Assembly: GCA_965246885.1 (NCBI GenBank)
Contig: OZ251992.1
Span: 3,296,001-3,360,000, forward strand
Length of the DNA stretch: 64,000 nucleotides
Source: Abditibacterium sp.
Lineage (GTDB): Bacteria > Armatimonadota > Abditibacteriia > Abditibacteriales > Abditibacteriaceae
Direction: 5' to 3'
Part shown: one piece after another, positions 1-64,000 of the stretch
Numbering within the stretch: the first letter of the stretch is position 1
How the letters are laid out: each line of letters opens with the position of its first letter
Made by a program: the position numbers and the translations under genes
The notes under the pieces: model-generated
Told to the model about the DNA's origin: nothing
The model's database searches: none
The model's input: only the letters and a program-made list of their open reading frames with translations

Positions 1-1297
1 CGGCGATGCCGTCGTTGATGGCTTCGACGAGAATTTCGACTTCGCGTCCGATGAAGCGCGCGGCGAATTGGGCCGAAAGTTCATCGGCGAGGGCGATTAA
101 TTCTCCGACGCGGCGGCGCTGGGTTTCGGATTGGACGTGGCCGCCTAATGCTTTGATGTGGTTGGCGGCGAAGGTGCCTTCGCGCGGGGAGTAAGGGAAG
201 ACGTGGATGGCGGAGAACCGCGCTTCGCGGCAGAGGGCGAGGGTTTCACCCCACTCGGCCTCGGTTTCGCCGGGGAAGCCGACGATGACATCGGTGGTCA
301 GGCCCGCGTCGGGCGCGATTTCGCGCCAACGTTTGGCCCAGTGCAAGAACAGTTCGGGTGTGTAGCGGCGGCGCATGCGGGCCAAGACGGACTTCGAGCC
401 GCTTTGCAGCGCGAGGTGAATGTGCGGGCAGATGTCGTTGGCCACGCACCGCAGCCACTCTTCGTCCACATCGGCGGGGTCGAGCGAACTGGTGCGAACC
501 CGCAACACTTCCGGGAGCGCGGCAACGGCGCGCAGCAGTTCGCCCAGCGCGGCGTTCTTCGAGCCGGAAACGCGGTTGCTTCCCATTGAAAAGTCGCCCA
601 TCGAAACGCCCGTGACCACGACTTCGCGCGCGCCTTCCAGTAGTAACTCGCGCGCTTCCTTTAATAGCCCGGCGTTGGTTTTAGTTGTCGAAGCGCCGCG
701 CACGCGCGGGATGATGCAATAGGAGCACTTGTGGTCGCAGCCATCTTGAATCTTGAGGACGGCGCGCACGTTCGAGGGCATCGGGACGGGTTCGCTGCCC
801 GTCTCCTGACGCAACGCAGCGTAATTCTGTGCCCAGTCCGCGCGCGCTTCGAGGCGCTCCAAGACGCGGCGCGGCAGGTCGAACTTCTCGAAATTGGACA
901 GCACCAAAGCGCCGGGGGCGGCGCGCTCAAACTGGGCGGCGTCCTTGGTGGCGGCGCAACCGGTGACGGCGACAATTCCATCGGGGTTGTTGCGCCGCGC
1001 GCGGCCCGCCGCTTTGCGCGACTTCTGGTCGGCGTGCGCCGTCACGGTGCAAGTGTCAATGACGTAAAGGTCAGCGCGCTCGCGGAACTCGACGCGCCGA
1101 AAGCCGCGTGCCGCCAGCATCCGCGCGATCTGGTGCGAATCCGCCGCGTTGACTTTGCAGCCGAGCGAATAAAGTGCGAACGTCGGGCGCGCACCTACGC
1201 CGCTCGCGGAAGTAGCGCCGCTTCTTTGCATACCTTCTGGCGCGCGGCGCGGGAAGTCGGTGGGCAGTTGTGGCAAAAGAGGGATGGGCTGCGACAT
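1..1297 (-). CDS. mtaB: tRNA methylthiotransferase MtaB (radical SAM), 3' end runs off the window
   Basis: Translated by hand from ATG 1297 (not in the ORF track because truncated): YSLGCKVN, DTCTVTAHADQKSRK, VTGC and KIQDGCDHKCSYCIIPRVRG (CxxxCxxC). Confidence 0.88.
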   Translation of the reverse strand, partial: MSQPIPLLPQLPTDFPRRAPEGMQRSGATSASGVGARPTFALYSLGCKVNAADSHQIARMLAARGFRRVEFRERADLYVIDTCTVTAHADQKSRKAAGRARRNNPDGIVAVTGCAATKDAAQFERAAPGALVLSNFEKFDLPRRVLERLEARADWAQNYAALRQETGSEPVPMPSNVRAVLKIQDGCDHKCSYCIIPRVRGASTTKTNAGLLKEARELLLEGAREVVVTGVSMGDFSMGSNRVSGSKNAALGELLRAVAALPEVLRVRTSSLDPADVDEEWLRCVANDICPHIHLALQSGSKSVLARMRRRYTPELFLHWAKRWREIAPDAGLTTDVIVGFPGETEAEWGETLALCREARFSAIHVFPYSPREGTFAANHIKALGGHVQSETQRRRVGELIALADELSAQFAARFIGREVEILVEAINDGIA

Positions 1298-1409
1298 GGG
1301 AAGGGAGGTTTGGCGTCTAAAGGTCAAAACCGTGATTAACGAGAACGGCGCAAAGTGTAGTGCGCCGCCCCTTTCCGGCCAGAGCCAAGGAGAACACCGG
1401 GCCACTGTT

Positions 1410-1709
1410 ATGATAATTATCGCTTTGTTTGGCGCCCTCGTGTTTTATGTGGCGCTCTACTGTTTGTGGGCCGCTTCCAGCGAGCATCTGGTCGGCATGC
1501 AAAGTTGGTTGCGCGTGCTCAACGACGCAGCGTTCATGCCGGGCAACACCGTGTTCGTCCTTTTGCGCGGGTTGATTATCATCACGGCGTTCTACGTTTT
1601 CGCCGACTTTCTGCGCGCCGCCGTCCGCAAACAAAAGCGACGCCGCGCCGAAGCCAAACGCGCCCGCGAGGAACCCTTCGCCCTCATCATTAAAGACATG
1701 GCGCCCTAA
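1410..1709 (+). CDS. small membrane protein (2 TM, basic C-tail), hypothetical
   Basis: ATG 1410, MIIIALFGALVFYVALYCLW..., two hydrophobic segments. Confidence 0.6.
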   Translation: MIIIALFGALVFYVALYCLWAASSEHLVGMQSWLRVLNDAAFMPGNTVFVLLRGLIIITAFYVFADFLRAAVRKQKRRRAEAKRAREEPFALIIKDMAP

Positions 1710-1859
1710 AGCGGGGTGATTAGCGTTATTTTGCACAGTGATGCGCCCCAAGCGGTGCCACTGGACACCGGAAGGCGTTAAGATATAAAGGCCTCGCGCG
1801 CCATCGCCGCCCTCATTCTCGCTGCGCGCTCCCAAATTTGTCCGTTGGTTCCAAACGCG

Positions 1860-2960
1860 ATGCGCTCGCCCGTCCTTTCTCGCTTCTTCGTTCGCACCTG
1901 CCTGTGCGGTGGTTTGCTTTTGTCGGTCGCGGCGTCGGCGCGCGCCGACGCGTTTTCTCCCGTTCCCGCCGGAGACCCCATCTACCGGCAACTAAGCGCC
2001 CTCGCTTTGCCGCGCGCAGGCAAAACCGCTCCGCCTTCGGCGAACCTGACACGCTACGAAGCCGCCCTTGAAGTGGCGCGGGGGGCGGCCATCGCCGGGG
2101 CCAATCCCGACGCCCTGAGCCGCACCGGTTGGCGCGCACTGCGCGAACTTACACTCGCCCTCCACTCTGAACTGCGGCAATTGGGCGTGGACACCGTCGA
2201 CGTACTCAAGCAATGCGACGCCCATAGCGACGCCACTTCGCCGTCCACACTGCCCCACCCTCTTCGCGGCGGAGTTTCTAAGCTCAGCGCCAACTTCGCG
2301 CCGGGAGCAACCTCGTTTTTGACGGGCACGACCTCGCCCGTCACGCGCGGCTTGCTCGGAAGCAGTTTGCAAGCCTCCCTTCCGGGCCGCGCGCGCGTCG
2401 AAGCCGCGCTCCTTGCGTTGAAACGCGATTCGCAAGACCCCTTCACATCGGACGCAAGCGGTCTGCGCTCCACTCCCACGCTCTTCGCAGGCAAGAACGC
2501 TTCCGTTTCGCTCGATGTCAACTCGTGGTTGCGCGTGCGCGCCCTCGCCTCGCAACGCCGATTGGGGTTGCCGGGCGACGACACCCCGCCCGCTTTGGGC
2601 GCTCCTTTGTTTTCCGGCGCGCGCGAAGCCAAGGGCATCGGCGGCGGACTGGAAGTGTCACCCATAGACGGCGTAAAGTTCTCGACGGAAATCGAGCGCT
2701 TATCCACCAACTTGGGAACGGCTGGCACACGCGTGGGCGGGGGCATCGGCTTGTCGGCGTGGCAAAACCGCCTCACCTTGTCGGCGCACATGTCGCGTCT
2801 GCAGCCCGAAGACCGCGCCGTCTTGCCCGCCACCGCCACCGAACTGGGCGTGGGGTTGGGCGTCACGCAGCGCTTGAGCCTCAACCTGCTGTATCAAGGG
2901 TTGTTCTCGTCGCAGTCGGAATCCTCGCGGCTGGCGGGCGGCTTGAACTTTAGTTTCTAA
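1860..2960 (+). CDS. secreted protein with SLH-like N-domain and C-terminal beta-barrel (OmpM/SLH-porin-like)
   Basis: Signal peptide ending ASARA; FSPVPAGDPIYRQLSAL...LTRYEAA resembles SLH domains; amphipathic beta strands ending GGLNFSF (terminal Phe). Confidence 0.6.
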   Translation: MRSPVLSRFFVRTCLCGGLLLSVAASARADAFSPVPAGDPIYRQLSALALPRAGKTAPPSANLTRYEAALEVARGAAIAGANPDALSRTGWRALRELTLALHSELRQLGVDTVDVLKQCDAHSDATSPSTLPHPLRGGVSKLSANFAPGATSFLTGTTSPVTRGLLGSSLQASLPGRARVEAALLALKRDSQDPFTSDASGLRSTPTLFAGKNASVSLDVNSWLRVRALASQRRLGLPGDDTPPALGAPLFSGAREAKGIGGGLEVSPIDGVKFSTEIERLSTNLGTAGTRVGGGIGLSAWQNRLTLSAHMSRLQPEDRAVLPATATELGVGLGVTQRLSLNLLYQGLFSSQSESSRLAGGLNFSF

Positions 2961-3037
2961 GCGGTGTCACTCCTTCGCACAGCGGACTCTTAAACTGGGC
3001 GGCGCACCCCGCGTTGGTTCCTTGGGGGCGCTTCACC

Positions 3038-4699
3038 GTGAAATCGTCGCCCTTTTCGCCGCCCCACTCATTGCCGCTTTGTGTTGCGCTCGGTCTGTTC
3101 GCTGGGTTATCTACTCCCGCGCGCGCTCAAACGGGCGTGTCGCCCGAAGCCCAACCCGCGCGCGACGAAGCGCGCACTGCGCCGTCTGGGTCTGCGCTTC
3201 CAGCGCCCACGCCAACGGCCACTCCCGACTCCGCTCCCCAAAGCACCAGCGCCGGGTCGCAACTCAGCGCGGCGCGCGTGGCCTATGAAGGCGGTACCAT
3301 CATCGCGCAGGGCGACGCGACGCACCCCGTCCTGTTCACTTCCAGCTTGGGTCGCTTGCAAGCGAGCGAAGTGCGACTGGACACCATCGCCCAAACGCTC
3401 AACGCGACCGGCGAAGTGCGGCTGGATCGCGACATCACGACCTCGCGCCTCGCGCTACGCCCGCGCTCCCTGCCCAAACTCTTCGAAGCGGGCCGCATGA
3501 CTGAAACGGCAACCGGGCAGAACCTGACGTTCAACTTCAAGACCCAGACCGGCGCACTCGACCGAGGCAGCTTGCGCACCGACCAGGCCGATTTCCGCGC
3601 TGACCGCCTCGAAATCAACGGCCTTCAATACACCGCCCGCCGCGCCGTCCTGCGACCGGGCGGTTTGAGCGACGAAGAACTGCACATTTATGGCACGCCG
3701 CCGCTTTCGGTTCGCGCGCGCGAAATTCGCATCCGCCGTAACCAAGGTCGCCGGGGGATGTCCGTCAGCGCGCGCGGCGCGGGGCTGTACGTCGGCTCGA
3801 CACTCCTTTTGCCGCTTCCCTCGACCGCGTTTCGCATCGGCGGCGGTGGGCAACAATCCGACTTCAACATCACTCCGCGCGCCGCCTACAACTCGGTGGA
3901 CGGACTGCTCGTCACCACCCGCATCGGCGTGCCCCTCACGAGCGACCCGCGCGACCTGACCCTGCTCACCGACATCGGTCTCTCCCAACATGTCGGTTTT
4001 CGCGGCGGCGTTTCGCTCCTGACCACGCAAAGCGAGGGGGACGTGCGCTTGGCGTTCAAAAGCCGCGACGTGGTGCAAACGCAACTGACCAGTTCCCTCG
4101 AGCTTGACCGCAAACCGGAACTCATTTATCAGTCTCCCGCTTTCGCCACCTTTGCGTTGGGAGGGGGCAAACGGGTGGCGCGCGCCGGGTTTTCCGTTGA
4201 CGCCGGATATGGGCGTTTCACTGAGCGCGAGCGCGTCAGCACCGGCCTACCGGCCATTTCAAGTGACCGCACCCAAGCGCGCCTCGTCTTCTCGACCCGC
4301 CTGACCCCGCAACCCGGCCCGTTCTTGCGCGCTTTTACCGCGACTTCGCACTACTCGCAGACCCACCGCCACTACGACACGAGCGGCGTAGAGTTCGGCT
4401 ACGGGGGCCGCGTGTTTCGGCGACTCAGCGGCGAAATCTCATTGCGCCTCACCCGCGTCAGTGGTCAAACCCCATTCCGCTTTGACCTCATCGAAATCCC
4501 GCGCGAACTGCGCACCACCTTCGACGTTGAACTTACGCCCCGCTATTTGCTGCCCTTTGACATCCGCTACGACCTGAACCAATCCAAAATCCGCGACGCC
4601 ACCTTCGGCCTCCTGCGCTCGTACAAAGTTTTCGCATACGGCGTCGAATATCAGACCGCGCGGCGCGACTTGCGCTTGGAAATTCGCGCCGGTTTTTGA
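3038..4699 (+). CDS. outer-membrane beta-barrel protein, LptD/OstA-like
   Basis: Signal peptide (TPARA), OstA-like beta-jellyroll N-part, beta-strand-rich C-part ending LEIRAGF; start uncertain (GTG 3038). Confidence 0.5.
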   Translation: MKSSPFSPPHSLPLCVALGLFAGLSTPARAQTGVSPEAQPARDEARTAPSGSALPAPTPTATPDSAPQSTSAGSQLSAARVAYEGGTIIAQGDATHPVLFTSSLGRLQASEVRLDTIAQTLNATGEVRLDRDITTSRLALRPRSLPKLFEAGRMTETATGQNLTFNFKTQTGALDRGSLRTDQADFRADRLEINGLQYTARRAVLRPGGLSDEELHIYGTPPLSVRAREIRIRRNQGRRGMSVSARGAGLYVGSTLLLPLPSTAFRIGGGGQQSDFNITPRAAYNSVDGLLVTTRIGVPLTSDPRDLTLLTDIGLSQHVGFRGGVSLLTTQSEGDVRLAFKSRDVVQTQLTSSLELDRKPELIYQSPAFATFALGGGKRVARAGFSVDAGYGRFTERERVSTGLPAISSDRTQARLVFSTRLTPQPGPFLRAFTATSHYSQTHRHYDTSGVEFGYGGRVFRRLSGEISLRLTRVSGQTPFRFDLIEIPRELRTTFDVELTPRYLLPFDIRYDLNQSKIRDATFGLLRSYKVFAYGVEYQTARRDLRLEIRAGF

Positions 4700-4717
4700 C
4701 CGGCGGACGTCCGCCAT

Positions 4718-4862
4718 GCGATGACAGACGTTTCTCGCTCATCCGCCGCCGTCTGGGAAGCAATGGCAAACGTTTCTCGCTCCTCCGCCGTCGTCTGGGA
4801 AGCGATGACAGAGGTCTGTCGGTGAAAGACAGACCTCTGTCATCGCTTCCCAGACGACGGCG
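4718..4862. repeat. two 42-nt direct repeats running into a perfect 35-bp inverted repeat; likely bidirectional terminator
   Basis: Arms 4786-4820 and 4828-4862 are exact reverse complements, loop GGTGAAA; lies between convergent genes. Confidence 0.85.
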
Positions 4863-4879
4863 AGTCAAAGAGAGACGCC

Positions 4880-6313
4880 TTAGACGACTTTGCCGCTTAG
4901 ATCGTAAGCGTTGCAGCCGGAAATCCGCACGCGGGCGAAGGAGCCGGGTGGGAAACCCTTGCGTTCGCGCGGGGACATTTTGACCCACACGTTGCCATCT
5001 ACGTCGGGCGCATCGCTCATGGCGCGGCCCACCATGCCGCCGGGTTCTTCGGTTTCCAACAGCACGTCGAGCGTGCGGCCAATGAAGGTGCGGTTCTTTT
5101 GCAAGGAGACTTTCTGCTGGAGTTCTTGCAACTCGTGGTAACGCGCTTCGATGGTGTCTTGCTCGACTTTTAAGTCGAGGCCGAAAGAAAGGGAGGTGCC
5201 CTCGTCGGAGTATTTGAAGACGCCGATACGGTCGAACTTTTGCTGACGCACGAAGTCGCGCAGTTCCCCAAAGTGCTCTGCCGTTTCGCCGGGAAAGCCG
5301 ACGATGAAGCTGGTGCGGATGCCAATCTCTGGCGCGAGGGCGCGGAATTTGTCGAGCAAGCGCGCGTAGGATTCGGCGTTGCCGCCGCGCCGCATCCGCT
5401 TCAAAACGCCCTGCGCGGCGTGTTGAAGCGGGATGTCGAGGTAGCGCGCCACGCGTGGAGAAGTGCACAGCGCTTCGATGAACTCGTCGTTGACCTGCGA
5501 CGGGTAAGCGTACAAGACGCGAATCCACGTGAGTTCTTCGATGGCGGACAACTCTTTCAGAAGGCGTCCAAGCGACATCTGGCCGTAGAGGTCGAAACCG
5601 TAGCGCGTGGAGTCCTGCGCAACGAGCACGACTTCTTTGGCGCCCTGCTCGGCCAAGCGGCGTGCTTCGAGGACGATGGATTCGATGGGGCGCGAGCGGA
5701 ACGGGCCGCGCAGTTGGGGGATGATGCAAAACGAGCAGGTGTGGTCGCAGCCCTCGGCGATTTTGATGTACGCCGTCCAAGGCGGCGTGGCTCGCACGCG
5801 GGGGGTAGTGTGGTCGTAAACGAAAGTGTGCGCCCTCGTGGGCGTGACGCTCAGTTGAATCAACCCATCGCCACCAAAAGCGGGGGGAACGAAGCCCGCC
5901 GCTTTGGGGGCGAATGCCCTGTCCATCGCGCCGACGATGGCGGGGAAGTCGCTCGTGCCCAGAATGGCGTCCACTTCGGGCACGCGCATCTTGATGAGTT
6001 GCGCGTCGCGTTGGGGCAAGCAGCCCGTTGCAACGACAGCTTTGACGCGCCCGGTTTTCTTGCGCGCGGCGACCTCAGAGAGTGTTTGTAGGCTTTCTTC
6101 GACGGCGGCGCCCAAAAAGCCGCAGGTGTTGACGATGATGGCGTCGGCCTGCTCGACATCGCCCGTGATGGCATAGCCTGCGCCTTGCAACAGGCCGAGC
6201 ATAACCTCGGAATCCACTAAATTTTTGGTGCAACCGAGGGAGATGAGTCCAACGGTGCGCCCATTGGAAGGGCGCGCCAGTGGGGGAGCGGCGGAAAAGG
6301 TATCAACGGACAT
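4880..6313 (-). CDS. rimO: ribosomal protein S12 methylthiotransferase RimO
   Basis: SLGCTKNLVDSE, NTCGF, KIAEGCDHTCSFCIIP, C-terminal TRAM domain with APDVDG. Confidence 0.93.
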   Translation of the reverse strand: MSVDTFSAAPPLARPSNGRTVGLISLGCTKNLVDSEVMLGLLQGAGYAITGDVEQADAIIVNTCGFLGAAVEESLQTLSEVAARKKTGRVKAVVATGCLPQRDAQLIKMRVPEVDAILGTSDFPAIVGAMDRAFAPKAAGFVPPAFGGDGLIQLSVTPTRAHTFVYDHTTPRVRATPPWTAYIKIAEGCDHTCSFCIIPQLRGPFRSRPIESIVLEARRLAEQGAKEVVLVAQDSTRYGFDLYGQMSLGRLLKELSAIEELTWIRVLYAYPSQVNDEFIEALCTSPRVARYLDIPLQHAAQGVLKRMRRGGNAESYARLLDKFRALAPEIGIRTSFIVGFPGETAEHFGELRDFVRQQKFDRIGVFKYSDEGTSLSFGLDLKVEQDTIEARYHELQELQQKVSLQKNRTFIGRTLDVLLETEEPGGMVGRAMSDAPDVDGNVWVKMSPRERKGFPPGSFARVRISGCNAYDLSGKVV

Positions 6314-6456
6314 TAGCAAAAAGAGCGCGCCAAGCGATGCGAGCGCACAACGGACGAATGGGCGCGCTCCCCGCTTCCCCTTTTCGATGCGAGCGCCTCA
6401 ACAGAAACTCAAACTTATCATTCCAACTCATTTTTCCTTGGAGTCCATTGAGACAG

Positions 6457-6472
6457 TGGCCAATTTTTTGCT
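6457..6472 (+). promoter_or_regulatory. candidate sigma-54 (-24/-12) promoter for the Flp pilin
   Basis: TGGCCA-ATTTT-TTGCT; GG(6458-59)-N10-GC(6470-71), about 70 nt upstream of the pilin ATG in an AT-rich intergenic region. Confidence 0.45.
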
Positions 6473-6542
6473 TTCTTGCGCCGCGCGCGACACTCGTCAC
6501 ACCGACACCCTGACACCGTCGCAGCCCCCAAAGAGAACCTTT

Positions 6543-6707
6543 ATGATTTACCAATTTTACTCCGACGAAGACGGCCAAACGCTCGTTGAATATGGACTGC
6601 TGATTTCCCTCATCGCTCTTGTCGTCATTGGCGTGCTGTCGCTGCTGGGCAAGAAGATGAAGAACACCTTCAACACGTCCGCCAATGCCATGAACACCAC
6701 GACCTAA
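6543..6707 (+). CDS. flp: Flp family type IVb/Tad pilin
   Basis: MIYQFYSDEDG|QTLVEYGLLISLIALVVIG: G-x4-EY prepilin motif plus hydrophobic helix, 54 aa. Confidence 0.92.
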   Translation: MIYQFYSDEDGQTLVEYGLLISLIALVVIGVLSLLGKKMKNTFNTSANAMNTTT

Positions 6708-6730
6708 GCGGGGTCGCCAAACTTGGACGT

Positions 6731-7930
6731 GTGAATCTCGATTCTCCGTCTGTCGAAGCCGCGCTCGCCGTCCTTGAGCGCGGCGCCGACACCATCATCT
6801 CGCGCGAGGAACTCCGCACCAAGTTAGACAAATCCGCCAAGACCGGCAAGCCGCTTCGCGTCAAGTTGGGCATAGACCCGACTGCGCCCGATATTCATCT
6901 GGGCTTTGCCGTCGTGCTTCGCAAACTGCGCGCCTTTCAAGACTTGGGGCACGAAGCGCATCTGATCATCGGCGACTTCACCGCCCAAATCGGCGACCCC
7001 TCCGGCAAGTCGAAGACCCGTCCGCCCCTCTCCTTCGAGGAAGTGCGCCGCAACGCCCAAACCTATCAAGAGCAGTTATACCAAGTTCTGGACGAGGCCA
7101 AGACCGTTCTGCATTTCAACGGCGACTGGCTCGGACACATGAACTTCGCCGATGTCATCCGCTTGGCGTCCAAGCGCACCGTCGCGCAAACTCTCGAACG
7201 CGAAGACTTCGCGCGGCGCTTGGAAGAAGGCAAGCCGATTGGCCTCAACGAGATTCTGTATCCTTTGTGCCAAGGCCAAGACAGCGTGCAAATCCGCGCC
7301 GACGTGGAATTGGGCGGCACCGACCAGCGCTTCAACAACCTCGTCGGGCGCGAACTCCAACGCGAGAACGGACTGGAGCCGCAAGTCGTGCTTCTGATGC
7401 CTATCTTGGTGGGTTTGGACGGCACCCAAAAGATGTCCAAGTCGCTGGGCAACTACGTGGGCATTTCCGACGCGCCCAATGACCAATTCGGCAAGCTGCT
7501 GAGCCTGCCCGACGAGGCGATGCGCACCTACTACACGCTGTGCACCCTTGTGCCAATGGAGGAAGTGGATACGATTCTGGCGGGGCATCCGATGGACGCC
7601 AAGAAGCGTTTGGCGCGCGAGATAGTGACGATCTATCACGGAGAGAAGGCGGCGCGCGCCGCGCAAACGGCGTTCGAGCGCACCACGCAGAACGACGAAA
7701 TCCCTGATGATATTCCGGTCGTTCCTTTTGCGGCGGGGGAGACGAGCGTGGTGGAGTTGGTCAAGACGTGCTTTACCTTGTCCGGCAAAGAAGCGCGCCG
7801 CCGCGTCGGGCAGGGCGCGGTTTCGGTTGACGGCGAAAAGGTGGACGATGAAGGCGCGACGATCACGGTCAAGGCGGGCATGGTCGTCAAAGCGGGCAAG
7901 CGCGTGTGGGCGCGGATAGAGGTGGTTTGA
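6731..7930 (+). CDS. tyrS: tyrosine--tRNA ligase
   Basis: GIDPTAPDIHLGF (HIGH), ELGGTDQRFN, KMSKS, C-terminal S4 domain. Confidence 0.96.
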   Translation: MNLDSPSVEAALAVLERGADTIISREELRTKLDKSAKTGKPLRVKLGIDPTAPDIHLGFAVVLRKLRAFQDLGHEAHLIIGDFTAQIGDPSGKSKTRPPLSFEEVRRNAQTYQEQLYQVLDEAKTVLHFNGDWLGHMNFADVIRLASKRTVAQTLEREDFARRLEEGKPIGLNEILYPLCQGQDSVQIRADVELGGTDQRFNNLVGRELQRENGLEPQVVLLMPILVGLDGTQKMSKSLGNYVGISDAPNDQFGKLLSLPDEAMRTYYTLCTLVPMEEVDTILAGHPMDAKKRLAREIVTIYHGEKAARAAQTAFERTTQNDEIPDDIPVVPFAAGETSVVELVKTCFTLSGKEARRRVGQGAVSVDGEKVDDEGATITVKAGMVVKAGKRVWARIEVV

Positions 7931-8554
7931 GTGACGCCTTTTAAAGCGCAAATCCTCGCGCGTCTGGGCCGCTACTTCGAGCAGGAAGCCGAAGTCCGTC
8001 CCGTGTCGGACGAGTTGGAGTTCGCCTTGGTGCGCGGGAACGAGGCGCGCCCGTTCAACGCGGTGTGGACGCTGGGCGTCAGCGCGCAGGAGATGGAGGG
8101 CGTGCCCGACCCGGACTGGCGCTTCGCGGAGTTGGTGATGATGCTGCCGCTCGATTGGCCCCTCGAAAGGACGCCGGACAACTGGCCACTGATGTGGCTG
8201 GAGCGGTTGGCGATGTTTCCGCGCCGCCAAGGGGCGTGGCTGGGGCTGGCGCACACTCTCCCCAACGGCGAACCGGCGCAGCCGTTCTTTCCAACGACGC
8301 AGTTCGCGGCGTGGCTGCTGATTCCGCCGGTCGAGTTTCCCAAGCAGCTCGTCCGCTTCCGTTTGGAAGGCGGGGAAGTCCTGAACTTTTGGACGCCCAT
8401 CCCCATCTTCGCCGACGAGTTAGCGCTCAAGACCAACAAGGGAGCCGCCGAACTGCTGAACAAGTTCGGGCGCGCGGGCGTAGGCGATATCTTCGACCCC
8501 GACCGCCTTTCCATTTACAAGCGCCGGACGAACATTTTCGGGAAATACGTGTAA
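7931..8554 (+). CDS. suppressor-of-fused (SUFU) domain protein
   Basis: WTLGVS..M, FAELVMMLPLDWP, WLGLAHTLPNG, PIFADELALK...GAAELL pattern typical of bacterial SUFU. Confidence 0.75.
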   Translation: MTPFKAQILARLGRYFEQEAEVRPVSDELEFALVRGNEARPFNAVWTLGVSAQEMEGVPDPDWRFAELVMMLPLDWPLERTPDNWPLMWLERLAMFPRRQGAWLGLAHTLPNGEPAQPFFPTTQFAAWLLIPPVEFPKQLVRFRLEGGEVLNFWTPIPIFADELALKTNKGAAELLNKFGRAGVGDIFDPDRLSIYKRRTNIFGKYV

Positions 8555-8661
8555 TGCCCATTTCAGCGACGGTAGCACTGGCGACGCGGAACAGGGCCAC
8601 TGTGTACGCTGAAGAACCCTCGCATCAACTGTTAAGAGTGACAAGTTAAACTAAGGATGAC

Positions 8662-10206
8662 ATGGCTTTCGAGACCCATCACTCCTCTAACTCTCCAGAT
8701 TCCTCTTCCTTGCCTCCGGCAGACCGCGCCGCGACGGGTGTAACGGGCTTGGACGATATTTTGGGCGGCGGTTGGCCCGCGTGCCGCTTTTATCTGGTGC
8801 AGGGCGACCCCGGCACGGGGAAGACGACGCTGTCGCTGCAGTTTCTGCTCGCGGGCGTGGCGCTGGGGGAGAGGTGCTTGTATATCTCCTTGTCCGAGTC
8901 GCGCGAGGAGATCATCCAAGTGGCGGCCTCGCACGGGTGGGGTTTGGAGGGCGTGGACATCGTGGAGATGAGCCACGACGAAAGCACGCTGTTGCCCGAC
9001 GAGCAAAACACGCTGTTCTTGCCGTCGGAGATCGAGCTATCGGAAGTCACGACGCGCATTTTGGCGGAAATAGACCGCCTCAGCCCGGCGCGTGTGGTGT
9101 TCGATTCCTTGTCGGAGTGGCGGCTCATGTCGGGCGATGGATTACGCTTTCGGCGGCAGATACTGGCGCTCAAGAATCACTTGTCGGCGCGCGGCGCGAC
9201 GGTGCTCCTGCTGGATGGCAATGGGGCGGGGCACGCGATGGACTTGCAATCGCTTGCGCATGGGGTGCTCCAGTTGCAGCAAGTGCACCCCGAATACGGC
9301 GCGGAGCGGCGCCGCATGAGCGTGGTGAAGTTGCGCGGGGCGCGTTTTCGCGGCGGCTTTCACGACTTCGCCATCGAGCCGGGTGGTTTGGCGGTGTATC
9401 CCCGTTTGGTGGCGACCGAGCACACCGCGCCGTTCCGCGTGGAAAAGGTCTCGTCGGGCTTGCGCGAAATAGACGAACTGGTCGGTGGCGGCTTGACGCG
9501 CGGCACGGCGACGCTGTTGGTGGGGGCGTCGGGAACGGGAAAATCCATGCTGACGCAACGCTACATCGAAGCCGCTTTGGAGCGCGGCGAGTGCGCGGCG
9601 CTGTTCGCGTTCGAGGAAAGCCGCGACATCATCGAGCGGCGCGCGACGCGCTTTGGCTTTGAGTTGGAACCCTACCTCCAGAACGGCGCCTTCCACTTGC
9701 AGACCATAGACCCGGCAGAACTTTCGGCGGGCCAGTTCGCGTGGAAGGTGCGCCAACGCGTCGAGGAGTCGGGCGCGAAACTGGTGGTGTTCGACTCGCT
9801 CAACGGGTATTTGTACTCGATGGGTCAAGAGCGGAACTTGCTGCTGCATATGCACGAACTGCTCTCGTATCTGAGCGCGCGCGGTATTCTAACGCTACTG
9901 GTGGTGTGTCAAGACGGGATGGTCGGCGGCTCGATGCGAAGCCCCATAGACGTGTCGTATCTCGCCGATACCGTGTTGCTCCTACGTCACTTCGAGGCGT
10001 TTGGCGAGGTCAAGCAGGCGGTGTCGGTCGTCAAAAAGCGCGACGGCGGCCACGAGCGCGCCATCCGCGAACTGCGCTTTTCCGAGCAGGGCCTCCAAGT
10101 CGGCCCGCCGCTGCGCAACTTCAAAGGCGTCTTGACCGGCGTGCCTGACTTCTTGGGAACAAGCGGGCCACTTTTGGACGGGGCGATGGACGGACACAAT
10201 GGGTAA
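8662..10206 (+). CDS. KaiC-like double RecA-domain ATPase (RAD55/GvpD family)
   Basis: Two Walker A motifs (GDPGTGKT, GASGTGKS), VFDSL Walker B twice, KLRG / KKRDG. Confidence 0.9.
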   Translation: MAFETHHSSNSPDSSSLPPADRAATGVTGLDDILGGGWPACRFYLVQGDPGTGKTTLSLQFLLAGVALGERCLYISLSESREEIIQVAASHGWGLEGVDIVEMSHDESTLLPDEQNTLFLPSEIELSEVTTRILAEIDRLSPARVVFDSLSEWRLMSGDGLRFRRQILALKNHLSARGATVLLLDGNGAGHAMDLQSLAHGVLQLQQVHPEYGAERRRMSVVKLRGARFRGGFHDFAIEPGGLAVYPRLVATEHTAPFRVEKVSSGLREIDELVGGGLTRGTATLLVGASGTGKSMLTQRYIEAALERGECAALFAFEESRDIIERRATRFGFELEPYLQNGAFHLQTIDPAELSAGQFAWKVRQRVEESGAKLVVFDSLNGYLYSMGQERNLLLHMHELLSYLSARGILTLLVVCQDGMVGGSMRSPIDVSYLADTVLLLRHFEAFGEVKQAVSVVKKRDGGHERAIRELRFSEQGLQVGPPLRNFKGVLTGVPDFLGTSGPLLDGAMDGHNG

Positions 10207-10223
10207 GCCGCTCGCCGCTCCCT

Positions 10224-12374
10224 TCACGGCAGGACTTCGGCGTCCACCACGATGCGGAATTGACCCTCGGCTTGGATGCCGAAAAGGAACTCGACGTTCA
10301 CGCTCGCACCCGCCGCGAGGGTGCCGCCCGGAAGCGGCGCCGTCCAACCGGCGTTGAGGCCGCCGCCGTTGCCAGTGCTTGCGGCGGTGAGCGGCGCTTC
10401 GGTGGGCATGGTGGGCGCGTCCAAGGTCATGCCGTAGGCGCCGCGCTGCAATTGGCCGTTGCCGTCGAAGTAGCGCACGCCGCCCGACGAGATGGCGCGC
10501 AGGTCAGCCACGCCGCTCGTGGTGCTCATTCCGGCGGTGATGGCCACGATGCGAAAGCGCAACTTGGACACATTGGCGCCGGAGTTGTTGGTGATGGTGC
10601 GCCGGATGGTGAGACGCCCCTTGGAGTCCACGCTGCTACCCCGACTGCCGTAGCGGGCGTAGGCGCTCAGGCCGGGCGGGGTGTAGGGCGCGTTGCGGGT
10701 ACTCCCGTTGCGCTGGATGGTAGAAGCGGCGTTGTGCGGGTTCGGGCTGCCCAAGCGGGCGGCGCCTCCCATTGCGCCGACTCCGGTGCGGTCGGTGGTG
10801 CTGCTCGTGGCGGCGGTGTCCACGAGGTTGAAGTCGGCAGCGTTGTCTCTGATGTTGGACGGGCTTCCCGATTCGAGGCGGCGCACGTAAGCGTATTGGT
10901 CGGCAAGGCTGGCGGGCGCGCCGTAGGCGGGCAGATAGGCGCCCACGCTGTCCACGACGGTGCCCGCCGCGTTGTTCAAGGAAAGCGCGGTGCCGGTGGG
11001 GATGTCGCCGGGGCGATTGGTGCTGGCGGGGATGTCGCCGGAGTAAGTGACATCGGGCACGGCAATGGCGCCCAACGAGTAGCCGCCGGAGTTGGCGAGC
11101 AGCAGGTGCCCGAACGCGGGGATGGTGCCAGTGATAGGAACGGAAACGCTTCCCGCGACAAGGTTCCACCCTGAGACGTTGAGCGCCGCGCCGGTGGTGT
11201 TCGCCAACTCGATGAACTCATCGGCGCTGCCGTTTGGCCCACTGAGGCGGAACTGGCTAATGAGGGCGCCCGTCGTGGCGGGGGCAGGAATATAGAGTTC
11301 GGCACTCGCCAGAAAACCGGAACTGTCGTAGCCGCCCGACACGAGGACTTGGCCATTGCCTAAGAGCGTGGCAGTGTGCTGAGTGCGCGCGGTCCCCAAG
11401 GAGCCGGTGGCGGAAAAGGTGCTGGTGGTGGGGTCATACAACTCGGCGCTCGTCAAATAGATGTCGCCGCCGTTAGCTCCCGTTCCCCTTCCCGAAGCAA
11501 AGAGAATTTGGCCGTTTTGGAGGAGCGTGGCAGTGTCGAGGTCGCGCGCCGTATGAAGGCTTCCCCCAGAGGAGAAGGTGCTGGTAGTGGGGTCATACAA
11601 TTCGGCACTGGCGAGGTAATTGGAACCGTTGTAGCCGCCAACGACGAGGACTTTGCCGGAGGAAAGGAGGGTGGCGGTGTGGTCGCCGCGCGGCGCCGTG
11701 AGCCTTTGGGTGACGGCAAAGGTGCCGGTAGCGGGGTCGTAGAGTTCGGCACTCGTCAAGTAGCCGGAAGCGCCACTTCCTCCAGTCACGAGTAATTGAC
11801 CGTTGTTGAGGAGGGTGGCGGTGTGGAGGTAACGCGCGGCGTTGAGGTTTCCGGTGGAAGTGAAGGTGCCGAGGGCGGGGTTGTACAGTTCGGCACTTGC
11901 GAGAGGGGCGCCGCTCGAACTTAGTCCTCCGGTGATGAGGACTTGACCGTTGTTGAGAAGAGTGGCGGTGTGTTGGTAGCGCCCCGTGCCCATGTTGCCG
12001 GTGGGCGTGAAAGTGCCCGACGCGGGGTCGTAGAGTTCGGCGCTTGCGCGGCCTGCGCCTCCGGCGATGAGGATTTTGCCATTGCCCAAAAGGGTGGCGG
12101 TGGCGGCGTAGCGCGCGGCGTTTAGGGCACCCGTCGCGGCGAAGGTGCTGGAAGCAGGGTCGTAGAGTTCGGCGCTGGCCAAAATCGTCGTGCCTGTTCC
12201 AATGCCCCCGGCGACGAGGACTTTGCCGTTGGGGAGCAGGGTGGCGGTGTGTTCGCGCCGCGCCGTCGCCATGTTGCCTGTTGGGGCGAAGGTTTGGGCA
12301 CGGGCGGCGGCGCCGAGGACGACGCAGAGCAGGAACGCAAGAACCGCACGGGCGGCGTGGGTGAGTGGGCGCAT
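10224..12374 (-). CDS. secreted kelch-repeat (beta-propeller) protein with lamin-tail-like and conserved C-terminal domains
   Basis: ATG 12374 signal peptide MRPLTHAARAVLAFLLCVVLGAAARA; seven HTATLL..G.VL..GG..SAELYDP repeats; ISQFRLSGPNGSADEFIELAN (LTD-like). Confidence 0.85.
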   Translation of the reverse strand: MRPLTHAARAVLAFLLCVVLGAAARAQTFAPTGNMATARREHTATLLPNGKVLVAGGIGTGTTILASAELYDPASSTFAATGALNAARYAATATLLGNGKILIAGGAGRASAELYDPASGTFTPTGNMGTGRYQHTATLLNNGQVLITGGLSSSGAPLASAELYNPALGTFTSTGNLNAARYLHTATLLNNGQLLVTGGSGASGYLTSAELYDPATGTFAVTQRLTAPRGDHTATLLSSGKVLVVGGYNGSNYLASAELYDPTTSTFSSGGSLHTARDLDTATLLQNGQILFASGRGTGANGGDIYLTSAELYDPTTSTFSATGSLGTARTQHTATLLGNGQVLVSGGYDSSGFLASAELYIPAPATTGALISQFRLSGPNGSADEFIELANTTGAALNVSGWNLVAGSVSVPITGTIPAFGHLLLANSGGYSLGAIAVPDVTYSGDIPASTNRPGDIPTGTALSLNNAAGTVVDSVGAYLPAYGAPASLADQYAYVRRLESGSPSNIRDNAADFNLVDTAATSSTTDRTGVGAMGGAARLGSPNPHNAASTIQRNGSTRNAPYTPPGLSAYARYGSRGSSVDSKGRLTIRRTITNNSGANVSKLRFRIVAITAGMSTTSGVADLRAISSGGVRYFDGNGQLQRGAYGMTLDAPTMPTEAPLTAASTGNGGGLNAGWTAPLPGGTLAAGASVNVEFLFGIQAEGQFRIVVDAEVLP

Positions 12375-12530
12375 GATGAGAACAGTTGCGAGTATCGCAC
12401 AGGCGCTGTTTGGGTGGGCCGTGATAGCGTTCGCTGGCGGGTTTCGCCGCCCTCCAATGGAAGTGACAAGGGGACAATAGCGGGTGCGCGGGCGGGGCTT
12501 TGTTAAAATTAGGTGTAGATTACCCCGATT

Positions 12531-13826
12531 ATGGCCACACGTAGCGTTATGGCGCGCATGGAAGACTTCTTCTACCGCGAACTGATGAGATACCTCGCCC
12601 TCGCCGAGCAGAAGCGGCGCTGGAACCCCTTTACCGACATCCCCTACGCGCAAGCGAACCCCGACTCCAGCCAGACCCTCGCGCAGTGCGTCGAGACGTT
12701 CTGCGCCGTCGAGATGTATTTGCCCGACTTCACCTCGAAGATGCTCCACATGATCCGCCGCAGTCGCGGGCGCTCGTGGTTCCACATCAACTGGGGCTAC
12801 GAGGAGTCCAAGCACTCGCTCACCCTCGAAGGCTGGCTCCTCGCGTCGGGCCACCGCACCGAAGAGCAGCGCGAAGCCGTCCAAGCCGCGCTTTCCACGC
12901 TCGAATGGGAACTCCCCTACGACCACCCGCGCCAAATGGTGTGCTACACCATGATCCAAGAGTTGGCGACGTTCTGGAACTACCGCAACTTGGAAGGCAT
13001 CGCCGCCCAGCAGAACGACCGGGCGCTCGTCGCGGGGCTGCGCATCATTTCGGTGGACGAGCGCGTCCACTATAACTTCTTCCGCAACACCGTCAAGGAG
13101 TGGATGAAGTGGGACGAGGAAGGCACCATCCACGACTTGAAATACGTCTTCGACCACTTCTCCATGCCGGGACGCACGCAAATCCCCGGCTACGAAGAAG
13201 CAGAGCGCGTTCTCGCCAAGACCGGCATCTACGGCCCGCGCGAATACATCAAGCTCGTCAAGAACCCCATCCTCGAAGACCTGCGCTTGGACAAGAGCTT
13301 CCAGAAAATCGAGTCCGAGGAAGAACGCGCCCACGCCGAAGCCGCGCGCCGCGCCGCGTTGGAAGGCAGCGTCGAGCGCATCGAACTCAACGGCAACGGC
13401 CACGCGGTTGCCAAAAACGGCACGCCCTTCAACTCGCACGCCGTCGCGCAGGTGCTTTCCAACCTCAAGCCCGCCCGCCCCGGCCAAAAGCCCGAACTGC
13501 CCGCCACCTACCCCAACGGCGCCAAACGCTCGGCGTTTTTGGATGTCGTGGGAATCGAACCCGCGCGCCGCAACGAGCCGTCGCGCTCCATTATCCTCGA
13601 CCACATCCCCGACAAGCTGAACGGCTCGCGCGGCATGGACAAGTTAGACAACGCCCTCGACCAACGCCTCATGGCCATCGGCGACGAACTCTCCAACAAC
13701 GCCGACGAAATGCGCGGGGAGCGCGCCCAAATCCAGCAAGAGCGCCAAATCACCCGCAAGTCACGGATGAAAAACGACCGTTTGCTGCGGAAGCACGACG
13801 AGGAAAGCGAGAACGGCGGGGGGTAA
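12531..13826 (+). CDS. acyl-ACP desaturase (ferritin-like di-iron) with C-terminal extension
   Basis: WGYEESKH and QELAT...DERVH ExxH motifs, FSMPG. Confidence 0.85.
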   Translation: MATRSVMARMEDFFYRELMRYLALAEQKRRWNPFTDIPYAQANPDSSQTLAQCVETFCAVEMYLPDFTSKMLHMIRRSRGRSWFHINWGYEESKHSLTLEGWLLASGHRTEEQREAVQAALSTLEWELPYDHPRQMVCYTMIQELATFWNYRNLEGIAAQQNDRALVAGLRIISVDERVHYNFFRNTVKEWMKWDEEGTIHDLKYVFDHFSMPGRTQIPGYEEAERVLAKTGIYGPREYIKLVKNPILEDLRLDKSFQKIESEEERAHAEAARRAALEGSVERIELNGNGHAVAKNGTPFNSHAVAQVLSNLKPARPGQKPELPATYPNGAKRSAFLDVVGIEPARRNEPSRSIILDHIPDKLNGSRGMDKLDNALDQRLMAIGDELSNNADEMRGERAQIQQERQITRKSRMKNDRLLRKHDEESENGGG

Positions 13827-13829
13827 ACG

Positions 13830-14237
13830 ATGGATGAACCCCTAAAAGTCCCGGCGTGGATGGACAACTTCGACGCCTCGCATTGGCCGGACGACGAAGA
13901 TGAACTCATCGCGTGGCTCGACGCGCGCGACGTGCCCCTCCCCGGCTTGGAGAAGAGGAACGGCTTTGAGTTGGAGTGGTTGCGCGTCTTTTCGCTCGTC
14001 AAAGAGCAGGAGAAAATCGTGCCGCTCGATGAGGCTGAACTCGCGGCGCTCACAGAGGTTCGCAAAGCCGCGTTCCTCCACGTCATCCGGCTCACGGGAA
14101 ACGATGATCTGGCCGCATCGGTCAGCGACGACTTCGACTTGATACTGCGCGCCGCGCGCGTCGGGATTCACGACGAGTGGCTCGACAAACTCCGCGCCGA
14201 ATACGAAGCCGGACGCTTTCCGAACGGCGCGCTTTAA
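13830..14237 (+). CDS. hypothetical acidic protein
   Basis: Tightly packed between the desaturase and NUDIX genes, plausible codon usage. Confidence 0.65.
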   Translation: MDEPLKVPAWMDNFDASHWPDDEDELIAWLDARDVPLPGLEKRNGFELEWLRVFSLVKEQEKIVPLDEAELAALTEVRKAAFLHVIRLTGNDDLAASVSDDFDLILRAARVGIHDEWLDKLRAEYEAGRFPNGAL

Positions 14238-14239
14238 CC

Positions 14240-14695
14240 ATGCCCCACATCCACGATGCCATTGACTTCACGGTGTCTCTCTTCATCGTTCACGAGGGGC
14301 GCGTGCTACTCGTGCATCACCGCAAGTTGGGGAAGTGGCTGCCTTTGGGCGGGCACATCGAACTGGACGAAGACCCGGAAGCCGCCGCATTGCGCGAGGC
14401 GCGCGAGGAGTCAGGGTTAGAGATTGCCTTGCTCGGCGAGCGCCCGCCCACGACGGAAGACGGGACGCGCGCCCTCCTTGCGCCGCGCTTTTTGGATATT
14501 CACCGCATCAGCGACACGCACGAACACATCGGCATGATCTACTTCGCCCGCGTCGTGGCGGGCGACCTCGCGCTTTCGAGCCGCGAACACTTCGCCATCC
14601 GGTGGTGCGGGCGCGCCGAGTTGGACGAACTGGTGCCGCCGCTCTCGAACGCCATTCGCTGGTACTGCGAAGCGGCGCTGCGGGAAGTGGCCTGA
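14240..14695 (+). CDS. NUDIX hydrolase
   Basis: Nudix box GGHIELDEDPEAAALREAREESGL. Confidence 0.9.
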   Translation: MPHIHDAIDFTVSLFIVHEGRVLLVHHRKLGKWLPLGGHIELDEDPEAAALREAREESGLEIALLGERPPTTEDGTRALLAPRFLDIHRISDTHEHIGMIYFARVVAGDLALSSREHFAIRWCGRAELDELVPPLSNAIRWYCEAALREVA

Positions 14696-14706
14696 CGGCG
14701 CTGACT

Positions 14707-14724
14707 TTGTGAAATATTGCACAA
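14707..14724. promoter_or_regulatory. Rex-like operator upstream of pncA-pncB
   Basis: TTGTGAA-ATAT-TGCACAA, one mismatch to the Rex consensus TTGTGAA-N4-TTCACAA; overlaps a possible -35 TTGCAC. Confidence 0.55.
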
Positions 14725-14771
14725 CCCCGGCGAAGCGTGCAAAATAGTTCCTCATCTTCGGAGGAAACGAA

Positions 14772-15368
14772 ATGACAGCTTTAATCATTGTGGATGTGCA
14801 GAACGATTTTTGCCCCGGCGGGGCGCTGGCAGTGGCGGGCGGGGATTTGGTGGTGCCCGTTATCAACGCCATCTTGCCGCGCTTTGACGTGGTGGTGGCG
14901 ACGCAGGACTGGCACCCGGCGAATCACGCCTCCTTCGCGGTCAACCATCCCGGCACCCGCGTGGGCGAGGTCATAGAACTGGACGGCTTTCCGCAAGTGT
15001 TGTGGCCCGCCCACTGCGTTGCGGGCACGCATGGCGCGCGGTTGCGGGGCGACTTGGACACGTCGGGCTTGGACGGCGTGTTCCAAAAGGGCGCCGACCC
15101 GATCGTGGATTCCTACTCCGGCTTCTTCGACAACGGACGCCGCCACGCGACCGGCTTGGGCGCGTATTTACAAGGGCGCGGCGTGAGCGAGGTGTCGGTG
15201 TGCGGCTTGGCGACTGATTACTGCGTCCGATGGACGGCGCTGGACGCCCTTTCGCTCGGCTTTGTCGTGAACGTCATTGAGCAAGCGTGTCGCGGTGTGG
15301 AGCTGCAAGTGGGCGACAGCGCGCGGGCGCTTGATGAAATCCGCGCGGCGGGGGGGCGAATCGTTTGA
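14772..15368 (+). CDS. pncA: nicotinamidase/pyrazinamidase
   Basis: VDVQNDF, TQDWHP, WPAHCV, KG..DSYSGF, GLATDYCV; GGAGG SD. Confidence 0.95.
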   Translation: MTALIIVDVQNDFCPGGALAVAGGDLVVPVINAILPRFDVVVATQDWHPANHASFAVNHPGTRVGEVIELDGFPQVLWPAHCVAGTHGARLRGDLDTSGLDGVFQKGADPIVDSYSGFFDNGRRHATGLGAYLQGRGVSEVSVCGLATDYCVRWTALDALSLGFVVNVIEQACRGVELQVGDSARALDEIRAAGGRIV

Positions 15369-16831
15369 TGCAAAACCTCTTCTTCGACGGCTCCAGCGCG
15401 CTGCTGACCGACCTCTACCAACTGACGATGGCTTACGGCTACTGGAAGGCGGGCCGCGCGGACGACTGGGCGAACTTCCAGATGTATTTCCGCAAGCTGC
15501 CCTTTTCCGGCGGATTCGCGGTCGCGTGCGGGGTGGAACCGGCGCTCGAATGGATCGAGCGCTTCGCCTTCGACACGACCGACTTGGGCTATCTCGAAAC
15601 CCTGACGGGCGCCGACGACCTGCCGCTATTTAGCTCCGAGTTCCTCGACTACCTCGGCGACTTGGCGCTCCATGTGGACGTGGACGCCGTGCGCGAGGGC
15701 GCGCTCTGCTTTGCGCAGGAGCCGCTTGTCCGCGTGCAAGGCCCGGTGCTTCATTGCCAACTGCTCGAAACCGCTCTGCTCAACATGGTCAACTTCCAAA
15801 CGCTCATCGCCACCAAAGCGGCGCGCATCTGTTTGGCGGCCAAGGGCGAACCCGTCTTGGAGTTCGGCGCGCGCCGCGCGCAAGGGATAGACGGCGCGCT
15901 CGCGGCTTCGCGGGCCGCCTACGTCGGTGGGTGCGCCGCGACTTCGCACGTCTTGGCGGGCAAGTGCTTCGACATCCCCGTGCGCGGCACGCACGCGCAC
16001 TCGTGGGTGATGCTCTTCGATTCCGAACCCGAAGCCTTCGCCGCTTATGCCGACGCCCTGCCCAACAACGTGGTCTTTCTGGTGGACACTTACGATACCC
16101 TCGAAGGCGTGCGACACGCCGTCGAAGCGGGACGGGCGCTCCGGGCGCGCGGGCACGACCTGCTGGGCATCCGGCTCGATTCCGGGGATTTGACGTATCT
16201 GAGCATCGAAGCGCGCCGCATCTTGGACGCGGGCGGCTTTCAAGGCGCCAAAATCTACGCCAGCAACGACTTGGACGAAAACCTCATCGCCAGCCTGAAG
16301 GAACAGGGCGCGACGGTGGGCGTGTGGGGCGTCGGCACGCGCTTGGTGACGGGGCACGACCAGCCCGCATTAGGGGGCGTTTACAAGCTGACTGCCGTGC
16401 GCGACGCGAGCGGCCAGTGGCAGCCGCGCATGAAGCTGTCCGAGCAAAGCGTGAAGATTTCGACGCCCGGAGTTTTGGGCGCGCGTCGCTTCGTGGATGC
16501 CAGTGGTCAATTTGTCGCTGATGCTATCTATCAGGACGGTTTCGAGCCGGACGGCGATTTCTGGATCGTTGACCCGCTCGACCCCATCCGGCGCCGCAAA
16601 ATCGGCGCGGAGCTTCATGCGCGCGAACTCTTGGAGCCTGCTTTTCGGGGCGGGCGCCGGGTGCGCGAGCGCGAAACTTTGGCGCAAGCGCGCGACCGGG
16701 CACAGGGCGAACTTGGTGCCTTAAACGCGGGCAGCAAGCGCTCGGTGAACCCGCACTCCTACCCCGTCGGGTTGGAAGCGGGGCTTCACGCGCGCAAAAT
16801 GGCGCTCATCGAACGGCTACGCGAACAATAA
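15368..16831 (+). CDS. pncB: nicotinate phosphoribosyltransferase
   Basis: LLTDLYQLTM, EFGARR, GTHAHSW, LVDTYD, IRLDSGD; TGATG overlap with pncA. Confidence 0.95.
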   Translation: MQNLFFDGSSALLTDLYQLTMAYGYWKAGRADDWANFQMYFRKLPFSGGFAVACGVEPALEWIERFAFDTTDLGYLETLTGADDLPLFSSEFLDYLGDLALHVDVDAVREGALCFAQEPLVRVQGPVLHCQLLETALLNMVNFQTLIATKAARICLAAKGEPVLEFGARRAQGIDGALAASRAAYVGGCAATSHVLAGKCFDIPVRGTHAHSWVMLFDSEPEAFAAYADALPNNVVFLVDTYDTLEGVRHAVEAGRALRARGHDLLGIRLDSGDLTYLSIEARRILDAGGFQGAKIYASNDLDENLIASLKEQGATVGVWGVGTRLVTGHDQPALGGVYKLTAVRDASGQWQPRMKLSEQSVKISTPGVLGARRFVDASGQFVADAIYQDGFEPDGDFWIVDPLDPIRRRKIGAELHARELLEPAFRGGRRVRERETLAQARDRAQGELGALNAGSKRSVNPHSYPVGLEAGLHARKMALIERLREQ

Positions 16832-16915
16832 CGGCCCGCGCCGCGAGCGAGTGAACGAGTGGGAGTAAAGCGGGCCAAACTACATGGTGTTCTGGCGCTT
16901 TAGCGCTTATTCTTT

Positions 16916-19900
16916 ATGTCACTCTTTTCACGCATAGACCGCGTTCGCGGCAACGGCACCAAAGAACCCAGTCGGGGCGACGAGAGCGTCTTCGCCATCC
17001 CCGACCTGCACAACGCGGCGCCCATCGCGCCGCCCCCGGTTCCCGAAGCGGACGCTTCTCCCGAAGCCGCGCCCACTGCCCCGGCATTTCTCCAAGCGTC
17101 CATCACCCCGATAACGGTGCCCGTCACCGCTCCGGCGACGCTTGCAAGCGAAGCCAAGCTGTCGCCGTTAGAGCGCTTGGCGCGGCGCGGAGCGGAACTC
17201 GACGAGCCAGCCGAGGATGCGCCCGACGCTCTCCTCCCCGCTCCGCCCGCCACCAACTTGTTGGCCGAGCGCTTAAAAGACGGCTTTCCGGCGGAAGGCG
17301 CCGTTCCCCTCCACAGCGAGCCAATTGCGGAAGCACCAGTGCGCGCGCCGCGCGAAGAAGCTCCCGCTCCCGCGCCGCCGGGGGGTGGCACGGCGTTCGA
17401 CCGCTTAATGACCGCGCGCGCCGCCACACCGCCCGCACCAGCTTCTGACGGCGCGCATGCTGCCGAAGCGTCGCGCCCAACCATGTCTTTGGCCGAGCGC
17501 CTGAGCGCCATGCGCGCCAACGCCGAGGCCCTCACGCGCGAGCCGCCCCCCGATGCGCTCGAACAAGCACCCATCGCCCCAACCCTCCCGGAGGCCATTC
17601 CCTACGACCCCGAAGCGAGTCTTGAAGACGTGCTTTCCCCGGTCGAGGACGCCGACGAGGAAGAAGCGCTCGTCGCCGCCGCGCCTCCCAAAGAAAAAGA
17701 AGAGGCCGTGCCCGTCGCAGACGAAGCGCTACCAACCCTCACCGCGCCCGCAAGCGAAGAAGCCGCGCCCCCCGTTCTCGAAAGCCAAGGAGGGAAGACA
17801 GAACAGGAGCACGCTCCCGTCTTTGCCGAAGCGCCCGCCGTTCCGGTTGTTGTCGCAGCGCCCCGAAACGCCGACCCCGCACCCATGCCATCCGAACCAA
17901 GCGCGCCACCCTCGCCTTGGGCACAGCGTTTGGCCGGACGCGACGCCTTGCGCGACGAGCCGATTGTGCCCGCCGCACCCCCGTCTCCAACCGCCAGCAC
18001 CCCCTCCGACACGTCCGAAGCCCTTGACCGCGCGCCCGCCGGACTTGCCCGCGTGGGCAACGAAACGGTCGCGGGCGAATCGGAAGCGCGCAACCGCGCC
18101 CTCTACCGCCAGAAGCACTTCATGTTCGACGCCGTCTTGGGGTCGCTCGACCAGCGCGCGCTCCAGAACCCGACGCGCGAGGGCATGAAAGCGCCCATCG
18201 AGCGCGCCGTCGAAATGGCGACGCGCGAGTTCAACCTCTCGCTCGAAGGCGCCGACCGCGCGTGGATGAACGAAGAGTTCATGCGCGAAGTCACTGACCT
18301 CGGCCCGCTTGTCGGACTGCTCGAAGACGTGACGGTCAACAAGATCCTCGTCGTCGGCTCCACAGATGTCGCCGTCGAACGCTTCGGGCGCATCGAGCGC
18401 ACGGGCATCTCGTTCCGCGACGACGACCACCTGCTTTCCGTCGTGCGCCGCATCGCGGATCTTACGGGTGGGCGCATAGACACCAAAGTGCCGCTCCTCG
18501 ACCGGCCCTTGCCCGATGGCGCCCGCATCCGCGCCAAAATTCAACCGCTTTCGCCGCAGCCCACGCTCACCGTCGAAAAATCCACCGGCAACCCCTTCAC
18601 CGCCCTGCGCCGCCAGCAAGCCGAACGCGGACGCGACAACGCGCTGCCCTACTCTTTGCTGCGCGAACGCATCCAGCAACGGCTGCTGCGCGAATTCGAG
18701 GGCAACTCCGCCGCGCTTTCCAACACCGAGAAGCTGCGCGGGCAAGTCGAGGAGATGATCGGCCTCGTCATCTCCGAAGAAAAGGTCGCGGTTTCGCGCG
18801 CCGAGCGCGCGTCCTTAGTGATGGACTTGCTCAACGAAATCGTTGGTCTTGGCCCCATCGAGCCGCTTCTGAACGACCCCGACGTGGACGAAGTGATGGT
18901 CAATGGGCCGTTCCAAATCTACGTCGAGCGCAAAGGAAAGCTCGAAATCGCGCCGCAACGCTTCCGTGATAACGCGCACGTTATGCAGGTTATCGAGCGC
19001 ATCGTCGCTCCGCTTGGACGGCGCGTGGACGAAAAGTCGCCGATGGTGGACGGGCGACTGCGCGACGGCTCGCGCTTCAACGCCATCATCCCCCCGCTCG
19101 CGCTGAGCGGGCCGACGATGACGATTCGCAAATTCGCGCGCGACCCGCTCACCATGACCGACCTCATCAACTTCGGCTCTCTAACAAGGGAAGCCGCGCA
19201 GTTCTTGCAAGCCGCCGTCGAAGGGCGCATGAACATCATCGTTTCGGGCGGCACCGGGTCGGGCAAAACTACGACTTTGAACGTTTTGTCCAGCTTTATC
19301 CCGTCGAGCGAGCGCATCGTGACCATTGAGGACGCCGCCGAGTTGCAACTGCGCCAAGAGCACGTCGTCCGTTTGGAAACCCGCCCCGCCAACATCGAAG
19401 GGCAGGGCGAAGTGAGCATCCGCGAGTTAGTGCGCAACTCCCTGCGTATGCGTCCCGACCGCATCGTCATCGGCGAATGTCGCGGCGGCGAAGCGCTCGA
19501 CATGCTGCAAGCGATGAACACCGGTCACGACGGAAGCCTGACGACGGGCCACTCCAACGGCCCGCGCGACACCATCAAGCGTTTGGAAACGATGGTGATG
19601 ATGGCCGGTTTCGACTTGCCGGTGCGCGCCATTCGGGAACAGATCTCGATGGCCGTGCAGTTCATTGTCCACCAAGAGCGAATGCGCGACGGCAAGCGCC
19701 GCATCACCGCCATTACCGAGTTGGTCGGCATGGAGGGAGACGTGGTGACGATGCAGGACATCTTCCGCTTCGAGCAAGACCGCGTGGACGAGGAGGGGCG
19801 CATCATCGGCACCCTCAACGCGACGGGATTGCGTCCGCAGAACTTCGATGCCATCGTGGACAACGGCGTCAACTTGACTATGGAACTGTTCCAGCCGCGT

Positions 19901-19966
19901 TCGATGGGCGGACGCGACGGCGACCTGCGCTCGCGCCTGTCCGAGCACCGCGTCGGCACGCGCTGA
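16916..19966 (+). CDS. cpaF: CpaF/TadA family pilus assembly ATPase with long Pro/Ala-rich N-extension and duplicated N-domain
   Basis: GGTGSGKT, TIEDAAEL, LRMRPDRIVIGECRG, AMNTGHDGS. Confidence 0.9.
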   Translation: MSLFSRIDRVRGNGTKEPSRGDESVFAIPDLHNAAPIAPPPVPEADASPEAAPTAPAFLQASITPITVPVTAPATLASEAKLSPLERLARRGAELDEPAEDAPDALLPAPPATNLLAERLKDGFPAEGAVPLHSEPIAEAPVRAPREEAPAPAPPGGGTAFDRLMTARAATPPAPASDGAHAAEASRPTMSLAERLSAMRANAEALTREPPPDALEQAPIAPTLPEAIPYDPEASLEDVLSPVEDADEEEALVAAAPPKEKEEAVPVADEALPTLTAPASEEAAPPVLESQGGKTEQEHAPVFAEAPAVPVVVAAPRNADPAPMPSEPSAPPSPWAQRLAGRDALRDEPIVPAAPPSPTASTPSDTSEALDRAPAGLARVGNETVAGESEARNRALYRQKHFMFDAVLGSLDQRALQNPTREGMKAPIERAVEMATREFNLSLEGADRAWMNEEFMREVTDLGPLVGLLEDVTVNKILVVGSTDVAVERFGRIERTGISFRDDDHLLSVVRRIADLTGGRIDTKVPLLDRPLPDGARIRAKIQPLSPQPTLTVEKSTGNPFTALRRQQAERGRDNALPYSLLRERIQQRLLREFEGNSAALSNTEKLRGQVEEMIGLVISEEKVAVSRAERASLVMDLLNEIVGLGPIEPLLNDPDVDEVMVNGPFQIYVERKGKLEIAPQRFRDNAHVMQVIERIVAPLGRRVDEKSPMVDGRLRDGSRFNAIIPPLALSGPTMTIRKFARDPLTMTDLINFGSLTREAAQFLQAAVEGRMNIIVSGGTGSGKTTTLNVLSSFIPSSERIVTIEDAAELQLRQEHVVRLETRPANIEGQGEVSIRELVRNSLRMRPDRIVIGECRGGEALDMLQAMNTGHDGSLTTGHSNGPRDTIKRLETMVMMAGFDLPVRAIREQISMAVQFIVHQERMRDGKRRITAITELVGMEGDVVTMQDIFRFEQDRVDEEGRIIGTLNATGLRPQNFDAIVDNGVNLTMELFQPRSMGGRDGDLRSRLSEHRVGTR

Positions 19967-20140
19967 CCATGCGGGAGAATGGCGCGACCCGGCGAACTAG
20001 TGGCGTGGTTAATTCTTCGGGGAGCGCGGCCCGGCGAGTCGGCGGCGCGACGCGGCGGCGGAGTCGCCCGACCGCGCCAAGCCGTCCCCGCGCCCCGCGA
20101 ACAGGGGCGCGGGGGAGAGAAAATTGCAATCTGCGCCCGT

Positions 20141-20725
20141 ATGAAACCGTTCTATATGTGTGTCGCGCTGGCCTTAGCGCCCGTCGCGCTCACCGCTTCC
20201 GCTTCGGCGCAAAGCGAGCCGAACTTGATGCAAGCGCCCGTCAAGTGGCCGACGATTGAGCCAACTGTTGAGGGAGAGTTAGACCATTTCGATGGCCGCG
20301 TCGCCGCGCTTCAGTACTTGCTGCGCGCTCGCGGGGTTTACAAGGGACGTGCTGATGGCATTTACGGCCCCAAGACCGTCGCGGCAGTGAAGGCGTTCCA
20401 GCGCCATGTCGGTCTCAAACCCGACGGTATCGCCGGGCCAAGAACGTTGCCCCGCTTGGTCATCCCCGTCCGGCGCGGCTCGAAGGGCGACGCCGTGCGA
20501 GCAGCGCAAATCCTCGCGCGTGGCGCAATGAATCACAGTGGCGAGCAGGGAAACTTGGGATTGGAAACGAATGGCGTCTTTGATAAACGGACTGAGGAGG
20601 CCGTCAGATACGCGCAAGACTGCGAGAATCAATCAGAAGACTTTCTAAAGCCGGACGGCATCATGGGGCCGCGTTCGTGGTGCTTGCTGTTGGGCGGAGA
20701 AGTCGTCGGCTCCAAGTTTTCGTAG
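20141..20725 (+). CDS. secreted peptidoglycan-binding domain protein (two PGBD repeats)
   Basis: Signal peptide; VAALQYLL..DGIYGPKTVAAVKAFQ..GLKPDGIAGPRT and a second copy. Confidence 0.85.
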   Translation: MKPFYMCVALALAPVALTASASAQSEPNLMQAPVKWPTIEPTVEGELDHFDGRVAALQYLLRARGVYKGRADGIYGPKTVAAVKAFQRHVGLKPDGIAGPRTLPRLVIPVRRGSKGDAVRAAQILARGAMNHSGEQGNLGLETNGVFDKRTEEAVRYAQDCENQSEDFLKPDGIMGPRSWCLLLGGEVVGSKFS

Positions 20726-20789
20726 AGTTTTTACACACGGAACACGCGGGGCGCCGATTCCGTCCAAACTTCGACTGTTTCGAGGTTCT

Positions 20790-23069
20790 ATGGCATCCGC
20801 TCCGATTTCACCTTCCGCGTCGCTCGTGTCGCCCGCTTCGGGGGCGCCTTTGGCGCTGCAAAACCGCTTGAACGCGCTCACGCGGCGGCGCAACGCCGTT
20901 GTGTTGGGGCGCCATGTGGTGCGGGCGCTTGTGCCGGGGGTGTGGGCATCGGCGGTTGGCATCGCGCTTTATAAAACGCACATTCTCGCCGACGCGCCGG
21001 TCTGGTTGCCAGTTGTGGCGCTGGGCGCGTGCGCGTTGTGGGGGGTGCGGGGGGGCTTAAAGGCGCGGGGCGGGACGTTTCGGGCGGCGCGCGACGCGGA
21101 TGCGACGCTTGGACTCAAGGACTCGCTCGGCTCGGCCTTGTCGTTCGTGGCGCCCGACCAGATAGGCTCCAACCGTATGGCGCCCGCGCCCAAAACCCTC
21201 GCGGAGCGCGCCAAACGGATGGTGACAGGAGGCGATTCGTTTCACATCGCGCCGCACGCGCCGGAAACAACGCTCGTGCCCGCTCTTGTGGCCGACGCCG
21301 CAACGAGGGCGGCCAACCTCGACCCGCGCCGGGTGTACTCGTGGAAGTTCGACCGCGCCGCCAAAGCCTTGACGGTGGGCGCCATCTTGATGGTGGGCGC
21401 GCTGTTCTCGCCCGACAAGCCGCTCTTCGCGTCGAAGAAGGAGTTGGCGGAGCGCGCGGCGATTATGAAAGCGGGCGAAAAGTTGGCGGTGCTTTCCAAG
21501 GAAGTCCGCAAGCGGCAAAACCCCGACGACGCGCAGGTTTCGCAACTCAACAAGCGGCTGGAAAAGCTGGGACTGAAGATGGCGCGCGGACGAATGACGA
21601 AGCGGGCGGCCCTCACGGACATCGGGGAACTCAAGCAACAATTGCAAAAGGCGCAGCAACAGCCGCCGCGCAACCAGAGCCAGTCGCCCCAAGGCGGGAT
21701 GCCGCAGATTCCCGAAGCGATCAAGCGCGCGCCGATGCAGTCGCAGTCGGGCCAGAAAGTGCAGCAGGACTTGCAAAACAACAAATATAAGGAAGCGGCG
21801 AAGGAGTTGGATAAGCTGGCCGACAAACTGGAGAAGGGTCAACTGACGCCCAAGGAAAAAGAGCAGGCGGCGAAGGATATGGAGGAAGTCGCCAAGCAAC
21901 TCCACCAACAAGGCGGTCAGGCGAACGAGAACGCGGCCAGGCAGTTGGAGCAAGCAGCGAAGGAGCTACGCCAACCGCAGGCGCAACAATCCCAACCCAA
22001 GCAGGGACAGCAAAACCAGAACGGCCAGCAAGGGCAACAACAAAGCGGTCAACAAAACCAAGGGCAGCAAAAGCAGGGGCAACAAAGCCAGCAACAATCC
22101 CAGCAGGGGCAACAAGGCCAGCAGCCCAACGGCAAGCAGGGGCAAGGGCAGCAGTCACAGTCCGGCCAACAAGGAAGACAGGGACAAGGCAAGCAAGGAC
22201 AAGGACAACAGTCGCAGTCCGGCCAAGGCCAGCAACCGGGCCAAAAGAACGGGCAACAACAAAGTGGGCAACAGGGGCAATCGCCGCAACAAGGGAAACA
22301 GGGGCAGGGCCAAAGCCAGTCGCAGCAAGGCCAATCGCCCCAAGGCGGACAACAAGGCTCGCAGGGCGGGCAACAAGGGCAGTCGCCCCAAGGCAAGCAG
22401 GGGCAACAAGGCGGACAATCGGGCGGCGGGCAAAGCGGCGAGGGTCAACAAGGGCAATCGAACGCGAGCGGCGCCTTGCGCGATATGGCAAACTCCCTGC
22501 GCCAAGGCGCAGGGGGAAGCGGCGGGGGTTCCAACCTCCGAGACATGATGAACAACCTCCGCGAAGCCGAAAACGGCACCAACGGCGGCAGCGCATCGGG
22601 CAAAGGCGGCAAACCCGGCAACGGCATGGGCGGCGCGGGAGAAGGCGGCGACTCGCGCACCCCGATGACGCCCGGCAAGAACGTGATGCCCTCCGACCCA
22701 CACGGCAACGTCGGCGGCGGCGCCGGTCTTGGCCCGCGCGACCACACAACGGGCATCAACTCCGGCGGCGGCGTGTCCAAGTCGAAAAGCACCCGCACCG
22801 GCGACCACCGCCGCTACGAGGACGAATGGAGTAGCCGCCTGCCCCGCCCGCACGCCAAGATAGACCGCGTCAAAGGCAAATGGGGTGATAGCGGCGAAGT
22901 CGAGCAACTCCCCACCAAGGGCGACGGCAAAGGCGGCCAAGCCCACACGCCCTACTACGACGTGTATCAATCCTACAAACGCGACGCCGAAGACGCCGTA
23001 GGCCGCGAAACCGTTCCGCCCGCTTATAAAGCGCCCGTCAAAGACTACTTCGAGAGCATTAAACCGTAG
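20790..23069 (+). CDS. MoxR-associated membrane protein with coiled-coil and Gln/Gly-rich region
   Basis: N-terminal TMs, coiled coil, Q/G low-complexity tract, C-terminal VPPAYKAPVKDYF typical of proteins next to MoxR. Confidence 0.8.
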   Translation: MASAPISPSASLVSPASGAPLALQNRLNALTRRRNAVVLGRHVVRALVPGVWASAVGIALYKTHILADAPVWLPVVALGACALWGVRGGLKARGGTFRAARDADATLGLKDSLGSALSFVAPDQIGSNRMAPAPKTLAERAKRMVTGGDSFHIAPHAPETTLVPALVADAATRAANLDPRRVYSWKFDRAAKALTVGAILMVGALFSPDKPLFASKKELAERAAIMKAGEKLAVLSKEVRKRQNPDDAQVSQLNKRLEKLGLKMARGRMTKRAALTDIGELKQQLQKAQQQPPRNQSQSPQGGMPQIPEAIKRAPMQSQSGQKVQQDLQNNKYKEAAKELDKLADKLEKGQLTPKEKEQAAKDMEEVAKQLHQQGGQANENAARQLEQAAKELRQPQAQQSQPKQGQQNQNGQQGQQQSGQQNQGQQKQGQQSQQQSQQGQQGQQPNGKQGQGQQSQSGQQGRQGQGKQGQGQQSQSGQGQQPGQKNGQQQSGQQGQSPQQGKQGQGQSQSQQGQSPQGGQQGSQGGQQGQSPQGKQGQQGGQSGGGQSGEGQQGQSNASGALRDMANSLRQGAGGSGGGSNLRDMMNNLREAENGTNGGSASGKGGKPGNGMGGAGEGGDSRTPMTPGKNVMPSDPHGNVGGGAGLGPRDHTTGINSGGGVSKSKSTRTGDHRRYEDEWSSRLPRPHAKIDRVKGKWGDSGEVEQLPTKGDGKGGQAHTPYYDVYQSYKRDAEDAVGRETVPPAYKAPVKDYFESIKP

Positions 23070-23075
23070 CTTGCA

Positions 23076-23127
23076 GGTTCTCGCAAAGGCGCGGAGACGC
23101 TAACCTATTTGCGCCTTTGCGAGAACC
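23076..23127. repeat. 17-bp perfect inverted repeat (REP-like)
   Basis: GGTTCTCGCAAAGGCGC (23076-23092) / GCGCCTTTGCGAGAACC (23111-23127). Confidence 0.75.
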
Positions 23128-23133
23128 ACTTCC

Positions 23134-24141
23134 ATGACCCTCGACACTTCATTCGACGCGCCCGGTGCGGTCGCGCATTTCCAAGAACGGTTGAACGCCG
23201 TCAAAACGCAGATGGGGCGCTCGCTTGTCGGGCAAGAGGCCATTGTCGAGGGGGTGCTGATGTGCCTGATGGCGGGAGGGCACGTGTTGCTCGAAGGCGT
23301 GCCGGGATTGGGCAAGACGCTCCTCGTGCGGGCGCTCGCGGGCAGTCTGGGCCTTGACTTTTCGCGCATCCAGTTCACGCCCGACCTGATGCCCGCCGAT
23401 GTGACGGGCACGACAATTATCGCCGAAAACGAGGCGGGCAAGCGCGAGTTCCAGTTTCAGCGCGGGCCGGTGTTCACCAACATCCTGCTCGCCGACGAAA
23501 TCAACCGCGCCACGCCCAAAACGCAGTCCGCGCTGCTCGAAGCGATGCAGGAGAGGAGCGTCACCGTGTCGGGCACGACATATCAACTGCAAGAGCCGTA
23601 TATGGTGCTGGCGACGCAGAACCCCGTCGAGCAAGAGGGCACATATCCCCTGCCCGAAGCGCAGTTAGACCGCTTTTTGTTTAAGATGCGCGTGTTCTTT
23701 CCGACGCTCGACGAGATGATGGAAATCCTCAACCGCACCACGACGGGCTTCTCGGACAACCCCGAACCCGTCTTGGGGGCGCAGGACATCTTATTGCTGC
23801 GCAAGTTAGTGCGCGAGGTGCCCGTCGCCCCGCACATCCAAGAGCACGCGCTGCACTTGGTGTTGGGAAGCCACCCCGACTCGGAGTTTGCGACGGAGAA
23901 CGTGCGCAAGTTCGTGCGCTACGGCGCTTCTCCGCGCGGCGCGCAAGCGCTGATTTTGGCGGGCAAAGTGCGCGCGCTCTTCGAGGGGCGCTTCCACGTT
24001 GCGGCGGAAGATATAGATTTCATCGCGCGTCCGGCGCTGCGGCACCGCATCATTCTGGGCTTCGAGGGCCAAGCCGAGGGCATCGAGACCGACGACTTGG
24101 TGGACGAACTGGTGGACAAGCACGCGCTCGTCGCGTCGTAG
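23134..24141 (+). CDS. moxR: MoxR family AAA+ ATPase
   Basis: LEGVPGLGKT, RIQFTPDLMPAD, LADEINRATPKTQSALLEAM, LPEAQLDRF. Confidence 0.95.
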   Translation: MTLDTSFDAPGAVAHFQERLNAVKTQMGRSLVGQEAIVEGVLMCLMAGGHVLLEGVPGLGKTLLVRALAGSLGLDFSRIQFTPDLMPADVTGTTIIAENEAGKREFQFQRGPVFTNILLADEINRATPKTQSALLEAMQERSVTVSGTTYQLQEPYMVLATQNPVEQEGTYPLPEAQLDRFLFKMRVFFPTLDEMMEILNRTTTGFSDNPEPVLGAQDILLLRKLVREVPVAPHIQEHALHLVLGSHPDSEFATENVRKFVRYGASPRGAQALILAGKVRALFEGRFHVAAEDIDFIARPALRHRIILGFEGQAEGIETDDLVDELVDKHALVAS

Positions 24142-24267
24142 ATTCAAGGGATTTCCCTCTTGCCGCCGTACAAAGCGACGGAAGAGGAAGCAACCGAAAA
24201 GGCACCTCAAGCGTCGTATGGCGTTGCTTTCGTGGGCGCGCTTTTTGGCTTATAGGTCACGTTTCCA

Positions 24268-24650
24268 ATGTTTCGTCCGTCTTCACCGTCGCTGCGCGTG
24301 TTAGTTGTGGATGACCATCCCGACTTGCTGTCTATGCTGGATTTAATGATGCAACGCCGCCAATACGCGGTGTGCACGGCGCGAAGCGGCGCCGAGGCTC
24401 TTGCCATTGCGCCCGATTTCTCGCCACACGTCGTGGTGTCGGACATCGGGATGCCCGATATGGACGGCTACCAAATGATGCGCTCGCTCCGCGAAAAGCG
24501 CGACCTCGCGCCCTTTAAAGCCATCGCGCTTACCGGCTACGACTACGAACTCGAAGGCGACAGCGCCCAAAACGCCGGGTTCGACGCGCAACTCACCAAA
24601 CCCATCGAGTTCAGCCAACTCTTCGAGACCATCGAGCGGTTGGCGTGCGA

Positions 24651-24654
<4 letters not shown>
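24268..24654 (+). CDS. single-domain response regulator
   Basis: [24 protein letters not shown]. Confidence 0.9.
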
Positions 24655-26744
<2,090 letters not shown>

Positions 26745-26774
26745 GGCGGGGCGTGCGCCCAAATCCGGGGCCAA

Positions 26775-27221
26775 CTAAGAAGATTGCACCCGCCGCGCTT
26801 CCAAGAAGCCCTCCAACAGCGCCGCCGCCGCGCCTGCATCCAGCGCGCCGCTTTCGCGCGCCGCTTTGACGGAACCGCCGCTTTCTCGCAGACCCGCCAG
26901 AAAGAGGGAAGTCGAGAAGCGCTCGTCCCATTCGTGCCACTCTAACTCCAAGCCCTGCGCGCGCGCTTCCAAGCGCAGTTTCTCGAAGAAGCGCCGCGCG
27001 ACTTCGGCGGTCGCGTCGCTTTGCAGGGAGCCGCCGGGAACGCCGCACACGACGCCACCGACTTCGTGCGCTTTGGCGGCGCAGAGAATGGCCGCGAAGT
27101 CGCCGCGATTGTCGTTGAGGCGCCGCTCGTGCGTCCTGAGCGGAAAGGCCAAGCGCTCGTCAGCGTCGCACAGCGCGAGGCCGATGCGTTTAGCGCCAAA
27201 GTCGAGGGCGAGGAGTTTCAT
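26775..27221 (-). CDS. ruvX: YqgF/RuvX nuclease
   Basis: LALDFGAKRIGLA, WDERFST, DAGAAAALL. Confidence 0.9.
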   Translation of the reverse strand: MKLLALDFGAKRIGLALCDADERLAFPLRTHERRLNDNRGDFAAILCAAKAHEVGGVVCGVPGGSLQSDATAEVARRFFEKLRLEARAQGLELEWHEWDERFSTSLFLAGLRESGGSVKAARESGALDAGAAAALLEGFLEARRVQSS

Positions 27222-28291
27222 TAGTTCGCGTTGTCGTTGATGGCGTCGAGCATCTGCGTGCGGCGGTCTTGCACGAGGGACGCGATGAGGTCGTCTATCT
27301 CTCCCAAGAGGATGCGGTCAAGGGAACCGGATTTCCAGTTGATGCGGTGATCGGTGAGACGGTTTTCGGGGTAATTGTAGGTGCGGATCTTGTCGCTCCG
27401 GTCGCCGCTCTTGACGAGGGCTTTGCGGGTCGCGTCGCGCTCGGACGCGAGGCGCTGGCGCTCGATCTCGTATAAGCGCGAGCGCAAAACGAGCATGGCC
27501 TTTTCCCTATTCTGACGGAGGGAGCGTTCGTCTTGGCAGATGACCACAAGGCCGGACGGAAGGTGCGTGAGGCGCACGGCGGTTTCGTTCTTCTGGACGC
27601 TTTGCCCGCCCGCGCCGTTGGCGCGCATGGTGTCTTCCTTGATGTCGTTCTGGTTCAGTTCGATGTCCACTTCCTGCGCTTCGGGCAGAACGGCAACCGT
27701 TGCGGCGCTCGTGTGGACGCGGCCTTTTTGCTCGGTTGCGGGCACGCGCTGGACGCGGTGGACGCCGCTTTCCGTTTGCATCGCTTCCCAAGCGCCTTTG
27801 CCTTCTAAGGAGAAAACGACTTCCTTGAGGCCGCCCATTTCGGCTTCGGACATGGAAATAGGTTCTAATTTCCAGCCGCGCCGCTCGGCGAAGCGGTTGT
27901 ACATGCGGTAAAGGTCGCCCGCCCACAGCGCGGCTTCTTCGCCGCCCGCGCCGCCGCGAATTTCCATGATGACGTTGCGGTCGGCGTCCTCGTCGCGCGG
28001 AAGGAGCGCTTCTTCCAGTTCGGCATTGAGAGCCGCCAAACGCGGCTCGATGTCAGCGATTTCGTCGCGCGCCAGTTCGCCCAAGTCCGGGTCGTCCAGT
28101 TGCAAGCGCGCTTCTTCGAGGGAGCGTTCAAGGGCGTCCATTTGCTCGACCAAGCGCGCGATTGGTTCCATCTTCGAGCGCTCGCGCGACAGGCGTGAGA
28201 TGGCGGCGCCGTCGGTGGAAAGCGCGGGGTCGGAGAGTTGCGCGGTCAGGTCTTGGTATTTGTCGGCGAGTTCGCGGGCTTTATGGAGCAT
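27221..28291 (-). CDS. prfA: peptide chain release factor 1
   Basis: GVHRVQRVPATE (PxT), GAGGQ, IRTYNYPENR. Confidence 0.95.
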   Translation of the reverse strand: MLHKARELADKYQDLTAQLSDPALSTDGAAISRLSRERSKMEPIARLVEQMDALERSLEEARLQLDDPDLGELARDEIADIEPRLAALNAELEEALLPRDEDADRNVIMEIRGGAGGEEAALWAGDLYRMYNRFAERRGWKLEPISMSEAEMGGLKEVVFSLEGKGAWEAMQTESGVHRVQRVPATEQKGRVHTSAATVAVLPEAQEVDIELNQNDIKEDTMRANGAGGQSVQKNETAVRLTHLPSGLVVICQDERSLRQNREKAMLVLRSRLYEIERQRLASERDATRKALVKSGDRSDKIRTYNYPENRLTDHRINWKSGSLDRILLGEIDDLIASLVQDRRTQMLDAINDNAN

Positions 28292-28303
28292 GGGTTCGGG
28301 GGG

Positions 28304-29341
28304 TCAGACGATGGCTTCTTCTTCGTTCACCATCGCATGCGCGCCGTCCGCTTGCATCGGTTCGGGCGGCGCTTCTTTGTCGAGCAGGACTTGCATGGCG
28401 CGGCATGCCACTTCTAACTGGGCGTCGTCGGGCTGCGAGGTCGTCAAGCGTTGCAGCCACATTCCCGGCGTAATTACGAGGTTGGCGAGCGCGCCCAGTC
28501 GCGGGTTCACCGTCGCTTTGAGCACTTCATATGAAATCCCCGCCACGAGCGGCAGCATCAGCAAGCGCAGCCCGACGCGCAGGAAGTGGTTCGCGGGCCA
28601 AGGCAGAAACGAGTACACGAAGATGCCCACGAACACCGTCAACAGCGCGAAGCCCGTTCCGCAACGCGGGTGCGGCGTATCGAAAGGCCGCGCCCCGGCA
28701 GGTGTCAAGGGGCGCTTGTTCTCGACGGCGTAAACGACCTTGTGCTCCGCGCCGTGATACGCGAACAAGCGCCGCACCTGCTTGCGCCGCCCGATGAGCC
28801 ACACGTACGCCACGAAAATGAGCAGCTTGACCGCGCCCTCAATAAGCGTGAGCGCCACAATCTGCAACCGCGTTGGAACACCGGTCGTGAAAAGCGGCTT
28901 AAAGACCGAGTGCGCCACCAGATTGGGCACCGCCACGAAGATGAGCGCGCCCAAGCCAAACGACAGTAGCGCCGTCAGCACAAACAGAAGCGGCAGCATC
29001 GGCGAGGTTTTCTTCGCGGTGGGCGCCGCGCTTGCTCCCGTCGGCGAAGCGATAGGCGCCGCCTCCGCTTTGTTCGCTTGCTTGGCGTCCTCGTCTTCGA
29101 GGGCCAGAGCGCTTGACCAGCGCAGGTAATCGGTGCCCAAGCGCATCATCTCCACGAGCGCGAAGATGCCGCGCAGAAGGAAGACGTTGAGAAACGGCTT
29201 CTTTTTGAGGATGGAATCGAACGGCTCGACGCGCGTCTGGATGGTGCCATCAGCCCGTCGCACCGCCGCGCCCACGTGCGAGGGGCCGCGCATCATCACC
29301 CCTTCGATGAGCGCTTGTCCACCGAGTTGAAATTGCGCCAT
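28304..29341 (-). CDS. DUF1385 domain membrane protein
   Basis: GGQALIEGVMM, YHGAEHK, HPRCGT, QRLTT..P; usual rpmE-prfA neighbour. Confidence 0.9.
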   Translation of the reverse strand: MAQFQLGGQALIEGVMMRGPSHVGAAVRRADGTIQTRVEPFDSILKKKPFLNVFLLRGIFALVEMMRLGTDYLRWSSALALEDEDAKQANKAEAAPIASPTGASAAPTAKKTSPMLPLLFVLTALLSFGLGALIFVAVPNLVAHSVFKPLFTTGVPTRLQIVALTLIEGAVKLLIFVAYVWLIGRRKQVRRLFAYHGAEHKVVYAVENKRPLTPAGARPFDTPHPRCGTGFALLTVFVGIFVYSFLPWPANHFLRVGLRLLMLPLVAGISYEVLKATVNPRLGALANLVITPGMWLQRLTTSQPDDAQLEVACRAMQVLLDKEAPPEPMQADGAHAMVNEEEAIV

Positions 29342-29429
29342 AATGCGAAAATGCGGAGCGGGAAGCGCGAAGTGCGGAATTAACTCTGACGATTCCGCAC
29401 TTCGCGCTTCCCGCTCCGCACTGTAAAAG

Positions 29430-29663
29430 CTAACGTCGGCCCGATTTGGCGACGGGGGCGCCGTCTCCGGCGCGCTTTTGGTTGAACCGGTCAATGCGAC
29501 CGGCGGTGTCCACGACGCGCTTTTTGCCCGTGTAGAAAGGGTGGCAGTTCGAGCAGAGATCGAGTCGAACGTGGTCAACAGTGCCAAGCGCGCTCACGTC
29601 GGAAGCGCAGGACGAGCAGGTCATGCGCTCTTGCATGACATCAGGGTGAATTCCGGTTTTCAT
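29430..29663 (-). CDS. rpmE: 50S ribosomal protein L31 (Cys-containing type)
   Basis: MKTGIHP, CSSC..CSNCHPFYTG, DTAGRIDRF; SD GGAGG. Confidence 0.93.
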   Translation of the reverse strand: MKTGIHPDVMQERMTCSSCASDVSALGTVDHVRLDLCSNCHPFYTGKKRVVDTAGRIDRFNQKRAGDGAPVAKSGRR

Positions 29664-29819
29664 AGTTTTTCCTCCGCCGATACGAGCAACGCGAGCCGCG
29701 AGGCACCCGGCGAAAAACAGGGCGAGCCATTGGCCCGCCCTGCCTATGTTTAACAAAACGAACGGGGGAGCCTCTTCGTTCCGCCTTGCTCGCTGGCCGG
29801 TCGTCTCCATACTTCCCTC

Positions 29820-31340
29820 GTGTTTCGCCGCTTCGCCGCCTTGCCCGGCGCGCTGTTGACCGTCGCGGTCTTGGTGGCGCTCTGGGTGCCGTTGCTTGAC
29901 TTACACGGTTGTGCAATCGCGGCGTGGCTCCACGACTCGCGCCCCTTCCGCGACGTGTGGACGACCTTTGCGCCGCATTTATGGGAGCGGTCAGGACTGC
30001 TTGCCCTCGTTACGAGCTTCTTCGCGGCGCTTCTGGGGGTGCCCTGCGGCTGGCTGCTATCGCGCGGGCCACGCCGCTTGCGAACGCCCATGAGCATCGT
30101 GGCGGCTATGCCTTTGGGTTTGCCACCCGTGCTGCTCGCGGCGCCGTTTTTCTCGCTTACAGGACCAAGTCGCAACGCTCTGTGGGCGTGCGCGGGAGTT
30201 TTAGGGCTGTCGTTCTTTCCGGTCGTGGCGTTTTTGGTGGCGGCGGCCCTCAATGCCTTTCCGCCCGAAGAGGAAGAAGCCGCGCTCGGTTTCGCGTCGC
30301 CGTTTTGGGCGTGGGGGGGCGTGTTGGGGCGGCGGATGTGGCCCGTTGTGGGCGCGGCGTGCGGCGTTGTCGCGGCGCTTGCGCTATGGGAGATGGGCGC
30401 GCCCACGCTTTTGGGCTACTCGACTTTGTCGAGTGAAGTCTACCGCCAACTCGACACCGGTGGCGAGGGCAGCGCCCTGCCGGGATACCGCGCCGCGCTC
30501 GCCGGTTTGCCCCTGCCCTTGGCGGCCTTGGCCTTGCTGTGGCCCCTTGGCGCCGCGCGCTTTTCGTCCGGCACCGCGCGGCGCGGCGAAGGTTTCGCGC
30601 GTTTGCCCGCCTTGTCGTGGCTGGGGTTGGCCGTGTTAGGTGCCGCTCCCATCGGCATCTTGGCGCGCTTCATTTGGGCACTTGACGGCTGGAGCGCCTT
30701 GCGCACCACCCTTGCCGCCAACAGCGATGTGATCGCCAATACGATTCTCTTGGCAAGCGTCGCCTCCCTCGGCTGCACCTTCGGCGCGGCTGTTTTGTGC
30801 TGGACATGGCGCGACTGGCCCCGCATGCGCGCCGGGGTGTGGCTGCTCGGCGTGTTGCCGGGCGCGTTCGCGCCGGTCGTGATTGGAGTTGCCCTTGGCG
30901 AGTGGTTCAACCGCGACGCTTTCGCCTTCCTTTATGATTCGACCTACGGCATGGCGCTGTGGGGCGATTTCGCGCGCTTTTTTCCCGTCGCGCTCGCGCT
31001 AATGTTGCCCGTCGTGCTGTCTCTCGACGCCGAACTGTTATGGGCGGCGCGCGGCTTGGGCGCATCTTCCAGTCGCACCTTTTGGACAATCGCGCTTCCC
31101 TCCCTCCGTCCCGCCTTGGTCGGGGTGGCGGCGCTGTTGTGGGCGCTGTGCGCGGGCGAGTTAACTGTCGCGGTGCTGGTGCACGGGCCGGGGTCGGACA
31201 CCCTGCCCATCCCGATATTCAACTCGCTTCACGCGGGCATCGGCGCCGATGTCGCCGCGCTGTGCCTCGTGCTGGCGGCGCTGTGCGGCGGAGCGATGGC
31301 GGTTGCCTCCGTGTTTGGCCGCACCGGCAAACGGCGGTAA
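29820..31340 (+). CDS. ABC transporter permease, duplicated TMD (FbpB/ThiP-like)
   Basis: Two permease halves with EAA-like loops (EEEAALGF, WAARGLGAS). Confidence 0.8.
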   Translation: MFRRFAALPGALLTVAVLVALWVPLLDLHGCAIAAWLHDSRPFRDVWTTFAPHLWERSGLLALVTSFFAALLGVPCGWLLSRGPRRLRTPMSIVAAMPLGLPPVLLAAPFFSLTGPSRNALWACAGVLGLSFFPVVAFLVAAALNAFPPEEEEAALGFASPFWAWGGVLGRRMWPVVGAACGVVAALALWEMGAPTLLGYSTLSSEVYRQLDTGGEGSALPGYRAALAGLPLPLAALALLWPLGAARFSSGTARRGEGFARLPALSWLGLAVLGAAPIGILARFIWALDGWSALRTTLAANSDVIANTILLASVASLGCTFGAAVLCWTWRDWPRMRAGVWLLGVLPGAFAPVVIGVALGEWFNRDAFAFLYDSTYGMALWGDFARFFPVALALMLPVVLSLDAELLWAARGLGASSSRTFWTIALPSLRPALVGVAALLWALCAGELTVAVLVHGPGSDTLPIPIFNSLHAGIGADVAALCLVLAALCGGAMAVASVFGRTGKRR

Positions 31341-31409
31341 GCAAACTTCCAAGGCGCCCGAAACGCCGCCGAAACCGCCGCCTGCTAAACCCTCGCGCAG
31401 CCCTTGCCC

Positions 31410-32123
31410 ATGCGACGCGCGTTTACCCTTGTAGAAGTTTTGGTCGTCATCGCGGTCATTGCCATTCTCGCGGGCCTCTTGTTTCCGTCCTTTGCCCGCG
31501 CGCGCGAACAAGCGCGCAAGAGTTCGTGCATCAGCAACCTGCACCAACTGGGCATCGGCATCGCCATGTATCGGAGCGACTACGACGGCATCAATCCCCG
31601 CCACCGCTCCTGCCCCGACAAACCGTCGGATACGACCTGTTACAGCAGTTCCCCGACCATTCCCACCGGCCCCAACGAAACGTGGTGGGCGCCCTACGAC
31701 AACACCAAACCTTCCGAACCCGCCCTGCCCGATTCGGCCTATAACACCCCCGCCAAGCAAGGGTTTGTCATGCCTTACGTGAAGAGCCTGCAAATTTTCC
31801 ATTGCCCCTCCTACCCGCAGGGACAGGTCGGCTACGCGATGGGCTACGCCGACATCGGGCCAATGGGTAAGAACGAGGCGATGGTCGTCAACCCCGGCGC
31901 GCTCCAAGTGTGGGATCACGCCAAAACGCCCGGTTGCGCCGATACCGGCGCGAGCCATACCCTCGGCACGCCTTGGCCCTTCTTTCCGGTCGACGCCGAC
32001 ACCGCGCACACTCATTATCCCTTTCGCCACTCGGATGGCTTTGTCGGTTTGCGCGTGGACGGCGCCGTGAAGTTTCGCAAGCCAACCAGTCTCACGAGCG
32101 CCGATTTCAACGCCCTCTCTTAG
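31410..32123 (+). CDS. prepilin-type N-methyl / DUF1559-like protein with H-X9-DG motif
   Basis: [49 protein letters not shown]. Confidence 0.88.
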
Positions 32124-32980
32124 GGCGTCTTCCCCTCGCGCGCCGTTTCCATCAACTGCACGAGCGAGATAAAGTCCTCCTCGCCCAACCCCTGCGCCAA
32201 GCCCTGCTGATACACCCCTCGCACGGCGGCGGTCTGGGGCAGTTCGAGGTGGCTCGCGCTCGCAGTTTCGAGCGCCAAGCGCAGGTCTTTCTCCAGATGC
32301 TTGACGGAGAACTGCGGCGCGAAGTCGCGCGCCAGCAGTTTGGGTTCCTTCATGTCCGACACGCCCGACCGCGCCACGTTATGGTACAGCACCTCAAAGA
32401 ACGTTTGGTCGGGGATGCCGTTCGCGCGGCACAGGCTCAGCCCCTCGCCCAAAGCGCCCGCAATCGCGGCGATTTGCAGGTTCATCGCCAACTTGAGCGT
32501 CGAGGCCGTGCCCAAAGCGCCGATGTGAAAAATTTCCTTCGAGAGCGGCGCGAGGACAGGCCGCGCGGCTTCGAGCGTTTCGCGCTCGCCACCGATATAG
32601 AACACCGTCTGCCGCGCTTGCGCGGCGGGTTTCGAGCCGGTAAAGGGCGCTTCCAAAAAGCGCGCGCCCGTCTTCTCGACCCGCGCGGCGAACTCAAGTG
32701 TCCAGCGCGCCGAAATCGTCGAGCTTTGCACCACTATCTGCCCCGCGCGAAGCGATGGCTCAATTTGCCCCAGCACTTCCTCGACTGCTTTCGGGTCGGC
32801 CACGACCAGAATGATTACATCCGCGCCCTCGACGGCCTTAGCCGCGTCCGCCTCGAAGCCCGGAAAGTCCGCTTGCGCCGTCCGATTCCACGCGCGAAGC
32901 GGGAAGCCATCCGCCGCCAAGTTGCGCGCCCATGCGCTTCCGATTATCCCCAACCCCAAGACCGCCACTGTGTGTTGCAT
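32120..32980 (-). CDS. NAD(P)-dependent beta-hydroxyacid dehydrogenase (MmsB/GarR family)
   Basis: [30 protein letters not shown]. Confidence 0.88.
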
Positions 32981-33088
32981 CAAAGCCAGTATCCTCGCCC
33001 CACCCGTCGCGGGAACGGTGCCGAAACCGTCCGGCGACTCGCCCACCGGGTTAGGCCACCGAAAGAATTAAGCGCGGGAATCGGCGAC

Positions 33089-33214
33089 ACGCGTAATTCT
33101 TCCATCCGCGCAGCTAATTCTTCCGTCGGCGCAGCTAATTCTTCCATCCGCGCGCTTAATTGTTTCATCGGCGCAGCTCATTCTTCCGTCGGCGCGACCC
33201 GTTCTTCCATCCGC
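33089..33214. repeat. six tandem 21-nt repeats (consensus GCAGCTAATTCTTCCRTCSGC)
   Basis: Units start at 33089, 33110, 33131, 33152, 33173 and 33194; a partial inverted copy lies near 33059-33075. Confidence 0.9.
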
Positions 33215-33239
33215 GCGCATGGGCGGAGCGGTGGCGCGC

Positions 33240-34436
33240 CTAATTTTGTGCGTCGGCGGGTTCGGTGACGATAAGGATGTCAACGGTGCGCAGTTCACCC
33301 GCGAGGCGCCCGATGATGTCGCCTTTCCAGAGTTTGCGCCAAAAGGTGCGGCTGGAATGTCCGATGACCAGTTGGGTAATCTCGTTGTCGCGGGCGTAGC
33401 GGATGACCTCGCTCGCCACGTCACCGTGCAAGGTGATGATGGGGATGTCCAGCTTTTCGGCGAGGGCGAAGTCGCGCTCCAACACCAACTTCTCCTCTTG
33501 GCACAGCACATGGTCGGCGACATACACCGCGCGCAAATCGCCTTGCAAACGCTGGGCGATGCGCCATCCGCGCCGCAAAAGCCGCAAGCTCGAAGTGGTG
33601 GGCGACAAGCACACCATGATGCGGTCGCCGGTGTTCCAATGCGTTTCAATGCCCTTGTCACGGCGATAGCTGGACACGTCGTCGTCCACTTCGCGGGCGA
33701 CTTCACGGAGCGCGATTTCCCGCAACGCCGACAGATTGCCCTCGCGGAAGAAATTGCTGAGCGCCGATTCCACCTTGTCGGGGTGGTAGATATCGCCGCG
33801 CTTGAGGCGGTTGACAAGGGCGCGCGGCGTGATGTCCACAATCGTAACTTCGTGCGCTTCGCGCAAAACCCGGTCGGGCACGGTTTCGCGCACGCGCACG
33901 CCAGTGATGTCGAATACGGCATCGCTCAGGCTTTCCAAGTGCTGCACGTTGAGCGCGGAAAGCACGGTGATGCCCGCGTCGAGCAGAACTTCCACGTCCT
34001 GCCAGCGTTTCTCCCTCGCGCTACCGGGGACGTTGGTGTGAGGCAGTTCGTCCACAAGACAAATTTGCGGGCGGCGCCGCAAGACGGCGTCGGTATCCAT
34101 TTCTTCGAGGGTGACGCCGCGATATTCGATGCGCGCGCGGGGGATGACTTCCAAATCGCCCAACTGCGCGACTGTGCCCGCGCGACCGTGCGTTTCGATG
34201 AAGCCAATCACGACATCTTGCCCGCGCGCGCGGCGGCGGTTGGCTTCTTCGAGCATCTTATACGATTTCCCCACGCCCGCCGCGAAGCCCAGATATATCT
34301 TGAGCCGTCCGCGCCCCGTCGCGTTGGGCGATGGCGCGGCGTCCTCGTCCAAAGCGTCATGGTCGAGGGCGGCAGGCGCAGCGATGCCCGCTTCTTGATT
34401 GGCGATTTGGAGCCACTCTTCGGGCGATTTGGGCAT
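33240..34436 (-). CDS. soluble KdpD N-terminal sensor domain + USP domain (no TM or kinase)
   Basis: RLKIYLGFAAGVGKSYKML, ETHGR, LVDELPHTN, KRWQDV, NVQHLESL; C-terminal USP (IMVCLSP, LVIGHS). Confidence 0.9.
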   Translation of the reverse strand: MPKSPEEWLQIANQEAGIAAPAALDHDALDEDAAPSPNATGRGRLKIYLGFAAGVGKSYKMLEEANRRRARGQDVVIGFIETHGRAGTVAQLGDLEVIPRARIEYRGVTLEEMDTDAVLRRRPQICLVDELPHTNVPGSAREKRWQDVEVLLDAGITVLSALNVQHLESLSDAVFDITGVRVRETVPDRVLREAHEVTIVDITPRALVNRLKRGDIYHPDKVESALSNFFREGNLSALREIALREVAREVDDDVSSYRRDKGIETHWNTGDRIMVCLSPTTSSLRLLRRGWRIAQRLQGDLRAVYVADHVLCQEEKLVLERDFALAEKLDIPIITLHGDVASEVIRYARDNEITQLVIGHSSRTFWRKLWKGDIIGRLAGELRTVDILIVTEPADAQN

Positions 34437-34439
34437 GGG

Positions 34440-35174
34440 TCAGGCGCCTCCAAGGGCATCCATCCAACGCCGCAAACTGGGGGTGAGTTCCTCCAAAACG
34501 AGGCGGCCACGAAGCGGCGGCGCGCTGTTTTGCCACAGGAAATTGGCGAGGGCTTCCTCGCCCAGCCACAGCCAAAAGCGGTCGTTCTGGTTCCACCCGT
34601 CGCGGTCGGCGTGCGCTTTGACAAGCGCCACGAACACGGGCGAGAACACCACTTCGCACTCGACGAGAGCTTCTTCGGGCGTCTCGATTTGAAAGCGGTG
34701 CGCGAAGCCTCCCGGCGTCTCGTGCGGGGCCGTTTCTTCCACGCCCAGCCGGAAGCCGTTGACGGTCGCGCCGTCCATGATGCCCCCGCTTTCGGGCACG
34801 ATGGGGGGCGCATCATGGGCAAGGGCCGCCGCGACCGCGCCGCGCAAAACCTCAGTCGTGAAGGGCTTGCGCAGGAAGTTGGTCGCCCCGGCGCGTCCGG
34901 CGGCGAGGGCGAGATCTACCGTCCCGAACGCCGTCGCCATGATCACTTTGACGCCCGGTTGCCGCTCTTTGAGGGCGCGCAAAACCTCAATGCCTTCCAT
35001 CTGCGGCATGCGCTGGTCGAGCAGAACCAAGTCGAAGGCGCTCCCGTCGCCGAACTTTTCCAAGGCTTCCGGCCCATCGGCGGCAGTCTGCGCGCGGTGC
35101 CCATCGGCTTGCAAGGCCAGCCGGAGCATAAGCCGGATATTGCTTTCGTCGTCCACGACTAAGATGTTCGCCAT
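34440..35174 (-). CDS. response regulator: receiver + unknown ~120-aa output domain
   Basis: ILVVDDE, LLDQRMP, MATAF, LRKP; the C-terminus lacks a recognisable wHTH or AAA+ domain. Confidence 0.85.
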   Translation of the reverse strand: MANILVVDDESNIRLMLRLALQADGHRAQTAADGPEALEKFGDGSAFDLVLLDQRMPQMEGIEVLRALKERQPGVKVIMATAFGTVDLALAAGRAGATNFLRKPFTTEVLRGAVAAALAHDAPPIVPESGGIMDGATVNGFRLGVEETAPHETPGGFAHRFQIETPEEALVECEVVFSPVFVALVKAHADRDGWNQNDRFWLWLGEEALANFLWQNSAPPLRGRLVLEELTPSLRRWMDALGGA

Positions 35175-35186
35175 AATTGTTTGTCC

Positions 35187-37022
35187 TCACCCCTGCGCTT
35201 CCAACTCGAACTCGAACTCGCTGCCGTTACCCACCTCGCTTTGGACGCGGATTTCGCCGCCGTGCGCGTTCACCAGAGTTTGCGAGATGGGCAAGCCCAA
35301 CCCCGCACCGCCGCGCGTGGCGCCGGGGACTTGCGCGAAGCGCTCGAAGATGCGCCCCAAAAACTCGGCGGGGATGCCGTCGCCGGAGTCGCGGATGGTG
35401 AAAGCGACTTTGGGCGACTCTTTAGCCTCGCGCGCGCCTGCCTCGATGGCGACCTCGCCGCCTGCGGGCGTGTGGCGGATGGCGTTGTTCAGTAAGTTGA
35501 GCAGGACGCGCTCGATTTGGGCGCGGTCGGCGCGCACGAGGGGTAAGTCGGCGCGGGCGAAGGTTTGCAAGCGCACGCCCTTGTCGCGCGCCGTTGCCGC
35601 GACGCCCGCGACGGCACTTTCAAGCAGTTCGCGCGGCGAGACCCACTCGAAGCGGGGCGGCGTGGCGCCCGCTTCGAGTTTGGTGATGTCGAGCAGGTCG
35701 CGCAGGAGGGCGTCGAGCCGCGCCAAGTCGGTGCGCTGGGCATGCACAATGTCGCGCTGGTCGCCGTTGAGCGGCCCGACGGCGCCTTGTTCGAGCAGTT
35801 GGGCCGAGAGTAAGAGGCTCGTGACGGGGGTGCGCAGTTCGTGCGATGCGACGCCGATGAACTCGGTCTTGAGGCGGTCGAGCGCTTGCAAGTGCGTCAC
35901 GTCTTCGAGCACTAAAACGGCGCCGAGGACAGTGTCGTCGTCGCGCATGGGAGTGGCGCGCACCCGGTAGACGCGCTGGGCGTCGCCGCTTTGGATGGAG
36001 ATAAGCCCTCCAGCGCCTTCGTCGGCAGCGACGGCGCCCGATGTGATGGCGCCTTCTAAGGCCGCGACGATCTTCGGCTCGTCCAACGCGCGCGCGAGCG
36101 GCAAGCCCGCCAACTTGGACGCGGGGCCGAATAACCCCTGCGCGGCGCGGTTGAGATGCACGAGGGTGCGCGTCGCGTCAGCGACAATGACGGGATCAAA
36201 AAGGCTTTCGAGGGCCGCGTCGGACATCTTCTGGGCGCGCTGGAGGCGCGTCTCTTGGCCCTGCTTGGCAACACGCAGCTTGCCGGTCATGTCGTTGAAG
36301 GCGCGGGCGAGCAGGCCGATTTCGTCGTCGCGGCGCAGTTCGATGGAGCGGTTGAGATGCCCCGCGCCGATTTGTTCGGCTTCTTGAACAAGCGCGAGGA
36401 GCGGCGTAAGGGCGGCGTTGACGGCGCGGCGGGCGAACCAGATGGCCAACCCCAGCGCCGCAAGGGTCAGGGCAATACCGATGAGGGCGCCTTGGCTGGC
36501 GTCGCGCTTGGCGCGTTCGTCGGCGCGCACGATGGCGGCTTGGTTGATGTCCAATATCTGCTGCGCCTCGGCCTTGATGCGGCGGAAGTGCGGCTCCAAC
36601 TCGGCAAAGTAAAAGCGCGCGCCCTCGGCGGTGGAGTATTTTCCCCCAAGCAGAACCGCGACTTTGGCTTTATAGGCGGCGTAATCACCGGCGAGGCCGT
36701 CGGCGGTGGCTTGTTCGCCGCGCTCGGTGATGTTGGCGCGCTCGCTGCCAAGGGCGTGGTCAAAGATGGGGGTGTTGGCGGCGAACTGAGTGCGCGCTTT
36801 GGTGCTTTGCCCCGCGAGGAAGAAAGTGGCGGCAGAGTCTTGGCGTTCGAGCGACTCTTTCATGGTCTGCGCGGCAACGACCGACGCGTAGTTGTCCTTC
36901 AAGATGCGGTCAATGGAGCCGCCCAGCCGCAAGAAGTTGGCGACCGCGCCCAACATGACGACCGCCATCAGCGCCACAAGCGCGAGGTGAGATGCGAAGA
37001 GTTGGGTGCGTAGGCTTTTCAT
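35187..37022 (-). CDS. membrane sensor histidine kinase (4-helix sensor, HAMP, PAS, HisKA, HATPase)
   Basis: ASHELRTP, NLLNNAIRH, DSGDG, GAGLGL; ATGA overlap with the upstream permease. Confidence 0.92.
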   Translation of the reverse strand: MKSLRTQLFASHLALVALMAVVMLGAVANFLRLGGSIDRILKDNYASVVAAQTMKESLERQDSAATFFLAGQSTKARTQFAANTPIFDHALGSERANITERGEQATADGLAGDYAAYKAKVAVLLGGKYSTAEGARFYFAELEPHFRRIKAEAQQILDINQAAIVRADERAKRDASQGALIGIALTLAALGLAIWFARRAVNAALTPLLALVQEAEQIGAGHLNRSIELRRDDEIGLLARAFNDMTGKLRVAKQGQETRLQRAQKMSDAALESLFDPVIVADATRTLVHLNRAAQGLFGPASKLAGLPLARALDEPKIVAALEGAITSGAVAADEGAGGLISIQSGDAQRVYRVRATPMRDDDTVLGAVLVLEDVTHLQALDRLKTEFIGVASHELRTPVTSLLLSAQLLEQGAVGPLNGDQRDIVHAQRTDLARLDALLRDLLDITKLEAGATPPRFEWVSPRELLESAVAGVAATARDKGVRLQTFARADLPLVRADRAQIERVLLNLLNNAIRHTPAGGEVAIEAGAREAKESPKVAFTIRDSGDGIPAEFLGRIFERFAQVPGATRGGAGLGLPISQTLVNAHGGEIRVQSEVGNGSEFEFELEAQG

Positions 37023-38950
37023 GATGACGTTGGCGACGTGAGAGCGCGCTCCTCTTCCCGGTCGAGCCACGCGTCGAAGTGATACGGCACGTTCACCGCG
37101 ACAACTCCGGGCTTTGAGCGCAGCTTCCACAAGAGCATGAGCGCAGTTTGGCCATGTAGCGCGCGCGCCCACCACGCCGTTGCGATGGCTTCGGGAATGA
37201 CCAGCGTCACCAAGCAACCGGGGTCGTTCGCTTGCAACTCGTCTATCAACCGCAAGACGGGCGCCGCAAGCGCGCGGTAGGGCGATGGCAGGAACTGAAG
37301 TGGCACGCCGCGCCCGTACAAAGTCCACTTCTCGCGCAGGCGCGCTTCTTTTTGCGGGTCGATGGACACATGGATAGCACGCGCATCGGGCGATATGGAG
37401 CGCGCGTATTGCAAGGCGGGAATGACGCCGCGATGCAGGTCGGGCACGAGGACAAGGACGTGGTGCCGCGCGCCTTGGCGCGGGCGGTAGCCCTCCAGCG
37501 ACAGTTGCCGCGCCGCGCCGTCGTAGTAGTGGCGAATCAGGCCAAACAAGAACACGAGCGCGGGCGTGAGGAAAAGGATCATCCACGCGCCGTCGCGGCA
37601 CTTCACGCACGCGAAGACGACCGTTACAACTGCCGTTGCCAAGGAACCAACGGCGTTGACCGTGAGCCGCCCTTGCCAGCCGCGCCCGCGCTCTGCCAAC
37701 CAGTGCTTCACCATACCCGCTTGCGACAGGGTAAACGACAGGAACACGCCGATGGCGAACAAAGGGATGAGCGCATGGACACTGCCGCCAAAGCCAACGA
37801 CCAGCATACTCGCCGCGACTGCCAAAGCGATGATGCCCCGGTCGAAGACGAGCTTATCGCCCACGTTGGCGAGTTGGCGCGGCAGTAGCCCGTCGCGCGC
37901 CATAAGCGAGCACAAGCGCGGAAAGTCGGCGAACGAGGTGTTGCACGACAGCACGAGGATGGCGCAGGTTGCTATCTGGAGCGCCAGATAAAGCGGGCCG
38001 GTGCCAAACACCACGCGCCCCAACTGCGAAAGAACAGTCTCGCTGTAACCCCGCGCGTTGGGCGGAATGGCACCCGCGTGTGCGGCCAGAACGGACACGC
38101 CGATGAACAGACCGCCCAAAAGCACGCCCATCCAGATCATCGTCTTGCCCGCGTTAACTGGAGCGGGGTCGCGGAACGCTTGGACGCCGTTGGAAATGGC
38201 CTCGACGCCCGTCAAGGCGGTGCAACCACTGGAAAAGGCGTGCAATATCAAGAACAGAACGCCGAGCGACTCCAGCTTGGGGAGTTCTCCCTTTTCGCCC
38301 GCCACGCGCGCCGCGAGCAAGTCGGAGGGGGAATGTACCGGGTGCCAGTGCCCAGTCGCCATGAGCGCTAACCCCCATACGATAAGCAGCGCGGTGATGC
38401 CGACGAACCCATAAACCGGAACCGCGAAGAAGACGCCACTTTCTTTGGCGCCGCGCAGGTTCACAAGCGCGATGAACGCCAGAAACCCGACGGCAAGCGG
38501 GACGGTGAAGCGCTCCGCTTGAATCCCGTAGTTCCCCATGAGGGAAACAATCGCCGCCACACCCGCCGACGCGCACACTGCCGCGTTCAAAACGTAATCC
38601 AACAAAAGCGCCGCGCCCGCCGTGCGTCCGGCCTTCGGGCCAAGGTTATCGCCCGCGACGGTGTAAGCGCCGCCGCCTCCCGGATAAGCGCCCAAAGTTT
38701 GGCGATACGACACCACCACAATCGCCAACAACAGCGCCACCGCCCCCGCCAGCCAAGGCGTCCAGCCGAAGTAAGGGACGGCGCCTGCGAGGAGAAGCGC
38801 AGCCATCATTTCTTCGGTCGCAAACGCCACGCTGGACAGGGCATCGGACGCGAAGACGGGGAGCGCGATGAGGTTGGACAGCTTCTGGTGGTGCGCGTCC
38901 GAGGTTTGCAAAGGGTCGCCGATGAGCAGGCGGCGCAAGGAAAAGGTCAT
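37019..38950 (-). CDS. APC family permease, KimA (YdaO)-like
   Basis: ASDALSSVAF, YPGGGGAYTV, LLLDYVL, ALTGVEAISNGV, C-terminal cytoplasmic domain. Confidence 0.88.
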   Translation of the reverse strand: MTFSLRRLLIGDPLQTSDAHHQKLSNLIALPVFASDALSSVAFATEEMMAALLLAGAVPYFGWTPWLAGAVALLLAIVVVSYRQTLGAYPGGGGAYTVAGDNLGPKAGRTAGAALLLDYVLNAAVCASAGVAAIVSLMGNYGIQAERFTVPLAVGFLAFIALVNLRGAKESGVFFAVPVYGFVGITALLIVWGLALMATGHWHPVHSPSDLLAARVAGEKGELPKLESLGVLFLILHAFSSGCTALTGVEAISNGVQAFRDPAPVNAGKTMIWMGVLLGGLFIGVSVLAAHAGAIPPNARGYSETVLSQLGRVVFGTGPLYLALQIATCAILVLSCNTSFADFPRLCSLMARDGLLPRQLANVGDKLVFDRGIIALAVAASMLVVGFGGSVHALIPLFAIGVFLSFTLSQAGMVKHWLAERGRGWQGRLTVNAVGSLATAVVTVVFACVKCRDGAWMILFLTPALVFLFGLIRHYYDGAARQLSLEGYRPRQGARHHVLVLVPDLHRGVIPALQYARSISPDARAIHVSIDPQKEARLREKWTLYGRGVPLQFLPSPYRALAAPVLRLIDELQANDPGCLVTLVIPEAIATAWWARALHGQTALMLLWKLRSKPGVVAVNVPYHFDAWLDREEERALTSPTSS

Positions 38951-38989
38951 GAGAGTTGGGCAATGGGAGTTGTAGGGTTGTCAGGATAT

Positions 38990-40534
38990 TCATCCCACCT
39001 GCTTCATCTTCAGCGCGAAGAGTTCGGCATCAATACGCGCGGCGATGCGGCGCCACTCTTCTTCTTCGAGCTTTCCATGTCGCTCGGCATCTTGATACGA
39101 CTTCTTTTCCGCCGCCAGCACCATGATACGCACTTCGGCAGACTGCTTCTCTTCGTGCAAACCGCCGTGCGCCGTAGGGAAAGCGGAGTTCGCTTCCAAC
39201 AATGCCAAGCGCCGCGTGTAATCGTGGGCGAGCGTTTCGATAATCCACTGGGGATACGCTTCGCTCATCCGCAGTTCATCCAAATAGGCAAGCGCGGCCT
39301 GCGTCGCCCCCAATTCGCTTTTCAGCCGCTTGTCATCACCCGGCATGCGCGCGGCCTCCCCGATTACATTCAAGTGCCCAAGCAACGGGCCGATAGTAAG
39401 CCCCTGCACCATCAGCGAAAACATCACAGCGCCAAAAGTGGCGGCGACGAGCGTGTCGCGCCCCGCCAGCCGTGTGGGAAGTCCCATTACCAGCGCCATC
39501 GAAAGCGCGCCGCGTAGTCCGCCCCACACCAAGACGTGTTGCCACGCTCGCGGCACTTGGGCGCCCATGCGGTTGACAATCCACGACAACGGGTAAATCA
39601 CGCTTCGCCCTAATAAAACCAAAAGCGCCGCGCTGAGGGCGAGGGCGATTTTGTGCTTCCAATCGAGTGCCACGACTTCGATGCCAACCAGAAGGAAGAT
39701 CAACGAGTTGACGACGAATCCCGCGTATTCCCAAAAGGCCGTGACCGCGAGGCGAACGCCCGGAGTCATCGCCTGTTGGCCGAAGTTGCCCAGTACAAGC
39801 CCCGCCGCGACCACAGCCATTACCCCCGAAACATGAAGTGTCTCTGCCGCCAAGTAAGACCCGAAAGCCACGAGAGTCGTCAGCGTGATTTCGACCAAAT
39901 GATCGTCCAGATTCTGGTGCAACCGCGTCGCGGCGGCGCCAAGGAGCGCGCCCAGAGCGGTGCCGCCCACGATGAGCCGCAAGAACTGCACGAAGCCCGC
40001 GCCCCACGAAAGCGTCCCGCCCAACGCCGCCGCCGTCAGCACCGAAAATAACACGACGGCCACCCCATCGTTGAACAGGCTTTCGGCTTCCATGATGAGC
40101 GTCAAACGCCGCCCCGCACCCAAGCGTTTGAAAATTGCCAATACCGAGATCGGGTCGGTTGCCGAAATCAACGCTCCAAAAATCAGCGCCGAAAGCAGCG
40201 GCACTCTCAACACCCACGCCGCCGTCACACCCACTAAAATGGTCGAAAGGATCGTCCCGGCAAAGGTGTACACCGCAATGGGCGCCCAGTTGCGGCGTAG
40301 AGAATCGAGTCGCAGATGGAGGGCGGCCTCGAACAGAAGCGGCGGCAGGAACACCGTAAACAGCAACGCCGGTTCGAGATGCGCTCCCGGAAAAAGCCGC
40401 GAGAGTCCGACGAGTAACCCAGTTACCACAAGCGCCAGCGCATAGGGCACGCGCAAGCGTCGCGCTAACAACGCCACCAAGAACGCGATGAGCAGCAACC
40501 AAAAGAACTGCGTGTTGGAGCCAAGGGTGTTCAT
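38990..40534 (-). CDS. CPA1 (NhaP/NhaG-type) Na+(K+)/H+ antiporter
   Basis: FLPPLLFE, ISATDPISV, ESLFNDG, WGGLRGA. Confidence 0.92.
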   Translation of the reverse strand: MNTLGSNTQFFWLLLIAFLVALLARRLRVPYALALVVTGLLVGLSRLFPGAHLEPALLFTVFLPPLLFEAALHLRLDSLRRNWAPIAVYTFAGTILSTILVGVTAAWVLRVPLLSALIFGALISATDPISVLAIFKRLGAGRRLTLIMEAESLFNDGVAVVLFSVLTAAALGGTLSWGAGFVQFLRLIVGGTALGALLGAAATRLHQNLDDHLVEITLTTLVAFGSYLAAETLHVSGVMAVVAAGLVLGNFGQQAMTPGVRLAVTAFWEYAGFVVNSLIFLLVGIEVVALDWKHKIALALSAALLVLLGRSVIYPLSWIVNRMGAQVPRAWQHVLVWGGLRGALSMALVMGLPTRLAGRDTLVAATFGAVMFSLMVQGLTIGPLLGHLNVIGEAARMPGDDKRLKSELGATQAALAYLDELRMSEAYPQWIIETLAHDYTRRLALLEANSAFPTAHGGLHEEKQSAEVRIMVLAAEKKSYQDAERHGKLEEEEWRRIAARIDAELFALKMKQVG

Positions 40535-40617
40535 CAAGCAGTTGCATAGTTTCCTCAAGGGGCAGAGATCTGACTCTTAGCGCAGTGACCTTCCAAACAC
40601 TTCCTTCAATGAGCGGT

Positions 40618-41235
40618 TTATTTTCCTGTCGCGTCGAGCGCCAAATTGAGTTCCAACACGTTGACGCCCGCTTCGCCGAGCACACCTAACCCGCGCCCTT
40701 GTGTATTGGCTTGGATAAGCGACTGGACTTTATCAAGCGACAAGTTGCGCGCTTTGGCGACGCGGGGCGCTTGCAGGGCGGCGTTTTCGGGCGAAATCTG
40801 CGGGTCGAGGCCGCTCGCGGAGCGCGTGACGGCATCGGCGGGGAGCGGCGCGTCGGACGCGAGGTTGTTCTCCGTCCGGTACGCCGCCGCCAATTGCTTG
40901 ATGCCGTCGTAGGCGTCCACTTTGGCCTTCTTGTCTTCCTTGACGCCGTTGATGAGTTTGTCCGATGTCGGGCCAAGGTTGGTGCCGCCCGACGAGGTGG
41001 CGTCGTAGCCGTTTCCGGCGGCGGAGGCGCGCGGGTGGAAGTAGATCGGCTTGGCGAAGGGCTGGCCAATCAAGCGCGAGCCGACGACCTTGCCGTTCTG
41101 TTCGATGAGAGAGCCGTTCGCTTGCGCTGGCATGGCGACCTTGGCGATGAGCGTGATGAGCGCCGGAAAGACGAGGCCGGTCAGGATGGTAAACGCCAGC
41201 ACGGACAGGATGGCGGGGCGAAGTTGTTTGAGCAT
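40618..41235 (-). CDS. kdpC: K+-transporting ATPase subunit C
   Basis: QANGSL, SRLIGQPF, YFHPR, SASGLDPQIS, VNVLELNLALD. Confidence 0.95.
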   Translation of the reverse strand: MLKQLRPAILSVLAFTILTGLVFPALITLIAKVAMPAQANGSLIEQNGKVVGSRLIGQPFAKPIYFHPRASAAGNGYDATSSGGTNLGPTSDKLINGVKEDKKAKVDAYDGIKQLAAAYRTENNLASDAPLPADAVTRSASGLDPQISPENAALQAPRVAKARNLSLDKVQSLIQANTQGRGLGVLGEAGVNVLELNLALDATGK

Positions 41236-41245
41236 GAGTTTTGGT

Positions 41246-41327
41246 TTAGCCACAGATGAACACCGAGGAACACAGATAAATAAGCCATCCAGAAAATCCG
41301 TGTCCATCCGTGTTCATCTGTGGCTAA
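41246..41327. repeat. REP-like element with 18-bp perfect inverted ends between kdpB and kdpC
   Basis: TTAGCCACAGATGAACAC / GTGTTCATCTGTGGCTAA. Confidence 0.8.
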
Positions 41328-41334
41328 TAATTTT

Positions 41335-43389
41335 TTACGCGAGGTGCAGCACGACGAGGATTTTGTCGAGGAGCCAGATGCACGGGAAGGGGACGACGAG
41401 GCCGCCCAAGCCGTAGATGAGCAGGTTGCGCTGGAGCGTTTTGGCGGCGCTTTGGGGTTTGTAGGGCACGCCTTTGAGGGCGAGGGGAATGAGCGCGATG
41501 ATGATGAGCGCGTTGAAGATAACCGCCGCAAGGATGGCGCTTTTGTCGTTGGAAAGGCCGATAAAGTTCAGCCGTTGCAAGGCGGGGAAGGTCGCCACGA
41601 ACATGGCGGGGATGATGGCGAAGTATTTCGCCACATCGTTGGCAATGGAGAAGGTGGTGAGCGCGCCGCGCGTCATGAGCAACCCCTTGCCGATTTCCAC
41701 GACTTCGATGAGCTTGGTCGGGTCGGAGTCCAAGTCCACCATGTTGCCCGCTTCTTTGGCGGCCTGCGTGCCGGTGTTCATCGCCACGCCGACGTCGGCT
41801 TGCGCGAGGGCGGGCGCGTCGTTCGTGCCGTCGCCGGTCATGGCGACCAGCTTGCCGTCGGCCTGCTCCTTTTTGATGAGTTCCATCTTGTCTTCGGGCG
41901 TGGCCTGCGCGAGGAAGTCGTCCACGCCCGCCTCGCCCGCGATGGACTTGGCGGTAAGCGGGTTGTCACCGGTAATCATCACGGTGCGGATGCCCATCGC
42001 GCGCAGCGAATCGAAGCGCTCCTTCATGCCGGTCTTCACGATGTCCTTCAGGTAAATAACGCCCAACACGCGGTTGCCCGACGAGACGCCCAAAGGCGTG
42101 CCGCCCAGTTGCGAGATGCGCGTGACTTCGGCGTCGAACTCCGGCGGGACACTGCCGCCGTGCGACTCGACCCACTTTTTCACCGACTCGCCCGCGCCCT
42201 TGCGGACGGACTCGCGCCCGTAGTCCACGCCGCTCATGCGGGTTTGTGCGGTGAACTCGATCCACTCGGCGCCGGGGATGGAGCTTTGCTCGCGGTCGCT
42301 CAAACCGTACTTGTCGCGCGCCAACACGAGGATGGAACGGCCTTCGGGCGTCTCGTCGGCGAGCGAGGACAGTTGCGCGGCCTCGGCGATTTCGCGCTCG
42401 GACACGCCCGGCATGGCGGCGAACTCGGCGGCTTGGCGGTTGCCGTAGGTAATGGTGCCGGTCTTGTCGAGGAGCAGGGTGTTGACATCGCCCGCCGCTT
42501 CGACGGCTTTGCCCGACATCGCCAGCACGTTGTGCTGCATGACCCGATCCATGCCCGCGATGCCGATGGCGCTGAGCAACCCGCCGATGGTGGTGGGAAT
42601 CAAGCAGACGAGCAACGCGACCAGCACGGGAATAGTGGGCGCCGCGCCTTGGCCCGCGCCGCGCACCGAGTAATTGGCGAAGGGCAGAAGCGTCACGACG
42701 GCGAACAGGAAGACGATGGTCAGGCCCGACAGGAGGATGGAAAGCGCAATCTCGTTGGGCGTCTTTTGGCGCTGGGCGCCTTCGACCAAGGCAATCATGC
42801 GGTCCAGAAAAGATTCGCCGGGGTTCTGGGTGATGCGGATAACGATGCGGTCGGACAGAACCTTTGTGCCGCCCGTGACGGCGGAGCGGTCGCCGCCCGA
42901 TTCGCGGATGACGGGCGCCGATTCGCCGGTGATAGCCGACTCGTCCACTGCCGCGACGCCCTCGATGATTTCGCCGTCGCCGGGAATGCCGTCGCCCGCT
43001 TCGCAGACGACGATGTCGCCCTTGCGCAGTTCGCTCGACGCCACGACTTCTTCTTTGCCGTTCACGATGCGGCGCGCGTTGGCCTGCGTTTTGGCTTTGC
43101 GGAGCGTGTCGGCCTGCGCCTTGCCGCGCCCTTCGGCGATGGCTTCGGCGAAGTTGGCGAAGAGGACGGTGAACCACAACCAGAGCGAGATTTGCCCCGT
43201 GAAGAGGGCGTTGCCGGTGTGCCCGAACACGTCCTTGAGCCACAGATAAGTCGTGACGATGGAGCCGACATACACGACGAACATGACCGGGTTCTTGGCG
43301 ACGGCGCGCGGGTCTAACTTGCGAAGCGCGTCGCCCAAAGCGCGGCGCACGATGGCGCCGTCGAACATGGAAACGGATTTGGATTTCAT
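41335..43389 (-). CDS. kdpB: K+-transporting P-type ATPase subunit B
   Basis: [29 protein letters not shown]. Confidence 0.97.
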
Positions 43390-43404
43390 GGGAGTTCCGA
43401 GGGC

Positions 43405-45153
43405 TTAGGAGAACGTCTTCCCCGCGTTCATCAGGAAGTGTTCGACGACGGGGCCGAGCGCGAGGACGGGGAAGTAGGTAAGCGCGCCAACGATGATGAT
43501 GGTGCCGCACAAGACGGCGACGAAGGTGCCGGAATCGGTCGGGAAGGTGCCGCTCGTGGTGGGCGTGTATTTCTTCTTGGCGAGGCTGCCCGCGATGGCA
43601 AGGAGCGGGATAATCATCAAGAAGCGGCCAACGAGCATGGCGATGCCGAGCGTGACGTTATAGAACGGGGTGTTGGCCGAAAAGCCCGCGAAGGCGCTGC
43701 CGTTGTTGCCGGTCGCGCTCGTGAAAGCGTAGAGAATCTCGCTCAGCCCGTGCGGGCCGGAGTTGTTGACGTTGGAAAACGTCGGGCCGTAGGTGCCATT
43801 GATGCCGCCCGTTGGAAGCGACAAGTTGGCGCCCAAGGCGGCGAAGCCGAGGATGGAGGCGGCGAGGACGAGGACGGCGAGCATGGCCATCTTCACCTCG
43901 TAGCCCTCGATCTTCTTGCCGATGTATTCGGGGGTGCGCCCGACCATCAGGCCCGCGATGAAGACGGCGAGAATGGCGAACATCAGCATGCCATACAAGC
44001 CCGCGCCCACGCCGCCGAAGATGCACTCCCCCGACAGGATGTTGAGGAGCGGCACGAGGCCGCCGATGGGCGTGAAGGAGTCGTGCATGGCGTTGACGGC
44101 GCCGCAACTGGCGTCGGTCGTAATCACCGCGAACAGGGCGGAGTTGGCTATGCCAAATCGCGTCTCTTTCCCTTCCATATTGCCGCCCGGAACGCCAAGG
44201 GCATGGACGAGCGGGTTGCCGACCGCTTCGGCGTTGTAACACACGACGGTGCCCAGCAGAAAGAGGGCGAACATGGCGCCCAGCAGCGCGTAGCCTTGCT
44301 TGACGTTGCCGACCATCTTGCCGAAGGTGTAGGTGAGCGCGGCGGGAATCAGGAAGATGCTGAGCATCTGCAGGAAGTTGCAAAGGGGAGTCGGGTTCTC
44401 GTAGGGATGCGCGGAGTTGGCGTTGAAAAAGCCGCCGCCGTTGGTGCCGAGCATCTTGATGGCTTCCTGCGACGCGACGGGGCCTTGCGCGAGGGTCTGT
44501 TTGGCGCCCTCGACGGTCGTGACCGCCGTGTAGGGGCTAAAGTTCTGCGGCACGCCTTGCCACACTAAAACCAGCGCGAACACAAGCGACAAGGGCAGCA
44601 GGATGTACAGCGTCGAGCGCGTCACGTCCACCCAGAAGTTGCCGATGCCGCTCGCGGTGCGCCGCGCGATGCCGCGCACAAGGGCGATGGCAACCGCCAA
44701 ACCCGCCGCCGCGCTCATCCAGTTGTGAATGGCGAGGGCCACCATGTTCGACCCATACGACACGGTGGCTTCAGGCGTGTAGGCCTGCCAGTTGGTGTTG
44801 GTCGAGAACGACGCGGAGGTATTGAACGCCAGATCGGGCGTCATCTCCTTGCCGCCGAAGCCCTGCGGGTTGAAGGGCAAACTGCCTTGCAAGCGCAACA
44901 GGGCGTAGGTCAGCACGACGCCCACCAGCGAGAACGCCAGAAGCGCGAAAGCATATTGCGTCCACGTCTGGTCGTCGCGGTTCTCGTCCACGCCAAAGGC
45001 GCGATACAGCGCGCGCTCGAAGGGGCCGATAACGGGCGAGAGGACGGTGCGCTCGCCCTCAAACACGCGCGCCATATACGCGCCGAGCGGCTTGACGGTG
45101 AGGAGGAGCACGCCGCAATACAGCAGGATTTGAAGGATTCCTTGGGAAGTCAT
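43405..45153 (-). CDS. kdpA: K+-transporting ATPase subunit A
   Basis: [29 protein letters not shown] selectivity-filter segments; start ATG 45153. Confidence 0.96.
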
Positions 45154-45157
45154 GGCT

Positions 45158-45244
45158 TTAGAAGCGTTCCGGCTTGAGTAGCGCGAAAAGCAGATAACCG
45201 AGCAGGCCCAGCGACAAGAGGGCGGACAGGATGAGGTCGAACAT
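45158..45244 (-). CDS. kdpF: K+-transporting ATPase subunit F (28 aa)
   Basis: Hand translation [37 protein letters not shown] signature. Confidence 0.92.
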
Positions 45245-45257
45245 GGTGCGGAAAGGG

Positions 45258-45341
45258 TTAGGCGCCCTCGCAAAACGACACATAAAGCGCCGCGAGCGCG
45301 AAGAACGCGAGGGTCAAAACGAGCAGGAAAAGGTCGAGCAT
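45258..45341 (-). CDS. 27-aa single-TM peptide upstream of kdpF
   Basis: [27 protein letters not shown] with a strong SD (GGGAGGT) 8 nt upstream. Confidence 0.75.
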
Positions 45342-45519
45342 GGCTTACGACCTCCCGTCGAAGCGGCGCCCTTGGCAAGCGCGCGCAATGCGCGCTTTTT
45401 GCGCCTTGGTCGGGTGGCAATACAGCCACAGCAAACTGCCCCATGCGGCGCCAACCAGCGCCAAATCTTGAAGACCGTGCATTGCGTTTTAACTCCGTGA
45501 AGCACCCGCCCCGCGCCCG

Positions 45520-45587
45520 AAAACGAAAAAGGAGGCCGAAAAGCCGCCACCGCGCGCTTGCGGGTGACTGGCTTTTCGGCCTCCTTT
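45520..45587 (-). terminator. intrinsic terminator/attenuator in the kdp leader
   Basis: Perfect 18-bp stem 45528-45545 / 45570-45587, followed by TTTTTCGTTTT on the minus strand. Confidence 0.8.
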
Positions 45588-45680
45588 GGGACGGGCCGCG
45601 CGGGGAAAGATGTCTGCGCGCGGCCCTTCTTCTTGGCAACCAAGATGGGTTCTTCTATTGTCTTGTCTTTCGACTGCTTC
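45588..45680 (-). promoter_or_regulatory. structured RNA leader (unassigned) directly 5' of the terminator
   Basis: Minus-strand hairpins GUC-GAAA-GAC, UCUUGG-UUG-CCAAGA and GGGCCGCGCG..CGCGCGGCCC. Confidence 0.5.
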
Positions 45681-45718
45681 CAGATTAGCGCGTTCCCACC
45701 CATTCGCGCAAGGGCGCA

Positions 45719-46102
45719 TTACCTCCGTCCGGCGAATAGCTTCTCGACGTTTTGCGCCAACACATACACCTCGACCTGCTCGGCGGCCTCGACGCTCAGG
45801 TCGCAGTGGGAACGCAGCACCGGGCAACCCGCCAAGCCCGCCACCACGTCCTCGATTTCGGCGTGATTAATGGAGCGTAACTCTTGCCGCGCGCTTTTGA
45901 TGAGCTTGCGCCCCCCGTCGGATGCGCACAGCTTTTCTTCGACGGATGTGAGAATCGCGGTGCAACGCACCAGCACCATATCGCCGACCAAATGGGCGCG
46001 CACTTCGCCCGGCCCGCGCCCTTGTTGCTCGCGGTGAAAGCGGGTGACGGCGGTGGCAATCTCGGCTTCAAAGGCGCCTTTGGAAGGGAAATTCATCGGC
46101 AA
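45719..46102 (-). CDS. DUF2294 / MpsC family protein
   Basis: EAEIATAVTRFHREQQGRGP..DMVLVR..LTSVE..GRKLIKSAR..H.D.S pattern. Confidence 0.85.
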   Translation of the reverse strand: MPMNFPSKGAFEAEIATAVTRFHREQQGRGPGEVRAHLVGDMVLVRCTAILTSVEEKLCASDGGRKLIKSARQELRSINHAEIEDVVAGLAGCPVLRSHCDLSVEAAEQVEVYVLAQNVEKLFAGRR

Positions 46103-46117
46103 CAGCGCAAGGTGATT

Positions 46118-47275
46118 TTACGGCAAGGCGAGTTGCAGCGCGCCTAAAAAGCGGGCGGCCCCGGCGCCATTCACCAAGCGGTGATCGCACGTAAGCACCA
46201 AACGCGCGCGGCGTTCCCAACGCAGGCCAGCCTCGCCTACGCGCACGGGTGCATCGTAGGGGGTGCCGATAAAGAGCGTCGCGGTCGCGGGCGGCACGAC
46301 CAAGGGGATGGCCGACAAAATCCCGGCGCGCGACAGGTCGGAGATGATCAGTTGCGCTTCGCCGTGCGACTTTTCCCCGGCGCGAATGGACGCGATCGCG
46401 GCGCGACTGGCGCGGCTAAAGCCCTCGAAGTCGAGCGTTTCGGCGCGCGACACGACGGCGACGGCGAGTTCGTCCGCTTCGAGCGCGACCGCGAACCCGA
46501 CGTTGACGTGCCTCCACTCGCGCAAAAGCCCGCCGCGCTTCCATGTGGAGCAAAAGCGGCGGTGCTCGCCCATCACGCGCGCAATGGCCCAGCCGATGAC
46601 GTGAAGCGGCGTGACTTTGAGCGGGTTGGCGCCAATGTGCGCCGCGCGCTGATTCTCGACTTCGCGCTCGATGGCGTCCCACGACACCTCGATTTCCAAG
46701 ATGGCGGGCACCACTTCGCGCCATGCGCTTTCCAAATGCGCGGCCAAGCGCGCTTGACGGGGCGACAGAGGACGCTCGACGAACGGCTCGAAGGAAGCGG
46801 CTTCGCTGGCTTTGTGTTCGATGTGCGCGCGCAGTTCTCCCTGCGAAACGCGCCCGCCGGAGTCGCGCGCGAGGGTGTCCAACTCGCGCGCTGAAACGCC
46901 CTCGCCCCGTGCGGTTGCGCGTTCGCGCGGCGCGGCGGCGCCGTTGCAAACCGCCCCCGCGCCACTTCCAGCCGCGTGTGCGACCTCGGCGGGCGCATGA
47001 GTGGGAGCGGCAACTTCATCGGGGGCGCCCGTCGCTTGCGGGGTGGCGATGCGGCACACGACAGCGCCGATTTGCGCGTCGTCGTCCACCTTGACCAGCC
47101 ACTCTTCGACCAGCCCCGCGACGGGCGACTCTAAGCTCATGATGGCTTTGTCGGTCTCGATTTCAAGGAGCGGCTCGTCGCGCTCGACGCGCTCTCCGGC
47201 GGCTTTCCAGAGTGTCACGACGCGGGCGCCGACCAAGCCTTCGCCCAATTGGGGGATTTTAAAAGGAAACGTCAT
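46118..47275 (-). CDS. 2-oxoacid dehydrogenase E2-like (lipoyl + acyltransferase)
   Basis: IPQLGEG, IETDKA lipoyl Lys, C-terminal CDHRLVNG; start ATG 47275 overlaps the E1 stop. Confidence 0.85.
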   Translation of the reverse strand: MTFPFKIPQLGEGLVGARVVTLWKAAGERVERDEPLLEIETDKAIMSLESPVAGLVEEWLVKVDDDAQIGAVVCRIATPQATGAPDEVAAPTHAPAEVAHAAGSGAGAVCNGAAAPRERATARGEGVSARELDTLARDSGGRVSQGELRAHIEHKASEAASFEPFVERPLSPRQARLAAHLESAWREVVPAILEIEVSWDAIEREVENQRAAHIGANPLKVTPLHVIGWAIARVMGEHRRFCSTWKRGGLLREWRHVNVGFAVALEADELAVAVVSRAETLDFEGFSRASRAAIASIRAGEKSHGEAQLIISDLSRAGILSAIPLVVPPATATLFIGTPYDAPVRVGEAGLRWERRARLVLTCDHRLVNGAGAARFLGALQLALP

Positions 47276-49215
47276 AACGACAGGGAATGGCGCATTGTCA
47301 AGCGCACCGCGTCCGCGACGCGCTCGGCGTCGGGCAACACCCTCTCCTCCAGTTTGGGGTGAAAGGGCACTTGCACGTCGGGCCGCGTCACCAGTTGCGG
47401 CGGCGCGGCGAAGTAGTCCCACGTCCGCGCTTGCGCTGTCAGGCGCGCGATGACCGTCGCGCCAAAGCTCGCCGTCTCGTTGTCCTCTTGGATGACCACG
47501 AGCCGCCCCGTCTTTTGGAGCGACCGCTCCACGCTCGCCCAATCACACGGCACCAGAAAGCGCAGGTCTATCACTTCCGCCTCGATGTTCTCGCCCGCCA
47601 AAAGCGCCGCCGCTTCGAGCGCGACCTCGACCGTGTTGCCCCACGCGACAAGAGTCGCGTCCCGCCCCGCGCGGCGCGTCAAGGCCCCCACGCCCTGTCC
47701 CCCATTGAGCGCGAGCGGCATGGCGGCCCGCCGGAACAAGCGCTTGGGCAACAGGAGCAGCGTCGGGTCATCGGCGTTCAGAGCGTCCCGAAAGAGTTCG
47801 ACGGCGCACCCCGGCGTCGAAGGCACGCTTACGCGTAGCCCCGGCGTGTGCGTCCACCAGCCCTCCCCGGTCTGCGAATGCCAAGGCCCGCCTGCCGGAA
47901 GATACGCCCCACACGGCGCCAGCAAAACAAGGGGACACGCGAACTCTCCGGCGCTTCGCCAGCGCAATGTCGCGGCCTGATTGACCAACTGATTGAACGC
48001 CGGAGCCAGAAAATCAATGAACTGAATTTCAAAAACAGGCCGCCAACCCGTCGCCGCCAACCCCACGCCCGCTCCGACTATGGTCGCTTCGGCGAGCGGG
48101 GAGTTCTCGACGCGCCCCGGAAACTCGGTCGAAAGTCCCCGCGTCAGCCCGAACACGCCGCCCTTGGGGTCTTCGATGTCCTCGCCAAACAAGAGCACGC
48201 GCGGGTCGTCCGCGAGGGCGCGCCGCAGTTCGGCGCCCAGCGCCTCGACCATCGTTTCTTCGCCACGCGCGTTGGCGTAGGGCAGCTTGTTCGCGGAGGA
48301 GAACTCCGGGACAGCGAGAACGTTGCTCAGGGCTTCCGACGCGACGGGCGCGCGCTCGGCGTTCTGGTAATCGGCGTCCACATCGGCGGCGATGCGCGCC
48401 AAGTCGTCGGCCCAGCCCTCCGCCGTCAGCGCGCCTTCTTCCATCAGCGCGTCGCGCAGGAGGGAAATGGGGTCGCGCGTTGCCATTTCTTCGATGTCCT
48501 CTGCCGTGCGATACACGCGGTGATCGTCCGACAGGGTGTGCGACCACAATCTGTCCAACTCGCACCACAACACGCGCGGGCCGTTTCCCTCGCGCAACTC
48601 CTCGACGGCGCACCGCGCGGCCTTGGAGAGGGCGAGCGCGTCGCGGCCATCCACCCGCGTCAGGATGCCCTCGTTGAGGGCGCCGATGTTCCAAGGCGTC
48701 ATCCGCGCGGTCGGCGTCGAGATGCCGTAACCGTTATCCGCCACGACAAACAAAACCGGCAACGACTCCTGCAAAGCGAAGCAAAGCGCCTCGTAGAACT
48801 CGCCTTGGCGCGTGGAAGCGTCGCCGATAAAGCAGACCGACACGGCGCCGTCCCCACTTTTCTTCATGCCCCACGCGGCGCCCACGCACGGGAGGCACTG
48901 TATCCCCGTCGGCGTGGCGGACGGGAAGATGCCCCCCTTTTGGCTTCCGAAGTGGCTGCTCATCAAGCGCCCCGCGCCGATGCCGTCGCGCTTGCCGAAG
49001 AAATTGAGCGCAATTTGATAATTGGTCTCGCCGCGCGCAAGGGCAACGGCGCGCTCGCGGTAGTAGGGAAACACCCAGTCGCCCTCGCGCAGCGGAGCGC
49101 AAACGGCGGCGAGCGCCTCGTGTCCGGCGCCGGGCACTTGCAAAAACCCGCGCCCTTGGCGCACGAGAATGCCCTCGCGCCGGTCGCCCTCGCGCGAAGT
49201 CGCCATGAGGCGCAA
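47272..49215 (-). CDS. fused 2-oxoacid dehydrogenase E1 alpha/beta (TPP-dependent)
   Basis: GHEA, PYYR, GDASTRQG..ADN TPP motif, GEDI..GGVF, NSPLAE, EIQF; start uncertain. Confidence 0.9.
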   Translation of the reverse strand: MRLMATSREGDRREGILVRQGRGFLQVPGAGHEALAAVCAPLREGDWVFPYYRERAVALARGETNYQIALNFFGKRDGIGAGRLMSSHFGSQKGGIFPSATPTGIQCLPCVGAAWGMKKSGDGAVSVCFIGDASTRQGEFYEALCFALQESLPVLFVVADNGYGISTPTARMTPWNIGALNEGILTRVDGRDALALSKAARCAVEELREGNGPRVLWCELDRLWSHTLSDDHRVYRTAEDIEEMATRDPISLLRDALMEEGALTAEGWADDLARIAADVDADYQNAERAPVASEALSNVLAVPEFSSANKLPYANARGEETMVEALGAELRRALADDPRVLLFGEDIEDPKGGVFGLTRGLSTEFPGRVENSPLAEATIVGAGVGLAATGWRPVFEIQFIDFLAPAFNQLVNQAATLRWRSAGEFACPLVLLAPCGAYLPAGGPWHSQTGEGWWTHTPGLRVSVPSTPGCAVELFRDALNADDPTLLLLPKRLFRRAAMPLALNGGQGVGALTRRAGRDATLVAWGNTVEVALEAAALLAGENIEAEVIDLRFLVPCDWASVERSLQKTGRLVVIQEDNETASFGATVIARLTAQARTWDYFAAPPQLVTRPDVQVPFHPKLEERVLPDAERVADAVRLTMRHSLSL

Positions 49216-49295
49216 AAGTGGAATGAAAGAATGGATGATGGAGATTGTAGGACAAGCGGGCCGGGAGAAGGTAGCAACCGTACAAGACTTGGCGT

Positions 49296-49445
49296 CTCCT
49301 TCTTTCTATGCCCGGCGACTGAAGTCGCGGGCAACTCACGGCGAAGCCTCCCTGTGGAGGCTGGAGAGTTGGAAGTGCAGTCGGCGCAGGCCGACTTCGC
49401 CGTCGGTTGCCCGCGACTTCAGTCGCCGGGCATAGAAAGAAGGAG
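49296..49445. repeat. REP/MITE-like element, 40-bp perfect inverted arms with two internal hairpins
   Basis: Arms 49296-49335 and 49406-49445; internal AGCCTCC-CTGT-GGAGGCT and AGTCGGC-GCAG-GCCGACT. Confidence 0.85.
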
Positions 49446-49449
49446 CGGG

Positions 49450-51441
49450 TCAGTGCCCCCGCCGTCGTTTGGGCGCCGACTTGCCGCCTTTGCCGCGCCC
49501 GATGGCGGGATGGGCGGGCGCTTGGCGGCGCGGGGGAGACGGGTTATTAAGCGTGAAGCCGAAGTAAGTGAGTTCCTTGTGCGTTGCCGAGGTCGTGCCC
49601 GCTTCCCCCTCAACTGGCTTGGCGAAGCGGCGAACCAGTTCGAGTGGGAGCGCGGTGCCTTCGATGGCGGCACGGGTTTGGCCCGTCCGGTCGGCGAAAA
49701 AGCGCAGCGTTCCGGCGACGACGGCGTTTGGCGCGCAGACGCTGCGGTTCGAGACGCGCGCGTCCTGCCCGTCGGCAGTGCGCTCGTCCATCACGAGGTC
49801 AAAGGGCATCAGGCGCGCGAGCAGTTCGCGGAAGCGGCGGGTCAACTCCTTATCCGCGAGGGGCATTTGGGCCGGTAAGGGCACGCCCAAGGCACGCAAG
49901 GCGGCGGCCATAGCGAGCGCGGCGTCTTCGATGGCCTTGATGAGCACGCCGCGCTCGGTCGCCCACTTTTCGATGGCGGCGGGGTCGAACAAGTGGCGCG
50001 GCAAGCCGTAGACCTCGCCAACATATCCGGCGCGTTGGTAAGCCTCGGCGTAGACGTTATAGGTCGTGAGGTGGTCGCTACCGGGCACGATGAGGCCGTC
50101 TATGTCGCACTCTTCGCGCGTCATGCGGTGCAGGCTTTCGATGGCGCTCATCACGGCGAGGGCGGGCGCGATTTCCCGCTCGGCGACCAAAAGCTCGGCC
50201 CAAGGGTGGTCAACGGGAAGTGCCTCGACCTGCTTGCCATACTTGGATAAGCGGCCCGCTTGCGTGATAAGTCCGCGCGCTTGCAAGTCGGCGACGGCGC
50301 GGCGGTAGGCGGCCTTGTCGAGACGGATGGGCAGTTCCAACTCGTCGGCGCGCACGCCCAAATCGGCGCAGGTGAGGGCAACGCGTTCGCTGTCGCCCGC
50401 CAGTTGAAACTCCGGCGCGACGGGGCGCAGGCGCGCGAAGTCAATGGCACGCTCGGACAAAATCCACACGCGCCCGCCCGCGACGCGGCCATGCACGCGG
50501 CCCGCCATCTGGAGCATCTCGTTGGGGCCAAGCGGCAAGCGCGTCAGGACGTTGCGCCCATTGGAAATCACGTTGGCAAAGCGCGTGTCGTCAATCACGA
50601 CGGTATCCAGCCCGCGCACGTTGAGCGCGCTTTGACCGGCGGCGGTCATGGTGAGGAGGAAGGGCTTCGTCGCGCCTTCGTCTTCCAAAAACGGGCGCAG
50701 CGTCCGCACCGCTTCGCCGCCGTGATAGAACGCGACGTTGATGTCCGGCGCGGCTTCTTGCGCGACCATTGCCGCCGCTTCGACGCCCGCGCGCGTTGGC
50801 AAAAAGACCCCGACGCCGCGCCGCTCGTCGCGCACTTGCGCGAGATAACGCTCGTCCAAGAACTCGGCGGGCGTGCAGTGAAGAACGTTGACGTTGGCGG
50901 CTTTGTCGGGGTCGAAGGAGTAGACTTGGAGTACCTCGGCGGAGCCGAGGTACTCGCGGTAAAAGCGCGGGTCAACTGTCGCCGACAGCCAAATAAAGCG
51001 GCAACCGGCCCGCTTGCCTAAGGCAAGGCAAAGCTCCAACTCGGCGGAAGTCTGGTGAATCTCGTCCACGACAAGCGTGTCCGCGCCGGTGATGTCGCCG
51101 TCCTGAAACCAGCGCCGCGCGATTCCGGTGGTTACGATGAGGACGTTCTGATTGGGCAGTTCGGGCGTGGCCTCGCGCTCGCGGTTCACGACGCCCACGT
51201 TGAGCGGCGCGCCCAAAATCTCTTCGGCAATGGGCCGCACCGCGAGGGTCTTGCCCGTCCCGGTTCCGGCGATGATGCCAAAGCCCCGGCCCGACCGCGC
51301 CAGTTCGCGGACTTTGTCGCCGTGCGTGCGGGAAAGGTAGGTATCGATGTCGAGCGTAAAGGCGATTTCGATGGTTTCGCACGCCGCGCGGGTGGGCGCG
51401 ATGACGATGACGCGGCCTTTGACGGGGTTCGGAGGAAGCAC
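49450..51441 (-). CDS. DEAH-box (HrpA/HrpB-like) SF2 helicase
   Basis: GTGTGKT, DEIH, SAT, VFLP, QMAGR; probable GTG start 51441. Confidence 0.85.
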   Translation of the reverse strand: MLPPNPVKGRVIVIAPTRAACETIEIAFTLDIDTYLSRTHGDKVRELARSGRGFGIIAGTGTGKTLAVRPIAEEILGAPLNVGVVNREREATPELPNQNVLIVTTGIARRWFQDGDITGADTLVVDEIHQTSAELELCLALGKRAGCRFIWLSATVDPRFYREYLGSAEVLQVYSFDPDKAANVNVLHCTPAEFLDERYLAQVRDERRGVGVFLPTRAGVEAAAMVAQEAAPDINVAFYHGGEAVRTLRPFLEDEGATKPFLLTMTAAGQSALNVRGLDTVVIDDTRFANVISNGRNVLTRLPLGPNEMLQMAGRVHGRVAGGRVWILSERAIDFARLRPVAPEFQLAGDSERVALTCADLGVRADELELPIRLDKAAYRRAVADLQARGLITQAGRLSKYGKQVEALPVDHPWAELLVAEREIAPALAVMSAIESLHRMTREECDIDGLIVPGSDHLTTYNVYAEAYQRAGYVGEVYGLPRHLFDPAAIEKWATERGVLIKAIEDAALAMAAALRALGVPLPAQMPLADKELTRRFRELLARLMPFDLVMDERTADGQDARVSNRSVCAPNAVVAGTLRFFADRTGQTRAAIEGTALPLELVRRFAKPVEGEAGTTSATHKELTYFGFTLNNPSPPRRQAPAHPAIGRGKGGKSAPKRRRGH

Positions 51442-51464
51442 AAGGGAAGTGTGGGGCGCTCCGC

Positions 51465-52286
51465 TTACGTCCGGCGCGCGCGGATGGCGCCATAGCGGAC
51501 TTCCCGCGACGACAGCAAGCGGTAAATGCGCGATCCGGGCATGCCCGCAAAGTCCGCGAAGGGCGCGCGCAGCCACGTCGGGACGTGCCCCAAAATGTCG
51601 CGCTCCTTGGCGGGCGCGATGTAGTCGAGGGCGCGCACCACGTTCGGCGTAATGTCGGTATCGTCCTCGATGGCAAAGCCCGCCGCCACGAACTCCGCGC
51701 GCAACTCGTCCCACTTCGGGCGCGGGCGCATGTCGCACCAACAGAACACGCCGTCCGGCGCGAGCACGCGCGCCACCTCCGCGAGGAACCCCGGCATGGA
51801 CGGGTAGCAATGCGACGACTCCACGTTGACCACGACATCGAACGTGCCCGCTTCAAGCGGCAAAGCGAGGGCGTTGCCCTGCCGAAAGCGCAAGTGCGGC
51901 GCGTCGTGCAGCTTTTGGGCGAGCAGGACGGCTTGCTCGGAGTAGTCCAGCCCCATCATCAAGCGCGGCGCCCGGTGGCGCGCCAGATAATTGGCTCCGC
52001 CGCCCCGCCCCGACCCGACCTCGACCACCCTCTGACCTTCCAAGGGCACCCCGCGCGTCACGCGCTCGTACAAACCGATAAAGGGCCGATCGGCATCGCC
52101 GCGCGCGTCCAACTCAAGGCGTTCGACCACGTCGTCCATGAAGCCGTAGTTCATAAACGTCCAATCGCCCTGCGAATAGCGGCGGGCGAGCAGTTCATAC
52201 CACGCCTTCCACAGGTCGGCCTTGAGGCGCGGGAAAGCGTCGGTTTGCGCGAGGAGTTTGAGAACGGGTTCGCTCAGGGTTTTCAT
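51465..52286 (-). CDS. class I SAM-dependent methyltransferase (fatty-acid/phthiotriol O-methyltransferase-like)
   Basis: FMNYG, VEVGSGRGGG, NVESSHCYP. Confidence 0.85.
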   Translation of the reverse strand: MKTLSEPVLKLLAQTDAFPRLKADLWKAWYELLARRYSQGDWTFMNYGFMDDVVERLELDARGDADRPFIGLYERVTRGVPLEGQRVVEVGSGRGGGANYLARHRAPRLMMGLDYSEQAVLLAQKLHDAPHLRFRQGNALALPLEAGTFDVVVNVESSHCYPSMPGFLAEVARVLAPDGVFCWCDMRPRPKWDELRAEFVAAGFAIEDDTDITPNVVRALDYIAPAKERDILGHVPTWLRAPFADFAGMPGSRIYRLLSSREVRYGAIRARRT

Positions 52287-52310
52287 GGGTCGGGGGAGAG
52301 GGTTCGGGGG

Positions 52311-53723
52311 TTAGCGGCGCTCGATGGTCATCGGCAGGCCGCCATCGGGCAAGACGGAAATCCACGCGCGCGGGGTCACTTCGCGCTCCGGCGCAACAAG
52401 CATCCGGTAACGCTGAAGGAGCGTCGCCAACACGAGCGGGCCTTGCAACAGCGCCAACCCCGCGCCCATGCAAAAGCGCGAGCCGCCGCCAAAAGGGAAG
52501 TAGGTGTATTTGGGACGGTCGGCTTTAACAGCGCCCAGAAAGCGTTCGGGACGAAACGCGTCCGGTTCGGGCCACCAACGCGGGTCGCGGTGCGTCAGCC
52601 ACGACACCAGCACGATGCAGGTGTTCTTCGGGATGAAATGCCCCCGGATGGCGTCGTCCGCCAGCGCTGTGCGCGCGACGGTCGGGATGGGCGGGAACAT
52701 GCGCAGCGTCTCGTCATAGACGGCGCGCAGGTAAGGCAGGTTGGGCAAATCGGCGGCGGTAGGCGTGCGACCGTTTAGCACCTCTTCGAGTTCCGCGACC
52801 AAGCGCGCTTCGGCTTCGGGGTGGCGCGAAAGCAGATACTGCGCCCACACCACGCTTGAAGTCGTCGTGTCCTGTCCGGCGCGCACGAGCGCGTGCATCT
52901 CGCCCGCGATCTCCTCGTCCGTCCAGCCGACGCCATCGGCGTCCGTTGCGCCCATCAGCACGTCCAGCAAGTCGGTCGGTTCGTCGCTCGCCGCGCCGCG
53001 CGCGCGGCGCTCGTCCACGATGTCCCTCATGGCGCGGATAATGGAACCCTTGGCGCGGGCAAAGCGGCGGCGGCGCGGCGACGTCAGGCGCTTGAGGACG
53101 GGCGTGTTCTCGTGCAGCCACACTAAATTCACGTCGGGAAACGCCACGTCGCGGCCCTTTTCGAGCGTTTCTATCTGCGCCCCGAAATCCGTTCCGAGCA
53201 GCATCTTGCCCGCCACACGCAGCGTCAAATCCATTAGCTCCGGCACCATATCGAAGGTGTCGTCCCCACTTTGTAGCCGCTTCTCCCAACGATTCACCGT
53301 CACGCCCGCTTGATCGGTGATGCAGTCGGCCATACCATTCAAGCGCGCGCGGGTAAAGGAGGGCATCTCCAGCTTGCGCCGCATTTTGTGGTCTTGCCCT
53401 TCGGCGGCGAGGATGCACGGCCCGAACATCGTCAAATAGCGCGAGCGCAACATCCCCGCGTTGGGGTAGTTGGCAGAGTTGGTTTCGATGACGTACGCGA
53501 TGTCGTCCGGGTGCGACAACACATGCAGGTCGAAGCGCGACCCCAGTCGGCCCAAGCCCAGCATCTGCAACTTCGACAGGTCGCCGTGTGAATTATTGGC
53601 GTGGTTGAACGCGGTCAGCGAGTTGTGGCGCAGTTCGGGCAAATGGCCGAGCAACCAATGCCCACGCGGGCCGGGAACGGCGGGGAAACGAGAAAACGGC
53701 GCGGGCGAAGCGGAAGAAACCAT
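52311..53723 (-). CDS. cytochrome P450
   Basis: PGPRG, AGQDTT I-helix, ETLR, PERF, FGGGSRFCMG heme motif. Confidence 0.95.
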   Translation of the reverse strand: MVSSASPAPFSRFPAVPGPRGHWLLGHLPELRHNSLTAFNHANNSHGDLSKLQMLGLGRLGSRFDLHVLSHPDDIAYVIETNSANYPNAGMLRSRYLTMFGPCILAAEGQDHKMRRKLEMPSFTRARLNGMADCITDQAGVTVNRWEKRLQSGDDTFDMVPELMDLTLRVAGKMLLGTDFGAQIETLEKGRDVAFPDVNLVWLHENTPVLKRLTSPRRRRFARAKGSIIRAMRDIVDERRARGAASDEPTDLLDVLMGATDADGVGWTDEEIAGEMHALVRAGQDTTTSSVVWAQYLLSRHPEAEARLVAELEEVLNGRTPTAADLPNLPYLRAVYDETLRMFPPIPTVARTALADDAIRGHFIPKNTCIVLVSWLTHRDPRWWPEPDAFRPERFLGAVKADRPKYTYFPFGGGSRFCMGAGLALLQGPLVLATLLQRYRMLVAPEREVTPRAWISVLPDGGLPMTIERR

Positions 53724-53883
53724 AAAACAGGGCGCACTTTGCGGGAACAAAAACCGTTATAGCTTAACGCACGCGCTTTTCTCGTTCCAAGAGGGGCGTG
53801 GTTTCACCACTGGCATCGCGCACCGAGTCAGCGCCTCTCGTCTTGCCCCAACCGCCTTCCCGCGACCCCAAAATGGTGTGGGC

Positions 53884-54022
53884 GGGCGAAAGAATGAGGC
53901 GCGCCGCCGAAAGAATTAGCTGCATGACGGGAGAATTAGCTAATTCTTTCAGTGACGCGCCTCATTCTTTCAGTGACGCGCCTCATTCTTCCGATGGCGC
54001 GTATGGGTGGGCGAAAGAATTA
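53884..54022. repeat. head-to-head arrays of the 21-nt repeat family also seen at 33.1 kb
   Basis: GAAAGAATGAGGCGC / GAAAGAATTAGCTGC units, palindromic centre AGAATTAGCTAATTCT (53932-53947), then GCGCCTCATTCTTTCAGTGAC units. Confidence 0.8.
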
Positions 54023-54039
54023 ACCCGGCGAATGGCTCC

Positions 54040-54848
<809 letters not shown>

Positions 54849-54852
<4 letters not shown>

Positions 54853-55724
54853 CCCGTCCGCCCCAATTCCGCCCAAGGCAACAGGCGCGGTTGCAAGAAC
54901 TTGAACGCCAAGTCCGTCGCCAAGCCCAAAAGCCCCAAGACAAGGATGCCGACGAAGATTTCATCGGTGCGCAGGAAGCGTTGCGCTTTCATAATGCGAT
55001 AGCCCAAGCCGGAATCCGTCGCCACCACTTCGGCGATAACCAGATACGTCCACGCCCAGCCGATCATGGTGCGGCAGGTTTCCATCAGTCCGGGGAGGGT
55101 CGCGGGAAGCAGGACGTTGAACAAGACTTGGCGGGGTTTGGCGCCGAGGGTGCGGGAAGCGTTGAGCAAATCGCGGGGCACGAGGCGCGTCACATCGGCG
55201 ACGATGATAACCATCTGGAAGTAGGTGCCCAGAAAGATGAGCAAAATCTTCGCGGGTTCGCCGATGCCCGCCGCGACCATCACCAACGGGATGAGAGCCG
55301 GGACGGGGATGTAGCGGATAAAGCCATTGAGCGGCTCTTGCGAGGCCTCGACCCCTTTATACGCGCCGATAAGGATGCCGAGCGGAATGGCGAGGATGGC
55401 CGATGCGAGGAAGCCCGCCGAGATGCGAAAGACGCTGATCTTGATGTCGGGCCACAACTCCCCACCGTGCCAAAGCCGCGCGGCGGACGACAGGACGGCG
55501 GTGGGAGTCGGAAGGATAAGCGGCGACACGCGGCCCGTGTAGGAAAAGAAACACCATAACGCGAACACAAGCACGAAGGTGGTGGCCGAGAGAATCCAAT
55601 ACAGCATCGGAGACAGTTCCCCGCCCAGCTGGAACGGGGACGCGCGGCGGCGCGGCGCGGCGCGATTGGCAACCGGCGCGGCGGACGCGAGGGAAACGTC
55701 GGCGTCAAGGGAGTGGGCTTGCAT
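54849..55724 (-). CDS. ABC transporter permease (NitT/TauT family)
   Basis: RYIPVPALIP, SRTLGA loop, GWAWTYLVIAE; start may be 55751. Confidence 0.9.
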
Positions 55725-55756
55725 GGGTGGGTGTGGGTGAGGAGCGATCATATCTC

Positions 55757-55870
55757 CCCGGCGACTAAAGTCGCGGCAACCCACAGCAAAACCTCCCTGC
55801 GGAGGTTGTAGGCGTTTACAGTCCGCGTAGGCGGACTTTGCTGTGGGTTGCCGCGACTTTAGTCGCCGGG
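55757..55870. repeat. second copy of the 49.3-kb REP/MITE family, 34-bp perfect inverted arms
   Basis: CCCGGCGACTAAAGTCGCGGCAAC..; internal AACCTCC-CTGC-GGAGGTT and AGTCCGC-GTAG-GCGGACT. Confidence 0.85.
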
Positions 55871-55875
55871 AGCAA

Positions 55876-56982
55876 CTATTTGTAATCGTAAGGCGCGGCT
55901 TTGCCCAAGCCCTTGGCGAGCGAGGCTTTGACGAACTTCGGCTCGACGGCGGCGGCGTAGTCGGGCATCTTCGTTACTTGTCCGGCTTTGACGAGGAACT
56001 CGGAGTTGGACTGGCCGCTCGTGTAAAGCGAAGTGAGGGCGCTTGATTTCTGCATGGCGGCGAGCGATTCGGGCGCGGAGAAGATTTTCGTGCCCTTCAC
56101 GAACGCTTTGTAGTCGTTGATGGGCGTGTCGGTGCGCTTGGCGAGGATTTTGATGGCGGCGTCGGGGTTCTTTTTCCACCAATCTATCGCGTCGTACCAC
56201 GCGTCCACAATCTTCTGCACATCTTCGGGCCGCTTTTCGACGATGTCGGACTTGATTACGAGCAGGTCGGGAATGGCGCCGGGAACGTCCTTGGAGGTGA
56301 AGAGCGCCTTGGAGCCTTTGACGTCTTTGAGAATCTTGTCGAGCGATGGCTCCCACACAACGGCGGCATCCACTTGTTTGGACAGCATCGCGGCGGGGCA
56401 ATCTTGCACTTTGATGTTGGTGAACTGGATGTCCTTTTCCGTCATGCCGTTCTTTTCGAGGGCCTTGAGCAGCAGGAAGTGGTCGACGGTGCCAAGCTCG
56501 GTGGCAACTTTCTTCCCCTTGAGGTCTTTGACGGAGCCGATACCGGGGCTGGCCAGAAGCGCGTCGTTGCCGAAGGAGTTGTCGTTGACGAGGACGGCTT
56601 TTAGGGGAAGCCCTTGCGCGAGAGGCGCAAGGGAGTCTCCCCAAGTTTGGCAGTTGGCGTCAACGGCGCCCGCCGAAAGCGCGCTGATGGAATCGGAGTA
56701 GTTCGGAAACCACTTCAGCTTGACATCGGCGCCGCGCTTTTTGAAGAAGCCTTGCTGCTCGGCGATGTCCCACGCGACCCAGCCGGGCCAATCGGAATAG
56801 CCGATGGTGATGGCATTGGCGTCGCCGGTGTCGGCTGAGGTCGAAGCGGGATTGCTCGCGGCGTTGCCGGGGGCGGCGGCGTTGGCAGAGGGCGCGGCAG
56901 TGTTGTCGGTAGACGGAGAGGAGCATCCGCCGATGAAGGCGAGGCCGAGAGCGAGGACTGGAGCGAAGTGTTTGGCTTGCAT
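55876..56982 (-). CDS. ABC substrate-binding lipoprotein (SsuA/THI5-like; probable guanidine-related ligand)
   Basis: Lipobox IGGC, IGYSDWPGW, DNSFGNDA, VWEP; divergent from the guanidine catabolism operon. Confidence 0.88.
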   Translation of the reverse strand: MQAKHFAPVLALGLAFIGGCSSPSTDNTAAPSANAAAPGNAASNPASTSADTGDANAITIGYSDWPGWVAWDIAEQQGFFKKRGADVKLKWFPNYSDSISALSAGAVDANCQTWGDSLAPLAQGLPLKAVLVNDNSFGNDALLASPGIGSVKDLKGKKVATELGTVDHFLLLKALEKNGMTEKDIQFTNIKVQDCPAAMLSKQVDAAVVWEPSLDKILKDVKGSKALFTSKDVPGAIPDLLVIKSDIVEKRPEDVQKIVDAWYDAIDWWKKNPDAAIKILAKRTDTPINDYKAFVKGTKIFSAPESLAAMQKSSALTSLYTSGQSNSEFLVKAGQVTKMPDYAAAVEPKFVKASLAKGLGKAAPYDYK

Positions 56983-57029
56983 TGGCTGTTTAAAGTTGAA
57001 AACAGCGCAGCACGCAAGGGACTGAAGAA

Positions 57030-57160
57030 GCCGGATGGCTCTTTCAAACGGGCCTTTTCGGTGCCGCACTGGGTTGGTGCGGCCCAGAATGCAGCGTCGT
57101 GGGTCAGGCAAACCGGGAGGGGCGCCTGTCTTCCGTTCGGTTCCGAGCCTGAAAGCGCGC
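57030..57160 (-). ncRNA. candidate cis-regulatory structured RNA (class unassigned)
   Basis: 5' leader of the SBP gene with complementary pairs CUUUCA/UGAAAG, GGCUC/GAGCC, CAGGC/GCCUG and hairpin GCCGCAC-N7-GUGCGGC. Confidence 0.5.
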
Positions 57161-57395
57161 CTTGCCGGGGCAAACGAACTTTCCCCAAACATTGTGAAGG
57201 CCGCGCGTTTCGGCGGCGTTTCAAGTGCGGAAATTTTGGCGACGGTGCTTGGCGACGGGTTCGCGCTTAAGCGTTTCCGGCGCATTTCGCGGACGTAAAT
57301 TGTTCGCGGAAGCGGGCGTGGGGTCTTGTGGAAAGGCGCGGGGCGGTGTAACTTTTGGCGGTGATCAAGAAAGCGGCGCCTCGTGTGTTCGCTTT

Positions 57396-57492
57396 GGTGA
57401 CTATGGTTCCGGCCCGCCAAGCGCGGGCGTCTGGTCAAAGAGTTACCGGCTTCCTTTGGGGAGTTACACGGCGGGATAAAAGCCCGGGAGAG
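57396..57492 (+). ncRNA. guanidine-I (ykkC-yxkD) riboswitch
   Basis: CTATGGTTCCG..GTCTGGTCAAAGAG..TTACACGGCGGGATAAAAGCCCGGGAG; upstream of cgdAB and the carboxylase. Confidence 0.92.
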
Positions 57493-57531
57493 ATCGCCCG
57501 CGCGGGCGTTCGTCGCCCTGCCCTACTCCAC

Positions 57532-58272
57532 ATGCCGATTTCACCCGACACCCCGCCCGCCTACCTTTGGGAAGAGTTCATCCCCGGCGGCAACCACTTT
57601 TCTTGCCTCGCGCGGCGCGGCACCCTGCTGCGCTTCACAGACGCCGGAGGCGGCGCCAACGCTTCGCTGTCGCTCGTCAATTTCGCCCAAACGACCGAGC
57701 GCCTCAACATCCCCGACACCCTCAAAGGCCAACACACCGCCATGATTACGCGCGGTCACGTCCTTTATTCCGACATGGGCCGCGTTTTGTGTTCCGTCAT
57801 CGAAGACACCGTCTGCTGGCACGACGCGCTCTGCGGCCCCGGCGACGACGCCGACCTCGTCGCTCGCTATGGCAACGTCCGCACCTACGCCGATGCGCGC
57901 AATGACATGTTCCGCTCGGCGCGCGGCGGGCTGCTCATCGAGCTTGGCAAGTACAGTTTGGGCGCGCGCGACCTCGGCCCGACGCTCAACCTGTTCTCCA
58001 AAGTCTCCGTCGAGGACGGCGGGACGCTCCATTTCCACCCCGACAACTCGCGCGCCGGGGATGTCGTCACGCTTCGCTTCGAGATGGACTGCCTCTTAGC
58101 CGTCTCGACCGCGCCGCACCGCCTCGACCCACGCCCCGACTACGCTCCGTCCGGCGTCGGCTTGCGATGCGAACGCGCCCTGCCCGTCACTTCCGACGAC
58201 GAATGTCGCGTTAGTTGCCCGCAAAACGAGCGCGCCTTCCAGAATACGGAGCGATATTACGCGGGAGCTTGA
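57532..58272 (+). CDS. cgdA: carboxyguanidine deiminase subunit A (DUF1989, urea carboxylase-associated)
   Basis: [39 protein letters not shown]. Confidence 0.85.
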
Positions 58273-58311
58273 AATTTCTCGGAAGCGCGTCTGGCAGGAC
58301 GCTTGGCGAAG

Positions 58312-58379
58312 CCGGATGCCGGGGATTTTATATCCCCGAACTGCTTGGAGAACGGGGGTATGAAACCCCCGGCATCCGG
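58312..58379. repeat. 27-nt imperfect inverted repeat pair (REP-like) between cgdA and cgdB
   Basis: CCGGATGCCGGGGATTTTATATCCCCG / CGGGGGTATGAAACCCCCGGCATCCGG; each arm is itself a hairpin. Confidence 0.7.
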
Positions 58380-58427
58380 GCCTGCGGCCCAAGCGTTCTC
58401 CGAACGCGCTGCCCAAAACCAAACACC

Positions 58428-59078
58428 ATGACCATCCTCAAAAGCTCCTTAAACCCCGCCGACGCCACCGAAAGCGTCCTCTGTCCCCCCGGCGACGGCT
58501 GGTTGCACCTGCTCCGCGCCGGAGAAACGCTGCGCATCGAAGACCTCGAAGGCAACCAAGCCGTTGACACGCTCTTCTACGATGCCAACGACCCCGCCAA
58601 TCGCTACTCCGCCACCAACACGGTCGCGCGCGGCGGCAACCTCTATCTGGGCGCCGGAAGCGAACTTATCTCCGAAGCGGGCGACGTGCTGGCGACCATC
58701 ACCGCCGACACTTGCGGGCGCCACGACACCGTCGGCGGCGCGTGTTCCGCCGAAAGCAACACCGTCCGCTACGCCCTCGACAAGCGCCCGATGCACTCCT
58801 GCCGCGATACCTTTTTGCGCCTCTTGGAAAGCGCACCGCCCGACTTGCCGCGCCTTTCCAAGCGCGACTTGTCCGCCAACATCAACTTCTTTATGAACGT
58901 CCCCGTCTCGCCCGACGGCAAGCTGCGCTTCGAGGACGGCATCTCCGCGCCGGGGAAATACGTCGAAGTGCGGGCGCAAATGGACTTGCTCGTGCTCATC
59001 TCCAACTGCCCCCAACTCAACAACCCCTGCAACGCCTACAATCCCACCCCCATCCGCCTGTTGGTCTGGAGCGCCTGA
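58428..59078 (+). CDS. cgdB: carboxyguanidine deiminase subunit B (DUF1989)
   Basis: [43 protein letters not shown]. Confidence 0.88.
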
Positions 59079-59096
59079 GGCGCGGCCTTCCTTCCC

Positions 59097-62000
59097 ATGT
59101 TCGACAAAGTTCTCATTGCCAATCGCGGCGTCATCGCTTGCCGCATTATCCGCACCCTGCACTCGATGGGCGTGCGCGCCGTCGCGGTTTATTCCGACGC
59201 CGACCGCGACGCGCGCCACGTTGGGATGGCGGACGAGGCCGTTCGCATTGGCGAGGCGCCCGCGAGCGCCTCCTATTTGCGCGGCGACGCCATTCTCGAA
59301 GCCGCGCGGCAAACCGGCGCCGGGGCCATTCATCCCGGCTACGGCTTTTTGTCCGAGAACGCCGATTTCGCCCAGAGTTGCGAGGACGCGGGCATCGCCT
59401 TCATCGGGCCAACCGCCGAGCAGATGCGCTTGTTTGGCCCCAAGCACTCGGCGCGCGCCATCGCTTTGCGCGAGGGCGTGCCGCTTCTGCCGGGTTCGGG
59501 GTTGCTCGATTCCGTCGAGGAGGCGGCGCGCGAAGCGGAGCGCATCGGCTTTCCCGTCATGCTCAAAAGCACGGCGGGCGGCGGCGGCATCGGCATGAGA
59601 TTGGTCGAAAACGAGGCGGAACTGCTCGCGGCGTTCGAGGCTGTCGGGCGCCTCGCGCAGTCCAACTTCAAGGACGGCGGCTTGTATGTCGAACGCTTCG
59701 TGCGCCGCGCGCGGCATATCGAAGTGCAACTGTTTGGAGATGGGCGCGGCGGCGTTATTCATTTGGGCGAGCGCGACTGCTCCGTCCAGCGCCGCAACCA
59801 GAAGGTCATTGAGGAAACGCCCGCGCCGCATTTGACGGATTCGCAGCGCGCGGAACTCTTCGAGGCCGCCCTCAAATTGGGCCGTGCCGTCAATTACCGC
59901 AGCGCCGGAACGGTCGAGTTCGTTTTCGACGAGGAGCGCGGCGAGTTCTACTTCCTCGAAGTCAACACGCGCTTGCAGGTCGAGCATGGCGTGACGGAGC
60001 AGGTCGCGGGCGTGGATTTGGTCGAGTGGATGGTGCGTTTGGCGGCGGGCGAATTGCCGCCGCTCGAAACGCCGGTCTTGCGCGGGCACTCGATTCAAGT
60101 CCGCGTTTACGCCGAAGACCCCGGCAAAGAGTTTCAGCCGTGTGCCGGGTTGCTCACCCGCGCCGACTTCCCCGGCGAAGAGACCGCGCGCGTCGAAACG
60201 TGGGTGCGCGCGGGCGTGGAAGTCCCGCCGTTCTACGACCCGATGCTTGCCAAAATCATCGTCACGGCGCCCGACCGCGCGGGGGCCGTCGCGCGGTTGC
60301 AAAGCGCCTTGGACGCGACCCATCTCGCGGGCATCGAAACCAATATCGAATATCTGCGCCAGATTGCGCGCGACGTTACCTTCATCCAAGGCCGCCAAAC
60401 GACGGCGTATCTGGCGGGGCTGCCTTATCGCTCGCGCGGCGTGGACGTTGTGGACGCGGGCATCCAAACCCTTGTGCAAGACTTTCCCGGTCGCATGGGT
60501 TTGTGGGATGTCGGCGTACCGCCGTCCGGCCCGATGGACTCGCTGGGGCACCGTTTGGCGAACCGTTTAGTCGGCAACGACGCGGGCGCCGCGACGCTGG
60601 AATGTACCGTTTCCGGCCCGACGCTGCGCTTTCGGGGCGCGACGACGATTGCTCTCGGAGGCGCGGATATGGGCGCGACTGTGGACGGAATCGCTCTCAA
60701 ACCCTACGAAGTCCACGCGATTGCGGCGGGGGCGACGCTTAAAATGGGCGCGATTGTCGGCGCGGGCGTGCGCGCTTACGTCGCGGTGTGCGGCGGCTTC
60801 GACGTGCCGGAGTATCTCGGCAGCCGCGCGACGTTCACGCTCGGCAATTTCGGCGGACACGCGGGGCGCACGCTCCGCGTCGGCGACGTTCTGCCGTTGG
60901 GGGACTTCCATCAAGAGCCGATGGAAGCCAATCAAGTCTTGATGGAAGGGAATCAAGAGCCGATGGACGGGAATCAGGTCTTGATGGAAGGGAATCAAGA
61001 GCCGATGGAGTTCCATCAAGAGCCGATGGAAAAGAATCAAGCGTTGATGGAAGCCAATCAAGAGCCGATGGAAGCCAATCAAGGCTTGCGGGAGTTCCCT
61101 CAAGACCTGATTCCCGCCCTGACGAACAGTTGGGAGATCGCCGTGCTTTACGGCCCGCACGCGGCGCCGGACTTTTTCACGCCCGAAGACATCGCCGAGT
61201 TCTTCGCGGCTTCGTGGGAAGTCCATTACAATTCCAGTCGGACGGGCGTGCGCTTGATTGGCCCCAAACCCAAATGGGCGCGGCCCGATGGCGGCGAAGC
61301 GGGGTTGCATCCGTCGAACATTCACGACAACGCTTACGCGATTGGGGCGGTTGATTTCACGGGCGATACCGCGATTATTCTTGGCCCCGACGGGCCGAGT
61401 TTGGGCGGCTTCGTGTGTCCGGTGTGCATCATCGAAGCGGACTTGTGGAAAGTCGGGCAACTGCGCCCCGGCGACACCATTCGCTGGATTCCCGTCGCCT
61501 TCGAGGAGGCCGAGGTGCGCCTGCGCGAGTTGGAGGCCGCCATCGAGTCGCTCGATTTGACCGCGACGCGGCGCCCATTCATCGTGTCTGAGCCGGACGG
61601 CGCGATATTGTTCCGGCGCGAGGCGAGCGAATCGGCCCCGTCCGTCACGCACCGCCAAGCGAGCGACGTTTACATTCTTGTCGAATACGGGCCGGTCGTG
61701 CTTGACCTCAATTTGCGGTTGCGCGCCCACCGACTGATGCTCTGGTTGCGCGAGCAACGGGTGGACGGCTTGCTCGATTTGACGCCGGGAATCCGTTCGC
61801 TCCAACTCTACTTCGACCCAAAGCGCGTGGCGCGCGCGACGTTGCTGGAAGTGCTCCAACGCGCCGAGGACGAGCTTTCAAGCGCGGCGGACGTGGAGAT
61901 TCCCACGCGCATCGTGCATCTGCCGCTCAGTTGGAACGACCCGACGGTGCAGGTCGCCATTGATAAATATCAAGCGTCCGTCCGTCCGAACGCGCCTTGG

Positions 62001-62852
62001 TGCCCCTCCAACGTCGAGTTCATCCGCCGCATCAACGGCTTGGATTCGGTCGAGGACGTGCGGCGCATCGTCTTCGACGCTTCCTATCTGGTTCTCGGCT
62101 TGGGCGACGTTTACCTCGGCGCGCCCGTCGCCACGCCCGTTGACCCGCGCCACCGGCTCGTCACGACCAAATACAACCCCGCCCGCACCTACACCGCGCA
62201 AAACGCCGTCGGCATCGGCGGCGCTTACATGTGCATCTACGGCCTCGAAGGGCCGGGAGGCTACCAACTCGTCGGGCGCACGCTGCCGATTTGGAATACC
62301 TTCGGCGGCGTGCGCGACTTCGACCGCCCGTATCTGCTGCGCTTCTTCGATCAAGTGCGTTATTACCCCGTCTCCGAAGAGGAACTGCTCGCTCTACGCG
62401 CCGATTTCATGGCGGGCCGCTTCGCGCTACGGATCGAGGAGGAAACTTTCCGGCAAGGCGACTACAACCGCTTCTTGGCCGACAACGCCGCGTCCATTGC
62501 CGCCTTCAAAACCCGCCAGCAAGCCGCGTTTGATGCCGAGCGCGAAATGTGGCGCGCGACCGGCCAAGCCGATTATCAGGCCGAATCGGATAACAACGCG
62601 CCGCCACCGTCCGACTTCGAGGTTCCCGCAGGCGCTGTCACCCTCAGCGCGCCAACATCGGGGATGGTGTGGAAAATCCTCTTCGCCGAGGGCGATTCCA
62701 TCCGCGCGGGCGAGGTCGTGCTGATTCTGGAGTCCATGAAAACCGAATTCGCCGTCGTCGCGCCCCATGACGGCACGCTCATTCGTCTGACGTGCGCCGA
62801 GGGCCAAGGCGTCACGGCGGGCGGGGTGTTGGGGGTGCTTGGGGAGGCTTAA
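59097..62852 (+). CDS. uca: urea carboxylase family enzyme, probably guanidine carboxylase
   Basis: Biotin carboxylase ([15 protein letters not shown]), CT domains ([22 protein letters not shown]), biotinyl ESMKTE. Confidence 0.95.
60909..61097 (+). repeat. nine in-frame 21-nt (7-aa) tandem repeats inside the carboxylase
   Basis: AATCAAGAGCCGATGGAAGCC-type units encoding [14 protein letters not shown]. Confidence 0.92.
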
Positions 62853-62867
62853 TCTTCCGCCAACCAT

Positions 62868-62944
62868 CGTAGGGGCAGCCCATGTGGTTGCCCTCGTTAC
62901 GACTGCGGCGTTGTTACAGGGCAACCACATGGGCTGCCCCTACG
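62868..62944. repeat. GTAG-type REP pair (REPIN-like), 27-bp perfect inverted arms
   Basis: CGTAGGGGCAGCCCATGTGGTTGCCCT / AGGGCAACCACATGGGCTGCCCCTACG. Confidence 0.85.
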
Positions 62945-62957
62945 GACTTTACTGAAT

Positions 62958-64000
62958 ATGCAACCACTCACTTTCCAATCCCTCCGCGCCGCCTACGCAA
63001 GCGGCGCCGCGACACCCTCCACACTGTTCCCCGAACTCCTCGCTGCCGCGCGGGAAGCGCCCGATGGTGTGTGGATTTGCCTCGCCGAGCCGGACGAATT
63101 GCTCGCCCAAGCGCGCGCATTGGAGGCCCGCAACCCCGCCGACTTGCCGCTTTACGGCGTCCCGTTCGCCGTCAAAGACAACATAGACGTTGCGGGCTTT
63201 CCGACGACGGCGGGGTGCGCGGCTTTCGCCTACACGCCGGAGCGAAGCGCGTTTGTCGTGCGGCTGCTCGAAGACGCGGGCGCCATTTGCTTGGGCAAGA
63301 CCAACCTCGACCAATTCGCAACGGGCTTGAATGGCACGCGCTCGCCGTTTGGCGTGTGCCACAACGCCATCCAGCCAGAGTACATCGCGGGCGGCAGTTC
63401 GAGCGGCTCGGCGGTCGCGGTCGCGTTGGGGCTGGTTTCGTTCGCTTTGGGAACGGATACGGCGGGTTCGGGGCGGGTTCCGGCGGCGCTGAACGGGTTG
63501 GTCGGCCTCAAGCCGACGCGCGGTGTGTGGAGCATGAGCGGCGTGGTTCCGGCGTGCCGCACGCTCGACACCGTCTCGGTGTTCACGCACAACGCGGCGG
63601 ACGCGGCGAGGGTGTTCGCTACGCTCGCCAAACCCGACGCCGCCGACCCGTTCGGGCGCGGAGTGGAGCAGAACGGGCACGACTTTTCGGCGCTTCCGGC
63701 GTGGAAGTTAGGCGTGCCCGACGCGGGGAGTCTCGAATTCTTCGGCGACGCCGAATATGCCGCGCTGTTCCAAGGGGCGAGGGAAAAGGCGCAGTCGCTG
63801 GGCGCGCAGGTGGTGGAGATCCCCTTCGCGCCGTTTCTCGAAGCCGCGCGGCTGTTGTATGAGGGGCCTTGGGTAGCGGAGCGGTATCGCGCGGTGCGGT
63901 CGCTCGTCGAAACCAATCCCGACGCGCTACTGCCCGTGACGCGGAGCATCATCGAGCGCGGCACCCAATTCTCGGCGCTCGATGTTTACGCGGCGACCGA
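62958..64000 (+). CDS. atzF: allophanate hydrolase (amidase signature), runs off the window end
   Basis: Hand translation from ATG 62958: PLYGVPFAVKDNIDV, GKTNLDQFATGL, GGSSSGS, GTDTAGSGRVPA. Confidence 0.92.
   Translation, partial: MQPLTFQSLRAAYASGAATPSTLFPELLAAAREAPDGVWICLAEPDELLAQARALEARNPADLPLYGVPFAVKDNIDVAGFPTTAGCAAFAYTPERSAFVVRLLEDAGAICLGKTNLDQFATGLNGTRSPFGVCHNAIQPEYIAGGSSSGSAVAVALGLVSFALGTDTAGSGRVPAALNGLVGLKPTRGVWSMSGVVPACRTLDTVSVFTHNAADAARVFATLAKPDAADPFGRGVEQNGHDFSALPAWKLGVPDAGSLEFFGDAEYAALFQGAREKAQSLGAQVVEIPFAPFLEAARLLYEGPWVAERYRAVRSLVETNPDALLPVTRSIIERGTQFSALDVYAAT

Follow-up and report, generated by a model that had tools for sequence, protein, structure and literature searches.

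Among the leader RNAs with which the present locus can be compared, guanidine-III riboswitches are H-type pseudoknots and ANTAR-bound leader RNAs are twin hairpins. In guanidine-II, two G-C pairs join an ACGA loop to an ACGG loop, and this pairing forms the pocket in which guanidine lies at the G (excerpts of PMC9300104 and PMC7736828), and the use of ACG or CG steps extends to guanidine-III (same part of PMC7736828). The guanidine-IV and Gd4v RNAs, as outlined in sections of bioRxiv 10.1101/2020.10.21.349134 and PMC9788692, have two hairpins, a pseudoknot and a 3' intrinsic terminator, and are found mostly before exporters. In its excerpted text, PMC7736828 also describes the motifs GGAM-2 to GGAM-6 from Actinobacteria, Proteobacteria and Selenomonas, mostly located before sugE, and reports no guanidine binding for them. 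Synechocystis gdmH combines a nitrogen promoter with a guanidine riboswitch (extract of PMC12704784). Two papers from 2025 count, in the portions available, four guanidine riboswitch classes (PMC12186494, PMC12508155).

We analyzed a window of 64,000 nt from Abditibacterium sp. (the whole stretch of DNA presented here, to which all positions refer) in which two operons diverge. On the plus strand, a guanidine-I riboswitch (57390-57492; RF00442, 89 bits), already named in the initial annotation and confirmed here, heads the genes for UAAP1 (CgdA, carboxyguanidine deiminase subunit; 57532-58272, TIGR03425 over cut-off), UAAP2 (CgdB; 58422-59078, TIGR03424 over cut-off), a urea/guanidine carboxylase (59097-62852; TIGR02712, 1794 bits) and an allophanate hydrolase cut by the window end (62958-64000; NF006043 over cut-off on the partial protein). 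The middle of the carboxylase is interrupted by a low-complexity stretch that repeats units of 7 residues (MEGNQEP-like). The minus strand reads a ~200-nt leader, an ABC substrate-binding protein gene (SBP, SsuA/NMT1 type; 55876-56982, ATG at 56982, TIGR01728 over and TIGR03427 below cut-off), a permease gene (SsuC/TauC type; 54849-55748) and an ATPase gene (TauB/NrtD type; 54040-54852), the last two below curated cut-offs. The transporter is a probable guanidine importer; the SBP has no close solved relative (the best is TauA, E 1e-17), so its ligand is not readable from structure. About 290 nt past the ABC operon, on the same strand, lie a cytochrome P450 gene (52311-53750) and a methyltransferase-like gene (51465-52286), a pair not seen at the corresponding place in the relatives' loci.

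The proposal under study was that the SBP leader is an RNA distinct from the known guanidine classes. Close relatives of the SBP (62-79% identity) were found in 12 other genomes of the 41 searched, all of them Abditibacteriaceae, and in 11 of the 12 a shared motif lies immediately 5' of the SBP gene. In the twelfth (G024) the motif stands two genes further upstream of the SBP and a second copy lies elsewhere in the genome. Together with one further copy on a metagenome contig (L034), the set comprises 15 copies and 14 distinct sequences from one family; apparently operon-internal SBP paralogues lack the motif. The initial annotation had called for a look upstream of SBP orthologues and for a scan against Rfam. 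The former revealed conservation of both sequence and structure, and the latter (Rfam 15, E<=10) gave no credible match in the leader, the one hit being a frameshift-element fragment at E 6.3.

What is conserved is a single nested hairpin of 69 nt (57081-57149, minus strand), which fills only part of the span of 57030-57185 marked initially and consists of an outer stem P1, a near-invariant internal loop and an inner stem P2. P1 is formed by the strands 57141-57149 and 57081-57089 (nine pairs in the window), the 3' strand being supported by RNAalifold, covariation and the single-unit fold; its outer pairs show a shifted register or a mismatch in about half of the copies. The 5' strand of the internal loop, J1/2 (57129-57140), is purine-rich and contains ACGG, with 98% mean pairwise identity and invariant alignment columns, except that two of 14 copies have one extra nucleotide. 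The opposite strand, J2/1 (57090-57104), contains ACGA and a second CG and shows 93%, while the flanks of the motif fall to 42-47%. P2 (57105-57128) has a fixed base and a variable top, spans 24-51 nt among copies and folds as a hairpin in every one of them; its terminal loop is the most variable part, and the conserved bases sit in the internal loop, about 26 of which are invariant. ACGG and ACGA are invariant in all 14 distinct copies and face each other across the loop with no closing pairs of their own, where guanidine-II would have two capped hairpins; the initial contrast with the ACGR loops of guanidine-II was thus half right. The leader matched none of guanidine-I, II or III in Rfam. 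RNAalifold paired the two CG steps of J2/1 with those of J1/2; because these pairs are invariant, alignment and covariation are silent on whether they form. Folded by itself, the 69-nt unit of the window adopts this P1/internal loop/P2 model.

The same P1/P2 hairpin was returned by RNAalifold run unconstrained on an unconstrained MAFFT alignment. Of the 210 alignment cells of P1 and P2, 85.7% pair (90.5% in P2). The covariation score reached 0.355 against 0.211 in shuffles, none of 500 scoring as high, and at most 0.152 with the partners slid, with the reservation that kinship among the 14 sequences overstates the significance of shuffle tests; counting only the pairs with two-sided changes gave no significance (95 of 500 shuffles). 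The clearest cases are the P2 pair 28-74 (AU in 7 and GC in 7 of 14), with at least three GC/AU switches on an SBP tree with open forks, and the P1 pair 11-93 (AU 7, GC 5, GU 2), which follows a minimum of one GC-GU-AU path, both counted by eye. The P1 pair G10-C94 is present in 14 of 14. The lengths of P2 occupy all three classes modulo 3, which argues against a leader peptide or a fixed DNA operator, and both were rejected for this reason. Single-sequence folding was at chance level for the leader (56975-57200, z -1.05) and for the aptamer (z -0.21), so the structural support rests on the comparison of relatives, and by that comparison the leader is a real, conserved, structured RNA.

This hairpin differs from the pairings drawn initially. 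The quoted letters are present on the minus strand of the window, and a 5' region of ~200 nt fits the distance between a putative start near 57184 and the ATG at 56982. The stem CAGGC/GCCUG was correctly recognized and is P2. The words CUUUCA/UGAAAG and GGCUC/GAGCC are complementary as claimed (the 6-mer 57150-57155 to 57041-57046, and the 5-mer 57145-57149 to 57037-57041), but the conserved pseudoknot built on them does not hold. Their 3' partners share base 57041 and their 5' partners abut, so that, given the known geometry of H-type folds, the full-length helices are incompatible as one such pseudoknot. For the homologues of both words in the remaining 14 copies, shuffled sequence offers downstream pairing that is just as good (fractions 0.21-1.0), and the window's own pairings gave shuffle fractions of 0.10 and 0.47. 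Moreover, the 5-mer is part of the 5' strand of P1, which is supported by covariation. The pseudoknot and its long-range pairings were rejected for lack of conservation. The CGGAAG/CUCCCG pairing contains a mismatched A-C position, and 57114-57119, its 3' side, falls within the variable P2 loop; some 6-bp complement to CGGAAG, which belongs to the J1/2 strand, occurs inside P2 in 6 of 15 copies, a count that allows G-U pairs and has no shuffle control. The GGCUC/GAGCC pairing is present in the window's ligand-free minimum-energy fold, and both it and the CGGAAG pairing may be alternative local 'off' pairings.

All 15 copies have a promoter-like element upstream and a guanidine-related gene downstream, on the same strand. 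In the window this element comprises a GAAAC-N6-GAAAC direct repeat (57207-57224), a putative nitrogen-regulator DNA box that recurs in 15 of 15 copies and that we take to resemble the GlnR box, and a −10-like hexamer (57191-57196; NANAAT, 10-11 nt past the box, 15 of 15), which would place the start of transcription near 57184. A sigma-70 scan of the window leader detected no site. The box is separate from the RNA motif and upstream of the hexamer, and a second copy lies at 57273-57300. In the window's own genome, the best match to the box profile is upstream of what are presumably, from their sequence features, a P-II-like gene and then a glutamine-synthetase-like gene. An extended form of the box, TTTTAC-N7-GAAAC-N6-GAAAC, was observed in the window at both box positions and at G000:C1:3452588, 2858587 and 3163731, near P-II/glutamine synthetase-, permease- and ATP-grasp-like genes, and looks like the mark of a nitrogen regulon in Abditibacteriaceae.

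We then considered how the hairpin could act on the genes that follow. On its 5' side, the 25 nt upstream of P1 share 42% mean pairwise identity and contain P0 (57167-57186), a hairpin of poorly conserved sequence that appears partially in the whole-leader fold and varies between folds. On its 3' side, P3 (57050-57085, core 57063-57083) reuses the 3' strand of P1 and is a candidate anti-aptamer. Bases of the P1 3' strand were paired in 15 of 15 folds of the 62 nt beginning with that strand, to a variable extent and in L034 with only two bases. The mean probability of the central P1 pair was 0.80 for RNA ending at P1 and dropped to 0.07 once the natural tail extended 50 nt further (0.24 with shuffled tails); including native 5' sequence lowered the first of these values to only 0.36. 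P1 was missing from the minimum-energy fold of 13 out of 13 full leaders. The drop in probability and this absence indicate that, in the folding model, the aptamer is metastable, as expected of a switch held by its ligand, and the specific role of P3 as a competitor of P1 is modestly supported by the same predictions.

Further downstream, folding gave a hairpin P4 (57023-57046), which contains the UGAAAG and GAGCC words and has no U-tract after it, and, in the ligand-free fold, a hairpin P5 immediately before the start codon (56985-57006). Locking the aptamer of the window opened P5, with a rise of the mean unpaired value from 0.40 to 0.57, and the start region opened in only 2 of 13 leaders, the window and one other, so that a conserved ribosome-site switch was not found among the 13 leaders folded. 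No intrinsic terminator was found on the minus strand between 56900 and 57560, and by eye no U-tract is conserved among the 15 leaders. What recurs downstream is an excess of C over G, seen in 15 of 15 leaders (mean +8.8 per 90 nt; the same measure is 0.02 for 1051 upstream windows taken from crude calls), and a rho gene was present in 5 of 5 genomes checked. From the C-rich tails and the presence of rho, our best guess is that output would occur by Rho-dependent termination.

To place the motif in its gene context we used a sample of 27 Abditibacteriaceae genomes, which are kin, so that the counts are not an independent statistic. A model search found the motif in 13 of them, a guanidinase-like gene occurs in nine and CgdA in five, and the guanidinase and carboxylase routes are mutually exclusive (9 and 5 genomes, no overlap). 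All 13 motif genomes have a guanidine-degrading route, eight through the guanidinase and five through CgdA/carboxylase. Conversely, the motif is present in 13 of the 14 genomes with a route and in none of the 13 without one, the only exception being G011, an 87% complete genome in which the gene is split across two contigs. In five of the eight genomes the guanidinase-like gene follows the motif on one contig and in the same orientation, and in the other three it is on a different contig. Its protein matched the solved structures 9FEK (E 5e-151) and 7ESR/7OI1 (E 1e-145), the next solved relative being a guanidinobutyrase at E 1e-47; the former entries are the Nitrospira and Synechocystis guanidinases, according to a portion of PMC11410670.

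Guanidine-I occurs in only 3 of the 27 genomes, and no Rfam guanidine family was detected in 10 motif loci from nine genomes without guanidine-I. In two genomes the motif alone, without guanidine-I, heads carboxylase genes. In G020 it precedes an SBP-permease-ATPase-CgdAB-carboxylase-allophanate hydrolase operon, and in G024 one copy lies immediately before CgdA and retains an apparent remnant of an SBP start, so that this arrangement probably arose by deletion of the importer genes. The second G024 copy precedes genes for a 2OG oxygenase and a TIM-barrel protein; relatives of the two (39% and 46% identity) flank a guanidine-I/II locus in Paraburkholderia. The oxygenase could not be assigned to MgdH. 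Guanidine-I and the motif stand back-to-back in four loci (G000, G010, G012 and L034).

Other genes in motif-led operons encode creatininase-like, isochorismatase/biuret-hydrolase-like and metallo-beta-lactamase-fold proteins, gamma-glutamyltransferase, type III glutamine synthetase and 2OG-Fe(II) oxygenase. An extended operon at L154:2-7776, L156:2316-8512, L155, L157 and L034 contains a second NMT1-type SBP, an isochorismatase and a metallo-beta-lactamase-fold protein and continues with a creatininase-like protein, type III glutamine synthetase, gamma-glutamyltransferase, RidA and guanidinase, with urease or nickel-transporter genes divergent in several loci; its gene content suggests an uncharted pathway for a substituted guanidine. 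At L157:5975-8508 and L159:7852-8658 (G014 and G023) the second SBP and the creatininase-like gene appear in pieces, which reflects either long-read errors or decay.

Outside the family, guanidine-I often precedes the same transporter. Among 80 metagenome loci with relatives of the SBP, 57 have a guanidine-I-like leader by pattern, nine have another conserved block, one has the present motif and 13 have none of these, and CgdA, uca or guanidinase genes are in the locus in 45 of the 80; plasmid loci of the same transporter family have guanidine-I by Rfam in three of three. Since most genomes of the family lack guanidine-I and guanidine-I leads the same transporter elsewhere, the motif stands where guanidine-I stands in other lineages and appears to substitute for it in this one. 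The copies largely represent one inherited operon. On a Cupriavidus plasmid (L115:1267-2954) we also observed an IscB gene with a HEARO RNA near a guanidine-I-led transporter.

The nine loci with another conserved block share a different leader (L035:3844, L036:4777, L037:2243, L038:4800, L040:4765, L041:1619, L043:4762, L044:800 and also L042), made of a short variable-loop hairpin, a linker and a near-invariant GAGC-AUGGC-GCUC hairpin. Their SBPs are 56-64% identical to that of the window, and seven of the nine have guanidinase, CgdA or carboxylase genes nearby. The pattern for guanidine-I did not match this leader, nor did any Rfam guanidine family in the seven loci scanned. Its twin-hairpin layout recalls guanidine-II with different loops; it could be another riboswitch candidate or a site tied to a divergent Lrp-like gene noticed by eye in some of the loci.

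Searches with the motif model found no copy in the other four genomes of the class, in 137 genomes of other Armatimonadota, or in 151 each of Cyanobacteria, Verrucomicrobiota and Chloroflexota, the last three sets having no positive control within. The model R1 found only the window and L034 across 88 sequence sources, and the sampling covered one genome each of Pseudomonadota and Actinomycetota and none of Bacillota. On plasmids, blastn returned only matches with E>=2. A loose pattern matched in 35 of 401 Armatimonadota genomes, and its matches beyond the family were discarded, given that the stems were missing, a reversed-pattern control matched at a similar rate and 0 of 17 reached a profile E<0.01. 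A GTDB-wide pattern scan gave at least 117 matches; among those listed, seven were true copies, all from Abditibacteriaceae (of the known copies outside the window's own genome, 11 fit the pattern and these are seven of them), and the other 110 listed were set aside, having no profile support (best E 0.019). Five pattern matches in viral contigs were attributed to chance. In the sets searched the motif is thus confined to one family and, unlike the usual strong riboswitch candidates, is not spread over several phyla; a diverged form may exist outside Abditibacteriaceae.

Conservation, covariation and gene context all support the initial view of a distinct RNA outside the known guanidine classes, one that, as far as sequence comparison tells, probably senses guanidine or a derivative. 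Our preferred reading, to which we give a probability of about 60%, is that the motif acts as an ON riboswitch for guanidine and has a fold that differs from those of guanidine-I to -IV. The conservation, the covarying stems, the position and the gene context are observed, whereas the ligand, the ON direction and the stage of output are inferred. When nitrogen is limiting, transcription of the ~200-nt leader would be started by a regulator bound at the GAAAC-N6-GAAAC box. During synthesis of the 69-nt hairpin, guanidinium would enter the invariant loop, probably at a pairing of the opposed ACG steps similar to that of the ACG loops in guanidine-II. In the folding predictions, the ligand would hold the weak P1 against P3, which would otherwise capture the 3' strand of P1. 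With the ligand present, the importer and catabolic genes would be expressed; in its absence, Rho could act on the exposed C-rich tail and end transcription, or else, in certain lineages, pairing would continue to cover the start region. The narrow range of the motif, the irregular outer pairs of P1 and the fact that shuffled tails also break P1 count against this proposal.

The same new fold could instead recognize a substituted guanidine or a related nitrogen compound, such as methylguanidine, guanylurea or a creatinine product, that is imported and then converted to guanidine. Accessory genes in motif-led operons, creatininase-like and biuret-hydrolase-like genes among them, point to substituted substrates, and a guanidine-II switch has been described that recognizes both guanidine and methylguanidine (passage in PMC12508155). 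Furthermore, four loci keep both guanidine-I and the motif, for which a second ligand is a simpler explanation than two guanidine sensors. We nevertheless consider this rather unlikely: what the 13 motif genomes all share is an enzyme for free guanidine while the accessory genes vary, the motif by itself heads the CgdAB-carboxylase genes in G020 and G024, and the oxygenase/TIM-barrel pair also occurs at the Paraburkholderia guanidine-I/II locus. An equally improbable, more specific form would be an undescribed fold that uses guanidine-II-like ACG:ACG chemistry within a single internal loop and is selective for a substituted guanidine that has no known sensor. Somewhat less probable still is that the leader senses no small molecule directly and is instead the binding site of a protein, which would itself respond to nitrogen status or guanidine and act in antitermination or in the control of translation. 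Proteins, too, typically bind internal loops that are rich in purines and invariant, and both the narrow range and the want of a conserved expression platform would suit a lineage-specific partner; yet no regulator gene recurs beside the motif in 14 loci (by crude ORF calls), no ANTAR domain exceeded the cut-off in 5 of 5 genomes, and the motif occupies the place that guanidine-I has in other lineages.

Two further explanations seem very unlikely to us. That there is no RNA switch, and that the conservation reflects a DNA operator, a leader peptide or shared descent, would agree with the chance-level folding of single sequences and with the restriction of all copies to one family. It is hard to reconcile with conserved blocks that flank a spacer of 24-51 nt which always forms a hairpin, shows compensatory changes and has lengths that are not multiples of 3, with flanks that have decayed to 42-47% identity, and with a DNA box that lies apart, upstream of the −10-like hexamer. 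The chance that the motif has already been described, or is a distant form of a known guanidine class, is just as slim: GGAM-2 to -6 were compared by description only, and ACG/CG steps are common to guanidine-II and -III, but no credible Rfam match appeared at E<=10, the GGAM-2 to -6 motifs come from other lineages, where the gene behind them is mostly sugE, and the four-class count of 2025 still stands in the excerpts cited above.

If the preferred reading is right, the motif would be a fifth guanidine class, an independent RNA solution to binding the guanidine ion that replaces guanidine-I in one lineage, and it would test the ACG:ACG pocket outside kissing hairpins. It would also link several unassigned enzymes, the creatininase-like, biuret-hydrolase-like, type III glutamine synthetase and 2OG oxygenase/TIM-barrel ones, with guanidine-related scavenging of nitrogen in bacteria that have received little study, on the evidence of 14 distinct sequences from one family. 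Were the ligand a substituted guanidine, import would be controlled apart from the carboxylase operon with its guanidine-I switch, and an uncharted pathway would be expected among the hydrolases of the operon.

A search of the literature, which mostly excluded subscription papers, found no matching motif, no fifth guanidine class and nothing relevant on riboswitches in this lineage. Armatimonadota are not mentioned in the main-text portions of the GC-IGR surveys PMC11109978 and PMC8632094, and the excerpted text of PMC12335538 has no such motif. Within the literature and Rfam releases searched, the motif is undescribed, and it falls outside every class whose features could be compared.

Guanidine-I shares with the motif its genes (importer, CgdAB, carboxylase and guanidinase) and its place behind a nitrogen-type promoter; it consists of two side-by-side domains where the motif is one hairpin, the two stand back-to-back in the window, and RF00442, which matches 57390-57492, has no match in the leader at E<=10. 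ANTAR-bound leaders differ from the motif likewise in that the motif is one hairpin, and PF03861 had no match over the cut-off in 5 of 5 genomes. With guanidine-III the motif has in common A-flanked conserved CG steps and guanidine genes, but it has no conserved pseudoknot and RF01763 did not match at E<=10 (a search with no positive RF01763 control). The guanidine-IV (GGAM-1/mepA) and Gd4v RNAs resemble it as a candidate ON switch that sets an aptamer stem against a downstream hairpin, and are set apart, by their described shape, by the motif's lack of a terminator and of a loop-loop pseudoknot and by its importer and catabolic genes. Like GGAM-2 to -6, which are unvalidated RNAs beside guanidine genes (Lenkeit et al., PMC7736828, in the part cited), the motif is a candidate, and descriptions of lineage and context separate it from them, since it belongs to Abditibacteriaceae and to importer and catabolic genes. 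A nitrogen-type promoter before a guanidine switch, here a candidate one, is the feature it shares with Synechocystis gdmH. The motif shares with guanidine-II one ACGA and one ACGG, whose CG steps are predicted to pair in the motif, next to guanidine genes; RF01068, which does match control loci, has no match in the leader or in the motif loci, and whereas in guanidine-II each ACGR caps a G-C hairpin of its own and the two hairpins kiss, in the Abditibacteriaceae motif both lie in one internal loop.
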